DNA of 64,000 nt from IMG/VR virus record IMGVR_UViG_3300037484_000317. One strand, given 5' to 3'. The notes under the pieces were generated by a model, which made no database searches, was not told the origin of the DNA, and was given only the letters and a program-made list of their open reading frames with translations. The translations under genes and the position numbers were made by a program. Source of the stretch: a virus (taxonomy: Duplodnaviria > Heunggongvirae > Uroviricota > Caudoviricetes). This document shows positions 1 to 64,000 of this stretch, piece by piece (within the stretch, counting starts at the first letter, position 1; the number at the start of each line of letters is the position of its first letter).

Positions 1-31
1 CCTCTTGCGGTGGAGCCGGACTGGTGAGAGT

Positions 32-938
32 ATGACTGTGCCTCTCACTTTTTCCCATGATGTGGCCGTGACGTGCGTGGACTGCGGCATGACCTCAGCG
101 TTGTCCGCTGGGAAGCATGTTCCTACGAGTAGGGGCTGGCGGTGTGCTCCTCCCAAATCGGTCGAGGAAGAACTGCGCGCTCGGATCGTGCTCTACGAGA
201 TTGCGTTGAAAGCTGCTGATGGTCTGCGCCGTGGATTCGGTTGCAGTGATGAACCCGCTTGCGTTAAGGTAAGAGAACATTGCTATCCGTGTGAGTATGA
301 CGCGGCTCGCGTGCTGACAGAGGCCCCCATCCGAAATCAGAGTGTCGCATCCTGTTTCCGGCACCACTACGGACGGCACTGTGACCCTTGTGACGCAGGA
401 GTCTGCACAGAGCATCAACTTCCTCTGACCGACAAGAGTGACATGAGGGCACCTTGAAAATGGGACCCACAGCACGAAAGATCCTCGCCCAGGAGCAGGT
501 AGACCGTGCCGTGCGCGGTTTGATCTCCACGTATGGTGAAGACATGCGATGGTACATTGCCGAAGCTCTTGCCATAGCAGCTCTGCAAACGGCACATGGT
601 GTTGGGCTCGATGACGCAGAAAAAGAGAAAGAGTCCAAGTGACCGAGAACAACATCTCACTCTACGAAGAACGTTCCGCGTGCGTGATTGCCATCGCGCG
701 TGGGGCACGGGCCATGGGATGCAAAATAGGCTTCCGAGAAGATCCCGCGATTGCGGAGCCCCATCTCTGGCCTGTCTTGTTCATCGACCTTCCAAGCGGG
801 CAGATATCCTGGCACTTATCTCGTGAGGATCGAAGAATGGCTCCGGACATTGGCACCTACCATGGGGTGTGGGATGGTCACGACACAGAGCTAAAGTACA
901 GACGGCTTGCTGCGTGGATGCCATTGCCTCTTGGGTGA
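32..938 (+). other. Three short hypothetical genes (32-457 Cys-rich, 454-642, 639-938)
   Basis: Tiled ORFs with overlapping stop/start codons. 639-938 carries LPSGQISWH...WDGH, a pattern I recall from phage hypothetical proteins. Confidence 0.6.
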
Positions 939-966
939 GATTCAGGCCCCACAAGCGTAAGATGGT

Positions 967-2223
967 ATGCCAGATCCTGTGACCCTTCTTCGATCCTACA
1001 AGGTCGAACTCGATCCAAACAACACACAGCGCACAGCGTTCAAACGCCATGCGGGAGCAGCGCGTTTCGTTTGGAATTGGGCACTTGCGGAGTGTAAAAG
1101 AGATTACGAAGAGAGAAAGTTGACTACTCTTGAGGGCGAGATCAAGGCACTGACGCCATTTGACCTTGATTCGAGACTTCCAATCATCAAGACAACAACC
1201 CACCCATGGTTGGCTGAACTGTCTGCTCAGTCAATTAGGGCACCTCTTCCACACCTACAGACTGCGTTTCGAACCTTCTTCAAGAACGTGAAGGCAGGGA
1301 AGAAGCCAGGATACCCCCGATTCAAGAAGAGGGGCGTCTGTCGGACTTCATTCCAATTCCCTGAATACGTGACCCTGACAGACAGCTCAATCAAGCTCCC
1401 GAAGATTGGCCGTGTACGATTGAAGGAACACGGGTACGTCCCTACGGACCGGCCTGTGAAGACGGTTACGATTAGTGAGCGTGCTGGTCGCTGGTACGCT
1501 AGTGTTCTCATCGGGGACGTTGATCCTGTCAAAGTCGAGACGACGGGCTCCGTTCTCGGAATTGATCTTGGGGTCACGACCCTTGCGGTCTGCTCAGATG
1601 GAACCCAGTACGAAAACTCCAAGCACTTGGGTGCCTCTCAAAGGTCGATCAGGAAACTCAGCAAACGTCTTTCCCGTCAGAAGAAAGGATCAGTTCGTAG
1701 GGCGAAGACGAGGGCCAGACTTGCCAAGGTCCACGCCCGAGTCGGCTTTCAACGCAGTGACGCAATCCACAAGATGACTTCGGAGATCGTGAAAACCAAA
1801 CGACCTTCGGCGATCGTCATTGAGGATTTGAACGTCAGTGGGATGACGAAGAACCACTGTTTGGCTCGTGCGATCTCGGGAGCTTCCTTTGGGGAAATCC
1901 GGAGACAGCTCACGTACAAGACTGAGTGGTATGGGGTAAGGTTGATCATGGCCGATCGATTCTACCCGTCCTCGAAGACTTGTTCAGGTTGCGGAGCGGT
2001 GAAGACTGTTCTGGATTTATGGGCACGGACGTACTGCTGCGACAGCTGCGGTCTCAGCATCGACAGAGACGTGAACGCAGCGCTCAATCTCCAAGCGTAT
2101 GGGGGACAAATTCTGGCCGGAGGGACTCCGGTGACTGCTCGTGGAGGGATTGTAAGACCGGCAGAGCTTGCTCTGACGGCAGATCTCGTTGAAGCGAGAA
2201 CCGACCTGAGGGTAGCCTCGTGA
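967..2223 (+). mobile_element. tnpB: TnpB RNA-guided endonuclease (IS200/IS605 or IS607 type), solo, no transposase nearby
   Basis: N-terminal RSYKVELDPN...AGAARFVWNWAL helix; RuvC-I GIDLG, RuvC-II VIEDL, Zn ribbon CSGCG/CDSCG, RuvC-III DRDVNAALNL. Confidence 0.93.
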
Positions 2224-2504
2224 GTGTCCGGAGTTCAAGAACACACGAGCTGAAGACCTGGCCCCCGTTCTTTGAGTCCGTTCTTGACGGCAGCAAGACG
2301 TTCGAAATCCGCAGGGATGATCGGGCGTACGCTGTGGGGGACACCTTGTGTCTAAAGGAGTGGGATCCCAACGGTAGCACTGGCTACGGCGGAAAGTACA
2401 CACTTCGGGAAGTCAAGTGCCTTGTGACCTACGTTATGCACGGGGGTCGCTTCGGCATTGAAGAGCATACCGTCGTCATGGGCATCAAGTTGATCGAACC
2501 ATGA
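2220..2504 (+). CDS. DUF3850 / ASCH-superfamily protein
   Basis: HELKTWPPFFESVLDGSKTFEIRRDDRAYAVGDTLCLKEW signature. Confidence 0.8.
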   Translation: MSVRSSRTHELKTWPPFFESVLDGSKTFEIRRDDRAYAVGDTLCLKEWDPNGSTGYGGKYTLREVKCLVTYVMHGGRFGIEEHTVVMGIKLIEP

Positions 2505-3424
2505 TCTTCGCGCAATTCCGAAGTGACCTGAAAAGCTGGCGATGGAATCGCACTGAGTTGGGTCGGGAGCACTTCCGTCTGTATCGGATGGAACGTGGAT
2601 TGCCAATCAAAGAGCGGTACTGGCCAACTTGGTGGCTCGCACTGTCGTTCGCGTACAACATGGTTCGTTGGGTGCTCTTGCGCGATATGCACGTTGACCC
2701 CAACGAGGACTTCAACTGCGGACATTGCAGCAAGCCTGTATTGCGTAGGTGGATGTATTGTTCTGACGCCTGTTGGGTCGCAGACGAAAGAGAGAACGCG
2801 CATGGGCGGCATGAGTCTAAGTGAGGCAGAGGAAAAGGCTAATGTCCTGTGGATCCAACTGGAAGCGTTGATCACCCACGGGAAGAGAGTCGCTGCCATA
2901 GACTTGGTTTACGACACGGTGGATGACCTTTTCCTTGCTGGGTCATTCGATGCAGTAGGGGTGATCTTACGAGTCTCCGCCCAGCATGTGTCGCAACCAG
3001 AACTCCCCTTGAGTTTGTTCCTAAGTATGATGACGATTGCTATTCATGCCCGAGGGGAGGATCCCATGCTGGACCAAGCCTTTCTGGAACTCGCAGCACA
3101 GATTAGAGCCCGTGGTTCATCGACTGGGGAGGATCTTGTGGAGGACTACCTTTGCCGACTGGAAAGGCGCGCGCCCGTCGTCTCTGTCGCCCAGGATGGC
3201 ACGCCGGACGTGTTGCAGCGGCCGACTCGCACGCCGTCAGCGGGGGCGTAGGCGTGAGTAAGCGCAGCAAAGCACGCGATCGGGCGATCGTCGACCGCCG
3301 CAATGTGCCTTGCATCATCCACGACACACACGAGCCCGAGTGTCGCGGATGCCGCGCAGCCACACTCCGCAACGCGAACCGCGCCACGCCTTCGCTCTCT
3401 CGTTCGCAACCCACATCGGAGTAG
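2501..3424 (+). other. Three hypothetical genes (2501-2824, 2811-3251, 3254-3424)
   Basis: Tiled ORFs. The first and third carry CxxC pairs. Confidence 0.55.
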
Positions 3425-3427
3425 GAA

Positions 3428-3796
3428 ATGAGGGCCATCATCGCGGGGTCCCGTACACTTGGCCATCGTCGGTTTGAGGTTGTTGCCGCAATCAAAGAGC
3501 TGGTGGCTACCTTGGACGGTCCAGTGACCCAAGTTGTGTCTGGCAAGGCTCGTGGTGTGGATACCATCGGAGAGTACTGGGCAAAGTATTCACACGAGAC
3601 ACCGATTCCAATTGCATCCTTCCCTGCGGATTGGGATCGGTACGGAAACCGAGCTGGTCCTATTCGTAACAGAGAGATGGCAGCGAATGCTGATGTACTG
3701 ATTCTGATCTGGGATGGGAAGTCAAGCGGGAGTGCAGACATGAAGCGGGCAGCAACCAAGGCTGGACTTAAGATCTTGGAGCGCATTCTCCAATGA
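3428..3796 (+). CDS. SLOG-family (YspA/DUF2493-like) protein
   Basis: IIAGSR, VSGKARGVD, FPADWDRYGNRAGPIRNREM and WDGKSSGS motifs. Confidence 0.85.
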   Translation: MRAIIAGSRTLGHRRFEVVAAIKELVATLDGPVTQVVSGKARGVDTIGEYWAKYSHETPIPIASFPADWDRYGNRAGPIRNREMAANADVLILIWDGKSSGSADMKRAATKAGLKILERILQ

Positions 3797-4054
3797 CCAA
3801 AAAGAAGTGGAAGCCGAATCCCCGGGAGATCCTGGAAGCCAAGGTCCGCGACTACCTGGAAAAGCACAGGCCAAGCCTTTGGGACGAGCGTGTACGTGCT
3901 CGCCTATCCAAGAAGTTTGGTGTACCCCCACACGAGTTCAGATTCATTGGTACCTACTCTAGGTACTGCACACATGAGTTCTCGGAAGGGCCCTGCCAGG
4001 AGTGCCCCCACTCAGCCTTTTCACCAGACGGAAGACCCCCTCGTAAACAACCAA

Positions 4055-4084
4055 TCGTGTAATGGTCGACCTCTCTCTCGTTAC
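4055..4084 (+). promoter_or_regulatory. ECF-like promoter motif, copy 1
   Basis: TCGTGTAA-N16-CGTTAC, followed by a purine-rich RBS and ATG 4106. Confidence 0.7.
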
Positions 4085-4105
4085 CTGAGCGAGAGGGAAC
4101 CGCCC

Positions 4106-5005
4106 ATGGAAACCGAGGATGTCTGTGAATCACCTGAGCATGGCTCCTACTGCAATTGTGAGGATTGCTGCTATGCTCGTGGTGGTGAGATCTGCGCATG
4201 CTGTGGATGTCTGGTAGTAGACTGTCCAAAGGCGACGGATCCGGAATTCAAGTCGATCGAGGCGTTCGTGGAGTTCTGCATGGACGACGAGCGCACGACG
4301 TTCGACCACACCGATCTCGGGGAGCTGGCCTTCAACCTTCATCGCTCGCGATGTAAGGTGCGGGCGGAGCTTGAGAGCTGGGGCCTGACTCTGGTAGAGC
4401 GCCCACGCGAAAAGCGTGTGCGTGGCTTCACCGTGAGCAGCCATGATCGCTGGTTCGGCTTAGGCAGTAGCAAGAGCCACGGGGGCTCCGGCTGGGAGCA
4501 GATTTCTGGCTTCGCAGGTCAAAAGGGCTGAACGCACGTACCCTACCGAATCGTGTAAACTCCAGAGTTCCACCCGTTACCTGGGTGAGGACACCACCAT
4601 GATGAATCACCAGGCATATCGGAAAGAGCTATTCGCAGGGGAGGAAGATCCCTGCCTTGAGCCCCCTGAGGAAGAGGCACCTGCACTCTGCACACTGTGT
4701 GGAGGTCCAGTCTTCCTTCTCGGCACGCTTGGCAACCTTCAGCATTTCCAGTGCCGACACTGCGGTATGGAAAGCTCACGCGAGGTAGGCAAGTGACCTC
4801 CTATCGAGACCTCCCGGTGACGTTCGTCGTCGAACCCGGCAAGACCTACGACTTGGAGGTTCTTGGGACGGGGCTCTCCGGTGACTTCCAGGTCTTCTCG
4901 ACTGGTGCCAGCCGCAAGAAGGGCAGACGCTCCTGGTGGGCTGCGGGAAAGATCGTCGAGACGGGGTTCCACGTTCGAATTCGATTCACGGAGACTGGCC
5001 GATGA
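4106..5005 (+). other. Three hypothetical genes (4106-4531, 4599-4796 Zn-ribbon, 4793-5005)
   Basis: Tiled ORFs behind promoter copies 1 and 2. Confidence 0.55.
4551..4580 (+). promoter_or_regulatory. ECF-like promoter motif, copy 2
   Basis: TCGTGTAA-N16-CGTTAC-ctg-GGTGAGGA, then ATG 4599. Confidence 0.75.
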
Positions 5006-5667
5006 CCACGAACATTGAGGCTCGCATTGCAGCGTGGAAATCCACGCGCACCACGAACAAGACCCGATACTCCGGACAGATGCTTCGATCTATCTTCGTG
5101 TCTGTCGTCGCTGATGTGGAAGAGACACTCTCTCGCGGGAAAGAAACCTTTCTCAAGGAATCCATCCAACGTCGGGCGGGCTTCATTCGAGAGATGTGCC
5201 AGGTGAACTACATCTACACCAAGGGCGGCGGGGATCGTGGGTGTTCCGGTCGGGCCTCGCTTGGGGGTGGCTGGTGTCGCATCCGGATCCCCCGCAACTC
5301 CGTTAATCTCAACGAGCTGATCTGGCTCATCCGCCATGAGGTGTACCATCTGTTTGCTGTCAGGCATCAGGACATGCCCAATGCCGTGAACAACAGGGGT
5401 AACTACGGTTACGTGGAAGAGACCTTCAGCGAGCTGTTCACGCGGTACGGGATGGAAGTCTTGGAGGCCCCAGTCGTTGGAAAGAAAGTGGTCTCCACGG
5501 ATGAGAAGCGAGCCGTGAAGCTGGCTTCCATCGAGACTCGCATTGCAGCCTGGGAGTCCAAGCAGAAGCGTGCAGAGAACGCCCTCAAGAAGCTCCGGCA
5601 GAAGGTTCGGTACTACCAGACCGTAATGGGTGTGGCTGCGAAAGACTTGTCTCCGAAGGGACGGTAG
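5002..5667 (+). CDS. Putative zinc metallopeptidase-like (HExxH) protein with coiled-coil C-terminus
   Basis: LIRHEVYHLF motif; internal repeat IEARIAAWKS / IETRIAAWES. Confidence 0.45.
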   Translation: MTTNIEARIAAWKSTRTTNKTRYSGQMLRSIFVSVVADVEETLSRGKETFLKESIQRRAGFIREMCQVNYIYTKGGGDRGCSGRASLGGGWCRIRIPRNSVNLNELIWLIRHEVYHLFAVRHQDMPNAVNNRGNYGYVEETFSELFTRYGMEVLEAPVVGKKVVSTDEKRAVKLASIETRIAAWESKQKRAENALKKLRQKVRYYQTVMGVAAKDLSPKGR

Positions 5668-5703
5668 GGTTGTTATATTTCATCATTCAAGGTAAGGAGT
5701 CTA

Positions 5704-6663
5704 TTGATGATGGAAATGTTCTTGAACAACAAGTACACCAACTGGTATTCCGCCCTGATCGAACAGGTGAGGGCTGAGAATCGAAAGCGAATCCATCCCT
5801 ATCAGTACCATTCTCACCATTCAATCCCGAAATGTTTTGGGGGAGGCGGTGGCGAGAATCTTGTGCTCCTTACCCCCAGGGAGCACTACATTTGTCATCT
5901 TCTTCTTGTTAGGATGACAGAAGGTACCGCTCGGTCGAAGATGGTTTACGCCCTCTTTCACTTCAAACCGAAAGAGGGCGGTGTAACCTCATCACTTGCC
6001 TTCGAGGCACATTTGAAACGTCTCGGACGTTACGTCAAACCCCACTCTGTCGAGACTCGAAAGAAGATTAGCGATTCAAATCTAGGACGGGTCAAAACGC
6101 AAGAAGAGCGTGCTAACATCCGACGAAGTCGCCTCGGCAGGAAACACTCTGAGGAATCTCGGATGAAGATGAGCCTATCCGGGCGAATGAAACGACCTTG
6201 GAATGCGCGGAAAGCAACCCCAGAGGCACGAGCTAAGATGAGCGCTGCCGCCAAGGGTCGAAAATCCCCCATGGAAGGAAAGACGCATTCCGAAGAGACT
6301 CGGCGGAAGATGTCCGCTGCAAGTACAGGAAAGATTCAGTCCCCAGAGACCATAGAGAAACGTAGGCTTTCCCTTTTAGGGAAGACTCGAACCCCAGAAC
6401 AGAAACTGCGGATTTCTCTCTCCCTAACAGGGAAACGACCTACGGAAGAAACAAAGGCGAAAATGAGAGTCGCTAAGTTGGGGACACATCATTCTCAAGA
6501 AACGAAGGATAAGATGAGGGCAGCACACAGACATCATTCCCAGGAAACGAAGGATAAGATGAGGGCAGCACATAGGGCGCGTCGAACAAGGATTCAATTG
6601 AGAGAGGTCCCCGAGCAAGTCGAGGTCTTGGATCCGTTCGGGGAAAAGCCCACTCCCGATTGA
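5704..6663 (+). CDS. Free-standing HNH homing endonuclease with NUMOD3 repeats
   Basis: HHSIPKCFGG...NLVLLTPREHYICHLLL followed by many HSxETRxKMS-type repeats; 45-nt duplication at 6487-6576. Confidence 0.85.
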   Translation: MMMEMFLNNKYTNWYSALIEQVRAENRKRIHPYQYHSHHSIPKCFGGGGGENLVLLTPREHYICHLLLVRMTEGTARSKMVYALFHFKPKEGGVTSSLAFEAHLKRLGRYVKPHSVETRKKISDSNLGRVKTQEERANIRRSRLGRKHSEESRMKMSLSGRMKRPWNARKATPEARAKMSAAAKGRKSPMEGKTHSEETRRKMSAASTGKIQSPETIEKRRLSLLGKTRTPEQKLRISLSLTGKRPTEETKAKMRVAKLGTHHSQETKDKMRAAHRHHSQETKDKMRAAHRARRTRIQLREVPEQVEVLDPFGEKPTPD

Positions 6664-8597
6664 AGGAAGGCGTAAGAAGAGCCATGACCGAAGGCGCATT
6701 CGAGGATGAGGCACACATCCGCCAGCGGGACGCGATGTGTGACGAAAAGGGGGTGTCGTGGAATGCAATGGATGGTGCAGAACACGACCGTCGTGCGTTG
6801 CTTCGCATAATTGACAATCTGAGGCGTCTTCCCGTACTCCAAACTTGTGAATACTGCCGTCATTGTCATCACTGGAGTGATGCGGGCCTACCCCACCCAA
6901 GCTGCCAGCATCCGAAGACGCGGGGACAGCCTGTTGAGGAGCACTCAGCACCGCCCGACTGGTGTCCACTGCGAGGTAAGCCGTGAAACCGATCGCTACT
7001 CGCATTCCCTCTGACCTCGGCGTGCGGGCGTTGAAGTTGGCGCGCGAACTGCGCTACTTCTGCGACGCATTCGAGAGCTGCGAGCGCCCACCTAACACAC
7101 TTGAGGAGCTGCACGAGGCGCGCAAGGCGATCGGCGAGCTTGAGTCTGCCACGTTCAACCTGCGCAACCGGCTCGATCTGTGGCGCGTGCATTACCGGAG
7201 TGGAACGTGACTGTAACCACAGAAGAATATCTGGAGCTTCGGAGACGGATCAAGCTCAACGAGCTTCTTCTAATCAACATGGAACTACGCAAGTCCCATA
7301 AGCATTTGGAGGAGTTCACGATCAGTCTCTCTCCGCTGGATGCAGCCGAGATCCTCAAGGGGTTGGGTTGGACCGAGCGGTATTCATCTACGGACGTGAG
7401 TGAGTGGACCAAGGGTGGATGTGATGTGTTGTTGCCCAAGCAGGCGGATTGGAGTGACTACCTCCCCCTGCTGAATCGTGTTATCAAAGCCGTGTTGGAT
7501 GACGTCAATGCTAGGTAGGCAGAATAGAGCCCCTCTCATGATCGTGTGTTTGGGGGTCTGTCTTTTGGTGTTATACGCTGCCATTTTCATGTGGACCAAA
7601 CACCAGTGTAAGAGTCGTGGTGGGCAGTGGATGGGCATGTCTGTAAACGGAACCGAGAACCCCATCTGTAGGGGGTCCAAATGACACCCAGAGGGTCCAT
7701 AATGGCGTCCATTATAGCCATCGTCCTTGCGGCAGTGATCCTCGTTAGTGGGGTCGTAGCGGGTAGGGATGCAGGTCAGACAGCCTTGAAAAAGCATGCG
7801 TGCCGAGCGGCTTGCACTCATGTTGGGAGTACAATGGAGTCGCAGTCCGGAAACCTCTGCACTTGTAAAAATCTTCGGACGATGCGTGGGGACTACAGCC
7901 AGTTGTTTCTCAAAGGGACCACAAATGAGTAGGAAGAGCGTCTTGACCCAGGCCGAGAAGAAAGCCTTGCATCAGGCGGTGTTTGCCACTGCGTTCGTGC
8001 ATGACTTTGACAGAACTTTGAAGTTCTTTGAGCACGCGGAGCACTTACGTAACCCGGATCAGGAATCTGCCTACGACCGTGCTATGGAGACCACCGGGGA
8101 ACGCGCCTACGCCATCGCCGATCGGGCCGTCGAGCAGTATGGACATTGGAACCCTAAGGGCGGTGCCTACAAGCTGCCTGTGGGATGCTGCCCTGATTGC
8201 TCCAAGAGAAAACCATGACTGAGACCATAGAAAAGCTAGAAGCAAAATACGACCGACTCCTGCGGGTGTATCAGGTGATGGTCGTCTTCCTGACCCTCAT
8301 GCTGATCCTGGCCTTCGCGGTGCGCTGGGAACAGTGGTTTGCTCCCCACACGTACCGAGCCCTTCACGACTGCATTCAGCAGTGTGTCCAAAAGTAGGCA
8401 GACCGTGATTGACTCAGATTTGGCCAGGGCGACGCAAGACCTCTTGGAGGCTTCAGAGGATGCCCACACCGTACTGAACGGAAGCCGCTGGAAAAACGGA
8501 AAGATGCTCTTCTACTTTGAAGTGAAGCACAACCTTAGAGTGGCCATCGAGTCCTACCGGGTTGAATTCGCCCGTGTCCATGGGGTTGCGGATTCAA

Positions 8598-8627
8598 TCG
8601 TGTAAATGATCCTCTCCCATTCGTTAC
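8598..8627 (+). promoter_or_regulatory. ECF-like promoter motif, copy 3
   Basis: TCGTGTAA-N16-CGTTAC upstream of ATG 8649. Confidence 0.75.
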
Positions 8628-10763
8628 AGGAGCGAAAGGGAACCATTCATGAATCTCAACCGTATCGCGTCTCTCCTGTGCGACCTGACACCGGGTGAGC
8701 GTGCATCCTGTCCCCGCACCCCATATCTTCTGCCCGCCCCATCCTCCACCCTCACCAAGTGGGAGAATCTGATGTGTAGCGAGCAGGAGGTTCGACTCAT
8801 TGATCTGGTCCAACGCTCTCTGGAGCGGGTTGGGCTGCACATCAGCACGATCCCCCAGGCCGCAATCGAAGCTCTCAAGTGCACGGCGGTGGAGGCCGAG
8901 GACGGGTACATTTCGTCTGATTTCGAGGTGCGCTCGCCTGACCCGGACTTCTCTGAGAAGCAGGAAAAGTACGAGAGGGATCTGGCCGCGTACAAGGCCG
9001 AGGCGGACACACATGAGCAGGTGGTCGAAGCCTACGTCGCGAGATGTATGGCCCTTCGAAAGGCTGCCATGGAGGCCTCAGAGCGTGCAGAGTATGAACG
9101 TCTCGCCGTCAAGTTCGGACCACTGGCGTAAGGGGTTCCATTCGTTGCACGGAAAAGTGTAATCGGATCAAGACATGAAAGATAAAATGACGACCATTCG
9201 AGTTCAGCCTAAGTTCGAGCTGCCTGTGGCTTCCACCAAAAAGCTTCGGCGAAAGTTCCTAATTCGAACCACGCTCGTTCTCGATGACTGCGAGGCCGAC
9301 GGGCTCTTCGATGGTGACGTGGAGGATCTTCTCCAACAGCGTCTCACCATGCTGATGGAGTCTGTCCGAGGGCACTGGGCGTCCAAGAACGTCTCTGTGG
9401 AGTTCGATGACACTGACATTCGGTTGGGCAAGTGCAGTTCCGTCCCTGTTGACGAATGCCACGGGCAGTCACCTGCATTGCCCACCACCACCCTGCGTGC
9501 TGCGCAACAGGAGCACGTCTTCGTCCCCTCCATCTCCCGGAACCCGTCTGTTGGTCCCCCGTCCTGTCGGGTGTGCGGGGCGCATGAGGGCATCAAGCTC
9601 CATGTGACAGTAAACAAGCTTGGACGCCACAAGTTCCAGCAGGTGAAGGGTAGTGGCGAGTGTGCATTGTGTGCGCGCACGAAGCTCTATTCTCAGCACC
9701 CTCCGGTGAAATGACGTGGACAATCTTGCGGTCATGCTGATTCTGAATGCCCTCGCTATAGCCAAGCACGAAAGTGCTATGTCGGCTTTGGAGGTGCGGT
9801 ACGCACGGGCCCAACTTCTCGACGCCTGCAACATCCAGGAGTCAGATATTCCGGAGCGTAAGGACATGGCATTCATCTCGTACTACGACACCCTTGTACC
9901 TCACATGACCCCGCAGGAACTGGCCGAGCACCACGCTTCGCCAGTGAAAGACTGATCATGACTGCCATGCCCATTCTTCGATGCCTCTGTGGTGGGATCA
10001 CCGGAAACCCGGAGTCCCCTGTGGGACGTGATCCACAGATGGACTACCGGGTCAGAAAGTACTTCGAGGCCGCAGTGATGAAGCGTCCGCGTCCTGACGT
10101 GGATGATCTTGTTCAGGCGTACGTGTGTGAAACGTGCAGTTCTAGGGGAGAAGGCCATGACAACAAGGTCTGAAGTAGATGAAACAGTCGCAGATGAAAT
10201 AGTCGCAGACACAGCCGAGGTAATGGCGGAGTTCAAGGCCAAGATAGTCAAGGCCAAGGCCGATGCTCTTGAAAGAGCCCAAGCTGAAGCCGATAAGGCA
10301 GTCGAGACAAGGTACTTACTCCATGCTGTCCTGCGGAAGGGGTCCTCCGGACCAACACAGTGCGATGACCTGTGTGCTGCGGTAGACGCTCTCTACGCAG
10401 AGAAGGACTCGATCAAGAAGAATCTTGATGATCTGATGACGACATTTTGGGGGTCCGACAAGGAAGACCCATGAACAAAGAGATTCGATTCCAGTTCCGC
10501 CTGTTCGGCCGCAAGGCCCTGATCGTCCTGCCCATGACCCAGAGACTCCAACCCCTGGCCTGTGGGTTCGGTGGTACCCACTGGGACATCCTGATCACCG
10601 TGGACCACGAGACCGGTCCTACGAAGCCCCTGAAATCTACCGCTGCCAGGGATTCGATCTGCGTACGGTCCGGGAAGCGTATCAAGATGGGGGATACCTG
10701 CTACTACGTTCCGGGTGTGGGTGTCGTGAGCGCCGGTAGTATTTGGGCGAGCAACTAGACGAA

Positions 10764-10793
10764 TCGTGTAATCGACCCCCTGCCGTTCGTTAC
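10764..10793 (+). promoter_or_regulatory. ECF-like promoter motif, copy 4
   Basis: TCGTGTAA-N16-CGTTAC upstream of a small ORF starting MCHLNCHG (~10816). Confidence 0.75.
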
Positions 10794-12207
10794 TAGAACG
10801 AAAGAGGATCCAAACATGTGCCATCTCAACTGCCACGGTGAACTGACTGCGCTCATGGCCCTCGCGCCTGTGGTCACAGTCGCGCTTGCATGGGTTCGAA
10901 CACGAGTCCGGAAGCTCCGTCGAAGGGCGCCATAACCTAGATGAGCCTGGTTCCCATCAAGCTTTAGCGTCATGACATTCTCATCCAAAGACCCTGAGTC
11001 CTACAGCTGGCACATCCTTCCAGGTCGGAAGGTGTCCCATGCAATCGTTGGTGACGGAGGGATCTGCGGATGTACATCTCAATACACCGAGCGCCAACTT
11101 CGGAAAGCGGGTCAACAGACTCGGAGATGTGAACGGTGCCTGATCACAATCGTCAGTGGCGTATGCAGCATGGAGTACAAATTCTTCGTGGATCACGTAC
11201 CGGCTGAGGTGCGTATTGCCCAGAGGAAGCCTTGGAAGGCGTACTTGGCTATGCAGCGGAGGGAATGATGGGTGCTCTTCAAAAAGAGTCCCGAAGCTTG
11301 CGTGACTTCCTGAAGTGGCTTGTATCGGATGATGGTGGTGAGCCTGATATCGATGCAACCACGCTCGTTGGTGTGTACCGATCCACTAGCGGTCGCTACC
11401 GAATTCTAGCCAGACTCCCTGATGGGATGACTGGAAAGCAAGCTCTTGAGTGGGCAATGTTGACGCACCGTGGGGTCACGGAACTTCCAAAACACGACCA
11501 GGAGTGGATTGGCCGCATTGACGAACGTGAGGCCGCCTCTCATTTCCTTCGTGTCTATACGGACTACCCATTCGCACGGCACCTTCGACTTGAACTGACA
11601 ATTGAGCAGTTCAAAGAGTTCAAGAAAGCAGGGGGTCAGTTCGCATGAACCTGTGGCAGAAGTTTCGAACGTGGGCCAGCACCAAGCGCTGCGCACATTG
11701 CGCTGGTATGTTCAAACGGTCCGAGCTTCGCCGCTACTGGGCTGGGTGGGGACGGGGTGGGGATCTTTGTGCACCTTGCGCCGAGAAGCTGTGGAATCTT
11801 GAGGTGCAGGGCCAGGAAGAGCACGAGCTTCGCAAGGAGGTCCAGCTTGCAAAGCGTAGGCTTCTGGCTCAGACCATCGCACAACAGGAACTCGCATCGG
11901 GGACCGATCCATATCGAGGTCAAAATGGCAAGTGACAATCAATGTTTCGAGGAAGAGCAGGCAGTCCAGCAACTAGGTCGGGAGATCGGTTACGGGCGCA
12001 TCATGCAGCTCTGCGAGAAGTTGTGGGGTGATGATGCTGTTGCTCGCATGGGTGGTAGAGAGGAATACCGTGGGGAGGCACTTTCACAGGGCCCGTGCGT
12101 AGCGTTTCTTGTTCCATGCAAGTGCCGCGTGGAGAGCACGTTCCCCTGCATGTGGTGTTGTGGTTCTGGACGGGTCACGAAGCGTGTTCGTGAGGCGCAG
12201 GGTTGAA

Positions 12208-12237
12208 TCGTGTAATTCCCAGGTGACCACTCGTTAC
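12208..12237 (+). promoter_or_regulatory. ECF-like promoter motif, copy 5
   Basis: TCGTGTAA-N16-CGTTAC-cct-GGTGAGGA. Confidence 0.75.
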
Positions 12238-13039
12238 CCTGGTGAGGAACCCTCAGTGACTGCCCGATCTCAGTTCATCCAGAAGCTCACCCGTTTGGTC
12301 AGGGCCCAACCCGAGACCATTGGTGATGCCCTCTTTCAAGTGGGGTACATAGCCTCCAAATGGTCCGGTCTTCGACCCGATGAGCGAGCCAGGCTCAAGG
12401 TTGCAGCCACCAATCACGCGGGGCTCATTGAGCAGCGGAAGTGTCGTGCCACAGGCTTCCAGGTGGGCCTCTATGATTCCATCAAGCAGGGAATTGAGAC
12501 TCCAGATGGTGCCCCAGACAACTACAAGTTTTCCGCCGACTGGGAAGGTGGTCGATGGCAGCTCAAGTACAGCGTCATCTGTGAAGAGCACGGGACCGTA
12601 GTGTGTGTGCCTAGTCTCAGCTTAGGACGACAGACGATGGCTCATCCCAATTTCTGTGATGAGTGCCGAGATATTCTCAATGGGGTGGCATCGTGAAGTG
12701 GCGCAAGATCGTCGTGTCCGGAGTTGAGTGGAAGTACCACATCGGAAAGATTTCCGTGGTGGCGCGGTGCGGGGACCGAAAGCTAGTCGGCAAGCTCCCG
12801 GAGGTTACAGGGCTCGATTGGGACACCATTGAACGTGGACAGTGGAAGCGGACCACAGACGGGATGATCACGCCCAAACAGATCGCAACCTGGATTTCGA
12901 TGGTCGATGATCCAGGTTTGAGGATTTGCCAGCACGAACATCGTATCCACACCCTTGGATCCGGGATCTTCATTTGTTTCCAGTGCTGGCTACAGCTTAC
13001 GCTCGGAGTGTCTCTCCCCAGGAAGACTGGGTAGCTGGA

Positions 13040-13068
13040 TCGTGAAATGGCTGGGTTCTACCCGTTAC
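13040..13068 (+). promoter_or_regulatory. ECF-like promoter motif, copy 6 (variant)
   Basis: TCGTGAAA-N15-CGTTAC-act-GGTGAGGA, then ATG ~13087. Confidence 0.6.
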
Positions 13069-13371
13069 ACTGGTGAGGAATCGACCATGGACCCCAGGAT
13101 CCGTACCATCGGAGACAAGAGATTCGCTCGGCTGAGTGAAGAGACCCGTCTGCGCGGTGGCGCCGTCTACTCGATGTGCATGAGCTTCGCCTACGCTAAG
13201 AACGGGAACACCCACAATCCTACACCTCGGTTGGTGTGGGTGGCTACACTGGACGGTGTGGTTGTGGCTCGCGGCCAGAAGATGCGTGAGGTCCGGGAGG
13301 ATTTGGCTGAGGCAATGAAAGCAGGGGCGGAAGGTTTTGTGGAATGTTACGAGGACTGGCTTCCTAGGTAA

Positions 13372-13402
13372 ACGTGTAATCTCCCTGTGTTCCACCCGTT
13401 AC
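13372..13402 (+). promoter_or_regulatory. ECF-like promoter motif, copy 7
   Basis: ACGTGTAA-N17-CGTTAC-cta-GGTGAGGA, then ATG 13420. Confidence 0.7.
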
Positions 13403-13683
13403 CTAGGTGAGGAACGACCATGACGACCATGACCAACCGTGAGGGGCTGACGTTTTCGGAATGGATGGCCGCAGCGCGCATGGAGTGGGTGTCTGACCGC
13501 CCCGCCCTCTACCCAGTGGAGTTGGCGAAGCACCAGGCTGACTGGCTTGCGGGCGTGGACCCCTCGGACGTTCGGCTGGCCTTCGAGATGCAGTGCCGGC
13601 TCGCGGACGAAGTGCTTAACGAGTGCCTCTGGGAAGAGCGCATGGTCGATAGTTTCGTGCGATTTATGCACCCAGATCGCTTC

Positions 13684-13713
13684 GCGTGTAAATGACTGGC
13701 CCTTGGCCGTTAG
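13684..13713 (+). promoter_or_regulatory. ECF-like promoter motif, copy 8
   Basis: GCGTGTAA-N16-CGTTAG followed by GTGAGGA and ATG 13732. Confidence 0.65.
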
Positions 13714-16700
13714 ATGAGTGAGGAAACCGTCATGATCTATCAAGCACCCAACGATGCAACGCGAGAAGACCTTCTGACTGCATTGAACGAGGTGGTTCGG
13801 ATCGCTAACGAAGCACTCACCCAGCTCTCTGGCTACGTACTCGATCAGTCGGCCAGCACGGACAGTGATTTCGAGCGCTATCGCGTCCTTTGTGCCCAAC
13901 TGAAAGCAGCCTGCCCGTGACCAATCACTTCGACTTCGCAGGGTGTAAGGCTGGGGCCGTCGTCAAACGTAGCCCCTACTTCAATCGCAAGTACGGCCGC
14001 AAGGGCAAGGACACCCCGCTTGGAATAGTCACGGAACTGGAGTTCTTCCCCGCAGAGAGGGGAGTGGATCCGAAGTTCTACGGCAAGGGCCTCATCGCTT
14101 TCCCCGTGATCCACTGGGAGGGCCAGCCCGCCCCGCAAATCACCCACCCATCCTGTGCAGTCCTCTACCGGAAGACACCATGAAGCAATACATCAAGGTC
14201 ACTCTAGGAGACCCCAACCCTAAGGAGGTCAAACTTCCATGCGAAACACCTGAAGAGGAAGACGCAGCTCGTGTGGCTCTTCGTAATTCTGGTCTGGATT
14301 ACACTGAGGTGTGGCAAGCGCAATCCCCCAATGAACTTGCCCGTCGAACAGGGAAGATCCTGTGGGCAATGCCGCCTGGTTTCTTACGGGCTAGAGCCAC
14401 ACTCACCTGCAAAAACTACATCATAATCCGGGTGGGAGATGGTGCCAAAGACAATTCTGAAGTGCATGCCATTGACACGGAAGAGCAGCGTGTCTTAGCG
14501 GCAAAGGCTCTTAGAAAGGCAGGGCTCGATTCTGCTCCTGTGTGGGAGGGGGGGTTGGATGGAGACTCTCGCGCAGTGAGGACGAGTCGTTGCCTGTATG
14601 CACCGAATGAGCTGAGCTGTTTTGTCAGGATCGGTAACACCAGTTATCCGGTCAATACCCTGCACCAAATTCCCGTAGCTCAGGAGGCTATGCGGAATGC
14701 TTGGGTTAATGAGACTGCTGTGCTGACCGTGAATCTTGGTGACCCATCCGGTTGGAATCACTCTAACTGGAACTTGTTTGTTGACAGAATGTATATGTGC
14801 CTTCCGCTGCCTTGGCATGAGGGGTACGTCGAGCCAGCCGAGAAGAATCTCACATGCACGGTGTGCATCCAGGAACTTCTGATGCACTCTGGGTGCTCTA
14901 ATATCGAGTGTCCAATCGGTTACCACAACGTCCTGTCGAGGAACACAAGTGAGGATTCCCGTCGGACAATCAAGGAATCCACCCACACGGGAGAGGACCC
15001 GCTTGAGGACATCAAGACTTCAAGCTACAATATGGGTTATGTCATGGCGAAGGAGGCGCTCTCGGAGCGTTTTCTCAAGCTCGCTGGGGAGCAGTTCGTA
15101 GAGGGTAATACGGACCGGGCTACCCTTCTGCGGAACATGGGACGTGGTCTGGAAAAAGAGGCCCTAGAGGTTCGTGAGAAGTGCCCCCTGCCCAAGGGTG
15201 TACACAAGTGACCAAACCTAAGATGGTCCTACCGATCCGCAATACGCAGGATACCCCTGAGCCAGTTCTGTCCTCAGAGAAGAGGACTTCTGCCATGCAG
15301 GTTCTAGCAATGGTGGCCTCCCTAGGGGGCGGGATGCCAGAGCTACGGGCTCGTGTACGCCACGAGAAGGTCATCCCATGTCACGCCTGCGGGAAGTACA
15401 CTAAAACCACCACGGGGGAGTGCAGAGCCTGTGGGTCTTATGTCTGTGGAGGGTGTCATCTGATGCACTTAGATTCGGCTACTCAGACATGCCCAGGGAA
15501 TGGGACTCCGGTCCCGAAGCATCTGAGCAAGCACCAACTGCGACTCCAGAAGCGCCAGCAAAAGAACGAGGTCATGTGATGGGCTGCTGTGCTGACAAGG
15601 CGTGTGATGACTCAACCTGTATGCGCCTCCCTCCGAGTGTCACATGCGGTGACTGCGTGCATATCTCCAGGTGTGCTGCGCTCTTCGGCGCCAGTCTGGC
15701 TGACACCCAATGTGACTTTTTCCCGCGCCGATTTCTCATGGACTCCAATCAGGAGGTGGGCCACCGATCCCTTGCCTCGTTGCAAACGCGTGATGCTGAA
15801 TCGTCTTTCGCGGAGGCGACCCATAACTATCCACCTGAGTCTGACAACGTAGAGGATGCCTACGCCAATCTGTGTGCAGTGAAGGCTCGCTACGGATTGT
15901 GAGTAACCGGGGCGTAAGGTAGCTGTGAGGAACGTAGAATGAAGATTGGTGATACAGTTTGCATCGGGGACTTGCCAGAACGGTCCAAGTTTCTGACCCG
16001 CACCGAAAATCCGTCCCTTTACTGGGTCATCGGGCCTAGTGAGCATGAGGGGCTGATTCGTGTGTCGTCTATTGGAACAGATTGTTGCTACATATTCCCA
16101 GCGAACCGTCAAGTCCACCTCATCTCTCTCCCAAATGAGGACAAAGAACGCGCTGAATTCATCGCATCTTTGCCAGAGTCAGAATGTCAGTGTCCGACCA
16201 CAGAGGATCCTGGTCTCAGGCCAGATCCCGTGGGCCTTGCCATACAACTAGCTGCACTGAGCTTTGGTGGAACAGACCGCATCTTCAACAGCGCTGGATT
16301 CAGTAATGCGTTGGCCCATGTATCCGGTGTAGAGGCCCCCATAGCGGGTGCCCTGTGCTACGCAATCCTTCAGTCCAGGTCTGATGTGGAGGGATTGAGC
16401 TTCGCCCACTGGGTGATCAAGACACCTACGGCCAAGCAGATGAGGCAGGAGCATGTTGAGAGCATGGCCATTGCTTCTCTGAATGCGGAAATCGATCGGC
16501 TCAGAAAGCAACTTGCTGAGACTCGTAGTCCTCCCCATAATCTGGACCACTTTCGGGATCAACTTCGCACAGTCATCACCGAAGTTCTCAACGAACAAAT
16601 CATGGGAACGCTATGACTCAAGGATACTTCTACGCACACACCGCCGAGCGGCCACCACACCCAGACGCGAGCCCCCTCACCCTGCACACCACCTTCAAGA

Positions 16701-18373
16701 AGGCCCAGGCTGTCGCCCGCAAGCGGTCGAAGAGGTCAAAGACTGCAATCACGCTCGTTATGGAGCGGGACTTCGAGACTGGACTCAGCTCTGTTCGTGA
16801 GCGTTGGGAAAAGGGTGTTGGGATACAAGTGGATGAGGGGCTCGAAGCACGAGAATTGATCCTTGAGATCGAAAAGAAGTTGCTCGGAGAGCCATCACCT
16901 CATTTCCGTTTCGTGATGTTGTATCCAGAGTACACCATCGAATTCGCATCGGATGGTTTCCAATGGGGATTGTGGGTTGCTCACAGGTCGTTCTGGGAGG
17001 ATGCGTGGTCGGAGAGGCTGCATAAGGCCGACTTCCCCATCAAGGTCCAGTTTCTCAAGGACTCCGGTCAGTTCGTTAGAGACTGTCTCAGTGGCCAGCG
17101 CAACTTCTTAGGGATGGACTCAGCCGTTGCCTTTTCAACAGGCCGAGAGGCACTGAAACTGTTCAACAAAGAGGAATCATGAAGAACCAAATTGCGTGTT
17201 TTCTATTGGGCAAGGTTGAGGATGGTCGGATCACTCATGTTTTCCTTTCCGGAGAACCTCCCATGGCTCTCACCCAGCGTGCTGGTGACGAGTATGTCAC
17301 GGTCTTGAAGGCCTTTACTGATAGCTTCCAAGAGTCCATGGACTTGCTGGGGAAGATCTATCCGGTATCCATGCCGAAACTATCGGCCCTGTTCCCCTTC
17401 CCCAAGCAGTGAGCCTGACACATGAGCACCACTCGGAATTCAAGGCAGCAGATCAAGCACGCCAAAGAGAACGGATTGGTCCTCGTTCGGGCCCAGTTCG
17501 ATTTCAGTCATTTGAAGGAGCGACCTGACAACGACCTGTCTCAACTGGGAACCATGGCGTTCACTGGTGCTGTCAATCTCGCCTGTGCAAAGGGCATGGT
17601 GGAGGCCTATGAGGCGAGAGGCCTGCGCCTCACCCCAGCGGAAGAGATGGTCATGCTGCTTCTCCGTGGTCGGGGCGCCACTACCGTGAGGGACATCCAG
17701 GCACAGTTTGGTTTCAAGATCGATCAATGCAGGAAGATTCACAAGATCTATCTTGAACTCTACCTCCGGGAGAGGTCTGCGAGTCGTGAGCATCAAGAGT
17801 GAGGGAAAGCTGCTCCTGAACTCGCTGTACTTCCGCAAGTACATCCTGCCTGATTGGCTTGAGCGAAACGAAAGAGCAGCCCTAGAGTTCATCGAAATGA
17901 TGAGACAAGATCCTCAGTCTGAGGGTGATATTCAACATCATTTCGAGAGGCTAGCGGAACCTAAGCCCTCGAAGCCAGTCCTGAGGCCTCTCCAAACACG
18001 CGAAGAGCTTCTAGATTCCTGCTACGCCAGACCGTGGAAGGAAGATCGGGACTGGTGCAAGCTCCTCTACAAGCTGAAGCCCGAGTGGCAGGCTGAGTGG
18101 ATTGAGCGGCGTGAGCGTTCCGAGCGGGAATGGAAAGAGCGAAATCCCGAGCACAAGGTGAAGAATCATGTCTGACCTTGCTACGTTTGTGCGTGAGGTT
18201 CTTGGACTCAACGTGCGTATTCCTGTGTACTTGGCTCATGCACGTATCTCACCTAGTCCCCGTTTGACCCGTCGAGCACGTCGCGCTCACTTACAACCTG
18301 TACGGCATGCGCCGGTGACCATTATCTTCGACGAGGTTGGTGACTTCGATCGTTGAGGCCCATATGGTAGGAA

Positions 18374-18403
18374 TCGTGTAATCGATGACGAGCGACCCGT
18401 TCT
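18374..18403 (+). promoter_or_regulatory. ECF-like promoter motif, copy 9
   Basis: TCGTGTAA-N16-CGTTCT, GGTGGAGGA RBS, ATG 18418. The transcript would run into the tRNA. Confidence 0.65.
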
Positions 18404-18805
18404 CTTGGTGGAGGACAATGGAAAACGACAAGTATCGCCTTCGAACAACTGTAGATGGTGACGGTCTCCAAGATGGAGAGGAACCACTGGACCAGTTTCG
18501 CGACGGGGGCGTTTGCTTCCGTGACAAGCATGTCAAGGCCCTCATGCGATGGTTGCCCCCTGACAACCCGCCTTTCAAGAACGAGTTCGAGCTTGCGGGC
18601 TACTGGCGGAACCTCATGCGGCATGCCCACCGTGACGGTGTCCGGATGCTCGCGTACATGGCGGCGGAGGGCCTGCTCGGACGGGACGAAGACCCGGTGG
18701 CTGTCCTTCGGGACATGATCGCTCGGGATCGAAAGAGGAAGGGCCGGAAGTTGACGGTCGCCCTTCTCCAAAACATGATGGATCAGAATCCGACAAAGTA
18801 GTATG

Positions 18806-18876
18806 GGGGTTATAGCTCAGGGGTTGAGCAGCGAATTCTAAATTCGTGGAGACGGGTTCGAGTCCCGTTAACCCCA
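18806..18876 (+). tRNA. tRNA with anticodon CUA (amber suppressor type)
   Basis: Acceptor GGGGTTA/TAACCCC; D arm GCTC/GAGC; anticodon stem GCGAA/TTCGT with loop TT-CTA-AA; 4-nt variable loop; T arm ACGGG-TTCGAGT-CCCGT; discriminator A. CCA is not fully encoded (CCT). Confidence 0.9.
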
Positions 18877-18889
18877 CCTAGGAACCCAA

Positions 18890-19318
18890 ATGACGGGCCC
18901 ATACGAGGAGTGGATTGCAGAATACGAGTCTCGGCACAAGTCCGTCAGAGGGATGTGCCAGAGCGCGACTCAAGAGATGGCTGCGACCTTCCCAGAACTC
19001 AAACGGGTACGTGGCCACCTCAAACACCTTGGACCTCACTGGTGGTGCGTTGCGGTCAATGGCGCAATCGTTGACCCGACTGTCAGTCAATATCCCTACA
19101 TCCCAGACGGTAGTCAATACGAGGAATTCGACGAGTCCCTTGCCGAGACGCTTCCGACCGGAAAATGCATGAACTGTGGGGGCCACCTCTACTACCGGGC
19201 CGACTTCTGCAACGAGTCCTGTCATCGAGCTGTGCTAGAGGATTATGAACAGGATGCCAGTGGGCCCATATCTGCTCGGTACAATCCTAGCGACAAGCCG
19301 ATGTACTACGAGGATTGA
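18890..19318 (+). CDS. Hypothetical protein with CxxC motifs
   Basis: 142-aa ORF right after the tRNA. Confidence 0.6.
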   Translation: MTGPYEEWIAEYESRHKSVRGMCQSATQEMAATFPELKRVRGHLKHLGPHWWCVAVNGAIVDPTVSQYPYIPDGSQYEEFDESLAETLPTGKCMNCGGHLYYRADFCNESCHRAVLEDYEQDASGPISARYNPSDKPMYYED

Positions 19319-19377
19319 CCTCTATCGGTAGGGAGCTTATGGCGCTCGCGTTGATAGTGCCAATGACCCACACACGG

Positions 19378-20442
19378 ATGAGTCGAAATTTGGTGAGTGC
19401 CATTCGTGTGGCTCTTCGGTACATGATTTCGGCCCCCAAATCAAAGCTTTGTGTCTTTGACTTTGACGAGACATTGGCTGTGTCTGAAGGTTCCATCTCT
19501 GTTGTGAAGCCCGACGGTCAAAGAATTACATTTGACTCCGCTACGTTTGCCCATTTCAAGCCGGAGAGTGGGGACAAGCTCGACTTCTCAGCGTTCAATG
19601 ACGTGAGCAACCCACGGAAAATCAAGAAGAACTGGGATGAGTTCGTGAAGGCGTCTGAGGATTCAGATACTAAGGTTGTTATCCTTACAGCTCGTCCGAA
19701 GGGATCCGCTTCATCAGTATCTAAGTTCCTTGAGTCGGAGGGTGTCAAGGGAGTTCAAGTAGTGGCTCTTCAGAGCAGTGACCCTTACGACAAGGCTCGT
19801 TGGATTGACTCCGCCATTGAGAAGGGGGGCTACAAGGATGTTGAGTTTACAGACGACAGCAACAAGAACGCGAGAGCCGTTGCGGAGCATGGTGAGGCCC
19901 ACAAGAGGAGTGGTCTCAAGTTCAGCTCTGTGAACAGCCCACACCCTCAAGAGAAGGACTTCTCCGGGCCTGCATCGAAAAAGAAGTATGTGTCGGACAA
20001 TCCAACTACGGCCGTTTCCGAGTTTAAGTCCAAGACAACGAGTAAGGAAACAGAGCACAAGAAGGACAGATCACCATCGGATTGGTGGGGTAATCAGTCA
20101 GACGAGTTCCACAAGAGCTACTGTCGGGAGCACACCAAGTCGGACTATTGCCACACCGCTTCGGGAGCATCCAAGATGGCTTCAGATCCAAATGCAGCGG
20201 AAGTAGCTCGCATTAAGGCGAGAGCGTCCAAGTCGAAGAACCAGAAAGTCAAGAAGTACATCCCAGAGTTCATCGATAAGATTGACCAGTCGGGTCCGGC
20301 AGCAGGGATCTGGCTTGAGGGGCTGGAGTCCCACTTCGAGACGCTTGCGAAGAAGCCTGAGGGCTTGCTCAAAGGGTTCGAGGCAGATGACTTCGATGAC
20401 CTGTTCGAGGTAGCCTTCGGGTACAAGCGCCCTGGTACGTAA
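19378..20442 (+). CDS. HAD-superfamily phosphatase-like protein with an IRVALRY N-terminal motif and a basic C-terminal extension
   Basis: HAD motif I VFDFDET, motif II ILTAR, Lys motif III, motif IV FTDDS. Confidence 0.75.
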   Translation: MSRNLVSAIRVALRYMISAPKSKLCVFDFDETLAVSEGSISVVKPDGQRITFDSATFAHFKPESGDKLDFSAFNDVSNPRKIKKNWDEFVKASEDSDTKVVILTARPKGSASSVSKFLESEGVKGVQVVALQSSDPYDKARWIDSAIEKGGYKDVEFTDDSNKNARAVAEHGEAHKRSGLKFSSVNSPHPQEKDFSGPASKKKYVSDNPTTAVSEFKSKTTSKETEHKKDRSPSDWWGNQSDEFHKSYCREHTKSDYCHTASGASKMASDPNAAEVARIKARASKSKNQKVKKYIPEFIDKIDQSGPAAGIWLEGLESHFETLAKKPEGLLKGFEADDFDDLFEVAFGYKRPGT

Positions 20443-20465
20443 AAAGTAGCCTTGGTCGTGTAGGG

Positions 20466-20495
20466 TCGTGTAAATCTCCCTCCGTGGCTCGTTAC
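20466..20495 (+). promoter_or_regulatory. ECF-like promoter motif, copy 10
   Basis: TCGTGTAA-N16-CGTTAC-cat-GGTGAAGGA, then ATG 20516. Confidence 0.75.
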
Positions 20496-20515
20496 CATGG
20501 TGAAGGAAGAGAAAC

Positions 20516-20629
20516 ATGCCCAGACACAATGCAGAACGTCGGTCCTGGAAGGGCGTCTCTTACAAGAAGGGGCGCAAGCGCGTGCGGGCTCTCCGCGAGG
20601 CTCAGGCTCGTAAGGACTCTCAGGCGTAA
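20516..20629 (+). CDS. Small basic peptide, 37 aa (MPRHNAERRSWKGVSYKKGRKRVRALREAQARKDSQA)
   Basis: Directly behind promoter copy 10 and an RBS. It falls below the ORF-track size cut-off. Confidence 0.55.
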   Translation: MPRHNAERRSWKGVSYKKGRKRVRALREAQARKDSQA

Positions 20630-20640
20630 GGAGTCGATGA

Positions 20641-21010
20641 GGAGATTTGGGGTCAGAGTACAGCTCTCACGGGGTAGCCGCCAAGATCTCGGCAAACCTG
20701 CGAAGGTGATAATCTTCAGGTGCAAACCGGATGGAAAACCGGAACCCGCTGATGTGCGGGGTCCAAGTGATGCACGGTGAGGGTTGTACTCTGACTCCAA
20801 GTGTTCGGATCTAGAAAGAGGTCGCTCAAGTAGCCGTGGCCACGGTGAAAAATGCGGATGGGGCCCCGTCCAGGTGTAAACCGAGTCAGATACCAGTACG
20901 AAATCGAGTGCATACCGGGTTCGACTCCCGGCGCTTCACGGTGCCCCTGGTGGGCTTCACTCGATAGAGGACGGGGTTTGATGAAGCGAACACGGCGATC
21001 TCTTTGTGGA
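20641..21010 (+). ncRNA. Candidate structured ncRNA including a permuted tRNA-like module
   Basis: 24-bp helix 20647-20670/20777-20800 (WC plus G-U). T arm CCGGG-TTCGACT-CCCGG at 20915-20931. CGCTTCA (20932-38) pairs with downstream TGAAGCG (20982-88). No convincing CDS in the interval. Confidence 0.55.
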
Positions 21011-21056
21011 CCCGAACGAGACACACCATGCGTTGGTGATTCGGAGTAAGTCACCC

Positions 21057-21967
21057 ATGGGAACGACAAAATCCGAAATCAGGGCGTGGCTCAATCGTGG
21101 CAAGACAGAGGGTGCTACCCACACGCTAGTTGTGTGTGACACCTACGACCACACGGATTACCCCGTGCATGTCATGCCGGGTCAGGACGCACGGAAGGTC
21201 TACGAGGCCCACCAAGGTCCGAATATGCAGCGTGTAATGGAAGTCTACTCCCACGCTCTTGACCATGAGTCGCAGCTCAATGAACATCGTTCCCACCACT
21301 TCGAGTGAGTGACTCAATGACTGACACACCCACTCTTCGAAACTGCGGGGACTGCAATGCGGCTCCCGGCGAAATGCACCACTACGGATGTGACGTAGAA
21401 CGTTGCGCCAGATGTGGTGGGCAATCGATCGGCTGCTATTGTATCTACGAGGTCAACGGCATGGACATGTCGACCTTGGAAGAGACACATCCTGAGATCT
21501 ACAACGGGGGGCCCACTGACGAGATGAACGTGAAATGGGATCAGGAGTGGGGTCACCGACGATTGCCATGGACAGGCGAATTTCCAGGAAAATCCGAATG
21601 CCGTGAGTATGGGTTCTGGTGTATTTGGGGGCCACCGTGGATTCCTGTCCCTGCTGGGACTCCGGGAGCTTCGGAAAACCTCAATCGACTATCTCAGGAA
21701 TGCGATTGGGATGTGGAGAAGCAGCGATGGGTTCTCAACGTACACCCAGTCCCCGAAGACAAATCCCTAGTGGGAGTTATCCGAACGCTCAAGAAGGTGA
21801 TTGCGGAAGCGGAGACTAGGATTCTCGAAGAGGGGGATTTCCTGGAGGTCATCAACACCCTCAGGGAAGCAATCAGGGAAACCAATATCAAACTGTGTAT
21901 GTTGCGTGTAGATCACATAAGTGCTGTGATGAAGAAACCCCGCAACTGGGGATTGCCTTACCTCTGA
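21057..21967 (+). other. Two hypothetical genes (21057-21308, 21305-21967 Cys-rich)
   Basis: Tiled ORFs. The first has a GATHxLVVCDTYD..DYPV pattern. Confidence 0.6.
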
Positions 21968-22016
21968 TCTGACTTCACGGTGGCCGCCGTATAGTGTTTT
22001 CCAAGTAGGGAAGCAC

Positions 22017-24464
22017 ATGGCCGACTCTCTTCGAAGTCATTTATCACCAGGTGAGATGAAAGCTGGAATGCGGAGCGGGGAAGCCGCCGCCTCCAACCCA
22101 TCGACCAACTGGGCTCAGCTTGCCTTTTCCGTGGCACGGGTCAAGGAAGTCCAGTACGAGGAGTTCAAATGCACCCTCGTAGTCCTCACAGGTGAATCTG
22201 ATATCTTCGAGTACACTGGTGTAGATCTGACTCTGCCTGGGGGTGGCCGTCGGCACTTCTTCGGTGCAATGCCTGAACGGGGTGACCTCTGTCACATCGG
22301 CTGGGCGGCCCGTGAGTCTCAAGGCACCGCCAGCGTAAAAACACCAGTTATCATTGGGTGGGTTACCCCGGCTCCGTGGATGGGGCACGAGTGGTTGCCA
22401 TTCGCTCGTTTTGGTCCGGGTGAAGGCCTTAATACTCCGAAGGAACGGGCCATTGCTACCGGCCTGGCCGAGCGGGTGCGGTTCAAGCTTCGTCACATTG
22501 GCCCGGGAGACATTCTAGCGACTTCCTCGTCCGGATCGGACATGGTACTCGATCGGGGAGTCCTTCTCACCAATCGTCGGGGCAGTGAACTGAGATTGCG
22601 GGACGAGGACTCAGCGTTCGTGGTCAGATCCGTAGTCGAGTTCCACGCACAGGCCGGAACACGAATCTACTCAGGCCCCATTCAGCGTGAAGCCCGATTG
22701 CTTCCAAGCGCACTGTTCTCGGACGGCACCTACTGGGATTCCCCCATCCCACAGGTGGACTCTGAGTCAAATCCGGTCTCGGCAGCGGCTCTTGGTACCT
22801 CTCCGTACCCTGTTGGGTTCCTTACCCCAGGGCTCATCTTTGCTCGGGGCGTGAACTCGACACTGTCTGCCTTCGAGGAGAGTGTTGGAACTCGGCTCTC
22901 AAACCGCCTGGACCCATTCGATTTCCTTCAGTGGGGTACGTTCGTAGACGGTCGTGGATTCCGGATTGACAGTGGTTCGGCACCGACTGTTGTCTACGGC
23001 GGCAAGGCTTTGTACAGGGTTGGCGTGTTCCCTGGCGGGGACCTTCCGGTCACTGGGGTTGGCAACGCGGTCGCATCTACCTTTGAGTCGGACCCCACAC
23101 CAGAGTCCCTGTCTGAGTACCGGGTTGAGGTCACGCACTCTTCCCGAGGGCTACTGCCGGTCACAGAACAGACTGACGGCTTTGACGCAGAGCGTCTCCC
23201 AACACAGAGCCCCACAGCGGGAAACCCCCTAGGTGGCTCTACAAGCTTCCCATTTGTTGAATGGGTATTGGGCTCGGTTGTTGGCAATGATCCCTTTTCG
23301 CTAACTGGTAGGGGGCTCTACGGGCTTCCTCTGCGGCCTGTGGTGTTTGATGCTGGTGGCGGTGTGTCTCCCGGCTTGGTGTCTGGAGTCAACTCTCGAC
23401 TTCGGGAGCATGCCGCAACCCTGTTGAAGGTCACGCCTGCGTTTGGTCCTGGACCATCCAGCTTCGTGTGTTTCACGAAGGATGCCCGGCTCAAGGCGTA
23501 CTTGGCGGGGCCTGGCACCTCGGCCGAGGTTGCTACACGCGGCGACTTTCAACTCGCTTTGGGTGGGGGGTTGGGGATCAATTCGGGTGGTGGGATCGCG
23601 CTCAACTCAGCTCCAGGTCCAGGCAACGTAGGAATCTCCCTCACATCTGCGTCCGGGGCGGTCACTATTTTTGGTGGGGGCACTGCGGCAGGGGATAACG
23701 CAGCGGCTGATGCTGACCCTGCTAGTTCCAGTGGGGGCATGGCCCCGAGTGTTCTGATTCACGGTACGAAGAACGTCACGGTGAAGTCCGACGGGCAGTT
23801 GGTCCTCAGTTCGCCCAGGATGGCACTCACGAACGCAACTCAGATTGACATCCGTTCACAGAGTTCACTCGCGATGTCTAGCGGTCAACGGGCCAGTTTG
23901 TCGGCACAGCAACTGGCGCTTTCAGCTTCAGGCTCAATGAGTACTCAGGTGTCCGGCCCTGCGGATTCAAATCCAGCAAGTGGTCCTAGTCATTCGTTCC
24001 AGATCAACGCAACACCCGCCACGGGAAATGCCGGGGGCACAACAGACTCCTACACGATGACCTTTGGAGATCGTGTGGAGGAGTTCACTATCTTGGGTTC
24101 CCACACCACTACCCTGACGGTGGGTGACTTTCTTTACGAGACGCTTCTGGGCGAATGGAAGACGAAGGCTGGCCAGAACACCCTGTCTGTTGACTCTGTT
24201 TCAGGTCACGACATGACACTTGCGGTAGGAGACTCTTCTACCCTGGTAAGCACGGGGTCACACTCGGTCGTGTCTCAACAGAATGCGTCTTTGCGGGCGG
24301 TTACAGGTTCCGTAGTTGTGGCAGGCACACTGGGTGTGAGGCTCGTGGCGCCGGGCGTGCCCAACGGGGGCATTATGGCAGGGTCGGATCTTGACCCGAT
24401 GAGCGGGATCCCATACGCAGCATTGGGACTGGTCCCTAGGCTACAGACACTCTCCCCAACCTGA
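22017..24464 (+). CDS. Baseplate hub/spike protein, Gp5/VgrG-like
   Basis: N-terminal OB-fold-like region (ARVKEV...MPERGDLCHIGW) and a long Gly/Ser/Thr-rich C-terminus typical of beta-helix repeats. Confidence 0.65.
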   Translation: MADSLRSHLSPGEMKAGMRSGEAAASNPSTNWAQLAFSVARVKEVQYEEFKCTLVVLTGESDIFEYTGVDLTLPGGGRRHFFGAMPERGDLCHIGWAARESQGTASVKTPVIIGWVTPAPWMGHEWLPFARFGPGEGLNTPKERAIATGLAERVRFKLRHIGPGDILATSSSGSDMVLDRGVLLTNRRGSELRLRDEDSAFVVRSVVEFHAQAGTRIYSGPIQREARLLPSALFSDGTYWDSPIPQVDSESNPVSAAALGTSPYPVGFLTPGLIFARGVNSTLSAFEESVGTRLSNRLDPFDFLQWGTFVDGRGFRIDSGSAPTVVYGGKALYRVGVFPGGDLPVTGVGNAVASTFESDPTPESLSEYRVEVTHSSRGLLPVTEQTDGFDAERLPTQSPTAGNPLGGSTSFPFVEWVLGSVVGNDPFSLTGRGLYGLPLRPVVFDAGGGVSPGLVSGVNSRLREHAATLLKVTPAFGPGPSSFVCFTKDARLKAYLAGPGTSAEVATRGDFQLALGGGLGINSGGGIALNSAPGPGNVGISLTSASGAVTIFGGGTAAGDNAAADADPASSSGGMAPSVLIHGTKNVTVKSDGQLVLSSPRMALTNATQIDIRSQSSLAMSSGQRASLSAQQLALSASGSMSTQVSGPADSNPASGPSHSFQINATPATGNAGGTTDSYTMTFGDRVEEFTILGSHTTTLTVGDFLYETLLGEWKTKAGQNTLSVDSVSGHDMTLAVGDSSTLVSTGSHSVVSQQNASLRAVTGSVVVAGTLGVRLVAPGVPNGGIMAGSDLDPMSGIPYAALGLVPRLQTLSPT

Positions 24465-26324
24465 GATTCCAATGGGCACCCCTAAATCGGACGCTGCACT
24501 GCCACCCACGCTAGAAGTACTCTTCGATCGGATCGAAGACCTCAATCAACAGATTGCAGCCCTTCGAAAACTACCTGTGATTCAGAAGTGCACGGAGTGT
24601 GGGTGGGAGACGTTCGACTCCTGTTCTGCTCGTGACTGTCCTGTAGTGCTCTGTCTCGCGTCGAAAGAGTAAGAGACTCGATGGCAAAGCCGAAGAAACC
24701 CAGGCGCAGTAAGCTCATTGTCCCATCCTCTATCATCGTAGCTGGCGCCACCTATCAACTGACGGCTGACGGAGCCGCTTACATAGAAGCACCTGTGACT
24801 CCCATTCCAGAGGCACCTTGTTTACATGAGGGTAAGGCTTGCGTGTGTCGTTGCCATTGGGATATCATCCTACATGACCGGGCGTGTTGCAGCACCTGTC
24901 TCAAGTGTGGATTTCGAACCGTTCAGTAGGTTGGCGTTCTCTTCTATGGGCCCCAGAGTCATACGGGTCGGATCCGCAGAGGAGTTCCCAGTGACCATGA
25001 AGTCGACCAAAGCTCGTGCTTGGGCTCTCGCTGCTGACATTCTGGAAGTCAAGTTGGGGACTGATCACAACGGGGATGTTCTTCCAGACAGCCAGCCTCT
25101 TGATGTAGTGTTGCAATATGTGAGGGAGAGTGTGATCCCATCTCTCAAACGGCGGGCAGCAATCATTGAGCGAGATACGAAGTGAGTTTTGACTCAAGTG
25201 AGGCGCCAACTAAGAAGGTTCCGTATCTAGTCTGTTCGGAGAACGCACACGACACGGATTCCAGGTGCCTTTGCGTGTGCCACCGGCAGACTTTGATTTC
25301 CCACGATCGGGCATGTTGCTCATCGTGTCCAGATTGTGGATTCAGGATTGTGATCGAGCACGAATTATTCGAGTCCGAATCGGAAATCTGACTTCGCAAG
25401 GCGTAAGAGATGCCATGGAAAATGACGGCACCCTAGGTATCAAGCCCTACGATTTCAATGCGTGGCTCCGCGATGCTCGATTGGGCTTCGTTGAACTGTC
25501 GGCCAGGCATACAACCCTCCTGGAGCGGATTGCTTCGGACACAAAGGAAGCGGACGAGATTTACGAGCAGCTTCAAAAGCTAGCTTCGGGTCTCAAGTCG
25601 TTCGGGATTGAGCCAGAGAAGAGCCTCGCACGACCCCGTTCTTCGAACGTCTCGGCGGCAACGGAGAAGATCGTCAAGCAGATTTTTGATGGAAATCCTG
25701 CGGGTGCCATCGTAACGGAGAGCAATCTAATCGCAGCAGTCAAGGCGGACAGCCCCTCGATGCTTGACAAGTCGATCCAAGGTGCCCTCTACAAAATGGT
25801 GGTGTCTGGGAAGATCACCCGTCACGGGAAGCGTGGATCCTACGCATACTCATCGCCTGAAGTCAAGGACGGGTCCTTCAAGGTCTCGATCGGAGACCCG
25901 GGACCCGTGGTTCCCGGAGCGACCAACGGCTCCCCGGAGGCTGCTCTCTCCATTGGCTTGGGTGTTCTCACCCCGGGTGTAGGTATTCTCACACCTGCTG
26001 TGGGTCAAATGTACCCTCGCGAGCAAGAGCCTGAACCCCGTCCCAATTGGGCCAGTCCCTCCGGATTTACTAGGGAATGACGGAAGCCGAGATTGAAGTT
26101 GAGCGCTGCCACCGAGCGCTCGATCGAATCTACGAGCATCTTCGAATCTTGGAGCCTACGCTCTCCAAAGAGCAGGTTGCGCTCTGCCCGATTGTGTCCA
26201 CCAAATGGTGGAAGCATCCCGAATGGGAAGAGCATGATGCCTACCTTCTTTCCGAGAGTGGTCGCTCTGCGGAGGTACGGCAACTAGCGGCGAGAGAAGA
26301 AAATCTCAAGGTTTGGTCCGAAAA

Positions 26325-26354
26325 TCGTGAGAAGTAATCCTACTGGTTCGTTAC
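26325..26354 (+). promoter_or_regulatory. ECF-like promoter motif, copy 11 (variant)
   Basis: TCGTGAGA-N16-CGTTAC-ctt-GGTGAAGA, then ATG 26368. Confidence 0.6.
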
Positions 26355-27070
26355 CTTGGTGAAGAGCATGAGCATCGAACCAGCACTAGACCGTGTCGCT
26401 GTGCAAGCGGCACAAGCTCGGAAAGACTTCCGAAATCACCAGATCGTCAAGGAGAGTCTGGGTCGGTGGCTCGTCCAACAGCCTGATAACTGTGCTTTCT
26501 GGTTCGAGTGCGTGGTGCTTGAGGGTGGGTACCTTCTCGTTCACGGGGACATCCAGGCCGTGCTCTTCGGTATCTACAGCGCCCACAGGGACACCCCCAA
26601 GGACATTGCGGCGCTCCAGACCCTCTATTGGATGGCCCAACGCACTCGACCCGATGATCACTACTTCGTCGAGAAGGCACAGAGGGGTACGAGTAGGGAC
26701 ACCATTTGGACCTACGACGAGGCTGTTCTTCGCGATGAAATCCGGGATTTGATCCGTGAAGCCCACGAGACGGAAGCCGAGACCGAGAACAAATCCATCG
26801 GAAGGAAGTTTGAAACCAGAGACGGGTTTCCTTCCAACAAGCCTGCTGTGCGCAGTGAAGAGCTGGAATACATCCTGGAGAACGTTGGGTCGGATACAAC
26901 CTTGGAAGAGACCCAACGAGCCATTTACGAGCTATTCGACGGGGACTGTGAGAGCGTCCCTCAGGGGAAGATAGTTTCGGCAGCGATGATCCATGCGCAT
27001 GCCGCTCTTCAAAGGCTCGCCGAGCTATTGGATGCCAGACCCTGTCCTCTTCATGAAGACTCATCACCAA

Positions 27071-27100
27071 TCGTGTAATCTCTCCTGGATGACCCGTTAC
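27071..27100 (+). promoter_or_regulatory. ECF-like promoter motif, copy 12
   Basis: TCGTGTAA-N16-CGTTAC-agt-GGTGAGAG, then ATG 27118. Confidence 0.75.
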
Positions 27101-27337
27101 AGTGGTGAGAGAACGCCATGAATCTGAAAAACCTGATCGAAATTGCTCGGATGGACATCAGCGGGGCTCACTACACGGATGCGCTGGCAAAGCTGGCCAC
27201 TGTCTCTGAGAACCTCGACACGCTCTACACGCGCATCGCAGAGCTGGAGGCCGCTCTTGTGGTAGCCAAGGACGCCCTTGCGGCAGCCAAGGCTGACACC
27301 TATCGAGGCCTTTTTGGAAATGGGCCCTCTTTCTAAC

Positions 27338-28702
27338 ATGGGAGCTAGTACCTCACGCAAGGTGGCCATGCACTTCTCGATCACGGGTGAGGCCCTAACT
27401 CGCCTTGCACGAGAGAGAATGCTGGAAGAGACACCGGGGGAAGCCTTTAGCCTTTTGAAGGAAAGCCTGTTGGGTCCCAAGGGACACGCAGAGCATTACG
27501 CGCCCAAAATCCTCGACGGTGAGATGAAGCTCACTGGCGACGAGTCCGGCATGGAGTGCGTGGACGACGAAGACTCTGCGGACTACAAGGAAGAACTCCG
27601 CTACATTTATGCGGGGCGCGTGCGTATCAAGGGGTCTTGGTTCCGCCCTGTAGCCCGTCTGCAAACAGGGCCCGGCGACCCTCACGACCCCGATCCGAAG
27701 AAGTACATGAACGACGGCTGGATAGCGGTTAGAATCCCCGGAGGGTGGATGGACGGGCCCCCCAGCAGCATCCGAGGGGGCCCCCGGATGTTGTTCGAGC
27801 CGGTGGGAGAGCCCCCCTTTTGGTGGGACAAGATCAAGACTCCATTGCAAGCCTTCCGTGATTTTGACAAGGCTGGGCGCCGCCTTGAGCTGATCCCCAC
27901 GGACTTTCGGCTGGAGCAAGACGATGAGGTGGGGCTGATGCGGAAGCAGGCCGCGCGTGTCATCGCAAGTACACCACTCTCGGCCGAAGAGGAAGCAGCA
28001 AACGACGCTGAGTACCAGGCTCTCTGGAATGCCGAAGAGAAGAGATCCGCACAGTGGACCGCTGAGGTCGAACGCGTGCGTGAGGGTGTTCTTGCGCAGG
28101 CAGGGGACGACCTAATCTCACTGACCTTGAAGGACGGCACCGTCATCCACAACGTGGCCCGCGCTCCATTCATGCACTGGGCACTTGATCGAACCCCCGT
28201 GAGGCACCTGGCGCCTCCCTGGGAGCCTGTGTCCCAGTCCGGCATGAAGCTCGTCATGGACAACCCGTATCATACGGACTGGCTCCTTGGAGCGGGACTC
28301 AGCATCCACAAAGACACCTACGGGTCTCCGGTTGCAGAAGCTGCGTACGAGGTGGCCTTCGAGTACGTACACCAGTTCACTGACCACGATGCCATGGTCC
28401 TATCGGAGGGTACTGGAAAGTCCCTATCGGGGGTCGTTGGCGAAGAGATCCTCATTCTGCGGGACCTGCACCCTGACCACCTTAGTGAGGTGCTCGCAGC
28501 AAAGGCTGTCATCACGGAGATCGGTGGGGCTCTTGCCCACCTGTCGCTGGTTGCACGGGAGTCCGGTATCCCCATCCTCTTGGTGCCCGACGCCATCACC
28601 AAGTTCCCGCCTGGAACCTACCTGCAAATCAATCCTCAAAATGGTTCAATCTACATTGCGCGCAACCCTGAGCGTAAGGAACCCGATGTCAACCTGGATT
28701 GA
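27338..28702 (+). CDS. Protein with a C-terminal PEP-utilising-enzyme mobile (swivelling phospho-His) domain
   Basis: KAVITEIGGALAHLSLVARESGIP matches T..GG..(S/A)H.A.VARE.GIP. Confidence 0.8.
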   Translation: MGASTSRKVAMHFSITGEALTRLARERMLEETPGEAFSLLKESLLGPKGHAEHYAPKILDGEMKLTGDESGMECVDDEDSADYKEELRYIYAGRVRIKGSWFRPVARLQTGPGDPHDPDPKKYMNDGWIAVRIPGGWMDGPPSSIRGGPRMLFEPVGEPPFWWDKIKTPLQAFRDFDKAGRRLELIPTDFRLEQDDEVGLMRKQAARVIASTPLSAEEEAANDAEYQALWNAEEKRSAQWTAEVERVREGVLAQAGDDLISLTLKDGTVIHNVARAPFMHWALDRTPVRHLAPPWEPVSQSGMKLVMDNPYHTDWLLGAGLSIHKDTYGSPVAEAAYEVAFEYVHQFTDHDAMVLSEGTGKSLSGVVGEEILILRDLHPDHLSEVLAAKAVITEIGGALAHLSLVARESGIPILLVPDAITKFPPGTYLQINPQNGSIYIARNPERKEPDVNLD

Positions 28703-30483
28703 TCGAAAAAACACCCCGGACGGCCCACGTTATCGCGAGTGGGAGAGCATCGTAGATCAGTACACGACACCGGAGCTTACTCGCGAGGGGATGATCCAGT
28801 ACCTCAATTCCCCGGATTCCGAGAAGCGCTTGAGTCGGGTTGATGCACATGGGACTTCACTCATCTACGACAAGCGTAATCCGGATGATGACTGGCAAAC
28901 TGAGCAGTGCAAAGCCAAAGGGTGTGGAGCATTCCACCACGCCTTTCTTTTGAGTGGGGATCAATGCTCTGAGTGTGGGGAACCTCAAGAATACAAAGGA
29001 CACGCACCACCCTGCATTGTAGAAAAGCGGCCCTACGATCCAACCATTGCCGCCAATGCACTGGATGCTGTTAGGAAAGCACTGACAGGTAGTTGAAGTG
29101 CGAAACAAGGAAATGGAAGCGATGATCAAGAATGACATCGCACGAGACGTTTCGAAGTTCGAGAAGACACCTGAGGGCTGGTACAAGCTTCCGGACGAAA
29201 GCTACGCGGACTTCGAGTTGTGCATTGCAGACACCGAGCAGTGGATCAAAAGCGTAGGGAAGAATCTCAAGACCGGTGAGCTGTTTGCCTCGCCCTTTGA
29301 GAAGTCGTTTCAGTCAGTCAAAAAGGGGTGGGAATGTCTATGGATCCGGTGAAGTCTATTTCAACATGGGCATTGATGAGGGAGGCCTATTCCAGACAGG
29401 CGTCCTGGCTAATTCCGTGGACTATCCTTTGCGTTCTGGTAACGATCCTAATCGTAATCCTCCTTCGACAGTGCGAGGTCAGCCCGGAGTCTCCCACACC
29501 GGTCTACCTGCATGACACTTGGCCTCCTGACCAAGAGCCTACACAGCAAGTGGCACCCCTGACACTGGATGGGGCCCCTCAGCCATGAGCCCTGAGGAAG
29601 AGCTGGGTCAACTTAAAGCCGAACTTTCCAAGTGGTCCCTTGAGATTTTCGACGGTGGTGTGCCCAGGCTCCTCCGGTTAGGTCCACGGGATTCTGGGGA
29701 ACGTCTGTGCCTTAGATTTGACCCACTCTTCTACAGCGGCAGCAACTCTGAGAGGTTACAGGAAGCAATCAAGGCACTAGGTATCTTGATTCGAGTCTGG
29801 AACCAGACCTCAACTCCCAAGGATGCGTACCCAAAGACGTGGGTGTGTTCCGACGGTTCTGTGTACGTAGCGGGCGCCCCAGTGCCTTTAGATGAGTTTT
29901 CAGTGAGGGAAGAGCCTCCAGTGAAGAAGCCATGAACATCTTCGTCGGTGTCAAACAGGGGAGGATCGAGTTCTGCGATGGCGTGGCGGATCCCGTGCCA
30001 TTTGCGCATGACGAAGGAAACTCGCTTGTGGAGTTTTTTCGGGCGCTCTTCAAGGGTGGGTGGGACGGTCATATGGTGACGGACTCCAGTATGACCTGGC
30101 CCGAGAAGTACGGCTGGAATCAAGAGGAAGACCCACACCACTTCCTTCACCACTGTATCCGTGAAGCCTCCAATCCAAAGGCCCCCGGATTCCGACCCAG
30201 AGTAGAAACTGGACCCCTCGAATTCGAGGGGGATTGGCCCGGTGTTTTCATCCGGGGTGACAACGCTTGCCATTACGGCTTTCTGATCAATCAGATGATC
30301 CAGGACATTGAGGGGAACGGAAAGTTGGGTCCCATCGATGTGGCCCAGCTTCGGGGGCTTTCTCGTCTCCTGACTCTGTGTGATGCCTCTGAGATCTCCA
30401 GTCACCCAGTCCTTCGATCCTATGGGGAATGTCTTGGAAAGGCTGCCCATGTCAAACAACGGGGACTGTGCCACGACGTTTGA
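28686..30483 (+). other. Five hypothetical genes, one with a TM segment (29328-29588)
   Basis: Tiled ORFs. Confidence 0.55.
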
Positions 30484-30502
30484 TCCTGCGTATGGTTGCA
30501 CC

Positions 30503-31000
30503 ATGCCCCCAGCCCGCACCTCTCACGGTCATCGAAAAGGAGGTTCGTTTTCTCTTACTTACATGACCTGGCGAGCTGTGATTCAACGCTGTACAAGCTA
30601 CAAACATCCCATGTACGAACACTACGGTGAACTGCCTTGCACAGATGGGTCATTAGGAGTCTGTCAAAGTTGGCGCACCTTTACGAATTTTCTCGCTGAC
30701 GTCGGTGAACGCCCCTCACGCGGACACACCATAGACCGCATTGAAAGGGATGTTGGGTACCAGCCGGGTAACACGCGATGGGCCACAGGATTACAGCAAG
30801 CGCGTAATCGAGACGACTGTGGGGGCCGGTTTCTGACACACCCCACTACAGGTGAGAGACTTCGGGTGAAGGCATGGGCCAAGAAGTTGCACGTCAACCC
30901 TGATACAATCAGAAAACGCATCAAGCGAAAATGGTCCCTGGACCGCGTGCTATCCACAAGAAAACCGAAGAAGCGTCGTCCTGTTTCGATGCCAGACTGA
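30503..31000 (+). CDS. HNH-type endonuclease
   Basis: TYMTWRAVIQRC...FTNFLADVGERPS.GHTIDRI...GYQPGNTRWAT pattern. Confidence 0.8.
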   Translation: MPPARTSHGHRKGGSFSLTYMTWRAVIQRCTSYKHPMYEHYGELPCTDGSLGVCQSWRTFTNFLADVGERPSRGHTIDRIERDVGYQPGNTRWATGLQQARNRDDCGGRFLTHPTTGERLRVKAWAKKLHVNPDTIRKRIKRKWSLDRVLSTRKPKKRRPVSMPD

Positions 31001-31010
31001 GGCCCCGCCG

Positions 31011-33152
31011 ATGCAAAAGTGCCCAACGTGCAAACAGAGTTCTGTCGTGGTCGATCGCCTTACTGGTGAGAGGGAGTGCCACAACGACAGGTGCGAACTG
31101 AATGTTGCGGACTTGGACATCAAGGACGCTGAACAGACTGGCGCTGTGATTGGTCATGTAATCGGGATCGTCTTGCGCTGGGTGTTTCTTGTTGGTGCTG
31201 TTGCTCTGTGTCTGAAATACTGCCTGTGAGGAAGGGGTCTAAATCATGTCTGAGGATGCTTACTGTGATGTGTGCGGGAAGATGGGCTGGCGTCGCCGAC
31301 GTCATGTTTCGCCAGATGATTGGTTCTTCTCTGAAGTGAAGAACGCGGACAGTCCTGCCGACTCATTGATCGCGCTTGCGTGCTCTGTCACCTGTCGGGA
31401 TCGATTTTGGACTCCCGGCCCAGGCCAATACGATCCTGTTACGGGGGATATCATATGCTCTACGACAAGTTCCTGAGTGCAATCATCGACAAGGGCCTTG
31501 CGGCGGCGATTGTGGACTACGCAGACAGCCCCAACCGGCTCAAGGGGGCCACGGAGGGATTCACCGCTTGTCGCGGCCTACAGCCTCCACAGCTCCACGA
31601 ACTGCTGTCCAAGGCCCGAGAGCGGGCAAGCCACGCCCAGTTGTATAACGCACCCATTGACACCTACTGGGAACTTCGCTGCTTTGAGGCGGAAGTCGAG
31701 TGGGTCTGCAACTGCATCAGCGTGGCCCTGCTGACTTTGGGCCAGGAGCCCATCGTGCAGCCGACGGTTAGAGCTGCCTTGTTGGTCAACGAAATTGTCA
31801 CGTTGAACACCAACTGACGTGGACCAGCCTACCAAGTACGACTTGAATCTCGCAATCCTGATGCGAGACAGGGATCAAGCCCCGCCCGAGTTGCGTGAGG
31901 CCATCGACTACTTCGTGGTCAAGTTCCGATTTGGCTCCAAAAGGCACCAATTTCTTTGCATCGAGTGCGGGGATCGCACAAGGGACATGTACATGGTCCG
32001 AAACGAGATTTGGCGTCAGGCCGTGCCGGTTGGCGGCGGGTACCTGCATTTTGCCTGCATCGAGAAACGATTGGGGCGACCACTGCACCTTGATGATTTC
32101 CAAGACCTGCCGATCAACCGAGAGATTTGCTACGGGTGGGCGCTCAGGGAGCGTAACACCCAAGAGGAGACGATAAATGGCCCGACCACAGTACTACGGT
32201 AGCTTCGAAAGCTTGCAGTTCCCCAAGACCGGGGCAATGATCGTGACGAAGGCTCGCGTACTTCACAAGAGCATCACGGCCAAGATGAAGGAACGTGAGG
32301 GGCGCATCCGTGCCGCTGCGAAGGAGATGGGCCTCAAGGATGCGGGGGATGTGCTCATGAGCATGCAGTCTATCGCCAACGGTGAGTCTGCCTATGGCAA
32401 TGCACCGGCTGCAAATCTCAATCTGACGGTCGGACTTGCGGCGAACATGAAGAGTGAGATTGCGGAGATGGACAAGGAGCGTCAGGAGACTGAGCGGCTT
32501 CGACTCATCATCGACAATCTCCCGCCACGAGAGAAGTTCAAGCTCAAGTTTGAAGAGCTGAAGTACTTCGGCTGGTGAAAGGGGAGCTTTCAACATGCAA
32601 CATTTCACTACAGCAGAGACAATCGGGGTCACCGTCATCGTTCTTGCCGTCCTTTGCCTTATCGCCTGGATTGCGTGGTTGACCCGGAGAGACACCGGGA
32701 GCGACAAGCAGCCTCTTCCGAGTCCGATTGACTATGACAAGATCTTTGGGGGTACTGAGACGAAGAGACATGAGTGGGCGACTTCGAGCACCACTGTCAC
32801 GATAACGACCCCGTTGGGCACTAAGTCAATGACGGTCACAACCGGCGGGGACGGTATTCCGAAGGTCACTACGACGACGACACCAACGAAAGCGCCAACG
32901 GAAACAAAGCCTGTCCCACCCAAGGATAACTGAGAGGTTATGGCCCACGTAATCATGTCACCGCCGGACCTCATCCCACTTGCACAACTCACCCATGAGT
33001 GCGGGGCCCTCGTGGAGTTCGTGCAGAGTGACATCCAAACGGACCAGCGTGGGGAGTCCTATGTTGTATGTCCTTGGTGCAAGAAGCCACCGTGGATTGA
33101 TGTACGTGTCCTACGGTGGCAAAATCGTGTGCTGGGAACGAAAGTGCTGTGA
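31011..33152 (+). other. Seven hypothetical genes, including a TM/Thr-rich protein at 32595-32933
   Basis: Tiled ORFs. Confidence 0.55.
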
Positions 33153-33154
33153 CC

Positions 33155-34336
33155 ATGAAACACATACTCATTACCGCCGGGACTACTTATGGGCGGCTCG
33201 ACGATAATAAGCTCGTCGGCAATCGGATCCGGGGGATCTGGGCGACGAAGTTTGCCTGTTGGCTGCACAGTCGTGGCTACAGCGTGACGCTGCTCCTGCC
33301 GGATACCTTTGACAAGGCGTCCCTGGAGAGGACCATGCGGGAAATGCCCCTGGTTTCCAGACCGGCCAATGAGCAACTCCCGACGTTCGAGGTGCTCTAC
33401 CAGAACGGCTACGAGTCCTACGCGGAGCAGTGCTATGCGCTCGCGCCCAAGGTGGACGCTGCCGTGATGGCAAGCGCAGTGGTGAATTGGATTCCGAAGA
33501 ATCCCGTCAAGGGCAAGATGACGACTGAGGGATACGCAGAGGGTGATGTCATCGACATTCCCTTCTACCTCGCACCCCGTGTCATCGACCGGATGCGGAA
33601 GCTCAATCCCAAGCTCACGCTCATCGGCTGCAAGATGACTGCGGGCTCCACACGGGATGAGCTGATGCGGGCAGCGTACGGGACGCTGCTCAAGGCTCAC
33701 TGCAACGTGGTTGTGGCCAATGACCTCAGCAACCTCAAAGAGAAGATCCTTGTCTACCCTGATGGCCGACAGAGTGTCCAAGCGGATTTCGAGTGGATGT
33801 ACCACGAGTTGAAGGCTGTCATCGACGACGTCTTCTACCGCACAGAGAGCGACCCGGATCCTGGAGCCATCGACCCAGACAGGTTGGAGACGGCAAAGGC
33901 TCGATTCAATCGCATCTGCGATCGATACCGAGAGAACTTCGTGAAGCGTCCGGACAATGGCCCCGACCGTGTCTTCGGGTCCGTGGCTGTTCGCATCGAT
34001 GACCAGAACACGCTTGTCAGCCCTCGCGAAAAGGGGACTATGTTCACGGCAGATGACGCCGTCATCGTCACAAGTGTTGATCGACACAAGACGGCCCGCA
34101 TCATCCGGACAGTGGATGGGAAGAAGGCCACCCTCAATGCCCCATTGCTCTTGAAGGTGCTGGATTTTTTTGAGTGGGATACTGTCGTTCACCTGCATGA
34201 ACTCCACGCGAAATGGGCGACTCTCCCGTATGCACCACCGGGTTCCGTTCGGGACAATGATCGGGCTCTATCCGGAGAAGACAGCGGCTTCAACATCGAA
34301 GGCCATGGCTGCGTCTTTGCCCCAGCGAGGGTGTGA
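33155..34336 (+). CDS. CoaB (phosphopantothenate-cysteine ligase)-like domain fused to a class II aldolase-like domain
   Basis: ILITAGTT..LD....GN, DAAVMASAV, LIGCK and CNVVVANDL resemble the CoaB/DFP C-domain. C-terminal FGSVAVR...LVSPREKG...VVHLH resembles the aldolase II fold. Confidence 0.6.
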   Translation: MKHILITAGTTYGRLDDNKLVGNRIRGIWATKFACWLHSRGYSVTLLLPDTFDKASLERTMREMPLVSRPANEQLPTFEVLYQNGYESYAEQCYALAPKVDAAVMASAVVNWIPKNPVKGKMTTEGYAEGDVIDIPFYLAPRVIDRMRKLNPKLTLIGCKMTAGSTRDELMRAAYGTLLKAHCNVVVANDLSNLKEKILVYPDGRQSVQADFEWMYHELKAVIDDVFYRTESDPDPGAIDPDRLETAKARFNRICDRYRENFVKRPDNGPDRVFGSVAVRIDDQNTLVSPREKGTMFTADDAVIVTSVDRHKTARIIRTVDGKKATLNAPLLLKVLDFFEWDTVVHLHELHAKWATLPYAPPGSVRDNDRALSGEDSGFNIEGHGCVFAPARV

Positions 34337-34821
34337 TGGGCTGGCATTGGCCACTTGCAGCTCGGACCCCCATCCCCAAGCAGGGGGAACCAGGTGCTTT
34401 CGGCTCCAGGCGCAAGCACGACACACACACTGGGGTAGACTTGTACTGTGTGAGTGGGGATTTGGTTTCTGCCGTTGAGGATGGCAGGATAGTCAACATT
34501 GAGCAGTTTACGGGAAAAGCTGTTGGCTCTCCTTGGTGGCTAGATACATGGGCCATCCTTGTGGAGGGGGAGTCCGGTGTAGTCGCCTACTGTGAGCTGG
34601 AGAGACCCACGAGCAACATGCTATGGCACATCGGCATGTACATTCGTACCAGCGATTCCCTAGGGCGTGTGACGCGTGTTCTTCCCCGCGACAAAGGTCT
34701 ACCCCATACCATGCTTCATCTAGAGCTGTACACGGCGGGAACACGCACCACGTCCTGGTGGCGGGAAGAGCGACCTAGGAACATGCTGGACCCAACCCCT
34801 TTCCTTCAGAGAGTTCCCTGA
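34333..34821 (+). CDS. M23-family metallopeptidase
   Basis: HTGVD (HxxxD) and LHLE (HxH-like) motifs. Confidence 0.75.
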   Translation: MMGWHWPLAARTPIPKQGEPGAFGSRRKHDTHTGVDLYCVSGDLVSAVEDGRIVNIEQFTGKAVGSPWWLDTWAILVEGESGVVAYCELERPTSNMLWHIGMYIRTSDSLGRVTRVLPRDKGLPHTMLHLELYTAGTRTTSWWREERPRNMLDPTPFLQRVP

Positions 34822-35486
34822 TGCTTGACTGCACAACAAACACCTACGAAACTCTCTATGCTCGGTGGCTAGAGAAGCCAGAGGCCCTTCTGGATTGGGG
34901 TGGGTACGACGTACGGTGGCATCAGCTGGTGCTCGACGTGTGTGGGGGCACGGGTGCCGTTGCGAAGGTTGCTCGTGAGCGTGGTTCCGAGGTCACGCTG
35001 GTGGACTTGAACCCACGTTGCACTGACCCCGCAGTGAAGGCCCTTCGTGGGCGTGTGGAAGACCTGACGTGGTCGGCACAGGGGCACCTAGGCACGCTGG
35101 CACGGGCGCGTCAAATGGCGTGGGTGAAATGGGACTTCCTCGTCTGTCGGCAAGCGCTCGGGTACCTTGATCTAGACGCAGCTGCGAGGGCCCTGTCCTC
35201 TGTGGCTCGTGAGGGTGCAACCTTCGTCTGCAACACTTTCGTGAAGCCCAAATGGTCCTTCCAACGATACACCTTCCAGGGGCGCACGTACTTCGAAGTG
35301 TCGGGCTACTTCGGTCGGCGTGTGTGGCACCTTCAGGCGACGGGCGTGTATTTCGATGTGACCACCTTCCACTGGTACTCGGCGGAAGAAATCCGTATGG
35401 CATTCGCCCCATATTGGATGCTGGAGAAGATCGAAGAGACAAACAAGAGCCTGAGATTTCTCTTCAAGCGTAAGGGAAGCCCATGA
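34821..35486 (+). CDS. Class I SAM-dependent methyltransferase
   Basis: VLDVCGGTG motif I; VTLVDLN motif II. Confidence 0.75.
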   Translation: MLDCTTNTYETLYARWLEKPEALLDWGGYDVRWHQLVLDVCGGTGAVAKVARERGSEVTLVDLNPRCTDPAVKALRGRVEDLTWSAQGHLGTLARARQMAWVKWDFLVCRQALGYLDLDAAARALSSVAREGATFVCNTFVKPKWSFQRYTFQGRTYFEVSGYFGRRVWHLQATGVYFDVTTFHWYSAEEIRMAFAPYWMLEKIEETNKSLRFLFKRKGSP

Positions 35487-37621
35487 ACGAAAGCAGTGGA
35501 ACGGTACGTGTTTTCTGCCGAGAGGACTTCGCTGGCTGTGATGGTGCAAGTGCCTGGATCATCACCTGGGACACTACGGACACAGCCCTCAATTTCAAAG
35601 TCGTCGAGACTATCGTTGATGGAATTGACGGTGGGTCGGAAATCAGTGAGTCCCGGGCAGAGGGATATCTGAAGTGGGATGGATGCCTGAACATTGACTT
35701 CGACGGCAGTCGATGTCTTCACTTCTGTGGCCCGGAAGAGAAGCCTTTACTGGGGCGGCTTGTAGAGGCGATCTACAAGCTCGGGCCCAAGATGAAGAGT
35801 TGGGATCATGGTGGGGGAAGTTATGTGGAGGGGCGTAAGACACGCATGACAACCCCCTGGAATGGTCTCTTCTCGGAATGCGGGTTACTCTCCGATTGTG
35901 AAGGTGAGGAACGAGCTGGGCTGGAGTTGGCATTCGAAGAGATGCGTAAAGCGATCGTTCAAGAGGAGCGTATCCGTATTCGGGAGATCGTAAACGAGGT
36001 ACTTGATCCACAACGAACTCCTCAGTACACGCTATTGCACATGGCGATTGTGTCCCAAATCCAACCAGGTACGTTTCCAGATCCGCCCTGTGTTGACGAG
36101 CTGCAAAACCCAGAACCCGGTATGAGGGTTCGGATCCGGTGTGACCCGAAGGACACCCGTGGATTTCTGATCGGCTCTTCAATGATAGCGAACAGAAGGT
36201 CCGAAGGTGTGGGGGTACTTTGGGGTTACGTTCCGGGACATGGTGGGGATGTCTGGTACGTCGTCCATGAGGGAACTCCAGTCACTTCAGTGGATGGGAA
36301 AGATGTGTGGGACAAAAACGGCATAGCGGCGTATACGACTAGGGAGCTGACTCGGGCATGACTGACGAATCAAGTCTCATTCGTCGGGCCCTACTCGGGC
36401 TTCTTGACGCGCAGGATTTCCTCGGATACCAACTGACACACGCAAATGGTGGCATGAGTGATGACCAACTCAATGGCATCGCAGATGAGCACTTCGCCAA
36501 GCGGGCACTGTGGACAGAAGAGGATATCGTGGCCGTTACACGTGAGCTTGCTGGGTTGATTCCAGATCGACTTGATGCCCTGTTGGTCTCTGTGATCACG
36601 GGGTGTGACATTGAGCTGGCATCGCGCGTGCTGGTTGCTGGGGCGGAAGCGGAAGTGAAAGAACGTGCACAAGTGAGGAACACCAAATGACCACCGGATA
36701 CACCGCAGCTTTTGAAGACTCGAAGACCTACAGCTTTGAACAGTTCGTTTGGGGCTGTGCACGGGCCTTCGACATGGGGTGTCGTGACAATGATGGGCTT
36801 TCACCCCTTCATCGGAAGCCAGTCATTGCGTACGACAGCGCTAGGCTCGCGCAGTGCAGAAGGGACCTGGCTGCCCTTACCAAGATATCTGACAAAGCTC
36901 TTCAGACAAAGATTGATGCCGAGTACAAGAGGGAACTTCGGCGTTGGGTTCAAGGCAACGAGAAGTCCAAGGATTTGGACTTGAGGTACGCAAAGATGCG
37001 GGAGCGGGTTCAGGCATGGAGTGCTACCAGCAAGGATCAGACGGTGGCTTCAAATCTTGAAGCACTGAAGAAGTTCATGCTGGGCCAGCTCGATACACAC
37101 AAAAGCTATCGGCCGTCCAAGCCTAAGAAGAGGACGATTGGTTCCTACCGCAAAGCGCACCTACGGTATCTTAGGGAAGACATCCGTCAAAGCGAAAAGA
37201 ACATCCAAGAATCCATCAATCGCACACAGGAAGTCAATCTCTTCTTCCAAGAGTTGAACACGAGCGTCCCACGACCAAAGGAAAGCAAGTGACACAAGCG
37301 ACCCCAGAAGTAGCAGCCCTAGAAGTAGCAGCTCCAATCCCTCCACCCAGGGATCCACTGACGTATCTCAGCCACACAGACAGGGCCGTGCTCTACGCAG
37401 TCCTCACGGCATGGGTCTATGAGGATGATGCACTCAGCTTCCTGAGTGAAAACCACAAGCTTGATGAGAAGGATCTTCGAACTGAGGTCTTTCGCATCGT
37501 CGAAGTTCTGACGAAGACGCACCTGGACATCCCAGGAGCCCGTCGTGGCGTGTCGCCCAGCAGTGCACGTCTAGAGCGTGACCATATGGGCCACGTTGAG
37601 GACAACCGGGAACGCCGCTGA
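35483..37621 (+). other. Four hypothetical genes (35483-36361, 36358-36690, 36687-37292, 37289-37621)
   Basis: Tiled ORFs with 4-nt overlaps. Confidence 0.6.
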
Positions 37622-37876
37622 GAGCCGAGCTACGCCCCTGAGCCTTTTCACTCGGTGCTCTATGCGTTGTGCCTCACTGCGGCCTGTGAAAGGGCCGTAG
37701 AGAGCAGCTAACACCCAGGGACGGTGTACGCGGGCGAAGCGGGCACCGCCTGGTCTCAATCCGTTGTGCTGCTGAATCCTGCGGGTAACGTCGTTGGTGC
37801 AGCCCACGTAGAACACAGGGACGCCGTTCGCGCGGGTGCCCCGAAGAACATAGACACACCAGGGAGAGTCAGTCAT
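37571..37876 (-). CDS. GIY-YIG endonuclease (SLX1/UPF0213-like)
   Basis: CVYVL...FYVGCTND..RRIQQHNG...GGARF...RPW...EAQRIE. Confidence 0.85.
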   Translation of the reverse strand: MTDSPWCVYVLRGTRANGVPVFYVGCTNDVTRRIQQHNGLRPGGARFARVHRPWVLAALYGPFTGRSEAQRIEHRVKRLRGVARLSAAFPVVLNVAHMVTL

Positions 37877-38192
37877 GGCCAAGTTTCGTAAGCGTCCTGT
37901 AGTAATCGAGGCGAGCCAATGGTTCGAAAACGGAGATCATCTCTTCGCCGACGCCAACGGTGGGTCTGTGGTCAAGGGTGAAGGCAAGGTAGTCAGATAC
38001 TACCGTCGACCAGACGACCCAGGTACCCGTGAGTGCCAACATTGCGCACGCAAGATGCACGATCACGGCTGGATCGACACCCTCGAAGGTGGTCACATCG
38101 TGTGCCCGGGAGATTGGATCATCACGGGAGTTTCTAACGAAATGTACCCCTGTAAGAATGACATCTTCGTGAAGACCTATGAGCCCGTGTGA
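37875..38192 (+). CDS. Conserved phage hypothetical protein (PGDW/PGDYG-type)
   Basis: KFRKRPVVIEASQW...TLEGGHIVCPGDWIITG...YPCKNDIFVKTYE; AGGGAG RBS. Confidence 0.7.
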   Translation: MAKFRKRPVVIEASQWFENGDHLFADANGGSVVKGEGKVVRYYRRPDDPGTRECQHCARKMHDHGWIDTLEGGHIVCPGDWIITGVSNEMYPCKNDIFVKTYEPV

Positions 38193-41191
38193 TTCTTTCC
38201 TGGGTCTACCTCTCTGGTTTTCCAAAATCGCTCGATGTAAGCAAGTCACTTGCAAAACGAGCTGGTGGTAATCTGCGTGCTCGTGAGGCGATCGAGTTTA
38301 TGCGCTCCGAACGTGAGCGGCTTGGATTGACACGCATAGAACTTGAGACACGCATTTTTGGTCGGAGTGATGGGAATGTGCGTAACTGGGAGGATGGTAT
38401 CTCGATCCCTAGGCCAGGCTTGTGGCCGAAGATCCGGGAGGCTCTTGATCTTTCCAGTACACCATTTGATGCAGATATGGAACGTGGTGACACCGTAGTT
38501 GGAGAAGTAGCCGGTTCTTATGGATACCAGAAGGACGGTTTTCGGTGGACAGAAAACCATGAGCTGCGAGAACCTATTACGGATCTAGCTCGACAGTGGA
38601 CCGGCTGGGGCACAGCACTTAAGCCAGCACACGAACCCATCCTATTGTTTCAAAAGCCGTATAGTGACCAGCTTCCCGCAGAAAGCCCACCGATGACCAG
38701 TAGCCTGCTCCCTGACGACAAGACCCGCTGGGTACTCCACAACGGCAACTGCCTCGATGTACTTCGGTCGATGCCTGACGAGTCTGTGGACAGCGTCATT
38801 ACTGATCCACCCTATGGATTGTCGGGTCACAGCGCGGCCGACGTGCAGGAAGCACTAAGGGCCTGGCTCGACGGAAAGCCCTACGAGTCTGGTTCCTTAC
38901 GCAAGGGCCAAGAGAACTGCGCGACAAACATCCTCGGGAACGCCGTCATCTCGGACACGGATGGTTCTAATTCCAGCGGCCAGCAAGAAAACATCTCGTT
39001 CTCTGTCCTCAATAAGTTGTCCTCCGCTGTGTGTGTGGACAGTGTCAATCTCAATCACGAGAGCACGATTGGGGAAATAAAGGTCCGCAACGAAAGCTCC
39101 GCCATCCCATTCGAAAACGTGCTGGTAGGAGACCGAAATCCCAATCTCCCTGAGACGGGCAACAGTCACCCGTTCAGTCTCAGGAAAAGGCAAGGTTTTA
39201 CCGGCTGCGTAGGCGTATGCACCTGCCACACTGAGTCGGGTCCGTCCCTCTATCGTGTAAACGTATGGCTCCGTCACGACCCGCTTAGTGAGTCCGAGAG
39301 AGCGTCCCGCGAAGTGGCACTCACGGGAACAGAAGTTCGAGCCGTGCTTACCCTTGATGTGGCTAAGAAAACGGCGCAGATCTCTTTGACAGAGATCACA
39401 CCGGACCATGATTGCGGTCTGGTTCTGGTCCCCCCTCATCTTGTAGGAGCACTCACGGGAGCAAGTGGTCTCTCGCCCGAAACCCAATCTAGTGGGGTGA
39501 GCCTGGTAGGTGCTGCCGCAAACGGAACAGGTACAAGAAACAAGGGGGACACGTCGAATGATCCCACCACACTCCTTGCTACAGGTGCGAATACGGGTCT
39601 TCACAGCGTTGAAGGGCCTACCGCAAACTTCACAGTCCTTTTGCATACCGAGTACCTTACCAGACTTAGAAGTCCCACACTTGGTAAAAAAGGCTTCATG
39701 GGTAAGGGATGGGATGCGTTCGTACCGGGCCCCGAGGTCTGGAAAGAGTGCTTCCGGGTCCTGAAACCGGGAGGGCACCTGCTGGCATTCGCGGGGACAC
39801 GCACTCAGGACTTGATGGGGATTGCCATCCGCCTCGCTGGGTTTGACTGCCGAGATGAGATCCGTGTGGAGGGCGTACTTGCCTGGGAATTCGGAAGCGG
39901 ATTTCCGAAATCCCGCAACATCAGCAAGACTTTGGACAAGCAGGCCGGGGTGCTAGAGCACGAGGGCAAGAACATGCGGGACGTGACGGGGACCATGATG
40001 ACCCTGAAGCCCAGCATCAAGCCCTCGGAGTACGTAGCACCGGAACCCATCACTGACGATGCCAAGCAATGGGAGGGGTGGGGCACAGCTCTCAAGCCAA
40101 GTCACGAGCCCATCCTGATGTTCCGCAAGCCGATGGCCACCACAGTCGCCGAGAATGTTCAGCGGTACGGCACCGGTGCGATCAACGTAGATGGTTGCCG
40201 AGTTGAGACCATAGGACCCAGACCTGCAAGAGAGCCCTCTGGGATCGCTAGGGACGGTGACGTTTATGAGGCTGGATTAACTGGGTCCCGTGCCATTGAG
40301 GACACCATTCAGGGAAGGTGGCCTAGCAACTTAGTCCTCGTTCACACCCCCTCGTGTGTTCAGACTGGCACGCAGACTGTAGACTCCCCGGTCATCAATC
40401 GCTTCAATGACGGGATGAAGCCATTTGGTGAGGGCGCAGGCCACGCATACACCTCCGTGGGTGGGGGCCAGGAAGAGATCCCTGTTTGGGAGTGTGTAGA
40501 TGGATGTCCAGTAAAGGCCCTAGATGGTCAGAGTGGGGTTCTGACAAGCGGATCAGTGCGTCCCGGCTATATGCGCAACAGTTCCACCCAACCGAGTCGG
40601 GGCGGGTTTGAGGGTGGATTTGGAGACGCACCACTTACCGGATTCGGAGACTCGGGCGGAGCTTCCCGTTTCTTCCCACAGTTCCAGTACACGCCTGAGG
40701 ATGCCCCTTTCAGGTACGTCCCGAAGACAGGTCGCACCGAGCGCAACGAGGGGCTAGAGGGCGGACCACGGCAGCAGGTAGACGACTCTCGTGACCCTGA
40801 CGCACCGGGCGCCAACAATCCGCGCAACCGTGGTGGACGCCAGGATGAGAATCACCACTCCACGGTCAAGCCCATCGAACTCATGCGGTGGCTCATCCGG
40901 CTCGTGACGCCGCCTGGTGGGATCGTCTTGGATCCATTCAATGGCAGTGGTAGCACGGGTTGCGCGGCTATTGTCGAGGGCATGTTGTATGTGGGCATAG
41001 ACCTGGACCCCGACTACATCGAAATCTCACGGGGTCGGATTGAGTGGCACGGAATCAAGATAAAGGGTGGTTTGAAGAGGAATCCGTGGGTGGCGCCAGT
41101 GCGCACCGTTCAGGAGTCAGCAGTGCGCCCCGCTCGGAGCGCGGCTGACTTCCTGTGCGGATACGAGGACGAGGACGAGGACGACGGGTGA
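38189..41191 (+). CDS. Beta-class N4/N6 DNA methyltransferase 1, with an N-terminal duplicated HTH-bearing segment and a ~260-codon in-frame insertion
   Basis: Motif IV DPPY; GFMGKGWD; FGSGFPKS; motif I LDPFNGSG. The core probably starts at ATG 38693. Confidence 0.88.
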   Translation: MILSWVYLSGFPKSLDVSKSLAKRAGGNLRAREAIEFMRSERERLGLTRIELETRIFGRSDGNVRNWEDGISIPRPGLWPKIREALDLSSTPFDADMERGDTVVGEVAGSYGYQKDGFRWTENHELREPITDLARQWTGWGTALKPAHEPILLFQKPYSDQLPAESPPMTSSLLPDDKTRWVLHNGNCLDVLRSMPDESVDSVITDPPYGLSGHSAADVQEALRAWLDGKPYESGSLRKGQENCATNILGNAVISDTDGSNSSGQQENISFSVLNKLSSAVCVDSVNLNHESTIGEIKVRNESSAIPFENVLVGDRNPNLPETGNSHPFSLRKRQGFTGCVGVCTCHTESGPSLYRVNVWLRHDPLSESERASREVALTGTEVRAVLTLDVAKKTAQISLTEITPDHDCGLVLVPPHLVGALTGASGLSPETQSSGVSLVGAAANGTGTRNKGDTSNDPTTLLATGANTGLHSVEGPTANFTVLLHTEYLTRLRSPTLGKKGFMGKGWDAFVPGPEVWKECFRVLKPGGHLLAFAGTRTQDLMGIAIRLAGFDCRDEIRVEGVLAWEFGSGFPKSRNISKTLDKQAGVLEHEGKNMRDVTGTMMTLKPSIKPSEYVAPEPITDDAKQWEGWGTALKPSHEPILMFRKPMATTVAENVQRYGTGAINVDGCRVETIGPRPAREPSGIARDGDVYEAGLTGSRAIEDTIQGRWPSNLVLVHTPSCVQTGTQTVDSPVINRFNDGMKPFGEGAGHAYTSVGGGQEEIPVWECVDGCPVKALDGQSGVLTSGSVRPGYMRNSSTQPSRGGFEGGFGDAPLTGFGDSGGASRFFPQFQYTPEDAPFRYVPKTGRTERNEGLEGGPRQQVDDSRDPDAPGANNPRNRGGRQDENHHSTVKPIELMRWLIRLVTPPGGIVLDPFNGSGSTGCAAIVEGMLYVGIDLDPDYIEISRGRIEWHGIKIKGGLKRNPWVAPVRTVQESAVRPARSAADFLCGYEDEDEDDG
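38897..39646 (-). CDS. Zn-finger plus DUF559/Vsr-like endonuclease encoded antisense inside MTase 1
   Basis: Several CxxC and CSxEC fingers, then YQHVF...ADLYFP..ALVIEID...DRERDVFLLAAGIRTIRV. TAAGGT lies 7 nt before the ATG. Confidence 0.8.
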   Translation of the reverse strand: MQKDCEVCGRPFNAVKTRIRTCSKECGGIIRRVPLVSCTCSVCGSTYQAHPTRLGFGRETTCSRECSYKMRGDQNQTAIMVRCDLCQRDLRRFLSHIKGKHGSNFCSRECHFAGRSLGLTKRVVTEPYVYTIEGRTRLSVAGAYAYAAGKTLPFPETERVTVARLREIGISVSYQHVFEWDGGAFVADLYFPNRALVIEIDTVHTHSGGQLIEDRERDVFLLAAGIRTIRVRDDGVPEDVCRAVLLALA

Positions 41192-41240
41192 TGTGCCACT
41201 TGCACCTATTCGTCTTCTGAGATGCGTAAGTGTCCGACCC

Positions 41241-42215
41241 ATGACCATCTCTCTTTTGTGGCGCACAGATGTGCATCTCTCGGATCACACGCCTCGGTCA
41301 CGCAAGGATGACTGGACAGCTACCGTTCTAGGCAAGCTCACTCAAGTCGGGGAGATAGCTCGTACACTGGGGGCCTCTGCGGTTTTGGACGGTGGGGACT
41401 TCTTCGACTTGAAGAGCCCCACACGCAACTCGCACGCACTCATCCAGCAGGTGCTGGCCGTTCATCGCAACTACCCCTGCCCAGTCTACGCAAATGTTGG
41501 CAACCATGATTGCGTGTATGGGGACTACTCGTTCCTGCCACAGCAGCCGTTGGGCGTGCTCTACGAGTCGGGTGCCTTCAGGCGTTGCTATGATGAGCAC
41601 GAGGCGGTCTTCTTCCAGAATGGTGGGATCACTGTCAGGGTAGTAGGCGTTCCCTACCACGGGACCAAGTACGACCTGGATAGATTCCGCCGCATCAAGA
41701 AGAGTGGCGAGACCTACCTTGTGGTGTTGGCTCACGTTTTGGCGTCGCCCTCGGGCGGAACACTCTTCGAGTCCGAGGACGTAATCAAGTATGCAGACCT
41801 TGACCAGTTCGAGGGGGATGCTTTTCTATTTGGACATTGGCATAAGGACCAGGGGATTACCCACACTCCCGGTGGCAAACTGATTGTGAACACCGGCTCG
41901 CTTACGAGAGGTTCCCTCTCACAGGATGATCTTGACAGGGTGCCCTCCGCTGTGCACCTCAAGTTCACGACAGCGGGTATCACGGCCGAGAAGATTGCCC
42001 TTAGGCATACCCCCGCCGGAGAAGTGTTCGATCTTGAAGCTCGGGATACTGCGAATCTCCGAGAGAACATGATCGAAGAGTTCGTTGGCAACATCAAGTC
42101 CATCCTCATGGCAAAGTCCGAGCGATCGGTCCGGGATGCGATTAGAGACTTGCCCAACGTTCCAGATAAGGTCAAGGAACAAGCTCTCCTCTACATCGAG
42201 AAAGCAGGGGGGTAG
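41241..42215 (+). CDS. Metallophosphoesterase, SbcD/Mre11-like exonuclease
   Basis: TDVH, GGDFFD, GNHD and GHWH motifs. Confidence 0.85.
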   Translation: MTISLLWRTDVHLSDHTPRSRKDDWTATVLGKLTQVGEIARTLGASAVLDGGDFFDLKSPTRNSHALIQQVLAVHRNYPCPVYANVGNHDCVYGDYSFLPQQPLGVLYESGAFRRCYDEHEAVFFQNGGITVRVVGVPYHGTKYDLDRFRRIKKSGETYLVVLAHVLASPSGGTLFESEDVIKYADLDQFEGDAFLFGHWHKDQGITHTPGGKLIVNTGSLTRGSLSQDDLDRVPSAVHLKFTTAGITAEKIALRHTPAGEVFDLEARDTANLRENMIEEFVGNIKSILMAKSERSVRDAIRDLPNVPDKVKEQALLYIEKAGG

Positions 42216-42222
42216 AGTTCAC

Positions 42223-43221
42223 ATGTCGTGGATCAGCAGAGAGTTCAAGATTTGGTGGACTTCGCTCGAAAATTACGAAGACTGTCCTCAGAAATTCCTT
42301 TGGAAATCTGGATACGGGACAATAGATCTGGGGCGTGGACCTGGACGAGGTAAGCTCATCCCCGAACCCCGGAAGTCCGCTCACCATGCGGTCATGGGGA
42401 ACGTTCTCTCTACCGCCATGGAGGCTCTTTACAACCAGGAACTTTGGAGGGATCCTGCAAATCTCAAGTCCAAGTTGGAAGACCTTGTTCGCAAGGAATT
42501 CAACTTCCAACTGACCAAGCCCAAGAACCACATCATCTGGTCCGAGTCCAAGAACCCCAAGTGGTTTGAAGCCGAACCCAGGGAGGTTCTGCTCCAGACG
42601 TGTCTGGATGGGATTCTCAACTACCTCCACACCATGAAGCGCAACAAGCTTCTGGGCCCGTACGCTAGGTCAGAAGTGGACTTGGTTGCCACCGTGGACC
42701 AAACCCCGATCGCAGGTCGGGCGGACGTTGTCATCCGACGTGCGGATACCGGTATCACGATTCTCGATGGGAAGAACTCATCTACCCCAGGCAGGCACAC
42801 AAATGAAGATCAGTTGCGCTGGTACGCACTCTGCTTCTTTCTGATGTACCACGAGATGCCCAACAGGCTGGCCTTCGTCTACTTCCGATATCCGGAGGGC
42901 AAGCCACACAAGGATTACGAAGAAGATCCAGAGACGTGGACTGGCCTGAAGGATGTGTCCTGCACCAAGGACGATCTCAAGGCCCTGTCTCACAGGGCCG
43001 TTCAGACTCACCTAGCGATGGTGAGAGAAGACTTTCCGGCCACACCCAGTTCCAAGGCCTGTATGTTCTGCGACTTCCAGGAAGTTTGCCCTGCTAGGAT
43101 TGAGCAAAAGGCAGCGAACGTTCGAAAGAAGAAGCCCAAGACAGAGGCGGAGAAGGCCTTGAACTCCTCCACGGGAATCATGGACATCGGATTCTTCACG
43201 GACTCGGATTCAAAGGAGTAA
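42223..43221 (+). CDS. PD-(D/E)XK (RecB/Cas4-like) nuclease
   Basis: GRADVV...ILDGKNS...QLRWY; Cys pattern CP ... CxFCDFxxVC. Confidence 0.8.
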   Translation: MSWISREFKIWWTSLENYEDCPQKFLWKSGYGTIDLGRGPGRGKLIPEPRKSAHHAVMGNVLSTAMEALYNQELWRDPANLKSKLEDLVRKEFNFQLTKPKNHIIWSESKNPKWFEAEPREVLLQTCLDGILNYLHTMKRNKLLGPYARSEVDLVATVDQTPIAGRADVVIRRADTGITILDGKNSSTPGRHTNEDQLRWYALCFFLMYHEMPNRLAFVYFRYPEGKPHKDYEEDPETWTGLKDVSCTKDDLKALSHRAVQTHLAMVREDFPATPSSKACMFCDFQEVCPARIEQKAANVRKKKPKTEAEKALNSSTGIMDIGFFTDSDSKE

Positions 43222-43234
43222 GGGCCCACAGCAT

Positions 43235-45958
43235 ATGACTGACTCTCCCTGGGTGTTGCATCACGGTGATTGCCTTGAACTGCTCAAGTCTATGGACGCA
43301 GAGTCCATAGACTCTATTGTCACTGACCCACCAGCTGGAATTCTGTTCATGTCAAAATCTTGGGACTCAGATAAGGGGAGTCGACAACAGTGGGTTGCCT
43401 GGATGGAATCCATAGCTGTTGAGTGCCTGAGGGTTTTGAAGCCCGGGGGCCATGCCCTTGTGTGGGCGCTGCCCAGAACCTCTCACTGGACGGGTTGGGC
43501 CTGGGAGAATGCAGGTTGGGAAGTTCGCGACAAGATCGTGGCCCTCTTTGGGTGCCTGAGTGAGGATACTGAAATACTCGTCAATGGTCGGTGGGAACCT
43601 TACCAAAAAGCTGTGGTAGGAAGTCTCGCCCTATGTTATGATGTTGAACATGACACTTTTGCGTGGCACGAAATCCAAGAAACGTATTGCTATCCCTACG
43701 ATGATACCGCTTTCCGAATTCAATCGGATCGTACAGATCAAATCGTCTCCAGAGCACATCGTTGCCTTGTTGAACGAGATGGAAAGTTCTCTTTCTCCTC
43801 TGCCGAAACGCTTGTGGGCGAAGAGAACGTACCCATTCTGGAAAACTTGCAAGGATTGCTTACAGCCCTTTGCTTGCCGCACGAAGGAGCAAGCGGTCCG
43901 CAACAAGATGTGCCGTGGGTGCAGTCTCAAGCAGATGTCGTTGGTGAAGAAGGGGAAGTTCCGTACACCTCCGTCCGTATGCCCAAAATGCAACAGGGAA
44001 TTCCGTTCCAAGAGTCATTTACCCGTAGCCAAAGCGAAGTTCTGCTCCAACACTTGCAAAGCACAATCCCAGATGCAAGACCCAATAGCTCTCGCAAGGA
44101 TGGCCAGGATAGCCAAGCTTGGGCGTGCGGGGTGGACGGAAGAGAGTCTGAAATCCTATCGCGAGAAGATGACAGGTCCACTCAATCCAGCCTGGAAGGG
44201 CGGGGTGACGTACTTCAGGAAGCACGGAAATTACAACGGAGTGAAGTACATTCGTTGTCCAATCGAGTTCCTTCCGATGGCTCGGAAGGATGGCTACGTG
44301 ATGGAACATCGGATCATAGTGGCGATGATAATCGGTCGTTGTCTTCTTCGGACGGAGACGGTGCATCACGAGGACCACGATCCCACGAACAATGCCCTGT
44401 TGAACCTGGCGTTGTTCAAGTCGAATCGGGATCACAAACTGTTCGAGCATCACGGTTCACCACTTCCGATTTGGCGAGGATCACTCCCTTCCACCTGACT
44501 GGGAAGGTGTGGTGTGTGAAGACCCCGACTGGCGCTTTCGTCGCTCGTCGCAACGGCAAGGTCTTTATCACAGGGAATTCGGGATTTCCGAAGTCACTTG
44601 ACGTGAGCAAGGCGATTGACAAGGCAGGCGGGTCATCTCCTGTAGAGCAGTCCAGGCTGTTACGTGAGCGACGGGAGGCGCGCGGGCTGGATCGCGCCGC
44701 TGTAGCTACAGCAGTGGGTTGCACAGAGGCTAGTGTTCGTGACTGGGAGGAGGGACGTGCCCGTGTGGTAGGGGCTGCAATAGAGTTCATTACTCCGTCC
44801 GAAGAGTACCGAACGAAACTAGCAGACTTTCTCGGGTACAGCACAGACGAGCGTCGCATCTCAGGCGTTTCCGCCGTTCGTACTTCTGACGGGACAGTGA
44901 TCGGCCTGGGTCATTCTGGTACCCTACGCGAGGGTCAAAACACAGACGCCGCGAAGCAGTGGTCCGGCTGGGGGACAGCGCTCAAGCCTGCTGGGGAAGA
45001 CTGGTGGGTATTCCGCAAGCCTCTAATCGGGACTGTCGCAGCGAATGTACTTGCGCACGGGACGGGTGGGATCAACATTGATGGGTGTCGGATCGGCACA
45101 ACGAAGAGGGTGCCTGGATCACTTTCACACACTGAGAATGCAGTGTTTGGCAAGGGTCTGGGGGGTCATTGTCAGACAGGTGAGGAAAGTGGTCACAATC
45201 CGAACGTGGGGCGTTGGCCCGCGAACGTGGTCCTCGAATGTACTTGCGACAACACGCTGCCGGGCCCCCCTGATATTGTTTCTGATCGTGTGGGAGAACC
45301 AACAGTAGCTGCCCGCTACACAGAATGTGGCGCAACAAACATCGCGGTAACTCCTGGTGAGCGGCGTAGCGGCGGGGGTGTGATCCATACGAATCCAGAG
45401 TGCCCAGCTGCAATGCTGGACGAACAGACTGGTATGATGAAAGACGGCGTTGCAGTTCAACGCAACGGTGGTGGTCAGCAAATTGGAGGCGTTGAGAAAC
45501 GTACTGGAAGCGGTAGCAAGGCCGGAGTACGAACTGACGTAGGATTTGGCGGATCTGGGGGAGCTTCCCGATTCTTCTACTGCGCCAAGGCCAGTCGATC
45601 TGAGCGCACGCACGGCGGGCAAGTAGTCAATCTGCACCCCACCGTCAAACCCATCTCTCTCATGAGGTGGTTAGTCCGCTTGATTACCCCTCCTGGAGGA
45701 ACCGTCCTCGATCCCTTTACGGGCTCTGGTTCCACGGGAGTTGCCGCCATCCTCGAAGGATTCCTCTTCGTCGGTTGCGAAAAGGAAGTGGAGTCTGTCG
45801 AGACTTCCAGGTCACGACTTGAAATGGCTACCCTAGTCGCAAGCGGGGGAGTCAAGAATCCTTGGGAAGACGACCCACGGGAAGTCACTCCCATTCCCAC
45901 GCTCCCATCTGGACCAATCTCAGTTGAATCCATGTTCGGATTCGGAGACGATGAATGA
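43235..45958 (+). CDS. Beta-class N4/N6 DNA methyltransferase 2, containing an intein and an XRE-type HTH insert
   Basis: DPPA motif IV variant; ILFMSKSWD; motif I LDPFTGSG. Splicing would restore FG/SGFPKS. Confidence 0.88.
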   Translation: MTDSPWVLHHGDCLELLKSMDAESIDSIVTDPPAGILFMSKSWDSDKGSRQQWVAWMESIAVECLRVLKPGGHALVWALPRTSHWTGWAWENAGWEVRDKIVALFGCLSEDTEILVNGRWEPYQKAVVGSLALCYDVEHDTFAWHEIQETYCYPYDDTAFRIQSDRTDQIVSRAHRCLVERDGKFSFSSAETLVGEENVPILENLQGLLTALCLPHEGASGPQQDVPWVQSQADVVGEEGEVPYTSVRMPKMQQGIPFQESFTRSQSEVLLQHLQSTIPDARPNSSRKDGQDSQAWACGVDGRESEILSREDDRSTQSSLEGRGDVLQEARKLQRSEVHSLSNRVPSDGSEGWLRDGTSDHSGDDNRSLSSSDGDGASRGPRSHEQCPVEPGVVQVESGSQTVRASRFTTSDLARITPFHLTGKVWCVKTPTGAFVARRNGKVFITGNSGFPKSLDVSKAIDKAGGSSPVEQSRLLRERREARGLDRAAVATAVGCTEASVRDWEEGRARVVGAAIEFITPSEEYRTKLADFLGYSTDERRISGVSAVRTSDGTVIGLGHSGTLREGQNTDAAKQWSGWGTALKPAGEDWWVFRKPLIGTVAANVLAHGTGGINIDGCRIGTTKRVPGSLSHTENAVFGKGLGGHCQTGEESGHNPNVGRWPANVVLECTCDNTLPGPPDIVSDRVGEPTVAARYTECGATNIAVTPGERRSGGGVIHTNPECPAAMLDEQTGMMKDGVAVQRNGGGQQIGGVEKRTGSGSKAGVRTDVGFGGSGGASRFFYCAKASRSERTHGGQVVNLHPTVKPISLMRWLVRLITPPGGTVLDPFTGSGSTGVAAILEGFLFVGCEKEVESVETSRSRLEMATLVASGGVKNPWEDDPREVTPIPTLPSGPISVESMFGFGDDE
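43553..44578 (+). mobile_element. Contiguous intein (342 aa) in MTase 2
   Basis: Block A CLSEDTEILVNGRW; block B QIVSRAHR; block F GKVWCVKTPTGAF; block G RRNGKVFITGN followed by Ser+1. Confidence 0.88.
43638..44498 (+). CDS. Zn-finger plus HNH homing endonuclease in the +1 frame inside the intein
   Basis: CxxC fingers; NPAWKGG; GYVMEHR...VHHEDHDPTNNALLNL...H. Likely start ATG 43701 or 43779. Confidence 0.85.
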   Translation: MMLNMTLLRGTKSKKRIAIPTMIPLSEFNRIVQIKSSPEHIVALLNEMESSLSPLPKRLWAKRTYPFWKTCKDCLQPFACRTKEQAVRNKMCRGCSLKQMSLVKKGKFRTPPSVCPKCNREFRSKSHLPVAKAKFCSNTCKAQSQMQDPIALARMARIAKLGRAGWTEESLKSYREKMTGPLNPAWKGGVTYFRKHGNYNGVKYIRCPIEFLPMARKDGYVMEHRIIVAMIIGRCLLRTETVHHEDHDPTNNALLNLALFKSNRDHKLFEHHGSPLPIWRGSLPST

Positions 45959-46222
45959 CCTACGAGCCGCCCGGGGTCTTCATCTCCGATATCTCCCCCC
46001 GTTACCGGATGCCACCCCGTCCGGTGATTGTGACTACCCAGGTGAGTGCACCTCGCCTGTTGGTCTCGTACCAAGATGCCTATGAGGTTTTGGGGGAAGA
46101 GGCTCCGGCGATTAGGGACCTTTTCATTGAGGGTCGGGCACTGCGTGGGGTTTGGGCCGTGCCACATCCCGATCGAGAAGACACCTGATTGACCCAATCA
46201 AGTCCCTATTCAACCTCCAACA

Positions 46223-46888
46223 GTGAACAACATGGATTCACAAATCTGTTTGCGCACGAGCAATCACTGTCCCTGTCCTGTAGGTGGATTGGTAGATGGA
46301 CTGTGCAAAGCCCATCGGACAAAACCTGTCCTGCACTTGGTGCCACCGCTACCACCTGCGGTACTTCCGGAAGACACTGAAGACGTCGAAGACCTGGACG
46401 GAGTTGTACCCGCACCGCGAAGTCACCCACGAAAAGTTCGGAGTCCGAACCCTGGGGAAATCACGTGCTTCGTTTGTGGCAGCCAAATCTCTGGACGAGT
46501 GGATGGCCCCAAGTTCTATGAGAGTGCTCGACGCAAGGGTGCAAGTACCCGCCGGTGTAAAGATTGTCGTGGTCTACACCACATGCCCGAAGGAAGCGGG
46601 ATTGTGAGTTCCACAACTCGCTATGCGGATGACACAGTAGCTCAACTTGTCGTTGAAATGTACCCTGAGGGCGTTCCCGGTGACATCGTAGGTGAGCTTC
46701 TAGGAATCACTCGTCAGAGGGTATCCCAGATTGAAATACGTGCTCTTAGCAAGCTCCGCGGAAGCAAGAGGGCTGGAGTAGATCTGTGGGAGATGTTCAA
46801 TGAACACCACGTCTTCACCGAACACACGATGAAGAAAAGGCAAGATTCTGGTTTGAGAATCATGCCCTTTCTTCGCCGGAGTGTGTAA
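46223..46888 (+). CDS. Zn-ribbon protein with a sigma-70 region-4-like HTH
   Basis: IVGELLGITRQRVSQIEIRALSKLR; CFVC and CKDC pairs. Confidence 0.65.
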   Translation: MNNMDSQICLRTSNHCPCPVGGLVDGLCKAHRTKPVLHLVPPLPPAVLPEDTEDVEDLDGVVPAPRSHPRKVRSPNPGEITCFVCGSQISGRVDGPKFYESARRKGASTRRCKDCRGLHHMPEGSGIVSSTTRYADDTVAQLVVEMYPEGVPGDIVGELLGITRQRVSQIEIRALSKLRGSKRAGVDLWEMFNEHHVFTEHTMKKRQDSGLRIMPFLRRSV

Positions 46889-46936
46889 CCACCGGGTAAC
46901 ATGGTCCGCGCACTGAATTGAGGATAAAGGGAAGTC

Positions 46937-47173
46937 ATGACGAGAGACGACATTGAGCTGTGGTTTGAAAAGAACGTTCCCGAAGCCATCGAGATGCTCC
47001 CCAACAGCACCCGTAGCGTGAATCAATGGGTCAAGGCACTGGCCTTGATCCTGGTGAAGATCGCTAAGGAGGAAGCGGAAGAGGCCGAGGAATCATCGAC
47101 CGACACAGATCCAATTGAGGACGAACTCGATGACGATGACTCGGATGACGAAGAGGAAGAAGACGACGAATGA
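46937..47173 (+). CDS. Small protein with an acidic tail
   Basis: C-terminal D/E run. Confidence 0.6.
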   Translation: MTRDDIELWFEKNVPEAIEMLPNSTRSVNQWVKALALILVKIAKEEAEEAEESSTDTDPIEDELDDDDSDDEEEEDDE

Positions 47174-47685
47174 GAGTGGGCTACTCTGGTGTGCGATGTA
47201 AATACTGCAAGCGCCCCCATCTTGTCTCTTGGCGTTCTGCACAGGAGAACCCATTCTGTAAGTCCTGCTTACCAGAGCGGATTGCGAAGAAGGAAGCCGA
47301 ACTCGACTCGGTCATAAGGGTAGAGGCAGACGGTCATTGGACGGTACTGCATAGAAGAGGGGAATCCAAGATGAAAGTCATGCCTCAACTCCAACTGAGC
47401 CTCCTTCTCTTCAAAGAAGGTGACTTCTGGATCGCGCAGTGCCTACAGCACAACATTGCGTCTCAGGGGTCTACGATCTCTGAAGCGAAAGATAGATTCG
47501 AACGGGTCTTCGCTGCACAGGCAATAACGGATAGCCGAGATGGGGCCGCATACCCAATCAGGCACATCCCTCAGGCTTCCCATCAGTTTTGGAAGATGTG
47601 GGCTGGGGCATCCTCCTTGTGCGGAACACTCCCAATCAATTGCCCAGTGTGTCCCGCAATGGTATCTGAAATCCGAGTTTGCTAG
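47170..47685 (+). CDS. Zn-finger plus HicB-like domain protein
   Basis: KEGDFWIAQCL...IASQGSTISEAKDR resembles the HicB N-domain. Confidence 0.45.
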   Translation: MRVGYSGVRCKYCKRPHLVSWRSAQENPFCKSCLPERIAKKEAELDSVIRVEADGHWTVLHRRGESKMKVMPQLQLSLLLFKEGDFWIAQCLQHNIASQGSTISEAKDRFERVFAAQAITDSRDGAAYPIRHIPQASHQFWKMWAGASSLCGTLPINCPVCPAMVSEIRVC

Positions 47686-47686
47686 C

Positions 47687-48262
47687 ATGCCAACGTGGAT
47701 AATTGATGAACTGGCAAGTTTTCTGGTATCTGGGGTACTGGGTGGAATCGTCATGGCTATTGCCCTGGTGCTTGCGAACCGAGTCAAGCCCAAAACAATG
47801 AGCCATGGGCTCGACACGGATACTCAGGTCTTCTTCTACGAGCATGATCATTATCCGCTCAGCAACTTCTCAGCATTCACCCTTCAGTGGAAGGGACTTC
47901 GCTTTGACACCAGCGAAGCGGTCTACCACTGGGAGAAGTTCACTGGCACCGACTATCATGAGCTGCGCGATCAAATCCGTACTGCACCATCTGCACACGA
48001 GGCATTCAAGCTCGCTGAACGTCATCGCGAATGGCGCCGCCCCGATTGGGACACTGTCAAGGTTGGGGTAATGCGTGAGATCCTTCGTGCAAAGGTCGCA
48101 CAGCACGAGTACGTGAAACGAAAGTTGCTTGCCACTGGAGATCGGGAACTCATCGAAGACTCCTGGCGGGATGATTTCTGGGGATGGGGGCCGGAGCGCA
48201 ACGGTCGGAACCAACTTGGAAAGCTGTGGATGGAGATCCGCTCCGAGATCCGTAAGACGTGA
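47687..48262 (+). CDS. NADAR-family ADP-ribosylhydrolase, possibly with an N-terminal TM segment
   Basis: LSNFS...TSEAVYHWEKF...RPDWDTVK.GVM..ILRAKVAQH...LLATGDRELIEDS..DDFWG...GRNQLGKLWMEIR. Confidence 0.9.
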   Translation: MPTWIIDELASFLVSGVLGGIVMAIALVLANRVKPKTMSHGLDTDTQVFFYEHDHYPLSNFSAFTLQWKGLRFDTSEAVYHWEKFTGTDYHELRDQIRTAPSAHEAFKLAERHREWRRPDWDTVKVGVMREILRAKVAQHEYVKRKLLATGDRELIEDSWRDDFWGWGPERNGRNQLGKLWMEIRSEIRKT

Positions 48263-48278
48263 ATAACCCCCGGACCAT

Positions 48279-48878
48279 ATGGTCCCAGCTACCGTAATCG
48301 CTCAGGCCATTCGAGGGTCGGCCACCTTCCCGGGTGGGCAGACATGGGCCTTCCTGTGTGACGCCATTGGTACTGCGGTCGCTACGTGGGCCGTGGTGCC
48401 TGGGAATATCGTTGTCCAGGGCGTGACCCAAGGCGTGATTGGCTCGGGTGTTGTGACCGGCGTGCTTCAAATCTTGGGCCCACCGTCCATCGTAGCCACC
48501 CAGATGACGTTCGGCGGCCTTGTGGGCGTGACAACACCACAGGTAGGGACTGCCATCGGCCTGGGGCTTGTGACCTCCCTGAGTGGAGCCCTACCCTACC
48601 AGGGGGTGTCCCTGGGTGTGGGCCTGGGAACGGACTTGTCTGTGGTGACTGTCTCGAATCCAGCCACACTGGCAGTAGCCCTGCGCTTGGCACATAGTTC
48701 ACTCACCGGAGCCCTGGGGGGCGCTGGGGCCATCCTGCCTGCGTTCTATACTGGGATTGCTCTGGGGATAGCCCAGCTCGTCCAAACGGGTGTGACGCTA
48801 GGAACGGGCGTCGTAGCCCCAAGCGGCCCCCTTGGACCCGGGTCGGGTGTGGGAACGTCTTTGTCGGCTGTGGTCTGA
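48279..48878 (+). CDS. Gly/Thr/Val-rich putative virion structural protein
   Basis: Composition and position beside the neck gene. No specific motif. Confidence 0.45.
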   Translation: MVPATVIAQAIRGSATFPGGQTWAFLCDAIGTAVATWAVVPGNIVVQGVTQGVIGSGVVTGVLQILGPPSIVATQMTFGGLVGVTTPQVGTAIGLGLVTSLSGALPYQGVSLGVGLGTDLSVVTVSNPATLAVALRLAHSSLTGALGGAGAILPAFYTGIALGIAQLVQTGVTLGTGVVAPSGPLGPGSGVGTSLSAVV

Positions 48879-49007
48879 TCTCTCCCCGCACATTTGGCCC
48901 CCTCACGCGTTAGCCGTTCTATGCACCACCGCTGTAATGGCAATCCAGCTCACCATATTTCCAACGTGGGGAGTGATTTCTTGTGATGGTGAAAGTGAGG
49001 TGTTTTA

Positions 49008-49355
49008 GTGGCCACTCTTCTTGTGGTTGCCACGGACATCCCACCAATGACCCAAGAGGAATTCCGCTCAGCCTTAACCGCAGGGGTGAACAAGATGATC
49101 GCTGCACTTTCACGGGATGGGGGCTTGCTGGATTTGACGCGCGTTCGTCTAGTTACAGGCACCACGTTCTCCTTGGAGGCCGACGTGGACAATCCAGCCC
49201 CTCTTGCGCCAATGTTACCCGAAGTTTTTCGAGCACTGGCTATTCAAGGGATCAATGATCGGATGGTACTGTTGCCCCTCAATGTGGATCAGCTTGATCT
49301 CACTGGTGTACAGATATCCTACTACACTAACACAACTATCATTGTAACCCCCTGA
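49008..49355 (+). CDS. Hypothetical protein
   Basis: 115-aa ORF. Confidence 0.5.
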   Translation: MATLLVVATDIPPMTQEEFRSALTAGVNKMIAALSRDGGLLDLTRVRLVTGTTFSLEADVDNPAPLAPMLPEVFRALAIQGINDRMVLLPLNVDQLDLTGVQISYYTNTTIIVTP

Positions 49356-49462
49356 GGTACAGTGCATGCCGCACGACTGGACCTAGTTCGTGGGATGCTT
49401 TAGGAAGCTGATTCGATTTTTGACCCTATCGCACAGCTATGTGCAGGGAGTCCACCTTCAAA

Positions 49463-49960
49463 ATGTCAGACCAAGCACTTCGCAGCCGCCTCATCCGCCT
49501 CGCACACAGAAAGCCCGAGCTGAGGCCAGTGTTGCTTCCCATGCTGGCGAACGGAACCCGCACGGCGGCAGATCATGGTGTGTCGGTTCGGTACCACATT
49601 GAAAATGGACTTCTGGGCATCGTTGAGGTGATTGCCCTTGACCTTAGCAAGGAATTTTCCGAGTCCATCCGATTCAGAGTTCCCTCTATCTCAAGTCGAA
49701 TGCAGGCTTCCGTTGAGGGTGCGATTGAGTGGCTTCCTGACCCCTCTCAAAAGGGATACATCCTGATCAGCTTTAGACTAGACCAGTTTGACCTACACAA
49801 AGCCGAGATCTTCCTCAGTATGGACCTACCCAGTGGGAAGAGCTTTCAAAAGAGCTTCAACGCAGGGTCCGATTGGTTAGCGAGGCCAGCTCGGACAAAT
49901 GGTGTGAATTTCGCGAGGGCCTTGAAGGGTTGGATTGATAGCTTCTTCATGAGTGCCTGA
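49463..49960 (+). CDS. Leader-family protein 1
   Basis: MSDQALRSRLIRLAHRKPELRPVLLPML. Confidence 0.75.
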   Translation: MSDQALRSRLIRLAHRKPELRPVLLPMLANGTRTAADHGVSVRYHIENGLLGIVEVIALDLSKEFSESIRFRVPSISSRMQASVEGAIEWLPDPSQKGYILISFRLDQFDLHKAEIFLSMDLPSGKSFQKSFNAGSDWLARPARTNGVNFARALKGWIDSFFMSA

Positions 49961-49970
49961 TTGGCCCCTA

Positions 49971-50492
49971 ATGTCTAGAAATCTCCGATCTAAACTCATT
50001 CGCCTTGCCAACAGCAAGCCAGAACTTCGGCCAACGCTCCTTCCCTTGCTTAAGGAAGCTGCTTGGGAAGATGGCGATGCCCTGAAGCTGAAACTGATTG
50101 AAACCTTTCCTAACGAGGAAGATGGAACTGAAGGTCGGGTATTCGACCTTGGGCATCAAGGATACAGCGCAATGCTCTTTGACGTTGACTCTGGCAATAC
50201 GGTTGGAGGGCGCATTTACCCACGTGAGATGAAGCAGAAAGCACTCGACTACGCTAAGAAGATAGCACAAGGTGGGGGCGGTAGCATCCTTCGTCTAGCT
50301 GGCGGAAAGTCAGACAAGAGGGATGTGGAAGAAGGGCTCATGGCCTACCACAATTCCGCCCTCAGCAAGTTCGATGTTACGGCTCAGCAGTTTGGACGTA
50401 AGTTCCATGCCATTGCCTCGAAGTTGAGGCTGAACGATGATGCACGTGCGGCCCTCTGGCGCTACATCACTGACATTTCATACGAGGTATAG
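49971..50492 (+). CDS. Leader-family protein 2
   Basis: MSRNLRSKLIRLANSKPELRPTLLPLLKEAA. Confidence 0.75.
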   Translation: MSRNLRSKLIRLANSKPELRPTLLPLLKEAAWEDGDALKLKLIETFPNEEDGTEGRVFDLGHQGYSAMLFDVDSGNTVGGRIYPREMKQKALDYAKKIAQGGGGSILRLAGGKSDKRDVEEGLMAYHNSALSKFDVTAQQFGRKFHAIASKLRLNDDARAALWRYITDISYEV

Positions 50493-50500
50493 GGTCTCCC

Positions 50501-50890
50501 ATGTCTAATCTACGTAGCAGCCTCATCCGCCTCGCACATGCTAATCCCGCACTCCGGGCCGATCTACTCCCACTACTCCGTGAGGCGGGCTGTGAGAAGC
50601 TCCCAGAGGGTGGCATGAGGGACAACTGCGAGAAGAAGGTAGAAGAGGGCAAGGATAAGCCTGAGAAGGAAGCCGCCCCCCCTGCCAAGCTCAAAGGCAA
50701 AAAGCTGGACAAGGCGATCGAGAAGGCATACTACCACCATGGCAGTGGCATCCAGATTGACATGATGAGCATTCCCAAGATCTTCAGGGAAGGCGTGAAG
50801 GCTTACCAGGACGCGGCTACGGTGGAAGAGGCTGAAAAGGCGTTGGATGAGGCAATGAAAGCCGCCGTTGTCAAGTACCGGGTCAGCTGA
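50501..50890 (+). CDS. Leader-family protein 3
   Basis: MSNLRSSLIRLAHANPALRADLLPLLREAG. Confidence 0.75.
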   Translation: MSNLRSSLIRLAHANPALRADLLPLLREAGCEKLPEGGMRDNCEKKVEEGKDKPEKEAAPPAKLKGKKLDKAIEKAYYHHGSGIQIDMMSIPKIFREGVKAYQDAATVEEAEKALDEAMKAAVVKYRVS

Positions 50891-50905
50891 AGGGGGGAGA
50901 TGTAA

Positions 50906-51691
50906 ATGGCAGTAGCATTTCTACCGGGAACAGTACTTGGACAAGGGGATCTTGACATCTTCTTGACGAACGCGGATGGGGATCCGGCGAACGCCTATGA
51001 GATTACCTATGCAATCTACTTCGTATCACCGGGCCCCCCAGAGTCAGAAGTCCTGATTGGGAGTGCAACACGTATCCCTCTCAATCCAAATGTCGGAGAA
51101 TACTATGCCTCCCTGCAAGTACCGACCAACGCCACCGTAGGCACCTACCGCATCCGTTGGAGCTTCAAGCAGTTTGCTTCTAGTGCCGTCCAACAGGTCG
51201 TACAGGAGTGGGCCGTCGTCGGAGCGGGCGTTGTTGCCGTGCCTGTCTACTCTGTCTCACAGGCGTCGATGATCGGTAAGTTGAGGGTGCTTTTGAGAGA
51301 CCAGGCCCCAGATAAATTCTACCATTTCAGACCACCTGAGTCCGAGGGGAATATCGGTGCGTACAGCCAGGTTTTCGGTCAGATCTGGGAAGACGCTGAG
51401 CTGCTTGAGTACCTAGAACGTGGATTGGACTGGTGGAACATGTTTCCACCCACAACTCCCGATCTGGAAACCATCGACAAGCTCGTTACCGAGAAGGCAG
51501 TCTGGCGTACCGCCATCCTCTGGGAGGCAATCTCTCATGCGTGCTTTGCCCTAGCAATGAACTGGACTGCGGATGAATTTTCACTGGTCTCAAGCACTCT
51601 TATCACTGTGGTACTTCCTGATGGACGGGAAGTAGAAATTACCATCGGGGAACTTTACGAGCTACACTGCGAAAATGGCCGGACTCTCTAA
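50906..51691 (+). CDS. N-part of a putative neck/head-tail adaptor protein (Ig-like N-domain) fused to a 36-aa N-intein
   Basis: Ends ...WTADEF/SLVSSTLITVVLPDGREVEITIGELYE... (intein block A, 51581-51688), then TAA. Confidence 0.75.
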   Translation: MAVAFLPGTVLGQGDLDIFLTNADGDPANAYEITYAIYFVSPGPPESEVLIGSATRIPLNPNVGEYYASLQVPTNATVGTYRIRWSFKQFASSAVQQVVQEWAVVGAGVVAVPVYSVSQASMIGKLRVLLRDQAPDKFYHFRPPESEGNIGAYSQVFGQIWEDAELLEYLERGLDWWNMFPPTTPDLETIDKLVTEKAVWRTAILWEAISHACFALAMNWTADEFSLVSSTLITVVLPDGREVEITIGELYELHCENGRTL

Positions 51692-52640
51692 ACTCCAAGT
51701 AACAAAGCGCTATGGGTTCAACTTCAGGTGGATTGAAGAACTCATCGATCGCGGACTTGTGACATGTCTTCCAGGATGTACCCCCCTCCGCCAGAAGATT
51801 TCCCATGAGTCTATTGAGTCACTTGTGGAAAATGCCCATTACGTCAAGTGTATTGGGTGCGGGATGCGTGCCGGGCAGATCACTACGAAGCACGTTAAAT
51901 CCTGTTCTGGCATCTCCCTTTCGGAGTATGCTGCTCGATATCCAGGGGCACTTATTCTGTGCGATCTTGCATCGGAAAACAGAGAGAAGACTGAGGTTCA
52001 GAAACAAGCCCAGTCCAAGAAACTCAAGGCCAGATTTCAGACACCAGCAGGTGAGGTCACACGCTCGCAGATAGGGAAATCGGCTAAGCGGATGCAAGCC
52101 TCTGAATCTGGCGATCGATCCAAAGCGCATCTGGTAAAACTCAACTCAGATCCTGTACGAAAAAAGCAAATCTCTCAAGAGACAAAGTCCAGATGGGACT
52201 CAGGTGAAGCTCGGGAGCACGTCGAAGGTTGGCATCGAGACAACAAAGAACAGTCCAACTCCCTGATTGCAAATGCGCGCTCCTTCAACCGACGCAAGAG
52301 GACAAAGCTCCACCTAGGGTTCAAAGAACTCATGGTATCCTCTGGTATTTTGGGATTCCAAACGGAATACAGAGTTGGGTACTTCTCGATTGACGAGGCC
52401 CTGCCTGGAAAGCGGTTGTCCCTAGAGATAGATGGGTGCTACTGGCACTCGTGTCCTCAATGTGGGCTCAAGGGTCCTTCGGATAATCGGAGGACAGACA
52501 AGTCCAAGGCCACCTATCTGGCCAACAGAGGCTGGTTGGTGCTCCGCCTATGGGAGCATGAGATTAAAAGGGATCCGGATGGGTGTCTGGCTAGGGTCAG
52601 AGCATTTGTTCAAAGTCGGGAGAAACTGTCGTATGCTTGA
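51675..52640 (+). CDS. Free-standing Vsr/DUF559-like homing endonuclease between the split-intein halves
   Basis: EYRVGYFSIDEA...LEIDGCYWHSC...GWLVLRLWEHEI; N-terminal CxxC finger. Confidence 0.82.
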   Translation: MAGLSKLQVTKRYGFNFRWIEELIDRGLVTCLPGCTPLRQKISHESIESLVENAHYVKCIGCGMRAGQITTKHVKSCSGISLSEYAARYPGALILCDLASENREKTEVQKQAQSKKLKARFQTPAGEVTRSQIGKSAKRMQASESGDRSKAHLVKLNSDPVRKKQISQETKSRWDSGEAREHVEGWHRDNKEQSNSLIANARSFNRRKRTKLHLGFKELMVSSGILGFQTEYRVGYFSIDEALPGKRLSLEIDGCYWHSCPQCGLKGPSDNRRTDKSKATYLANRGWLVLRLWEHEIKRDPDGCLARVRAFVQSREKLSYA

Positions 52641-53322
52641 CAATGAGACACGAGAAGATCTTAGGTCTGCCCTAAGATCTGGAACCCTCAAGGCCCGCAC
52701 TGTAGACTCAGTGACAGGTTTGGTCTCTGACCGGCCAATCACCTCTGTCCTCCGTCACCACACCCCCCACAAGCCCTTAGTGCAAGTGACCTTAGTGAAC
52801 GGAGCCTCTGTGACGTGCACTGAGGATCACAGCCTATTTGAGCCTCAGGGAGTGGGGGTTGTCCCTGTGGCTGCCGGAGATCTTTGTGTTGGTTCCCCTA
52901 TCACTACTGTGAGGGGCGATAAAGCGGCATTTGAAGACACTGCGTCAGTGCTCCATCTCCCACCCGAAGAATACACCTACGATTTGTCAGTCCCAGGCCC
53001 ACAGAATTTCATGTTGTCAAATGGAATCCTGGCCCACAACTCATATTCCATCGGCGGAATTAGCTTGGACATTGAGAAGTCTTCCAAGTACGAGAGCCTC
53101 AAGCAGAACGCCGAGTCCCAGTTCGACAAAGCCACTGAGGCCAAGGCCCGAACTGTTAAATTCATCAGGGGATTGCAGCAGCCCAAGTACGGGATTGGCG
53201 TGCGAAGTGCATTTGGTCCAAATGTGGGTAGAGGGGTTTTGAGTCCTAGATCGTTCTTGGTTTTTCCTTTCATTCTAGGGGTTTTCAGTCTGCTATCTCA
53301 GTTCCATAGTGTGCTTTCCTAG
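52633..53322 (+). CDS. 136-aa C-intein fused to the C-part of the putative neck protein
   Basis: Block B TCTEDHSLF; block F YTYDLSVPG; block G ILAHN, followed by SYSIGGISLDIEKSSKYESLK. The ATG overlaps the upstream stop. Confidence 0.85.
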   Translation: MLDNETREDLRSALRSGTLKARTVDSVTGLVSDRPITSVLRHHTPHKPLVQVTLVNGASVTCTEDHSLFEPQGVGVVPVAAGDLCVGSPITTVRGDKAAFEDTASVLHLPPEEYTYDLSVPGPQNFMLSNGILAHNSYSIGGISLDIEKSSKYESLKQNAESQFDKATEAKARTVKFIRGLQQPKYGIGVRSAFGPNVGRGVLSPRSFLVFPFILGVFSLLSQFHSVLS

Positions 53323-53403
53323 CAAGCAGGTGTGTTTCTTCAACTCCCTCCTTCAGGAGCGTGCGGAGGTAGAAGCCTAGTGGGGCTATAGAAGGTCAAG
53401 GTC

Positions 53404-53721
53404 ATGGGACTCTCTGACAAGACTCTTCGATCTGCCTGCATCCGGCTAGCACAAGCCAACCTCGAACTCCGAGCCCACCTTCTCCCTTTGCTCACTGGAG
53501 TCAAGGTCGCTGGGGGGGCATCCCTGTTCAAGGAGTTCATGGCGGAGTTGGAGATCATCCGCCGAATGGGGAAGATTCTCGATACCCACCGTGCCTTTGG
53601 TTCCCGTGATACCGAGCCCGAGGGCGTCGTAATCGACGTACTTGAGAGCTACTTGAAGCTCTATCTGTATCGTGGGGACTTCCCAAAGACCTACGACTCT
53701 CTGGACCGTGGGTACCTGTGA
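53404..53721 (+). CDS. Leader-family protein 4
   Basis: MGLSDKTLRSACIRLAQANLELRAHLLPLL. Confidence 0.72.
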   Translation: MGLSDKTLRSACIRLAQANLELRAHLLPLLTGVKVAGGASLFKEFMAELEIIRRMGKILDTHRAFGSRDTEPEGVVIDVLESYLKLYLYRGDFPKTYDSLDRGYL

Positions 53722-53724
53722 GTC

Positions 53725-55032
53725 ATGGGACTCTGGGATGACGCACTTGGGGATGTTCGGCAGTTCAACAAACTGCACGCACAGGTCGAACGTTCTGCGG
53801 ATACAGTGACATTGCGCAAGTCCCTACGGGGCATGAGCAAGCTAGTCCAGTTCCAAATCTGGGTGAAGAAGTGTTGCACCCCAGACACGTACGCGTCGTA
53901 CTTGGACTCTGCGCGCGAGATGACTCGTCTGGTCAAGGAACCCACTGCGGGGGATGAGGCGCTCCGCGCTTCTATCGAACGTGTTATGCAGGAGGTGCGG
54001 AAGGCACTTGCCAGTACGGCGCACGAGACGTTCAACTACTCAGGCTTCCACATTTGGAATCCGGAGCGTTTTGCGGAAGTGCTGTGCATGAAGACCCTCA
54101 GGGGCCTGGACTACCTCAGGGGGCTCCTTCGGAAGCGTGGGGTAGAGAACCTGATCGAAGGGGCAGTGTCCCAAGTCAATCTCGTCCTGGACGCAGGGGC
54201 CACCGCATTCTTCCACTCCACGACAAGGGAGCTGACCCTCTCTGTTCCAGAGCTGTCTGGGGAAAAGCCCAGCAGGATTGTGGACAGCTTTGCAGGGGAG
54301 ACTGTCCTGCACGAGTTCGGTCACTACGTGCATCGTGTCTTTCTCAAGGGAGAGGCGGCAGAGGCGTGGAATGCCCCTTGGGAAGGGATAGCGGATGCTG
54401 CCGAATGGAAGAGGCCGACAGAGGGCGCACGTGACCCACGGCTTGAGGCCCTAGAGATCCCTACTGACTACGGGCGCACTGACAAGTACGAGGACTTCGC
54501 AGAGACCTTCATGCTGTTCGTAGCCTCCCCCGAGAAGCTCTCCCCCACAGCCAAGTTCAGGATGCAGCGAGCCCTGTCCCTCTCAGGACTCTACGGCAAG
54601 CCTGTGATGCGCCTTGCTGAACTCAATGACCGTGTAGTCCGGCGGTACACATCCGCGTCACGGGCGAAGATGCCAGTCGGGTCAAAGACACCCTATCTGT
54701 TCAATCTAGACCCGCACGCACTTGTTTTCACTGAGACAGGACAGGATAACGTGTCCACGTACGAGGGAGATCGGTCAAAGCCGATCCTCGTGTATGAGGA
54801 CAAGGAAGGCAACCTGTTTGTTTTGGATGGGCATCACCGAACGTTGATCGCTCGCAAAGAAAACAGGCGAGTACGTGGCGTCGTGATGCCAGAACATGTG
54901 TACCGGAAGTTCGTGCGCGAAGGTGTCCATCAATCAGAGATGTTTCGCGAGTTCGCACGATACTCATCAGAGCATCGGGACATGGTGGGGTCCGTGGTCC
55001 GACGGTACGCGGGCGTCAAACCCCAAGCATAA
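53725..55032 (+). CDS. Zincin (HExxH...E, anthrax-LF-like) peptidase fused to a ParB/Srx-like domain
   Basis: VLHEFGH and YEDFAETF; C-terminal LFVLDGHHR. Confidence 0.65.
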   Translation: MGLWDDALGDVRQFNKLHAQVERSADTVTLRKSLRGMSKLVQFQIWVKKCCTPDTYASYLDSAREMTRLVKEPTAGDEALRASIERVMQEVRKALASTAHETFNYSGFHIWNPERFAEVLCMKTLRGLDYLRGLLRKRGVENLIEGAVSQVNLVLDAGATAFFHSTTRELTLSVPELSGEKPSRIVDSFAGETVLHEFGHYVHRVFLKGEAAEAWNAPWEGIADAAEWKRPTEGARDPRLEALEIPTDYGRTDKYEDFAETFMLFVASPEKLSPTAKFRMQRALSLSGLYGKPVMRLAELNDRVVRRYTSASRAKMPVGSKTPYLFNLDPHALVFTETGQDNVSTYEGDRSKPILVYEDKEGNLFVLDGHHRTLIARKENRRVRGVVMPEHVYRKFVREGVHQSEMFREFARYSSEHRDMVGSVVRRYAGVKPQA

Positions 55033-55411
55033 CGTACTCGCCGCGCCAGCCGAGATCTTCGTCCCACCGGGCTTCGCCCCGTGCTTCCATCTTCTTGAAG
55101 AGGCCCTCCAGCTGATCGGAGACAATGCCACTTGAAGAAAGTGGGAGGTGGAACACCCGCATGCACTTCTGGTGAGCGGCGAGAATCAGGGCTCGTCCAA
55201 TCTCTTGACGTTGGTACTCCGGCAGGACCCAGATTTCTCCGATAGGACACGAGGGCCCTGACTGCCCCCAGGTGAGCTGCCCCACTCGCTTGCGTCCGGA
55301 GAACGCTGCAACCGTGTACATGCCTCCTACGGGCGCTACGGTGCGTACGACGACACGCTTTTGAGAGTCAGCGTAGCGGGCGGCGACTCGTATGGGACTA
55401 GCGTGAGTCAT
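55016..55411 (-). CDS. GNAT acetyltransferase-like protein with an IRVAARY N-terminal motif
   Basis: IWVLPEYQRQEIGRALI resembles GNAT motif A. Confidence 0.6.
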   Translation of the reverse strand: MTHASPIRVAARYADSQKRVVVRTVAPVGGMYTVAAFSGRKRVGQLTWGQSGPSCPIGEIWVLPEYQRQEIGRALILAAHQKCMRVFHLPLSSSGIVSDQLEGLFKKMEARGEARWDEDLGWRGEYVMLGV

Positions 55412-55428
55412 TCGCGCCAGTGTGAGTC

Positions 55429-56208
55429 TCAGTCTACGAGAGTCCTGCTGGGACCGCCCGTGCTATCGAGCACGTTGCCCTCAAGCTCGGCCAGGAGATC
55501 AACGGCCTTGTCCAGTACCCTGCTTACGGCCATGTTCCGAAGTCCGTACTTGGCGAAAGCTGTGCACGAATCAAGGAGCTGGAGGAACGTAATCTGCACG
55601 TCCTCCTGTGCCTGCACGGCCATCACAAGCTCAAGAGCATCCTTCTTGATGTAGTTGACCTGCATCGCGCCCACGCCGGCCGTCTTGAGGTCTGCTGTCT
55701 TGAGGATCTTCGTCAGGGCCGTGTCGATCTTCTTCAAGTGCTTGACCGCATCCGCGTCGTTCCCGTAGGCCGAAGCGTGGTCAATCTGCATCTTGATTTC
55801 CTTTTGGGCCTTCTCGGCGACGTCACGAGGCACTTCCTTGCCGGAAGTGAAGAACGATCCGGCGGAGTTGATGCCCGGTGTCTTTGGTCCCTGCCACTGC
55901 TGTAGGTCACCACCAAGGGCCTCGGTGCCCTTGACGTGAGTGGACTTTGCACCCTCGCTCTTGGCGCCTTCCGGCTTGCCTTCCGGCTTGCCTTCTGGCT
56001 TCTCTTCCTTGCCACCCGCAGGCTTCCCGCTCTTGGGCTTAACTGAGTGACTCTTAGGGTCTGCGTTCGGGTGCTCATGCAGGTAATCACGCATAGCTTC
56101 TGGCGTATTGAACACCATCGCCTGCTTGAGCAGCGGAAGAAGGTGCGGCCGTAGCTCCGGCTGGGCATGGGCAAGGCGGATGAGCTTGGAGCGAAGTACC
56201 TGTGACAT
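55429..56208 (-). CDS. Leader-family protein 5
   Basis: MSQVLRSKLIRLAHAQPELRPHLLPLLKQA. Confidence 0.78.
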   Translation of the reverse strand: MSQVLRSKLIRLAHAQPELRPHLLPLLKQAMVFNTPEAMRDYLHEHPNADPKSHSVKPKSGKPAGGKEEKPEGKPEGKPEGAKSEGAKSTHVKGTEALGGDLQQWQGPKTPGINSAGSFFTSGKEVPRDVAEKAQKEIKMQIDHASAYGNDADAVKHLKKIDTALTKILKTADLKTAGVGAMQVNYIKKDALELVMAVQAQEDVQITFLQLLDSCTAFAKYGLRNMAVSRVLDKAVDLLAELEGNVLDSTGGPSRTLVD

Positions 56209-56250
56209 ATCTTTCGTTGCGTATAGGGAGGTTAAGGCGTAACAGCCATC

Positions 56251-57267
56251 GTGACTGTCCCGATTACCAAGCTGATATCTCCAGAGGATTTAGTATCCGA
56301 TTACAGGATGGCTCTGAGTGTTTTCCAGGAACTCGTTGAAGATTTGCGCACCCCAAAGAGGGGGCAAACTGCACTTTTCAGCCGCCACGGACTCAATCCG
56401 ACCATAGTCAGTGGAAGAAAGTTGGTGGAATGGGTGCTTCAGACGCGAGCAATTCCCTCGGGGGAAGAGAGATTCCTGGAGACCGTGGCCAGAATCTTCG
56501 GGACAATCAAGTCTGCCCCTCGAAATCCGATTGTCTGGTACGACAAGAACCGCCCGTGGCTGCTGTATCTCCTGAAGGCTGCGGAATGGGGGAAGCGAGA
56601 GGCAGTACAAGAAGTAGCTACCGTTGGATCCTTCCGGGTCCACAACACAATCGGGGCTGACGAAAAGCAATTTGCTACGATTCAGGCCTTGTTCGCGGAC
56701 GCGGAGGTGGCCTTGTTTTCGACTCTTGATTTTCGGAAGACACTCTATGGAGATGTCTTTGTAGTCGGGCAGATTAGGCAGATGAGCACCCTCGCCTGGT
56801 ACTCAATGAAGGAAGATGACGTGTACATCCGATCACTTTCCCAGAGGGGAGTGGATGACCTGCTGAACTTGATTCATGAATTGGGGCACAGACATTGGTA
56901 CCGGTTCACAAATCCTAGTCAACGCCGAGCGATTTCCCGTCTCTACGTCAAGCTTCGTAGTGCATCCTCAGTGTCTGTGAAACTCCCGAAGGTTGGGGAC
57001 CCCATGCCGGTTCCAATCAGTGGGTTGAGGACGGTGCCCACCATCATTGGATATGATGGGACCAGGTACCACCTTTCCTCCGGTGGATCTGTGCCAGCTC
57101 GATCCGTGAGCAATATTCTCCACACCCAACAAATACGCGAGAAGTTTCCTACCGCCTATTCCATGACGAACATCTACGAGTTCTTTGCCGAGTGCTTTGC
57201 TCTTTTCACCCTCAAGAGACTCTCTCCTGAGCTGGCTGCGGAGTTCGAGGCGGCACTCACTGAGTAG
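56251..57267 (+). CDS. Zincin (HExxH...E) peptidase-like protein
   Basis: LIHELGHRHW and IYEFFAECF. Confidence 0.6.
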   Translation: MTVPITKLISPEDLVSDYRMALSVFQELVEDLRTPKRGQTALFSRHGLNPTIVSGRKLVEWVLQTRAIPSGEERFLETVARIFGTIKSAPRNPIVWYDKNRPWLLYLLKAAEWGKREAVQEVATVGSFRVHNTIGADEKQFATIQALFADAEVALFSTLDFRKTLYGDVFVVGQIRQMSTLAWYSMKEDDVYIRSLSQRGVDDLLNLIHELGHRHWYRFTNPSQRRAISRLYVKLRSASSVSVKLPKVGDPMPVPISGLRTVPTIIGYDGTRYHLSSGGSVPARSVSNILHTQQIREKFPTAYSMTNIYEFFAECFALFTLKRLSPELAAEFEAALTE

Positions 57268-57303
57268 CACCTCTGCGCATCTAGTCTATAGCCCACACTC
57301 CAC

Positions 57304-57870
57304 GTGGGTATCCAGTGTTTTATGATCGTGGAGACGGCACGTACACAACTCTCATTGCGCCGATACAGCAATGAGGGGGTATGCCCTCTCACCCATAGCT
57401 ACCACAATGAGAGCAAGCCGCTTGGAGTAGTATCTACCATCTACGGTGTGTCTGGCGGACGGCGTGTGATTGAACCTCGTCCAGAACAGATTGCCCACGA
57501 TGACCCTCGGTGGCCCGTGCAGTGCGCTTGTGGGGAGCCATTCACCGAAAAGGATACCTGGCAGATCTTCCAAGACGGCATTTGGAGCCGACCAGACACC
57601 GGCGAGGAACTGACCCTACGCCAGTGGCAGAAGGTCCCTGGGGCCATGTGGGACGCGTGGTGGTATCACACTACGTGGGTGGGTCCGGATGGCCTCTCCC
57701 TCGTAGTAGCCCTGCCAGACGGGCGCGAGTGGCTAATGGATGGCCCTGCGAAGGGGAGCAATCGACCTTGGACTCGGACTGGAGTCCCACCCATAGTGAC
57801 GGCTACCCCGTCAATCCTTACGCCTGGATATCACGGGTGGTTGAGGGACGGTGTATTGGTCCCCTGTTGA
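57304..57870 (+). CDS. DUF6527-like protein
   Basis: WTRTGVPPIVTATPSIL...YHGWLRDG pattern. Confidence 0.45.
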   Translation: MGIQCFMIVETARTQLSLRRYSNEGVCPLTHSYHNESKPLGVVSTIYGVSGGRRVIEPRPEQIAHDDPRWPVQCACGEPFTEKDTWQIFQDGIWSRPDTGEELTLRQWQKVPGAMWDAWWYHTTWVGPDGLSLVVALPDGREWLMDGPAKGSNRPWTRTGVPPIVTATPSILTPGYHGWLRDGVLVPC

Positions 57871-57893
57871 CTAGCCTATCTTTCAGAGCTGGT

Positions 57894-58184
57894 ATGACCT
57901 CGAAGCTTCGTTCGGCTACGATTCGATTAGCCTACGCCAATCCCGAGATTCGTTCGCACCTGTTGCCGCTTTTGAAGGTAGCAAGTCATCTACAGGTTGG
58001 GGATACAGTCACAGTTCTTGCGGGAACTCGTGTAGGTATGGGGAAGCTGAAGGCTGCTGTGAAAGCGGTCATAGATGCAAAGCAGGTGAGCGATCAGGGT
58101 GGTACTTTCTACGGTGTTGGGTGGACGGATCCACGAACCGGAAAGCAACGCCATACCTGGGTCGCATCATCTCAGCTTGCCTAA
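57894..58184 (+). CDS. Leader-family protein 6
   Basis: MTSKLRSATIRLAYANPEIRSHLLPLLKVA. Confidence 0.75.
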   Translation: MTSKLRSATIRLAYANPEIRSHLLPLLKVASHLQVGDTVTVLAGTRVGMGKLKAAVKAVIDAKQVSDQGGTFYGVGWTDPRTGKQRHTWVASSQLA

Positions 58185-58222
58185 ACTCATTCTCTCTGGT
58201 CTCTGTCACAAAGGACAATCCC

Positions 58223-58339
58223 ATGCCTGATCTCAAGACTCCTGTCGGTTTCCTTGCCTGGACCATTGGTTTACTCGCGTTTTCCCTTGTAGCCAGAATC
58301 GGCTGGGAAATCGGGGGCAAGCTCTGGGGTCTCTTCTGA
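58223..58339 (+). CDS. Small single-TM protein (38 aa)
   Basis: AAGGA RBS; hydrophobic GFLAWTIGLLAFSLVA. Confidence 0.5.
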   Translation: MPDLKTPVGFLAWTIGLLAFSLVARIGWEIGGKLWGLF

Positions 58340-58363
58340 TTTGCCTATCGGTGTGAGATGTGT

Positions 58364-59143
58364 ATGACTGACGCGAAGCTTCGTTCATCCCTGATTCGAC
58401 TGGCTCACAGCAAGCCGGAGCTTCGTGCTCAATTGCTTCCAATCCTGAAGACAGCGGCTCTTCCAAAGGCCCCCAAGCTACCTAGTGGGGCTCGACAACT
58501 TGGGGTGGATGCACAGGCTCTTTTAGACGGTGAGGGTGACCTCAATACCGCGAAGAGCCAAGCGAACGAAGTCGCGAAGAAGTATCATCACTCAAAGAGC
58601 CCTAAGGATGAACGGGTAGCTCTTGCCGTCTACTTCCTGGACTTGGGAAAAGAGCTGTCGAAGCACAGTGGGGATCCGGCTGCGCTTGGGAAAGTGCTAC
58701 TCTCCATGGGTAAGGACTTGAACGATCTCACAGAGCACTTCGATGAGCAGGGTTGGACACCAAAGTCAGCTGGCAAGACTGCGGGTCGGTTCTTCAACCG
58801 CAAGAATCCCAACACCGGACCCGTCTCGGAGGCCGTAGAGGCACTCAATGCCTTGGCCGCTAGCGCGAATCTCCCTGTTCGATGGGAAGACGTCAACGAA
58901 CATGAGAAGCCCGTGCCTATCCCAAGGGGATTTGAATCCCTCTGGGATTCTCTCATGATCACAGTTTCCTGGGACAGGTATTCACAGTACGCAGATGTGA
59001 GTTGGTCTTACACTCACCCAGGCGGTGGCTCCAATGGCGTCCCCATCGGTAACATCATTTGGATGGGAGAAGCTGGTAGATGGGGTTGGCGAAATGCAGC
59101 CAGTAAGAAGCACGGCTACGTCGCTCCCGCAGATATCCGATGA
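58364..59143 (+). CDS. Leader-family protein 7
   Basis: MTDAKLRSSLIRLAHSKPELRAQLLPILKTAA. Confidence 0.78.
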   Translation: MTDAKLRSSLIRLAHSKPELRAQLLPILKTAALPKAPKLPSGARQLGVDAQALLDGEGDLNTAKSQANEVAKKYHHSKSPKDERVALAVYFLDLGKELSKHSGDPAALGKVLLSMGKDLNDLTEHFDEQGWTPKSAGKTAGRFFNRKNPNTGPVSEAVEALNALAASANLPVRWEDVNEHEKPVPIPRGFESLWDSLMITVSWDRYSQYADVSWSYTHPGGGSNGVPIGNIIWMGEAGRWGWRNAASKKHGYVAPADIR

Positions 59144-59475
59144 AGTCCGCTCGCACGGGGAACCGTCCAGGTCAGATGGAGCTTCGTGGACCTGCGGACT
59201 CGTTCGGGGACTCGTGGAGTGTCACCTCTCTGGGTGCCCCAACTGAGAAGGACTTAGAAGTGGCGCACCATCTTGAAGATTCGGCCATAGAGGAGTCGGC
59301 GCGTAGGTTGGCTTCTGCGCTGATGGTTGCATCGGCTCTGAGAGTAGCGGGAAGGTACGAGCGGGGCGCCGAACTACAGCTCGCAATGAAGGCGCTTAAG
59401 GACGCTCAGATTGTTGAGCACACTGCTCGGGCCGCTAACGAGGTTCGTCGACTGTCGAATCGGAACGCTTCTTAG
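59140..59475 (+). CDS. Hypothetical protein with an LRVAGRY motif
   Basis: ESARRLASALMVASALRVAGRY. Confidence 0.55.
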   Translation: MKSARTGNRPGQMELRGPADSFGDSWSVTSLGAPTEKDLEVAHHLEDSAIEESARRLASALMVASALRVAGRYERGAELQLAMKALKDAQIVEHTARAANEVRRLSNRNAS

Positions 59476-60025
59476 CTTCTGATTCGGATCTCCAGCGTTT
59501 GATGTTCTCGACTGCTCTGGCAATCATGGCAGGAACATCTTCCCCTTGATCCGTGAGGCGTTGCATTGCTCGATCAAAAGGCTCTGCCTGTTCCTGAGTA
59601 GGCACTGAGGTCAGGGCAAACTCTATGGACGGAGCGTTTGCGATTGGGGTGTTTACTGCCTTCAATTTCTTTTCCATGTAGCGTTTGTTGGCCCTTGCTG
59701 CGCGTCGGCGCAAGTGTTCTTCCCATTCCATGGGTGGTTTTCTTGAAGCGGGTGATGGTTCGGTGTCTTCAAGCTCGGTGCCGACCATTCGGTGGCAAGC
59801 GATGAGTTTCACATCGTAGTCGATACGATCGACGAACGGATTCTCTTCGTCCAAGTAGCTTGGAATTTCATCGCAGAGTAGTGCCCACAACCAGGGATCT
59901 GTTCCAGGTACGAGGGTGGCATACCGCTTCCCTCGTCGATGATACTTCTGCCTTTTGGGGAGTCGAAACCCACGATCCTTGAGTCCGCTTCCCCGATATG
60001 GATAAGTCACAGAGCCTCTCGGCAC
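59435..60025 (-). CDS. Hypothetical protein
   Basis: 196-aa minus-strand ORF; start uncertain. Confidence 0.45.
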   Translation of the reverse strand: MPRGSVTYPYRGSGLKDRGFRLPKRQKYHRRGKRYATLVPGTDPWLWALLCDEIPSYLDEENPFVDRIDYDVKLIACHRMVGTELEDTEPSPASRKPPMEWEEHLRRRAARANKRYMEKKLKAVNTPIANAPSIEFALTSVPTQEQAEPFDRAMQRLTDQGEDVPAMIARAVENIKRWRSESEAKKRSDSTVDEPR

Positions 60026-60155
60026 TCACGTTGACCACTTTGACGGGTCCTGCGCTCAATCGCCCGGTCATTGCGGCGTCGGTTCTTGGCCTTGCTGACA
60101 AGTCCCCATGACTTGTAGGAACCCCCTGCAATCCGTTCCTTGCGTCCGATGTCCA

Positions 60156-60467
60156 CTAGAATTCGTCCTTCGAGAATTTCACGATGACTCGTGTGCCAGA
60201 ACACAGGGTGATAATGTCTCCGCTACGTAGGTTCTGTTGCTGGATCTTTTTGCCCATGAGAATTGTACCCCACCCGGAGCCCAGGTCAATGAGTACCGCA
60301 TCGTTCTGATTCTTCACTACAATGAGGGCGTGTCTGGATGCCACCCGTGCGTCGTCAAAGAGCAAGTCGCTCTGCGGGGCAGTGCCGATTCGGATCTCGG
60401 TGTCCGTAACGATGTCCACGATTCGCTCGGGGCACCCGTACTCCTGAATCCTGAACTGGAATATCAT
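60156..60467 (-). CDS. FHA-domain protein
   Basis: IRIGT..QSDL.FDD..VASRHALI...LIDLGS..GT.......LRSGDII. Confidence 0.75.
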   Translation of the reverse strand: MIFQFRIQEYGCPERIVDIVTDTEIRIGTAPQSDLLFDDARVASRHALIVVKNQNDAVLIDLGSGWGTILMGKKIQQQNLRSGDIITLCSGTRVIVKFSKDEF

Positions 60468-60637
60468 GGCGCTTCCTCAGGAGTTGGGACGACTGTGACG
60501 AGCTGTGTCCCATCGGGCAACGTTTGCTCGATGCATACAGCAATGCACTCACTACAATGCTGGATCATCAAACGGCCTCTATCACCGTGCAGGTACAGGT
60601 CACCGTTACTCCAGCGATGCTCTTTGCAAAACACGGG

Positions 60638-60928
60638 TCACTCTTCTTTCGGGGCAGCCTTGAACTTCTGGGCGTTGGGGATCTTGGGGATGGGCATACC
60701 GGGACGCCAATCGGGCTGGACTTCTCGGATGCGGCAGATCCAACAAACCTTTCCCTCACCTCGTACATTCATCGACGAGATGCTCCCGGGCCACCACCAG
60801 TTAACAGAGAGCCACATGGCCCGAACCTTCTTGCACCGAGCGCAACGCGACCTACTTGATCGCCGATTTGGTAGATTGATGTGTTCTCGCGCCATGTGTT
60901 CGTCCCTCACCGCAGTAACGAGCGGCAT
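60638..60928 (-). CDS. Hypothetical Cys-containing protein
   Basis: TAAGGTGAGG RBS 5' of the ATG; CARC and CWIC pairs. Confidence 0.5.
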   Translation of the reverse strand: MPLVTAVRDEHMAREHINLPNRRSSRSRCARCKKVRAMWLSVNWWWPGSISSMNVRGEGKVCWICRIREVQPDWRPGMPIPKIPNAQKFKAAPKEE

Positions 60929-61052
60929 GCCTCACCTTACACGTTTGACCTCAGGTAGAAAATCTTGCACCGATTCCTGGACGTGGTGGGATCCTGTGCT
61001 AAGAGTTCGCCCTTCCCCACTTCAGTGGGCTCTGAAAGGCGTAAGGTACTGC

Positions 61053-61301
61053 ATGACCAATTCTCTCAAGGTTCTTCTTTCAATCTGTCTCTTGGTGGTA
61101 GCTTCTGGCTGTGGCGACGACGCTCCTCCTCCGGCAACGGATGCGGGCGACGTGGACATGGGCACCGTGGACGTGGACATGGGCACCGTGGACGTGGACA
61201 TGGGCACCGTGGACGTGGACATGGGCACCGTGGACGTGGACATGGGCACCGTGGACATGGGCACCGTGGACATGGGCGACGTAGACGGCGCCGCCGGCTG
61301 A
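61053..61301 (+). CDS. Small lipoprotein with acidic tandem repeats
   Basis: Signal peptide with lipobox VASG/C, then GDD...(DVDMGTV)x5. Confidence 0.75.
   Translation: MTNSLKVLLSICLLVVASGCGDDAPPPATDAGDVDMGTVDVDMGTVDVDMGTVDVDMGTVDVDMGTVDMGTVDMGDVDGAAG
61149..61277 (+). repeat. Coding tandem repeat: five perfect 21-nt units plus two truncated units
   Basis: GACGTGGACATGGGCACCGTG x5, then GACATGGGCACCGTG and GACATGGGC. Confidence 0.95.
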
Positions 61302-61322
61302 TCACAAGGGATTTTTCCGTGG

Positions 61323-61356
61323 CCCCTGAACCAACTCCAACAGGTTGGTTCAGGGG
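61323..61356. terminator. 13-bp perfect hairpin after the lipoprotein gene (possible terminator; no clear U-tract)
   Basis: CCCCTGAACCAAC / GTTGGTTCAGGGG. Confidence 0.4.
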
Positions 61357-61384
61357 CTTCGCCCTTTAAGGCGTAGGGTACTGC

Positions 61385-61711
61385 ATGCCCTTATCCGCTG
61401 AAACCAGGCTCTCGAACGTTCTTTTCGCGATCAACGACACCCTGGACGGGATGATCGCTCGCCCTCGCATGTACGGGAACGCTCAGACGTTGGAGATGGA
61501 GTTCATCACGCTCCTCGATATCAAGGAGGTGGCCCTTGGGATCAATCAGGACGCCCCCTACATGAAGGATCGTTGGATGCAGTTTGTGGATGAAATCTAC
61601 CCGAAGGGACCTCGAATCCTGTTCCTTTCCGGGCGGAGAGAGTGGGTCGGGGATGACTTTTTGGAGTTGGCTGCGCACTTCAAGGAATTTCGCCGTCGAT
61701 TTGCCCTCTGA
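61385..61711 (+). CDS. Hypothetical protein
   Basis: Its 20-nt upstream sequence is nearly identical to that of the 61053 gene. Confidence 0.6.
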   Translation: MPLSAETRLSNVLFAINDTLDGMIARPRMYGNAQTLEMEFITLLDIKEVALGINQDAPYMKDRWMQFVDEIYPKGPRILFLSGRREWVGDDFLELAAHFKEFRRRFAL

Positions 61712-61748
61712 TTCGTGAAAAGAATCCCTTGCGGCCCGTAACTAGGGC

Positions 61749-62261
61749 GTGAAGACCCTCTACATTCTGATCGGCGCGTCAGGCTCAGGCAAGTCCACGT
61801 GGATCCTGCTGCTCCGCAACCGCATGCTGGCCGCAGGAAAGCCCTGCAAGCCCCGCGACTTCGTGGTGTGCTCCGCTGATTCCTGGTTCTACCGCAACGA
61901 CGCCCGCGAGTACCAGTTCAACGTCCAAGAGCTGCGGGCTGCGCACAGTTCCAGCATGGGTCGCGCTCGTCTCGCCATGCGTCGGGGTGCCCAGAATGTC
62001 GTGATCGACAACACGAACCTGACCCTGGCCGAGATCAGTCGGTACATGGACCTGGGTCACGAGTTTGGGTACACGGTCGAGTTCCACATGTCTTCGGAGC
62101 AGGATCCTGAGGTTTTGTCTGGGCGTAACAAGCACGGGGTGCCCCTCAGTGGTATCCAGGTCCAACTCGCTCGGCTGGCAACCCTGATTGCCGATTGGCC
62201 CAGCGATTGGCCCGCGTACCAGCTCTTCGGAACGGACCGTAATGGCGAACCCCGCTCCTGA
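61749..62261 (+). CDS. P-loop kinase (AAA_33 / polynucleotide-kinase-like)
   Basis: Walker A GASGSGKS; VVIDNTNL; RNKHGVP. Confidence 0.8.
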   Translation: MKTLYILIGASGSGKSTWILLLRNRMLAAGKPCKPRDFVVCSADSWFYRNDAREYQFNVQELRAAHSSSMGRARLAMRRGAQNVVIDNTNLTLAEISRYMDLGHEFGYTVEFHMSSEQDPEVLSGRNKHGVPLSGIQVQLARLATLIADWPSDWPAYQLFGTDRNGEPRS

Positions 62262-62290
62262 CGGAACACTTTTCTTCAAGAATCGACATT

Positions 62291-62330
62291 CTGGTACTTG
62301 ACACCATAACCTTCTGGTATAGTTTACCAG
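62291..62330 (+). promoter_or_regulatory. Sigma70-like promoter overlapped by two NrtR-type operators
   Basis: TTGACA 62298-303 and TATAGT 62318-323 (or TAGTTT 62320-325). Operators CTGGT-N7-ACCAT (62291-307) and CTGGT-N7-ACCAG (62314-330). Confidence 0.65.
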
Positions 62331-62338
62331 TACCCAAG

Positions 62339-63076
62339 ATGACCCACACCTACGAATACCCCCGCCCCTCCCTGACCGTTGACTGCGTGATCTTCGGATT
62401 CGATCCGGATGCGTCCTTTCTCAAGGTGCTCTTGATCCGTCGAGCAGACGATCCATTCAAGGGCCACCTGGCTATCCCCGGCGGATTCGTCGAAGTACGG
62501 GACGATGCAAGCCAGGGGGAATCGATCGAAGATGCAGCTCGGCGTGAGCTGAAGGAAGAGACTGGCATCACGGTCGCATACCTTGAGCAGCTCTACACGT
62601 TCGGGACCCCAGGAAGAGACCCCAGAGGTCGTGTAATCACTGTCGCGTACGTCGCCCTCGTTCGGCAACAGGACTACATCATCGAGGCAGGGTCCGATGC
62701 GGCAGAGGCCAGCTGGTTCTCTGTTGAGTCTGCCCTTGGAGGCTACCTGGAACCGCTTGCCTTCGACCACCGGTCGATCTTGAAGCTGGCCTTGCAACGA
62801 CTTCAGGGGAAGATCCGATACGCCCCCATCGGGTTCAATCTCTTGCCGGACAGCTTCACACTGGGAGATCTCCGCAAGCTCTACGAGACACTTCTAGGGC
62901 GCCCCCTCGACATGTCCAACTTCAACAAGAAGGTGGGAAGAGTCCTCGTTCGTCCCGGTGTCCTCGTCAAGACCGGAGACGCTCAGAAGGGTTTCCATAG
63001 ACCCGCACCGTTGTACAGGTTCGACAGAGAAGCCTACGACAGAGCAGTTCTGAACGGATTCAACTTCGAGATTTGA
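62339..63076 (+). CDS. nrtR: NrtR: Nudix-related transcriptional regulator of NAD metabolism
   Basis: Nudix box GGFV...GESIEDAARRELKEETG; RDPRGRVITVAY; LAFDH; C-terminal wHTH FTLGDLRKLYE...SNF...RPAPLYRF. Confidence 0.88.
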   Translation: MTHTYEYPRPSLTVDCVIFGFDPDASFLKVLLIRRADDPFKGHLAIPGGFVEVRDDASQGESIEDAARRELKEETGITVAYLEQLYTFGTPGRDPRGRVITVAYVALVRQQDYIIEAGSDAAEASWFSVESALGGYLEPLAFDHRSILKLALQRLQGKIRYAPIGFNLLPDSFTLGDLRKLYETLLGRPLDMSNFNKKVGRVLVRPGVLVKTGDAQKGFHRPAPLYRFDREAYDRAVLNGFNFEI

Positions 63077-63092
63077 AAGGGATCAACACGCC

Positions 63093-64000
63093 ATGACCAT
63101 CATTGACAAGCTTCCAACCCCAGTCCTCCCCCTGTCGTCTAACCCAATCATGCGGACGGACTCCTACAAGGCAAGTCACTGGCTTCAGTACCCTCCGGGT
63201 GTGACTTCGATGTATTCGTACTTCGAGTCGCGTGGCGGGCGCTACCGCAGCACCGTGTTCTTCGGGCTCCAGTACTACCTCTACCAGTACCTGACCGAGA
63301 AGATCACGATGGCGCATGTGGCTGAGGCTGCGGACTTCTTCCTGGCACATGGTGAGCCTTTCAATCGTGAAGGCTGGGAGTACCTCGTAGAGAAGTACGA
63401 CGGTCACTTCCCCGTCCGCATTCGGGCAGTGCCTGAGGGCATCGTGGTGCCCGTGTCGAATGCTCTCTTCGACATTGAGCTGACGACGCCCGATCCCAAG
63501 GTGTTTTGGGTCGTTTCTTGGCTTGAAACCCTGCTCGTTCAGGTGTGGTACCCCACGACAGTCGCCACTGTCTCTCACTACTGCAAGCGCCTGATCCTAG
63601 AAGCGCTCGAAAAGTCCTCGGACAATCCGCAGGGAGAGATCGGATTCAAGCTCCACGACTTCGGAGCGCGCGGTGTCTCGACTCCGGAGGGTGCTCGTAT
63701 CGGAGGTGCCGCACACCTTGTGAACTTCCTCGGTTCGGACACTGTGGAGGGAATCCGCTGCGCCAACCACTACTACGGTGTGGCGGGGGGTATGGCTGGA
63801 TTCAGCATTCCGGCTGCGGAACACTCGACGATCACGATGTGGGGACGTGAGGGAGAGGAGGCGGCCTACCGCAACTTCGTGCAGCAGTACCTCATTGATC
63901 GAGTGATGCCCCCTGGCCTGCCAAAGATCGCAGCTTGCGTTTCGGACAGTTACGACATCTTCAATGCCATCGAGAACTATTGGTGTGGGTCCCTACACGA
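63093..64000 (+). CDS. nadV: Nicotinamide phosphoribosyltransferase (NAMPT), truncated at the window end
   Basis: My translation from ATG 63093 gives TDSYKASH, FFGLQY, VPEG, LHDFGARG, SIPAAEHS and SDSYD. The ORF is absent from the track because it has no stop in the window. Confidence 0.93.
   Translation, partial: MTIIDKLPTPVLPLSSNPIMRTDSYKASHWLQYPPGVTSMYSYFESRGGRYRSTVFFGLQYYLYQYLTEKITMAHVAEAADFFLAHGEPFNREGWEYLVEKYDGHFPVRIRAVPEGIVVPVSNALFDIELTTPDPKVFWVVSWLETLLVQVWYPTTVATVSHYCKRLILEALEKSSDNPQGEIGFKLHDFGARGVSTPEGARIGGAAHLVNFLGSDTVEGIRCANHYYGVAGGMAGFSIPAAEHSTITMWGREGEEAAYRNFVQQYLIDRVMPPGLPKIAACVSDSYDIFNAIENYWCGSLH

What the first reader, a model, noticed from the sequence alone, without database searches (positions are those of the whole stretch)
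38888..39673. Endonuclease gene hidden antisense inside a methyltransferase, with both strands open and no intein
Seen: between ...GKPYE and PTLGKKGFMGKGWD, MTase 1 carries about 260 extra codons with no stop and no protein-like motif. The opposite strand of the same DNA encodes a coherent 249-aa Zn-finger plus DUF559/Vsr-like nuclease with a TAAGGT element before its ATG. There is no intein block A/B/F/G and no terminal Asn. A random frame this long would normally contain several stops, so openness looks selected. Established: non-intein insertions with an out-of-frame HNH have been reported in actinophage methylases. I do not know of an antisense DUF559 version. Inference: a homing element that survives by being translated as a tolerated loop, or is removed by an unknown splicing route.
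Basis: partly seen in the sequence, partly recalled or inferred. Interest (0 to 1): 0.82.

Follow-up and report, generated by a model that had tools for sequence, protein, structure and literature searches.

The report
Backwards homing-nuclease gene inside methylase gene
A selfish DNA-cutting enzyme gene lies backwards inside a giant-phage DNA methylase gene, and its codons never create a stop on the methylase strand, so the methylase is most likely translated straight through it with no intron or intein; this is an opposite-strand variant of a trick first published in 2025.

Summary
Methylase 1 (38189..41191 +, PF01555) has 264 extra codons (792 nt) between KPY and GFMGKGWD. All close homologues lack them.

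The opposite strand encodes a 249-aa zinc-finger plus Vsr/DUF559-type nuclease (38897..39646 -). It has real homologues. Its model best matches the homing endonuclease I-Bth0305I.

I found 27 related loci in 21 lineages with the same layout:
- The nuclease is codon-aligned antisense just upstream of the GFMGKxWD motif, and the methylase frame is open.
- Nested nucleases use TTA, CTA or TCA (antisense stops) in 0 of 639 Leu/Ser codons. Host methylases use them in 148 of 1170 (p about 4e-30).
- A copy whose methylase is truncated has five TCA codons.

Mobility is supported in related loci:
- Invaded methylases are scattered on the methylase tree.
- In one group the insert is 99% identical inside methylases that differ by 19-31%.
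- One filled and one empty allele are sisters.

No intein or intron signal was found.

The best reading is a homing element that needs no splicing and is translated as a loop. The closest published case is the ShiLan hidden-HNH insertion, which is same-strand. Antisense Vsr-like nucleases have been reported only inside inteins.

This scan has already noted the same phenomenon in at least 22 other genomes. Expression, splicing and activity remain untested.

The parts
38189..41191 (+). Methylase 1 ORF (1000 aa stop-to-start; the database aa from 38300). It is a beta-class N4/N6 DNA methyltransferase, PF01555.
38189..38683 (+). N-terminal 165-aa extension. It is a copy of the methylase middle segment (GFPKS ... 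GWGTALKPAHEPILLFQKP) and is also present in homologues P0003 and P0010. The catalytic methylase proper probably starts at the ATG at 38684.
38684..38884 (+). Upstream methylase part. It contains motif IV (DPPYGL) and a helix ending in ...AWLDGKPY.
38885..39691 (+). Insert as read in the methylase frame: 269 codons between KPY and GFMGK, against 5 in empty alleles (net +264 codons, 792 nt). It has no stop, no Pfam hit, and mostly pLDDT below 50. The ends cannot be fixed to the base, because the native 5-residue linker has diverged.
38897..39646 (-). Homing-type endonuclease gene, 249 aa. It has three CxxC...CxxxC zinc-finger units plus a C-terminal Vsr/DUF559-like PD-(D/E)xK domain. The family-invariant D188 and E199 are present. 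It contains no TTA, CTA or TCA codons.
39647..39691 (-). Leader of the nuclease gene, with a Shine-Dalgarno-like TAAGGT 7 nt before the ATG. At the position where relatives carry an extended -10 box (TGGTATAATGGGATT), the window has AAGTGTGGGACT, a poor -10.
39692..41191 (+). Downstream methylase part, from GFMGKGWD to the end. It contains the target-recognition region, motif X and motif I (DPFNGSGST).

Best explanation
This is a minimal homing-endonuclease element: a leader, a ribosome-binding site and a zinc-finger/Vsr-like nuclease ORF, about 0.8 kb in all. It sits in reverse orientation in a PF01555 methylase gene, a few codons upstream of the conserved GFMGKxWD motif.

The nuclease codons occupy exactly the same triplets as the methylase codons. 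Stops in the methylase frame can therefore arise only from TTA, CTA or TCA codons in the nuclease, and selection removes them at no amino-acid cost. The methylase mRNA is then translated straight through the element. The product carries a roughly 264-residue, probably unstructured loop between motif IV and the next conserved block, and needs no RNA or protein splicing.

The nuclease is made from the opposite strand. It presumably cuts empty methylase alleles during co-infection, and repair copies the element together with short flanking tracts.

What is shown:
- the architecture;
- selection against stops;
- the nuclease fold;
- mobility in related loci.

What is inferred:
- cleavage of the empty site;
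- retention of the loop in an active methylase;
- the source of antisense transcription in this particular phage.
For: Architecture:
- The insert is absent from all 12 closest homologues and from the empty allele L021.
- Sampling by nuclease similarity, independently of any methylase gene call, gave 27 nested loci in 21 lineages. All are codon-aligned, have the N and C methylase parts in one frame, and are open through the insert.
- About 30 further clusters (at 50% identity) of predicted proteins contain the sense-frame peptide. Sixteen of them have DPPx and MGKxWD 260-295 residues apart.

Selection:
- Nested nucleases use TTA, CTA or TCA in 0 of 639 Leu/Ser codons. Host methylases use them in 148 of 1170, Fisher p 3.6e-30. 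For the 13 lineages below 62% GC the counts are 0 of 419 against 111 of 759, p 3e-23.
- Other A/T-ending Leu and Ser codons are used normally.
- Natural controls point the same way. The copy in L027, whose methylase C-part is gone, has 5 TCA codons. Non-nested relatives of moderate GC also carry such codons.
- DPPY and other methylase motifs are invariant in invaded alleles that are only 31-41% identical to each other.
- Substitutions in the methylase C-part are concentrated at third codon positions.

Nuclease identity:
- Homologues are 34-56% identical and have conserved Cys ladders and acidic residues.
- The AF2 model has pLDDT 86. Its best PDB match is the I-Bth0305I homing endonuclease catalytic domain (3r3p, E 7e-4, TM 0.63), followed by PvuRts1I/AbaSI and Vsr.

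Mobility:
- Insert-bearing methylases need 9 gains or losses on the methylase tree, of which at least 6 are forced by well-supported branches.
- In L005, L007 and L008 the insert differs at 8-9 of 798 nt, while the methylase C-part differs by 19-31%. Near-identity extends about 85 nt upstream and 45-60 nt downstream, like a co-conversion tract.
- P0025 (filled) and P0027 (empty) are syntenic sisters.

No splicing signal:
- There is no Hint or intein hit in the whole protein or in the sense-frame inserts.
- The nuclease ORF fills 750 of the 792 inserted nt, leaving no room for splicing domains.
- No Rfam match was found in the window or in 8 related loci.
Against: - There is no direct evidence of transcription, translation, methylase activity or DNA cleavage for any member.
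- For this window alone the open frame is only moderately unlikely, with an empirical p of about 0.04-0.08.
- The insertion lies in the loop just after the catalytic DPPY motif. From my own recollection of CcrM-type structures, this loop is near bound DNA, so a 264-residue loop might impair function.
- The window copy lacks the sigma-70-like -10 box seen in relatives, and no promoter-like site was found.
- The AF2 alignment was shallow (24 rows), so low confidence in the insert is weak evidence for disorder.
- No close relative of the window's own element was found. Recent mobility is therefore shown for relatives, not for this copy.
Confidence: 0.8

Rival explanations
1. The insert is an unrecognised self-splicing intron, or some other RNA-level excision, that carries an antisense homing-endonuclease ORF. 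The mature mRNA would lack it.
For: Phage homing endonucleases are often intron-borne. Group I introns can be too divergent for covariance models. The insertion is in a conserved motif region, as intron sites usually are.
Against: If the insert were spliced out, nothing would keep the host frame open. Yet 0 of 639 antisense-stop codons occur in 21 lineages, and the insert length stays a multiple of three although the nuclease varies from 195 to 305 aa. There is no Rfam hit at E<=1 in the window or E<=0.1 in 8 loci. The element is essentially one ORF plus a 45-nt leader, so there is no room for an intron core.
Confidence: 0.04
2. The insert is translated and then removed or cut after translation by a non-intein route. 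Examples are proteolytic clipping that leaves a two-chain methylase, or an unknown form of protein splicing.
For: This is compatible with the selected open frame. The insert has no confident fold and would be accessible to proteases. The site is close to the catalytic motif, where a permanent large loop might be harmful.
Against: There are no Hint or intein blocks. No conserved nucleophile or Asn is present at the junctions of the different lineages. There is no positive evidence for any cleavage.
Confidence: 0.1
3. The invaded methylase is dead. The frame stays open for another reason, such as avoiding polarity on downstream genes or an intrinsic codon bias of the nuclease. Alternatively the methylase works as two separately made pieces.
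For: The window phage has a second methylase (43235..45958), so methylase 1 might be dispensable. The next gene overlaps the methylase stop codon, so translational coupling could matter. In mycobacteriophage Malithi a distant antisense relative sits in a methylase that is not in one frame.
Against: Both methylase halves keep invariant catalytic and AdoMet motifs in invaded alleles that are only 31-41% identical, and substitutions are biased to third positions. The nuclease uses other A/T-ending Leu and Ser codons normally, so the avoidance is specific. The copy with a truncated methylase has 5 TCA codons.
Confidence: 0.05
4. The nested nuclease is the restriction partner of the methylase, or a Vsr-type repair enzyme, in a compact nested module. 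It would not be a mobile element.
For: DUF559, Vsr and PvuRts1I-like folds occur in restriction and repair enzymes. Relatives also occur free-standing next to methylase genes (L013, L029, L037, L039).
Against: The distribution is disjunct and includes sister alleles with and without the insert. The insert is 99% identical in methylases that differ by 19-31%. The best structural match is a proven homing endonuclease. The zinc-finger DNA-binding module is shared with HNH nucleases, which is the modular shuffling typical of homing endonucleases.
Confidence: 0.03

Closest known systems
ShiLan domain: hidden out-of-frame HNH endonuclease in mycobacteriophage DNA methylases (Gosselin et al. 2023, PMC9957025; Arsenault, Gosselin and Gogarten 2025, PMC11855218)
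   Same: Both are insertions in a phage DNA methylase that are absent from close homologues and stop-free in the host frame. Both lack detectable intein or intron features. The in-frame peptide has no known fold, and the real endonuclease is encoded in another reading frame. The distribution is disjunct, and the insert has diverged less than its host methylase. Splicing is untested in both.
   Different: In ShiLan the nuclease is an HNH on the same strand, in the +3 frame. Here it is a Vsr/DUF559-type PD-(D/E)xK nuclease on the opposite strand, in the codon-aligned frame, and in relatives it has its own promoter-like leader. That paper does not mention antisense arrangements or codon usage. 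The stop-avoidance rule (0 of 639) is measured here.
Inteins with antisense homing endonucleases: antisense LAGLIDADG (Gorbalenya 1998, as cited) and antisense Vsr-like nucleases in actinophage inteins (bioRxiv 10.1101/2025.01.02.630785)
   Same: A homing nuclease, in some cases Vsr-like, is encoded on the strand opposite an insertion that is translated in the host frame.
   Different: Those insertions keep the intein splicing domains, which remove the insert from the protein. Here no Hint blocks exist, and the nuclease ORF fills 750 of 792 nt. The reported hosts were polymerase, capsid, terminase and thymidylate synthase, not methylases.
I-Bth0305I / EDxHD family of Vsr-like homing endonucleases (PDB 3R3P)
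   Same: It is the best structural match of the nuclease domain (E 7e-4, TM 0.63, 23% identity). The conserved acidic residues lie in a Vsr-like PD-(D/E)xK core.
   Different: By the entry's description and my own knowledge, I-Bth0305I is encoded in a group I intron. The DNA-binding part here is a ladder of zinc fingers. Activity has not been tested.
Genes in pieces made by free-standing homing endonucleases (for example MobE in the Aeromonas phage Aeh1 nrdA gene; from my own knowledge, not checked here)
   Same: A homing-endonuclease gene lies inside a coding gene without an intron or intein.
   Different: In those cases the host gene is split into two separately translated ORFs. Here one continuous ORF is preserved.

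Membership tests
ShiLan-type hidden-endonuclease insertion in phage methylase | Insertion in a DNA methylase that close homologues lack | tested here: met
ShiLan-type hidden-endonuclease insertion in phage methylase | No stop codon when read in the methylase frame | tested here: met
   0 stops in 269 codons. All 27 nested relatives are open.
ShiLan-type hidden-endonuclease insertion in phage methylase | No detectable intein or intron | tested here: met
   Pfam at E<=10 finds nothing in the sense-frame insert. Rfam finds nothing.
ShiLan-type hidden-endonuclease insertion in phage methylase | HNH endonuclease in the +3 frame of the same strand | tested here: not met
   The nuclease is on the opposite strand and is of DUF559/Vsr type.
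ShiLan-type hidden-endonuclease insertion in phage methylase | Disjunct distribution, with the insert less diverged than the host gene | tested here: met
   Met for the family. No close relative of the window's own copy was found.
Vsr-like / DUF559 (EDxHD-type) homing endonucleases | Vsr-like PD-(D/E)xK fold with conserved acidic residues | tested here: met
   AF2 pLDDT 86. Foldseek matches are 3r3p, 4oq2, 1cw0 and 1vsr. D188 and E199 are invariant.
Vsr-like / DUF559 (EDxHD-type) homing endonucleases | Pfam DUF559 (PF04480) above the gathering score | tested here: inconclusive
   The window copy scores 17.2 bits against a cut-off of 20.6. Homologues in L004 (32.6), L022 (34.9) and the Malithi ORF (31.6) pass.
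Vsr-like / DUF559 (EDxHD-type) homing endonucleases | Site-specific cleavage of the empty allele | not testable with these tools
   Needs a biochemical assay.
Intein | Hint splicing blocks, N-terminal Cys/Ser/Thr, C-terminal Asn and a +1 nucleophile | tested here: not met
   There are no Hint hits. The junction residues vary between lineages, with no conserved Asn or nucleophile. Only 42 nt lie outside the nuclease ORF.
Group I / II intron | Conserved catalytic RNA core | tested here: not met
   There are no Rfam matches. The selected open frame argues against splicing. Very divergent introns could still be missed.
Type II restriction-modification pair | Nuclease and methylase are co-inherited as a unit with matching specificity | tested here: not met
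   Sister methylases exist with and without the nuclease, and the insert is much younger than its host gene. Specificity is not testable.

The most novel reading that the evidence does not exclude
The translated insert may not simply persist as ballast. It could be removed or bypassed by a mechanism that is neither an intein nor a known intron, such as non-Hint protein excision or clipping into a two-chain enzyme. Alternatively, the overprinted sense peptide may itself be under selection as a new methylase domain. In 8 of 10 lineages, synonymous codon choice in the nuclease makes the peptide richer in polar, disorder-promoting residues than expected (the residue category was chosen after seeing the data).
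Probability: 0.12. Interest if true: 0.9.

Novelty: new variant of a known kind. Interest (0 to 1): 0.62.

Why it matters
Homing endonuclease genes are thought to survive inside essential or useful genes by hiding in self-splicing introns or inteins. The ShiLan report of 2025 suggested a third way, a stop-free insertion that is simply translated, but it left open whether splicing occurs.

This family gives quantitative evolutionary evidence for that third way. The host frame is kept open by selection on synonymous codons of a gene on the other strand, and the constraint appears to relax where the host gene is lost.

The work also shows several practical points:
- The codon-aligned antisense phase is the cheapest way to overprint two long ORFs.
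- Such elements are common in uncultured phage methylases.
- Gene callers report either the long methylase or the nuclease plus a truncated methylase, never both.
- A related unannotated antisense nuclease lies under a 'hypothetical protein' in cultured mycobacteriophages.

The family is also a natural test of how large a disordered loop a methylase can tolerate next to its catalytic motif.

Tried and rejected
- Rfam at permissive thresholds on the window (37000-41500) and on 8 related loci gave no matches.
- Pfam on three sense-frame inserts at E<=10 gave nothing.
- The sigma-70 promoter and terminator scan of 38500-40100 found none.
- The direct and inverted repeat search at the insert ends found only internal repeats that reflect the zinc-finger units. 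There was no terminal duplication.
- tblastn of the nuclease against 50,697 phage records gave only a weak hit at 19% identity in Microcystis phage MaeS. No sequenced phage carries a close copy.
- A Kyte-Doolittle hydropathy test of the sense peptide against synonymous shuffles showed no consistent shift. Only a polar-residue class chosen after the fact was enriched.
- DNA of the empty sister allele P0027 and of P0005 could not be fetched. The exact base-level ends in the window therefore remain undefined.
- I considered and rejected the idea that the open frame in the window is by itself decisive. One unrelated gene (33116..34336) has a junk 382-aa aligned antisense ORF.
Full report
**What is in the window.** The + strand ORF 38189..41191 (1000 aa) matches PF01555 (N4/N6 DNA methylase) only from residue 516 onward, apart from a weak hit at the DPPY motif. 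A search with the C-terminal half found thousands of homologues. In an alignment with the 12 best, all read ...AWLDGKPY-xPKGx-GFMGKxWD. The window instead has 269 residues between KPY and GFMGK. Against the DNA of an empty allele from a 143-kb contig (L021), the net gain is 264 codons, or 792 nt. The methylase frame has no stop across the insert, while the other two + frames have 8 and 14. The in-frame peptide hits no Pfam family even at E<=10.

On the - strand, 38897..39646 encodes a 249-aa protein. TAAGGT lies 7 nt before its ATG. The ORF continues upstream to a GTG at 39778 only because the antisense frame of the methylase happens to be open there.

**The antisense ORF is a real gene.** It has homologues of 212-260 aa at 34-56% identity. 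These share repeated CxxC...CxxxC zinc-finger units and invariant acidic residues, D188 and E199 in window numbering. Pfam DUF559 is below threshold in the window copy (17.2 against 20.6 bits) but above it in homologues. An AlphaFold2 model built on 18 sequences has mean pLDDT 86. Its best PDB match is the catalytic domain of the homing endonuclease I-Bth0305I (3r3p, E 7e-4, TM 0.63), followed by PvuRts1I/AbaSI and Vsr. The zinc-finger module also occurs fused to HNH domains in other proteins, as expected for modular homing endonucleases.

**Geometry of the overlap.** Both ORFs use the same triplets. A stop in the methylase frame can therefore come only from a TTA, CTA or TCA codon in the nuclease. 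The window nuclease has none among its 32 Leu/Ser codons. From window or host-gene codon usage the chance of that is 0.004-0.007. An empirical control weakens this figure. One of about 24 other long ORFs in the window (33116..34336) also has an open aligned antisense frame of 382 junk codons. The window alone is therefore worth a p of about 0.04-0.08.

**The family.** I looked up where nuclease homologues are encoded. I also scanned viral, genome and metagenome collections with the nuclease alignment. This sampling does not depend on how the methylase was called. It gave 27 loci in which the nuclease lies antisense between a DPPY-bearing methylase N-part and a GFMGKxWD-led C-part. In all of them the nuclease is codon-aligned. 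Wherever both flanks were detectable they share one frame, and the methylase frame is open through the insert.

After removing near-duplicates, 21 lineages remain, with nuclease GC from 0.49 to 0.70. Their nucleases use TTA, CTA or TCA in 0 of 639 Leu/Ser codons. The methylase parts downstream use them in 148 of 1170 (Fisher p 3.6e-30). For the 13 lineages below 62% GC the counts are 0 of 419 against 111 of 759 (p 3e-23). Other A/T-ending codons (CTT, TCT, TTG) are used at normal or higher rates, so the avoidance is specific.

Two natural controls fit this reading. In L027 only the methylase N-fragment remains beside the nuclease, and that nuclease has five TCA codons. Non-nested relatives of moderate GC carry 5-6 such codons.

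A full-library search with the sense-frame peptide found about 30 more protein clusters that contain it at residues of about 45-75 to 250-290. Sixteen of them have recognisable DPPx and MGKxWD motifs 260-295 residues apart.

**Evidence that invaded methylases still function.** In an alignment of 9 insert-bearing and 15 empty methylases, DPPY and many other motif residues are invariant. Yet the invaded alleles are only 31-41% identical to the window protein. Between related invaded alleles, substitutions in the C-part are concentrated at third codon positions (for example 95, 72 and 170 by position).

**Evidence for mobility.**
- On a methylase tree of 84 sequences, built with the insert excluded, the 12 insert-bearing rows need 9 changes of state. 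At least 6 of these are forced by well-supported branches.
- P0025 (filled) and P0027 (empty) are sisters. They are 96% identical over the first 55 residues, and their neighbouring genes are in the same order. The difference is a clean in-frame block: GAEL-KTG-DFM in the empty allele against GAEL-[about 233 aa]-K-DFM in the filled one.
- In L005, L007 and L008 the 798-nt insert differs at only 8-9 positions, while the methylase C-part differs by 19-31%. Near-identity extends about 85 nt upstream and 45-60 nt downstream of the insert and then decays, as expected for co-conversion during homing.
- Free-standing relatives lie beside or between intact methylase genes (L013, L029, L037, L039).

For the window's own copy no close relative was found, so its recent mobility is inferred from the family.

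**What the element consists of.** The nuclease ORF fills 750 of the 792 inserted nt. In L022 its TAA stop is the reverse complement of the host's last shared Leu codon. Upstream of the ATG, relatives carry an extended -10-like box and a GGAGG-type ribosome-binding site. The box is TGGTATAATGGGATT in L002 and TGGTATAATGGA in L012, with variants in L001, L003 and L004. The reverse complement of this box explains the conserved NPI(I/V)P in the methylase-frame peptide. The window has AAGTGTGGGACT at that position, a poor -10, and the consensus scan found no promoter. How the nuclease strand is transcribed in this phage is therefore unknown.

**No splicing machinery.** There is no Hint or intein hit in the whole protein or in three sense-frame inserts. 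Junction residues are not conserved between lineages. No Rfam family matches in the window or in eight related loci. More important, splicing at the RNA level would remove the need for an open frame, and that frame is clearly selected.

An AlphaFold2 model of the methylase with its insert has confident core segments (pLDDT 75-97) and an insert mostly below 50. The alignment had only 24 rows, so this is weak support for a disordered loop.

**Comparison with what is known.** The closest published case is the ShiLan domain in mycobacteriophage methylases. It is a stop-free, non-intein, non-intron insertion that hides an HNH gene in the +3 frame of the same strand, has a disjunct distribution, and has not been tested for splicing (PMC9957025, PMC11855218). 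That paper does not mention antisense arrangements, Vsr-type nucleases or codon usage. A 2025 preprint reports antisense LAGLIDADG and antisense Vsr-like nucleases, but inside complete inteins and in other host genes. I found no paper describing an antisense Vsr/DUF559 nuclease in a non-splicing methylase insertion. I therefore class this as a new variant of a known kind.

This scan has already noted the same kind of element in at least 22 other genomes. My tests here were made independently of those notes and agree with them.

**Limits.** Nothing here shows expression, methylation or cleavage. The insertion lies just after the catalytic DPPY motif. From my recollection of CcrM-type structures this is close to bound DNA, so tolerance of a 264-residue loop is plausible from the evolutionary data but unproven. 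The exact ends of the insert in the window cannot be set to the base, because the native five-residue linker has diverged.

Noticed in passing
window 43235-45958 (+), inner ORF 43638-44498 (+): Methylase 2 (907 aa) carries an intein-like insert. It begins at ...ALFG|CLSEDTEILV and ends at ...KVFITGN|SGFPKS, the same site as in homologues P0008 and P0009. Its central in-frame part looks like filler. A same-strand out-of-frame ORF of 286 aa has zinc fingers and an HNH_3 hit (E 2e-4, below threshold).
   Followed up: partly
window 38189-38683 (+): The first 165 residues of the methylase 1 ORF are a copy of the methylase middle segment (GFPKS ... GWGTALKPAHEPILLFQKP) placed ahead of the true N-terminus. 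Homologues P0003 and P0010 have the same extension, and P0012 starts with a different internal methylase piece. This may be a remnant of tandem methylases or of within-gene recombination.
   Followed up: partly
window 37571-37882 (-): A free-standing GIY-YIG nuclease gene (103 aa, PF01541 E 5e-9) lies on the opposite strand about 300 nt upstream of methylase 1. GIY-YIG genes also flank the methylases of P0005, P0025 and P0027.
   Followed up: no
L020 (Mycobacterium phage Malithi NC_026605) 2462-3259 (+ in locus); also Camster and Techage: An unannotated 265-aa zinc-finger plus DUF559 ORF (31.6 bits, above threshold) lies antisense under the annotated gp54 'hypothetical protein', which has no Pfam hit. 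It interrupts the methylase at another site, just before HPTVKPxxLMRWL. There the methylase is not in one frame: gp53 ends in a stop, gp54 is in another frame, and a stop separates it from the C-terminal piece.
   Followed up: partly
L027 1100-1780 (+): This nuclease homologue (P0122) sits next to only an N-terminal methylase remnant. The C-part has been replaced by unrelated genes, and the nuclease has 5 TCA codons, so the antisense frame is closed.
   Followed up: yes
window 33059-34207 (-) versus 33116-34336 (+): A 382-aa ORF of junk-like sequence is open on the codon-aligned antisense strand of a normal-looking 406-aa gene. It is most likely a chance open frame and served as the empirical control.
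   Followed up: partly
protein P0005 (736 aa): This close methylase homologue is empty at the site studied here. It has another roughly 170-residue low-complexity stretch between GFPKS and GTALKPAHEP that looks like a read-through insertion. Its DNA could not be fetched.
   Followed up: no
L037 2507-3280 (+): This nuclease relative lies antisense between two tandem methylase genes rather than inside one. It may be an intermediate between the free-standing and nested states.
   Followed up: partly

Follow-up and report, generated by a model that had tools for sequence, protein, structure and literature searches.

A predicted helical-hairpin tag common to unrelated proteins of an uncultivated phage lineage is probably a docking and delimiter module

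We found that seven otherwise unrelated proteins encoded in a 64-kb stretch of huge-phage DNA (the window) carry one tag of ~25 residues, that this tag is a real, undescribed module specific to, and found throughout, one lineage of uncultivated phages whose genomes measure about 450-500 kb, and that, judged from sequence, it probably serves to dock and delimit proteins that the phage carries into its host. The initial annotation had listed seven copies of a conserved leader; a regular-expression search in six frames and a profile HMM run on all stop-to-stop frames agreed with it and with each other, yielding exactly seven tags (LRSxLIRLAHxxPELRxxLLPLL; Table 1) with E-values of 3.5e-18 to 3.5e-15, while the next match in the window had E>1. 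The tag has three near-invariant arginines and a leucine core, and 12 columns are invariant in the alignment of the seven copies. Amino-acid identity was 72% as against 61% nucleotide identity, and 73% of the identical residues had different codons, indicating that the window tags are conserved at the protein level, as had been claimed. Pairwise BLASTP revealed no mutual similarity between the cargo parts of the seven proteins (best E=0.07), in line with the view that the cargos are unrelated.

Table 1. Tagged genes and neighboring features of the window
Feature	Coordinates	Strand	Tag core and following residues, or description	HMM E-value
Gly/Val/Thr-rich conserved 199-aa protein, function not assigned	48279..48878	+	island edge	
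Tagged protein 1, 165 aa	49463..49960	+	tag core 49478-49546, then ANGTRTAA	2e-15
Tagged protein 2, 173 aa	49971..50492	+	tag core 49983-50051, then KEAA	
Tagged protein 3, 129 aa	50501..50890	+	tag core 50510-50578	
Connector-like core virion-type gene	50906..53322	+	split by intein; N-part 50906-51691, C-part about 52633-53322	
Free-standing DUF559/MTES_1575 endonuclease gene	51675-52640			
Tagged protein 4, 105 aa	53404..53721	+	tag core 53425-53493, then TGVKVAGG	
Untagged zincin (HEFGH) with ParB-like C-terminal domain (VLDGHHRT)	53725..55032	+	two-domain polyvalent-type protein	
Tagged protein 5, 259 aa	55429..56208	-	tag core 56128-56196, then KQAM	3.5e-18
Untagged zincin (HELGH)	56251..57267	+	divergent from tagged gene 5, 42-bp gap	
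Tagged protein 6, 96 aa	57894..58184	+	tag core 57906-57974, then KVAS	
Tagged protein 7, 259 aa	58364..59143	+	tag core 58379-58447, then KTAA	

Searching the tag profile in protein databases, as the initial annotation had proposed, retrieved 3,385 protein clusters among 1.84 billion (1.84e9) representatives, with LRSxLIRLAHxNPELRxxLLPLL as the consensus of the module overall. The annotation regarded a match to a known DNA-binding or dimerisation domain as evidence against its reading; no Pfam or PHROG family matches the tag and a literature search found no paper describing it, in agreement with the claim that it is undescribed. At the DNA level the tag pattern was detected in 99 IMG/VR stretches, on contigs of up to 485 kb, and had only 4 matches in 596 Gb of prokaryote genomes, all in MAG contigs. 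Fragments of 140-265 kb carry 10-15 tags and the 485-kb LR745208 carries 11. The similarity of tags within one contig (73.1%) is close to that between contigs (71.7%), which is compatible with one conserved partner.

The leader had been described as N-terminal. In relatives the tag is modular and mostly N-terminal, but it is also found internally and C-terminally, often in 2-5 copies per protein; most tags open a single-cargo protein at its very N-terminus, and 12-18% stand at the extreme C-terminus. The internal and C-terminal copies and the charged residues throughout the tag rule out a secretion signal, as the annotation had held for the Sec, Tat and lipoprotein types. Linkers between tags are rich in K, E and D, and many proteins are made of 2-5 tags and charged, probably disordered linkers and nothing else; tag-only genes (63-73 aa) encode two tags joined by a short linker. 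A ParB-like domain (phrog_2859) is present in 15 of 99 proteins, the other recognizable cargo domains being RelA_SpoT, WGR, DUF2958, C39 peptidase and Zeta toxin, and the tag is found between domains typical of polyvalent proteins, e.g. ParB-like and RelA/SpoT. The window has a gene of its own for each of the seven cargos; relatives join such units in a single polypeptide. In one clear case, residues 550-650 of the recorded protein P0013 (650 aa), in which a RelA/SpoT-like region is followed by an internal tag and then the homologue, are 53% identical to the entire stand-alone protein 3, an instance of fusion or fission at the tag. In polyvalent-type polyproteins the tag acts as a module or delimiter that is not tied to one position.

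In protein 3 itself a mini-module (REAGCEKLPEGGMRDNCEKK) follows the tag, and a charged linker then leads to a C-terminal domain of 65 aa; in protein 5 a mini-module (...YLHEHPNADPKSH...) comes after the residues KQAM, and a K/E/P-rich linker leads on to a helical body. The HP-x-AD module of protein 5 recurs 11-40 residues downstream of tags in other tagged proteins, being present in 37 of 355. Protein 1 matches no Pfam or PHROG family. Proteins 2 and 6 are the recorded proteins P0113, on a 160,816-bp contig, and P0115; the Atlas model of the protein 2 cargo bears a weak likeness to a cluster containing LPD16/LPD18 polyvalent-protein domains (TM 0.46), which we take as a lead only. The C-terminal cargo of protein 7 has tagged homologues of 144-146 aa on two IMG/VR contigs (38-41% identity). 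Gene 4 stops at a TGA that shares the reading frame of the following gene and stands one codon upstream of its ATG. That next gene encodes a zincin whose residues 346-385 match a ParB-like PHROG; its homologues, for which one source gives the family name SprT-like, have HExxH in 119 of 120, the tag in 1 of 120 and the ParB-like motif in 2 of 120. A P-x-Y...YE-FAE-F motif is common to both zincins. In 6 of the 7 contigs seen, orthologues of the second one (37-51% identity) are accompanied by a tagged gene, close by or, in most, directly adjacent, and the cargos of these neighbors are mutually dissimilar. Homologues of the 199-aa protein (46-60% identity) were found at five tag-centered IMG/VR loci, two of which have the gene immediately after a tagged one.

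The connector-like protein aligns with a protein of Tunturiibacter phage Tunturi_5 annotated as head-tail connector (26% identity, 98% of the query, E 2e-6); a fold search with it gave no diagnostic match. Its gene is split by an intein with the free-standing endonuclease gene (Pfam Intein_splicing and DUF559 matches), and its 1,446 homologues are uninterrupted at this position, between ADEF and DYSIGG. None of the 120 homologues listed carries the tag. The annotation had placed the tagged genes around this putative neck gene, a link that does not generalize: three larger contigs have about 4-13 kb between this gene and the closest tag, and tag genes are scattered over the genomes and not limited to structural modules.

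Examination of the tag flanks located (K/R)-x-A within 7 residues past LLP(L/M/I)L in all seven window tags, and at +1 to +3 in five of them, whereas its chance background in tag-bearing proteins is 10.6% per 9-mer. Among N-terminal tags 54% have the motif at +1 to +3, and among internal tags 42%, against a background of 1.6%, an enrichment of ~30-fold directly downstream of the tag, where the motif had been noted in the window; it is likewise enriched directly upstream of internal and C-terminal copies, 37-38% of which are preceded by (K/R)-x-A-x (background 1.6%). N-terminal tags are without the upstream motif, and therefore the fold of the tag is independent of it. Recurrence of the motif between internal domains had also been claimed; the sites are indeed there (ILKTADLKTAG in protein 5, KSAGKTAG in protein 7), but outside the tag flanks its frequency is that predicted by composition, 1.6% per position. 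These flanks fit a cleavage site and do not prove it. AlphaFold2 with 126 aligned tags predicted an antiparallel helical hairpin (helix 3-15, turn, helix 17-34; pLDDT 81.5), which superposes on two-helix hairpins at 1.6-2.0 A with no detectable homology. Given that this model places the downstream K-x-A within helix 2, which argues against a cut site, the motif may be structural instead.

Several known systems resemble the tag in part. The capsid-targeting sequence of T4 directs a variety of internal proteins into the scaffolding core (PMC3012670); it is carried by IPI-III and Alt and removed by the gp21 prohead protease (PMC3012670, PMC9026906). Both are short peptides common to otherwise unrelated proteins of one phage, directly followed by a cut site (here a candidate one) and attached to plausibly anti-host cargos. 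Unlike the T4 sequence, which has about 10 residues, is strictly N-terminal and ends in (L/I)-x-E, the present tag is a predicted hairpin of 25 residues that is also internal or C-terminal, often repeated and flanked by (K/R)-x-A, and the two have no sequence similarity. The scaffolding protein of P22 binds coat protein via a helix-turn-helix (10.1101/2022.12.13.520362), and this domain has been reused to package heterologous proteins in P22 capsids (PMC9962691). Small, basic and folded as a helical hairpin, the domain can be fused to another protein and is then sufficient to bring it into the procapsid; the tag is likewise predicted to be a small helical hairpin, but the two show no detectable relation in sequence, P22 has its domain on one protein only, as a single copy at the C-terminus, and binding of a capsid protein is putative for the tag. 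In giant phages many ejection proteins are loaded and trimmed by the prohead protease at short motifs, the N-terminal propeptides of phiKZ and SPN3US head and ejection proteins being cut by the gp175/gp245 protease (PMC5694885, PMC10052503). These propeptides have no sequence in common, whereas the tag is one conserved sequence with (K/R)-x-A at its flank. The propeptide cut motif of phiKZ and SPN3US is (S/A/G)-x-E. Finally, Iyer, Burroughs, Anand, de Souza and Aravind (2017) name the zincin MPTase, DdrB-ParB and RelA/SpoT domains as hubs of polyvalent proteins of phages and conjugative elements, which they predict to be packaged, injected and processed into units (PMC5512222). Tag-bearing relatives similarly join disparate enzymatic domains; in their case a conserved hairpin marks the unit boundaries, and the window units are separate tagged genes. 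A term search of that paper found no mention of linkers and no description of a repeated inter-domain module.

From the module, its predicted fold, distribution, position, flanking motifs and the one fused-versus-split case, which are shown here, we infer docking, packaging and cleavage and read the tag, tentatively and with slightly less than even confidence, as the address and delimiter unit of virion-carried polyvalent-type effectors. The recognizable cargo domains and the zincin-ParB gene of the window, matching phage polyvalent proteins, suggest carriage in the virion, as does the ParB-like module within the structural gene of phage Epa33 (below), and the T4 targeting sequence and P22 scaffolding protein offer precedents for a capsid address. 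Against such an address, the lineage yielded no scaffold, major capsid protein or prohead protease: Pfam Phage_capsid had 0 matches in five relatives, and a Peptidase_S77 search for a T4-type (gp21-type) protease matched nothing, the controls included; the scattering of tag genes and their distance from the connector-like gene count against it too. Moreover, a promoter-like motif that is 55-fold enriched upstream of tag genes also lies upstream of an RNA-ligase gene and an HNH homing-endonuclease gene, so that late-only expression of tag genes is unsupported and they need not be late genes. Tag-only genes are not predicted by a pure cargo-address model.

Tag-only genes, multi-tag proteins with charged linkers, the spread over the genome, the motif common to non-structural genes such as RNA ligase, and the uniformity of the tag throughout the lineage would all suit assembly or recruitment inside the cell, in which the hairpin acts as a 'sticker' for other tags or for a hub encoded by the phage and is not packaged, multi-tag proteins being multivalent scaffolds and single-tag enzymes their clients in one complex, body or compartment. 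We consider this unlikely given that no hub protein was identified, that the ParB-like and RelA/SpoT cargos and zincin neighbors are those described for virion-delivered polyvalent proteins (PMC5512222), and that in the cultured Pseudomonas phage Epa33 the ParB-like cargo module lies inside a giant gene (>11 kb) annotated 'structural protein 5'. The tag might also be a delimiter only, with one of the untagged zincins or a relative recognizing the hairpin and cutting (K/R)-x-A and with no addressing involved. Internal tags with the motif on both sides, the two untagged, lineage-wide zincins of the island, the differing, non-orthologous tagged genes near orthologues of the second zincin, and the zincin-mediated processing predicted in PMC5512222 speak for it; we nevertheless hold it to be quite unlikely, as N-terminal tags of single-cargo proteins and extreme C-terminal ones have nothing to separate, a cut site needs less than a 25-residue fold kept on single-domain proteins, and in LR745208 the orthologue of the second zincin is ~60 kb from the closest tag. 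That the hairpin tethers diverse effectors to a conserved host protein or structure seems improbable: avidity binding would account for tag-only and multi-tag proteins, the former as minimal binders or inhibitors, and the consensus is uniform across phages of differing base composition (by eye, in upstream sequences), but one phage lineage alone has the tag, with sources that include marine Tara and freshwater lake material and thus imply diverse hosts, the tag has no likeness to any known host-binding motif, and a phage-encoded partner is the simpler account of its uniformity. Chance, or a repeat in the DNA itself that serves recombination or regulation, was favored only by the seven copies lying together within 9 kb and is refuted by the codon differences, with Ser drawn from both AGC and TCN, by HMM E-values of 1e-15 to 1e-18 with no intermediate matches, and by thousands of protein-level homologues.

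On the reading of the tag as an address and delimiter unit, the hairpin would dock each cargo on one conserved phage-encoded partner during prohead building, most likely a scaffold, core or inner-capsid component. A maturation protease would then cut the flanking (K/R)-x-A(S/A) motifs, and this cut would free single domains from the polyproteins and strip the tag.

Searching the window for the tag, the shared segment of about 25 residues, we found exactly seven tagged proteins, and the ORF listing, a six-frame regular expression and a profile HMM run over all stop-to-stop frames agreed on this number. The HMM E-values of the seven tags ranged from 3.5e-18 to 3.5e-15, and the next best match in the 64 kb had E>1. 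Twelve tag columns are invariant among the copies, which share 72% identity at the amino-acid level versus 61% at the nucleotide level, and 73% of the identical residues are encoded by different codons. The tag is conserved at the protein level, and a DNA-level or chance origin of the similarity is excluded. The cargo parts, i.e. the remainder of each tagged protein, are mutually dissimilar (best E 0.07) and matched no Pfam or PHROG family; the proposal of the initial annotation that one segment is shared by seven unrelated proteins was thus borne out. The seven proteins are single-cargo units, and their genes lie within a 10-kb island together with four other kinds of gene, among them several ORFs without assigned function.

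Tagged genes and other features of the island
Feature	Position	Strand	Remarks
Tagged gene 1	49463 (start)
Tagged gene 2	49971 (start)
Tagged gene 3	50501 (start)
Connector-like gene	50906-53322	plus	split intein and free-standing DUF559/MTES_1575 endonuclease gene interrupt it
Tagged gene 4	53404 (start)
ParB-fused zincin gene	53725-55032		HEFGH; fused to a ParB-like domain; untagged
Tagged gene 5	56208 (start)	minus
HELGH zincin gene	56251-57267		untagged; related to the ParB-fused zincin
Tagged gene 6	57894 (start)
Tagged gene 7	58364 (start)
GNAT acetyltransferase gene		minus	within the island

The HMM search proposed in the initial annotation, run with a 35-position profile against 1.84 billion representatives, recovered 3,385 clusters at E<=1e-3, 450 of them at E<=1e-10, and a word-indexed search placed the number of tagged proteins at 1,565 at least. 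A degenerate DNA pattern of the tag, with an information content of about 49 bits by our own estimate, occurred in 99 stretches in IMG/VR, on contigs of up to 485 kb; 596 Gb of prokaryote genomes yielded only 4 occurrences, each of them on a MAG contig. CheckV estimated the larger tag contigs as 30-59% complete and the 485-kb contig as 92% complete; the genome size of the lineage is therefore about 450-500 kb. Tags number 10-15 per 140-265 kb on the larger contigs and 11 on LR745208, the 485-kb relative. No paper containing the motif was found in the literature searched, and over the tag of the seven window proteins there was no Pfam match at E<=1 and no PHROG match at E<=0.01. An Atlas feature search with the tag gave no usable match, nor did megablast of the window island against GenBank phages give any. 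A tblastn search with a four-tag protein against 50,697 GenBank phage records also found no match; because it missed LR745208 with its 11 tags, this search was too insensitive to show absence. We conclude that the tag is a real, new, lineage-wide module.

Modelling of 126 aligned tags with AlphaFold2 predicted a helix at positions 3-15, a break at N-P and a second helix at 17-34 (mean pLDDT 81.5), with a small core of leucines and an isoleucine; the only structures on which the model superposed in a fold search were generic antiparallel two-helix hairpins (E>2). The arginines at core positions 2, 7 and 16 do not vary among the window copies, and their conservation in the wider set is 92-100%. 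A hydrophobic mini-fold of this kind, carried by unrelated cargos, must have a common binding target.

Most cargos had no explanatory match in a census with PHROG and Pfam. Among 99 tagged proteins, 15 carry a ParB-like module (phrog_2859) and seven carry phrog_37844, and further recognisable cargo includes RelA_SpoT, WGR, DUF2958, DUF7007, C39 peptidase, Zeta toxin and pentapeptide repeats. Zincin MPTase, DdrB-like ParB and RelA/SpoT appear as hub domains of phage polyvalent proteins in Iyer et al. 2017 (PMC5512222), where these proteins are predicted to be packaged, injected and cut into units. Multi-domain proteins with such hub domains occur among the relatives (ParB-like in P0012, P0048 and P0005, RelA_SpoT in P0037) and in the window as the ParB-fused zincin. 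In the cultured Pseudomonas phage Epa33, the ParB-like cargo module is part of a gene exceeding 11 kb whose annotation is 'structural protein'. The tag contigs are viral (IMG/VR) and carry tail and virion-protein genes as well as a connector-like gene. The reading that we tentatively favour as the likeliest is that the tag is the address and delimiter unit of putative virion-delivered proteins of the polyvalent type: a conserved component of the prohead, encoded by the phage, would be the docking site of the hairpin, and the flanking [KR]-x-A would serve as a maturation cut site.

The initial annotation had described the tag as an N-terminal leader, and this stands for many proteins only, internal and C-terminal copies being found as well. 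IMG/VR ORFs carried 111 tags at the N-terminus, 44 in internal positions and 12 at the very C-terminal end, and among the top database matches the corresponding numbers were 178, 208 and 72. Among the 212 top-scoring database proteins, a set biased toward multi-copy tag proteins, 165 carry two tags, 37 carry three to five, and 51 have one tag at either end. In example polyproteins the tags stand between domains and are joined via K/E/D-rich linkers, and some proteins of 63-130 aa consist entirely of two tags and a linker. Protein 3 of the window, composed of the tag, the mini-module GCEKLPEGGMRDNCEKK and a 65-aa domain, is end to end 53% identical to residues 550-650 of the database protein P0013, where a RelA/SpoT-like region and then an internal tag precede its counterpart, indicating that tag plus cargo is a unit that exists either as a separate gene or fused into a polyprotein. 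Further short conserved modules follow the tag at 50579-50640 and 56040-56125 (minus strand) of the window and in many related database proteins. Among 355 tagged proteins, C-x2-3-LPxGxMRxxC follows the tag in 32, and (Y/F/W)-x3-(H/N)P-x-A(D/E/N/K)-x2-4-H in 37; a third module, (F/Y)EEG...M(S/T)xE(D/E), is present in 14.

Runs of tagged genes were also seen on two other metagenomic contigs (L107 1816-4931, with four in a row, and L108 828-7212), and include a 321-aa four-tag protein and a 68-aa two-tag protein. Neither locus has a recognisable capsid gene, which leaves unsupported the notion that multi-tag proteins serve as scaffolding proteins whose genes neighbour that of the capsid. It is conceivable, if unlikely, that the tag is the 'sticker' of an intracellular scaffold-client system. 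A predicted complex of two tag copies, run without controls, scored 0.02, which counts neither for nor against it. We give still less weight to a version in which proteins made up solely of repeated tags and charged spacers would form a multivalent matrix into which every single-tag enzyme would partition; the matrix would be a compartment of the infected cell or, inside the capsid, a mass resembling an inner body.

As to the address reading, the tag may be likened to the T4 capsid-targeting sequence (PMC3012670) or the P22 helix-turn-helix, and it belongs to neither family. The T4 sequence is about 10 aa long, strictly N-terminal and ends in the prohead protease site (L/I)-x-E, whereas the tag is longer, occurs internally and C-terminally too, and has Glu at +2 in a minority of copies; in the window L-(K/R)-E follows the tag in proteins 2 and 3 only. 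The coat-binding helix-turn-helix of P22 scaffolding protein is small with conserved basic residues, features shared by the predicted hairpin with its three arginines. Signals of the Sec, Tat and lipoprotein types lie at the N-terminus and combine an uncharged hydrophobic core with a signal-peptidase site; the tag has Arg, Glu and His throughout and also occurs away from the N-terminus, in agreement with the initial annotation that it is no such signal. Five related contigs gave no match to Peptidase_S77 (PF03420), which was likewise unmatched in control genomes, nor to Phage_capsid (PF05065), and no major capsid protein was identified in them.

The K/R-x-A that the initial annotation placed after the leader is indeed an enriched motif, present at +1 to +3 after 54% of N-terminal and 42% of internal copies versus a background in tagged proteins of 1.6% per position, equal to the expectation from composition. 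The residues following LLPLL are, in order, most commonly K (46%), K or E (26% and 24%), A (43%) and A (38%). Directly before the tag, [KR]-x-A-x is found in 37-38% of internal and C-terminal copies, commonly as G-K-x-A-S. The cleavage site of herpesvirus assemblin, which is structurally related to the T4 prohead protease, is x-A|S. Since the upstream motif is missing from N-terminal tags, the fold can do without it, and this absence is the best argument that the upstream motif may serve a function of the internal context such as cleavage. The downstream K-x-A sits in helix 2 of the tag model, which counts against cleavage there. As the motif is not enriched elsewhere in tagged proteins, the sites reported to recur between internal domains show no statistical excess.

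Turning to the genes among which the tags lie, the connector-like gene is 26% identical (E 2e-6) to the annotated head-tail connector of Tunturiibacter phage Tunturi_5, and a fold search of its product against PDB gave generic Ig-like matches to the N-domain only; its identity as a neck gene is putative, based on one annotated homologue and context. At the split, the short N-part extends to 51691, the C-part matches Intein_splicing and has HN|S at its end, and the endonuclease gene lies between the two in a third frame; uninterrupted homologues mark the insertion point as ADEF|DYSIGG. The gene is also split in relatives, at this site in G001 and G003 and close to residue 133, a second site, in L025 and LR745208. 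Homing-endonuclease genes, HNH and others, were seen directly 3' of the connector-like gene in three loci (L072 5021-7800, L002 17504-18937 and L013 1431-2501), which suggests that this position is a homing hotspot in several relatives.

The window and six or more further contigs have tagged genes, with mostly non-orthologous cargos, immediately flanking the connector-like gene; these loci were picked for containing tags. The distance from this gene to the nearest tag is about 4, 13 and 5-6 kb in three larger contigs; the earlier observation that tagged genes surround the neck gene thus holds for the window and several tag-centred loci, and clustering at this gene as a general rule is rejected. 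Tags do form islands. When a conserved enzyme beside the tags was looked for, the zincins were the only candidates, and a processing delimiter read by them is an alternative that we consider rather doubtful. Non-orthologous tagged genes adjoin or lie near orthologues of the HELGH zincin in six of seven contigs, again loci picked for containing tags, and in LR745208 this orthologue is about 60 kb from any tag. Tags were carried by none of 120 connector homologues and by only one of 120 homologues of the ParB-fused zincin. A host-targeting domain is an alternative that we regard as improbable. Tag identity is nearly equal within one contig (73.1%) and between contigs (71.7%), which may point to a single conserved partner throughout the lineage.

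At 53719-53727 the TGA of gene 4 is in frame with the ParB-fused zincin gene, one codon (GTC) before its ATG; read-through could yield a tagged polyvalent protein, and ordinary close gene spacing is an equal explanation. A Gly/Val/Thr-rich 199-aa protein at 48279-48878, 46-60% identical in five related loci and without a family match, contains a tag-like stretch, LRLAH. By eye, the ORF at 60237-61301 has tandem MGTVDVD repeats at its end (61100-61300) after a lipoprotein-like LVVASGC. The remainder of the window carries genes for DNA methylases, nucleases, a sigma-factor fragment, NADAR and NAMPT.

Analysis of upstream regions revealed a promoter-like motif, (C)GNTRR-N4-YCTATM, located at most 80 nt upstream of a tag in 24 of its 61 occurrences, about 55-fold over expectation. 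Among 116 tagged genes of relatives (IMG/VR loci L004-L102), 44 have the motif at a distance of 15-55 nt upstream. It also precedes an RNA-ligase gene, an HNH homing-endonuclease gene and several ORFs of 1,000-2,300 aa. In the window the strict pattern is not enriched (3 matches versus 1 expected); CCTAT(A/C)-like boxes lie 25-40 nt upstream of genes 1 and 4-7, and the sigma-factor-like gene at 46223 has such a box too.

A recognisable 25-residue module, absent from family databases and from any paper found, thus marks at least 3,385 protein clusters in a lineage among the largest-genome phages. If the matrix version of the sticker reading were true, the tag would amount to a sorting code written in the sequence, through which a ~500-kb phage organises unrelated proteins by the dozen. 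If the tag is an address, the set of proteins that uncultivated phages load or gather, most of them without a known fold, would be readable from sequence, and the tag would offer a fusion handle, compact and independent of position, with which large capsids could be filled with cargo. As unit boundaries in polyvalent proteins, tags would make the long-predicted processing into separate effectors testable at the [KR]-x-A beside them.

Follow-up and report, generated by a model that had tools for sequence, protein, structure and literature searches.

The GOS TerL and AceL TerL atypically split inteins were reportedly introduced by Thiel in 2014 and by Bachmann and Mootz in 2015. According to PMC13014065, both occur in phage-like metagenomic DNA and are split after the first alpha-helix, at the S2 site, with an IntN of 25 to 37 aa and a long IntC. 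They are described there as cysteine-dependent, with the large terminase as host. S2-type atypically split inteins are defined by a natural split after helix alpha1 and an IntN of about 25 to 37 aa (PMC13014065). The locus described here shares the kind of source DNA, the split site, the short IntN and the long IntC. It differs from the TerL inteins in having Ser at both junctions, an NX His and an adaptor/neck-like host gene.

One natural atypically split intein with Ser1 and Ser+1 is named in the literature. This is PolB16 OarG, which has a 15-aa IntN and is split at the S1 site (PMC10189870, PMC13014065). According to PMC13014065 (March 2026), it is alone among known natural inteins in being both cysteine-less and atypically split; the paper adds that it works poorly and notes a lack of alternatives from nature. 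The NX motif was defined for cysteine-independent (Ser1) inteins as a conserved His preceded by Arg or Lys, upstream of block B (PMC10189870). PolB16 OarG resembles the present locus in its natural atypical split, in Ser1 and Ser+1, in the NX His with its preceding basic residue, and in having IntC cysteines that lie in or close to blocks B and F and are not catalytic. It differs in its split directly after beta2, its 15-aa IntN and 168-aa IntC, its PolB DNA polymerase host and its origin in a sheep-gut metagenome (PMC10189870). The cysteine-less inteins Aes123 PolB1 (PDB 9hth), CL and CLm share the Ser1/Ser+1 class 1 chemistry. Aes123 is naturally split at the canonical site in a PolB polymerase, and its short-IntN version CL (26 aa) was engineered (PMC13014065, PMC12707363).

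Fractured genes were described, mainly from phages, by Dassa et al. in 2009 (gp41-1, NrdJ-1, IMPDH-1 and others; PMC2677866). In these genes, two same-strand halves each bear part of a split intein and flank a free-standing endonuclease ORF of the GIY-YIG or Vsr-like kind. The three-ORF locus has all the parts by which that paper defines a fractured gene. The overlap between the nuclease 3' end and the start of IntC is 6 to 69 bp in the published cases and 8 nt here. In its summary, PMC2677866 assigns the host genes to enzymes of DNA synthesis and repair. The present host is a putative virion protein, and its intein has a short IntN and a serine as each of the two nucleophiles. Vsr-like homing endonucleases of the I-Bth0305I type (PDB 3r3p) are also free-standing within fractured genes, and they carry a C-terminal Vsr/DUF559-type PD-(D/E)xK domain after a long N-terminal region (PMC3239194). 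ORF2 of the locus appears to be like them in both respects. It differs in that its direct match to 3r3p is weak (E 0.29) and its scores to DUF559 and MTES_1575 are better; its activity and target are putative.

We consider it likely that the locus is a genuine fractured gene. The split-intein halves and the nuclease would interrupt the gene of a neck/adaptor-like virion protein, and trans-splicing would restore that protein.

Locus layout

The locus was retrieved from a 64,000-nucleotide (64-kb) stretch of tailed-phage DNA, referred to as the window. It contains three ORFs on one strand (Table 1). ORF1 and ORF2 overlap by 17 nt, and ORF2 and ORF3 overlap by 8 nt (ATGCTTGA). The start positions of ORF1, ORF2 and ORF3 modulo 3 are 2, 0 and 1, which places them in three frames. 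Shine-Dalgarno-like motifs precede ORF1 and ORF3; no recognisable Shine-Dalgarno sequence was found upstream of ORF2. A promoter and terminator scan of positions 50400 to 53800 gave nothing above shuffled expectation and thus no sign that the interval is divided into several transcription units. The three proteins are probably made from one transcript. The source phage is probably a jumbo or huge phage.

Table 1. Features of the interrupted gene, in window coordinates
Feature	Positions	Strand	Description
Shine-Dalgarno-like motif GGGGGGAG	50892-50899	+	6 nt upstream of ORF1 ATG; direct sequence reading
ORF1	50906-51691	+	261 aa; ExtN-IntN; ends with TAA at 51689-51691
N-extein	50906-51580	+	225 aa; N-terminal beta-sandwich and most of the helical domain; ends ...NWTADEF
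IntN	51581-51688	+	36 aa; Ser1, strands beta1-beta2, helix alpha1; block A (N1) only
ORF2	51675-52640	+	321 aa; free-standing putative homing-endonuclease gene, DUF559/Vsr-like; own ATG and stop
GGGAG, Shine-Dalgarno-like motif	52618-52622	+	10 nt upstream of ORF3 ATG, within the 3' end of the nuclease gene; direct sequence reading
ORF3	52633-53322	+	229 aa; IntC-ExtC; ATG at 52633, TAG stop at 53320-53322
IntC	52633-53040	+	136 aa; helix alpha2, NX motif, blocks B, F and G; ends HN
C-extein	53041-53322	+	93 aa from Ser+1 (SYSIGG...); beta-hairpin, long helix, flexible tail, C-terminal extension

Intein halves

The features of a class 1 intein found here are the Ser1 nucleophile, the block B TxxH motif, blocks F and G with Ser+1 and, in the model of a relative, the HINT fold. 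The NX motif of IntC is Arg41-His42, the form given for cysteine-independent Ser1 inteins (PMC10189870). Block B (N3) reads Thr63-Glu-Asp65-His66, and its T, D and H are invariant among relatives. Block F contains Asp117, Pro121 and Phe126, and block G is His135-Asn136. The tail of IntC reads ...YDLSVPGPQNF...GILAHN and is followed by Ser+1; it includes blocks F and G with the penultimate His and the terminal Asn. IntN contains one non-catalytic Cys at position 30, and IntC contains two, at positions 62 and 85. The split after helix alpha1 and the 36-aa IntN are those of the S2 type (PMC13014065).

IntC matched Pfam Intein_splicing with 46.7 bits (cut-off 35.8, E 3.8e-12) and TIGR01443 intein_Cterm with 32.1 (cut-off 15.6). 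In a search of PDB chains it aligned to residues ~56 to 166 of 168-aa mini-inteins; PolB16 OarG was absent among the matches at E <= 1. Nineteen split and contiguous inteins were aligned, and S1, the NX His, the T..DH of block B, the block F Asp and the terminal HN were invariant in all of them. The residue before the NX His is Arg in the window and R, K, Q or E across the 19 relatives. The +1 residue is Ser in 18 of the 19 and Thr in the other. From this conservation we infer that the two halves can splice.

A contiguous relative with 49% identity was modelled as a HINT fold (pLDDT 95.4). The model matched solved mini-inteins with a Foldseek E of 3e-11. The matches include the cysteine-less Aes123 PolB1 intein 9hth (TM about 0.72, 24% identity). 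The split column falls in a low-confidence loop of this model (residues 31 to 40), between alpha1 (22 to 30) and alpha2 (41 to 52). The predicted complex of IntN and IntC had an ipSAE of 0.91, compared with 0.02 for the best control. Of 80 solved complexes 58 attain that mark, as do 2 of 110 mismatched pairs; the pass may reflect likeness to inteins, which are well represented among solved structures. Contact agreement between runs was at least 99%, and partner pLDDT was at least 88. IntC residues 38 to 42 touch IntN in the complex model.

Nuclease

The C-terminal residues ~205 to 311 of ORF2 form a predicted DUF559/Vsr-like PD-(D/E)xK nuclease domain. ORF2 matched Pfam DUF559 with 24.4 bits (gathering cut-off 20.6), and MTES_1575 and Vsr were also matched. 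The match to TIGR00632 vsr (E 1.3e-7, profile positions 17 to 119) was below the cut-off of that profile. ORF2 also matches PHROG 'homing endonuclease' families and, among PDB chains, 3hrl (E 0.02). An E-x-D-G-x-x-W-H motif was seen by eye. No second copy of ORF2 was found in the 64-kb window (tblastn, E < 0.01).

An earlier note, made from the letters of the window, had described three ORFs in three frames with overlapping starts and stops. It placed block A alone in IntN and blocks B, F and G in IntC, with Ser1 and Ser+1, additional non-catalytic cysteines and a Vsr-like nuclease ORF between the halves. The coordinates and contents found here agree with that description, and the profile matches of IntC and ORF2 bear it out.

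Homologues at the insertion site

We found 840 homologues of the host protein. The junction site is empty in 104 fetched homologues, with D (81) or S (12) as the +1 residue. These intein-free proteins are continuous across the junction and read ...ADEF followed by D/S-YSIGG.... F225, the -1 residue, does not vary, and conservation is at least 90% at Y227, S228 and G231.

Contiguous mini-inteins are present at the identical site in at least 15 homologues. The 15 that were aligned are 157 to 185 aa long and contain Ser1 and Ser+1, with Thr+1 in one. They are colinear with IntN plus IntC at 29 to 49% identity, and the split lies in a length-variable loop. At the split position they carry a short loop only and no nuclease domain. 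Judged on sequence, the match of the locus to the split-intein pattern is far beyond chance, given the profile matches above curated cut-offs and the colinear alignment to these 15 inteins.

The same site is split by a DUF559 ORF in five other assemblies (L002 to L006). L002, L003 and L004 come from different samples. They have the same three-ORF layout, with +1/+1 frame steps and nuclease/IntC overlaps of 8 to 11 nt, and their inteins are 42 to 84% identical to that of the window. In the gene calls of L005 and L006 the pieces follow one another as in the window, the DUF559 ORF standing between IntN and IntC. About 25 split N-halves of this allele were found in metagenomes, and many database proteins stop exactly after an IntN of 29 to 41 aa. 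In the earlier note the locus was taken for a fractured gene, interrupted by an atypically split intein together with a Vsr-like endonuclease. The repeated layout in L002, L003 and L004 upholds that reading and shows the frame changes to be real. The alignment to intein-free homologues that it had suggested returns its predicted junction, ADEF-SYSIGG, as uninterrupted sequence.

In L005 and L006 the host gene also carries another atypically split intein, which uses Cys1. For the second insertion site ('site a'), classing by regex wrongly labelled several intein-free proteins as 'split C', and statements on this site are limited to cases checked by eye or by locus.

The C-extein ends in a 20-aa hydrophobic extension that is also present in L003 and several homologues and is absent in L002 and L004. 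Read-through of the ORF3 TAG by a CUA tRNA was considered and rejected; homologues end with TAA right after ...SPRSF(L/I) or share the hydrophobic tail.

Selection and mobility

The dN/dS between the window and L002 was 0.08 for IntC and 0.09 for the nuclease. These values indicate purifying selection on both. Nucleotide identity between the same two loci was 80 to 84% in the cassette and 69 to 72% in the exteins. The pS was 0.26 to 0.56 in the cassette and 0.77 to 0.89 in the exteins. The lower pS of the cassette fits its more recent lateral spread.

Host protein

The homologue P0010, which is 80% identical to the host protein, was modelled with a pLDDT of 80.5, and the fold given for the N-extein in Table 1 is read from this model. 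The AlphaFold model contains a helical bundle, a beta-hairpin and an extended C-terminal arm. The insertion site lies in the first strand of the hairpin, in line with the earlier note, which had read the spliced product as a beta-hairpin. VIA-align gave Z scores of 8 to 10.1, in the 'middling' range of Z 8 to 10 for that method, for about 14 adaptor/neck chains of phages, with 99 to 129 residues aligned. Among these are 9k09_d (Z 10.1), 8jov_2 (Z 9.9), 7z47_A (Z 9.7) and T4 gp13/gp14 9lu4_D (Z 9.2). The chains come from unrelated phages. They account for about 14 of the 50 highest structural matches in an unbiased search, all of them over host residues ~116 to 280.

PHROG 17327 'head-tail connector' was matched by 6 of 44 family members, with a best E of 8.6e-6. 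A homologue with 26% identity in the jumbo phage Tunturiibacter phage Tunturi_5 is annotated as a head-tail connector. Downstream of it, at a distance of 5 to 7 kb, are genes with the annotations minor tail protein and tail terminator. The neck/adaptor assignment made in the earlier note is supported by this combination of fold and weak profile evidence, which suggests a role for the host protein in the virion.

Alternative explanations

Two alternatives concern the splicing itself. The locus might be a contiguous intein with an in-frame nested endonuclease that two indel errors in sequencing or assembly have broken. We give this almost no weight. The frame steps, stops, starts and overlaps recur in three independent and much diverged assemblies, the L005 and L006 gene calls agree in piece order, ORF2 has its own ATG and stop, the contiguous relatives lack a nuclease domain, and many database proteins end exactly after the IntN. 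The recurring layout and the contiguous and empty alleles at the site rule out an indel artefact for practical purposes. The intein halves might instead be a decaying relic, with the unspliced pieces assembling non-covalently, by way of the intein fragments or of the extein surfaces, or with a dead gene whose job is done by another. There are precedents for fractured phage genes whose products come together without splicing, such as Aeh1 nrdA (PMC2677866, PMC3045599), and a second intact copy could lie elsewhere on the 160.8-kb contig. The host gene is single copy within the 64-kb window, however, where no second copy was found. No catalytic residue has been lost, and none varies among the split and contiguous relatives; the dN/dS of IntC is low, and the split allele has been kept in lineages whose inteins share as little as 42% identity. 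A relic is therefore improbable in our view, and a fractured gene restored by trans-splicing is preferred.

The other alternative accepts a real split intein and concerns its host. The host could be another phage protein that shares the helical-bundle-plus-hairpin architecture and is not an adaptor or neck protein. The window's own host protein has no match in Pfam, PHROGs or NCBIfam, and a profile of 44 homologues gave noise only against PDB sequences. In a Foldseek search of the PDB with the host model, nothing reached E <= 0.001; the weaker matches were Ig-like ones for the N-terminal beta-sandwich and one portal-adaptor chain (E 2.3e-3). BFVD matches are almost all unnamed proteins. The neighbouring genes in the window encode methyltransferases, nucleases, a sigma-factor-like protein and NADAR, and none is recognisably structural. 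The middling Z scores also leave room for this alternative. Against it stand the many adaptor/neck chains among the top structural matches, all over one region, the PHROG 17327 matches and the position of the Tunturi_5 homologue upstream of tail genes. A flexible C-terminal tail, as in the C-extein, is typical of adaptors. We regard a non-adaptor host as unlikely, though less so than a relic, and keep the neck/adaptor-like reading.

Proposed mechanism

A class 1 mini-intein with Ser1 and Ser+1 would first have invaded the apparently single-copy host gene at its most conserved motif, ADEF/xYSIGG. A free-standing DUF559/Vsr-like nuclease gene would then have inserted into the intein loop after helix alpha1. 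This insertion would have given a stop to the upstream half and a ribosome-binding site and ATG to the downstream half. The 36-aa IntN (beta1-beta2-alpha1) would dock on IntC and complete the HINT fold. Ser1 would undergo an N-O acyl shift, aided by Thr63 and His66 of block B and by the Ser1-specific NX His42. The ester would be transferred to Ser+1. Cyclisation of Asn136 and an O-N shift would then yield a 318-aa protein with the native junction ...ADEF-SYSIGG.... Ser1/Ser+1 split inteins can splice slowly and with cleavage side reactions, as for PolB16 (PMC10189870). The nuclease may cut intein-free alleles of co-infecting phages, and homing would then copy the complete IntN-nuclease-IntC cassette into them. 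The stronger conservation of the cassette than of the exteins between the window and L002 lends indirect support to such cleavage.

Significance

The earlier note called the combination of a short IntN, Ser at both junctions and a structural host protein rare. This is correct with qualifications: PolB16 OarG is a precedent, a short IntN of 25 to 37 aa is found in the TerL inteins, and the split N-halves of this allele recur in metagenomes. Going by its residues and split position, the locus is a second natural type of cysteine-independent atypically split intein, and it is split at the S2 site. Cysteine-free split inteins with an IntN short enough for peptide synthesis are sought in protein chemistry. 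The relatives provide dozens of natural variants (IntN of 29 to 41 aa), with matching contiguous forms for structure-function comparison. Some also carry a candidate partner intein in the same gene, which may be orthogonal.

A wider reading is speculative, and we hold it as doubtful. The neck-gene family would consist of natural, redox-independent, short-IntN (S2) Ser1/Ser+1 split inteins that splice efficiently. In L005 and L006 this intein would work alongside the Cys1 split intein, and the virion protein would have to be put together out of three pieces, each translated on its own, through two trans-splicing reactions that are presumably orthogonal. Splicing at the hairpin of the conserved adaptor core could also serve as a checkpoint on the timing of neck assembly.

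The alleles at one site (empty, mini-intein, split-intein and doubly split) make up a natural series that bears on the 'gene-breaking' model for how split inteins arise. With this locus, fractured genes would reach beyond enzymes of DNA metabolism to a protein of large phages with a putative role in virion assembly.

Fractured gene and recurrence

The window carries a real, conserved and selected fractured gene. It holds an S2-type split intein with Ser1 and Ser+1 (the first intein and first C-extein residues) in a probable adaptor/neck-like gene. ORF1 encodes the N-extein and IntN, ORF2 a nuclease, and ORF3 IntC and the C-extein. Their starts modulo 3 are 2, 0, and 1. The last 36 aa of ORF1 start with a Ser that directly follows ...NWTADEF. 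A GGGAG motif lies 10 nt 5' of the ORF3 ATG. ORF3 contains 136 aa to ...GILAHN and continues with SYSIGG..., and its extein totals 93 aa. The earlier note's description of the ORFs and intein pieces proved exact when coordinates, frames, and overlaps were re-read.

About 25 database proteins terminate behind a Ser1 IntN of 29 to 41 aa. Contigs were fetched for three of these split N-halves, L002 (ENA), L003 (Logan, 193-kb contig), and L004 (Logan). Each contains the same three ORFs, with a DUF559 protein of 322 to 327 aa in the middle. The frame steps are +1/+1 as in the window, and the nuclease and IntC overlap by 8 to 11 nt. The inteins are 84% (L002), 54% (L003), and 42% (L004) identical to that of the window. 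A sequencing artifact is ruled out, because two indel errors cannot recur with the same frames and overlaps in three other assemblies. The three frames noted earlier are thus real.

Features of the window and of related records
Feature	Position	Strand	Details
Fractured gene	50906-53322	+	three ORFs, read from sequence
ORF1	50906-51691	+	261 aa; strong ribosome-binding site GGGGGGAG upstream
ORF2	51675-52640	+	321 aa; starts 17 nt ahead of ORF1 stop
ORF3	from ATG 52633	+	8-nt overlap with ORF2 stop (ATGCTTGA)
C-terminal extension	53260-53319		20 aa, hydrophobic, past conserved ...SPRSFL
ORF3 stop region	53320-53403		TAG; next 22 codons, to second TAG, in frame with gene at ATG 53404
Four small neighboring ORFs	49439-50890, 53404-53721		starts 49439, 49953, 50501, 53404
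N6/N4 DNA methyltransferase genes	38189-41191, 43235-45958		large; 1000 and 907 aa
Further mobile elements	967-2223, 5704-6663		IS605 OrfB/TnpB-type transposase (PHROG 506, E 3e-115) and, second, NUMOD3-type homing endonuclease
tRNA, CUA anticodon	18806-18878		one tRNA; called tRNA-Pyl (ARAGORN)
DUF7487 protein	L002:6478-7950, L003:6409-7845, L004:6440-7813		457-490 aa; directly downstream of fractured gene
Three-piece gene	L005:3573-7415, L006:3427-7365
N-extein match	LR745208.1:356680-357078		uncultured phage, 485 kb

The four small ORFs share the N-terminal motif LRSxLIRLAHxxPELRPxLLPLL, followed by unrelated sequences. Profile matches of both methyltransferase genes are broken by long insertions, and family scans found no intein family in them at E <= 0.001.

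Insertion site and intein

The N-extein search retrieved 840 homologues, mostly of 295 to 301 aa. Most are uninterrupted at the junction and read ...NW(V/T)ADEF-DYSIGG(V/I)SL.... The site was empty in 104 of about 300 proteins fetched, with D (81) or S (12) at +1. This alignment with intein-free homologues, called for in the earlier note, indicates that the product of trans-splicing in the window would be native-like at the junction. Conservation within the family is highest around the site: F225 never varies, and conservation of Y227, S228, and G231 is 90% or more. Joined together, the IntN and IntC of the window are colinear with 15 contiguous inteins at the same site (29 to 49% identity). 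The split point falls in a length-variable loop of that alignment.

IntC exceeds the curated cut-offs of both Pfam Intein_splicing (46.7 bits against 35.8, E 3.8e-12) and TIGR01443 intein_Cterm (32.1 against 15.6). It matches positions 36 to 82 of the 83-position TIGR01445 profile (intein N-terminal region), so block B and the rest of the second half of the N-terminal splicing region lie in IntC, and ORF1 carries the first ~35 positions. In a PDB sequence search, IntC aligned with residues ~56 to 166 of 168-aa mini-inteins (e.g., 6rpp and 4e2u). Invariant among split and contiguous inteins are Ser1, the His of (R/K/Q/E)-H, block B T-x-D-H, the block-F Asp, and the terminal A-H-N. R41-H42 of IntC is the counterpart of the NX motif, a His motif that is specific to Ser1 inteins and critical in them (Pasch et al., PMC10189870). 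Cys30 of IntN and Cys62 and Cys85 of IntC all occupy noncatalytic positions, as anticipated.

The contiguous relative with 49% identity was modeled as a HINT domain (pLDDT 95.4). The model contains beta 7-11, beta 17-21, alpha1 22-30, a low-confidence loop 31-40, alpha2 41-52, and a beta-rich core. It matched solved inteins with E down to 3e-11, among them the cysteine-less Aes123 PolB1 intein 9hth. Loop 31-40, behind alpha1, is where the window's intein is split, which on this model places the split at the S2 position, not S1. Of these atypical split positions, S2 is that of AceL and GOS TerL, and S1 is that of VidaL and PolB16 (PMC13014065). The predicted IntC/IntN complex had an ipSAE of 0.91 (best control, 0.02; the ipSAE mark is attained by 58/80 solved complexes and 2/110 mismatched pairs), which indicates likeness, not binding, and may in part stem from the predictor's familiarity with the fold, as many inteins have solved structures. 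Contact agreement between runs was at least 99%, and partner pLDDT was at least 88. Trans-splicing of the window's halves is a well-supported expectation.

Host protein

An intein-free homologue (80% identical) was modeled with pLDDT 80.5. Residues 1-104 form a beta-sandwich and 117-223 a helical domain; a beta-hairpin (226-235) and a long helix (238-262) follow, ahead of a flexible tail. The insertion site is the start of the hairpin. In an exhaustive structural comparison, the top 50 held about 14 chains of phage adaptor, head-to-tail, or neck proteins, each aligned over residues ~116 to 280. They included cyanophage A4 (Z 10.1), GP4 (9.9), SU10 (9.7), KHP30 (9.7), T4 gp13/gp14 (9.2), the phage 812 neck (8.2), and the Mu neck subunit (7.3). 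The N-terminal domain matched macroglobulin/Ig-like sandwiches. Foldseek searches of PDB and BFVD returned nothing decisive. PHROG 17327 (head-tail connector) was matched by 6 of 44 relatives, and a 26% identical homologue in Tunturiibacter phage Tunturi_5 (309 kb) has a head-tail connector annotation. The neck-like host proposed earlier gains from these matches, but the window's own protein had no family match in Pfam or PHROG. An adaptor/neck-like protein is the probable reading, and a virion role is a well-supported prediction. Contigs that encode homologues reach 528 kb, and that of the window's protein measures 160.8 kb, sizes that fit a jumbo or huge phage.

The C-terminal extension is also present in L003 and in homologues P0022, P0044, P0127, P0129, and P0139; most other homologues lack it. 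ORF3 of L003 likewise ends in TAG, in frame with the following gene. Homologues with TAA right behind ...SPRSF(L/I) suggest that the TAG is a true stop.

Nuclease and mobility

The segment ~205 to 311 of ORF2 scores above cut-off for DUF559 and also matches MTES_1575 and Vsr, and ORF2 also matches PHROG homing endonuclease families. The match to the I-Bth0305I catalytic domain was weak (E 0.29), and ORF2 is a candidate for strict membership of the Vsr-like family to which it was assigned earlier. ORF2 fits the Vsr-like free-standing endonucleases present in half of the fractured genes of Dassa et al. (PMC2677866). In those genes IntC begins within the 3' end of the nuclease gene, which thereby supplies the IntC initiation signals; the window has the same overlap. 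The C terminus of the L002 DUF7487 protein resembles a Vsr/DUF559-type nuclease (...GSYWHG...ILWEHD...), and the protein is possibly a further free-standing endonuclease. Other genes occupy that place in the window.

In one pair, the window and L002, dN/dS was 0.08 for IntC and 0.09 for the nuclease, so both are kept by selection. Nucleotide identity was 80 to 84% in the cassette (IntN-nuclease-IntC) and 69 to 72% in the exteins. The pS was 0.26 to 0.56 (unsaturated) in the cassette and 0.77 to 0.89 (saturated) in the exteins. The spread of the cassette seems to be more recent than the divergence of the host genes, a pattern expected of homing, and homing by the nuclease is a well-supported prediction.

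Comparison with known split inteins

Earlier descriptions of fractured genes with split inteins concern enzymes of DNA synthesis and repair (PMC2677866). Every natural Ser1/Ser+1 split intein named in PMC13014065, PMC10189870, and PMC12707363 has a PolB-type polymerase as its host, and PolB16 OarG is the sole one with an atypical split (S1, 15-aa IntN). Like PolB16, the window's intein is not literally cysteine-free. The S2 split, Ser/Ser chemistry, and Vsr-like free-standing nuclease are therefore each known singly and are combined in the window. Its intein allele and class of host gene are new.

Three-piece relatives

A second insertion site in the same gene (site a), LRDQ-C...N-(C/S)PDKFY, is empty in the window. 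Homologues contain contiguous and split Cys1 inteins there. In LR745208.1 the N-extein match halts at residue 134 and resumes elsewhere, which suggests an intein at site a. L005 (96-kb contig) and L006 contain the neck-like gene in three pieces with two atypically split inteins. Piece 1 is the N piece with a 37-aa Cys1 IntN. In piece 2, the middle one, ~91 aa of extein lie between IntC(a) and a 33-aa Ser1 IntN(b), and piece 3 contains IntC(b) and the C-extein. The pieces are parted by two differing free-standing nuclease genes, TnsA-N-like and DUF559. In these relatives, two atypically split inteins would need to work in tandem.
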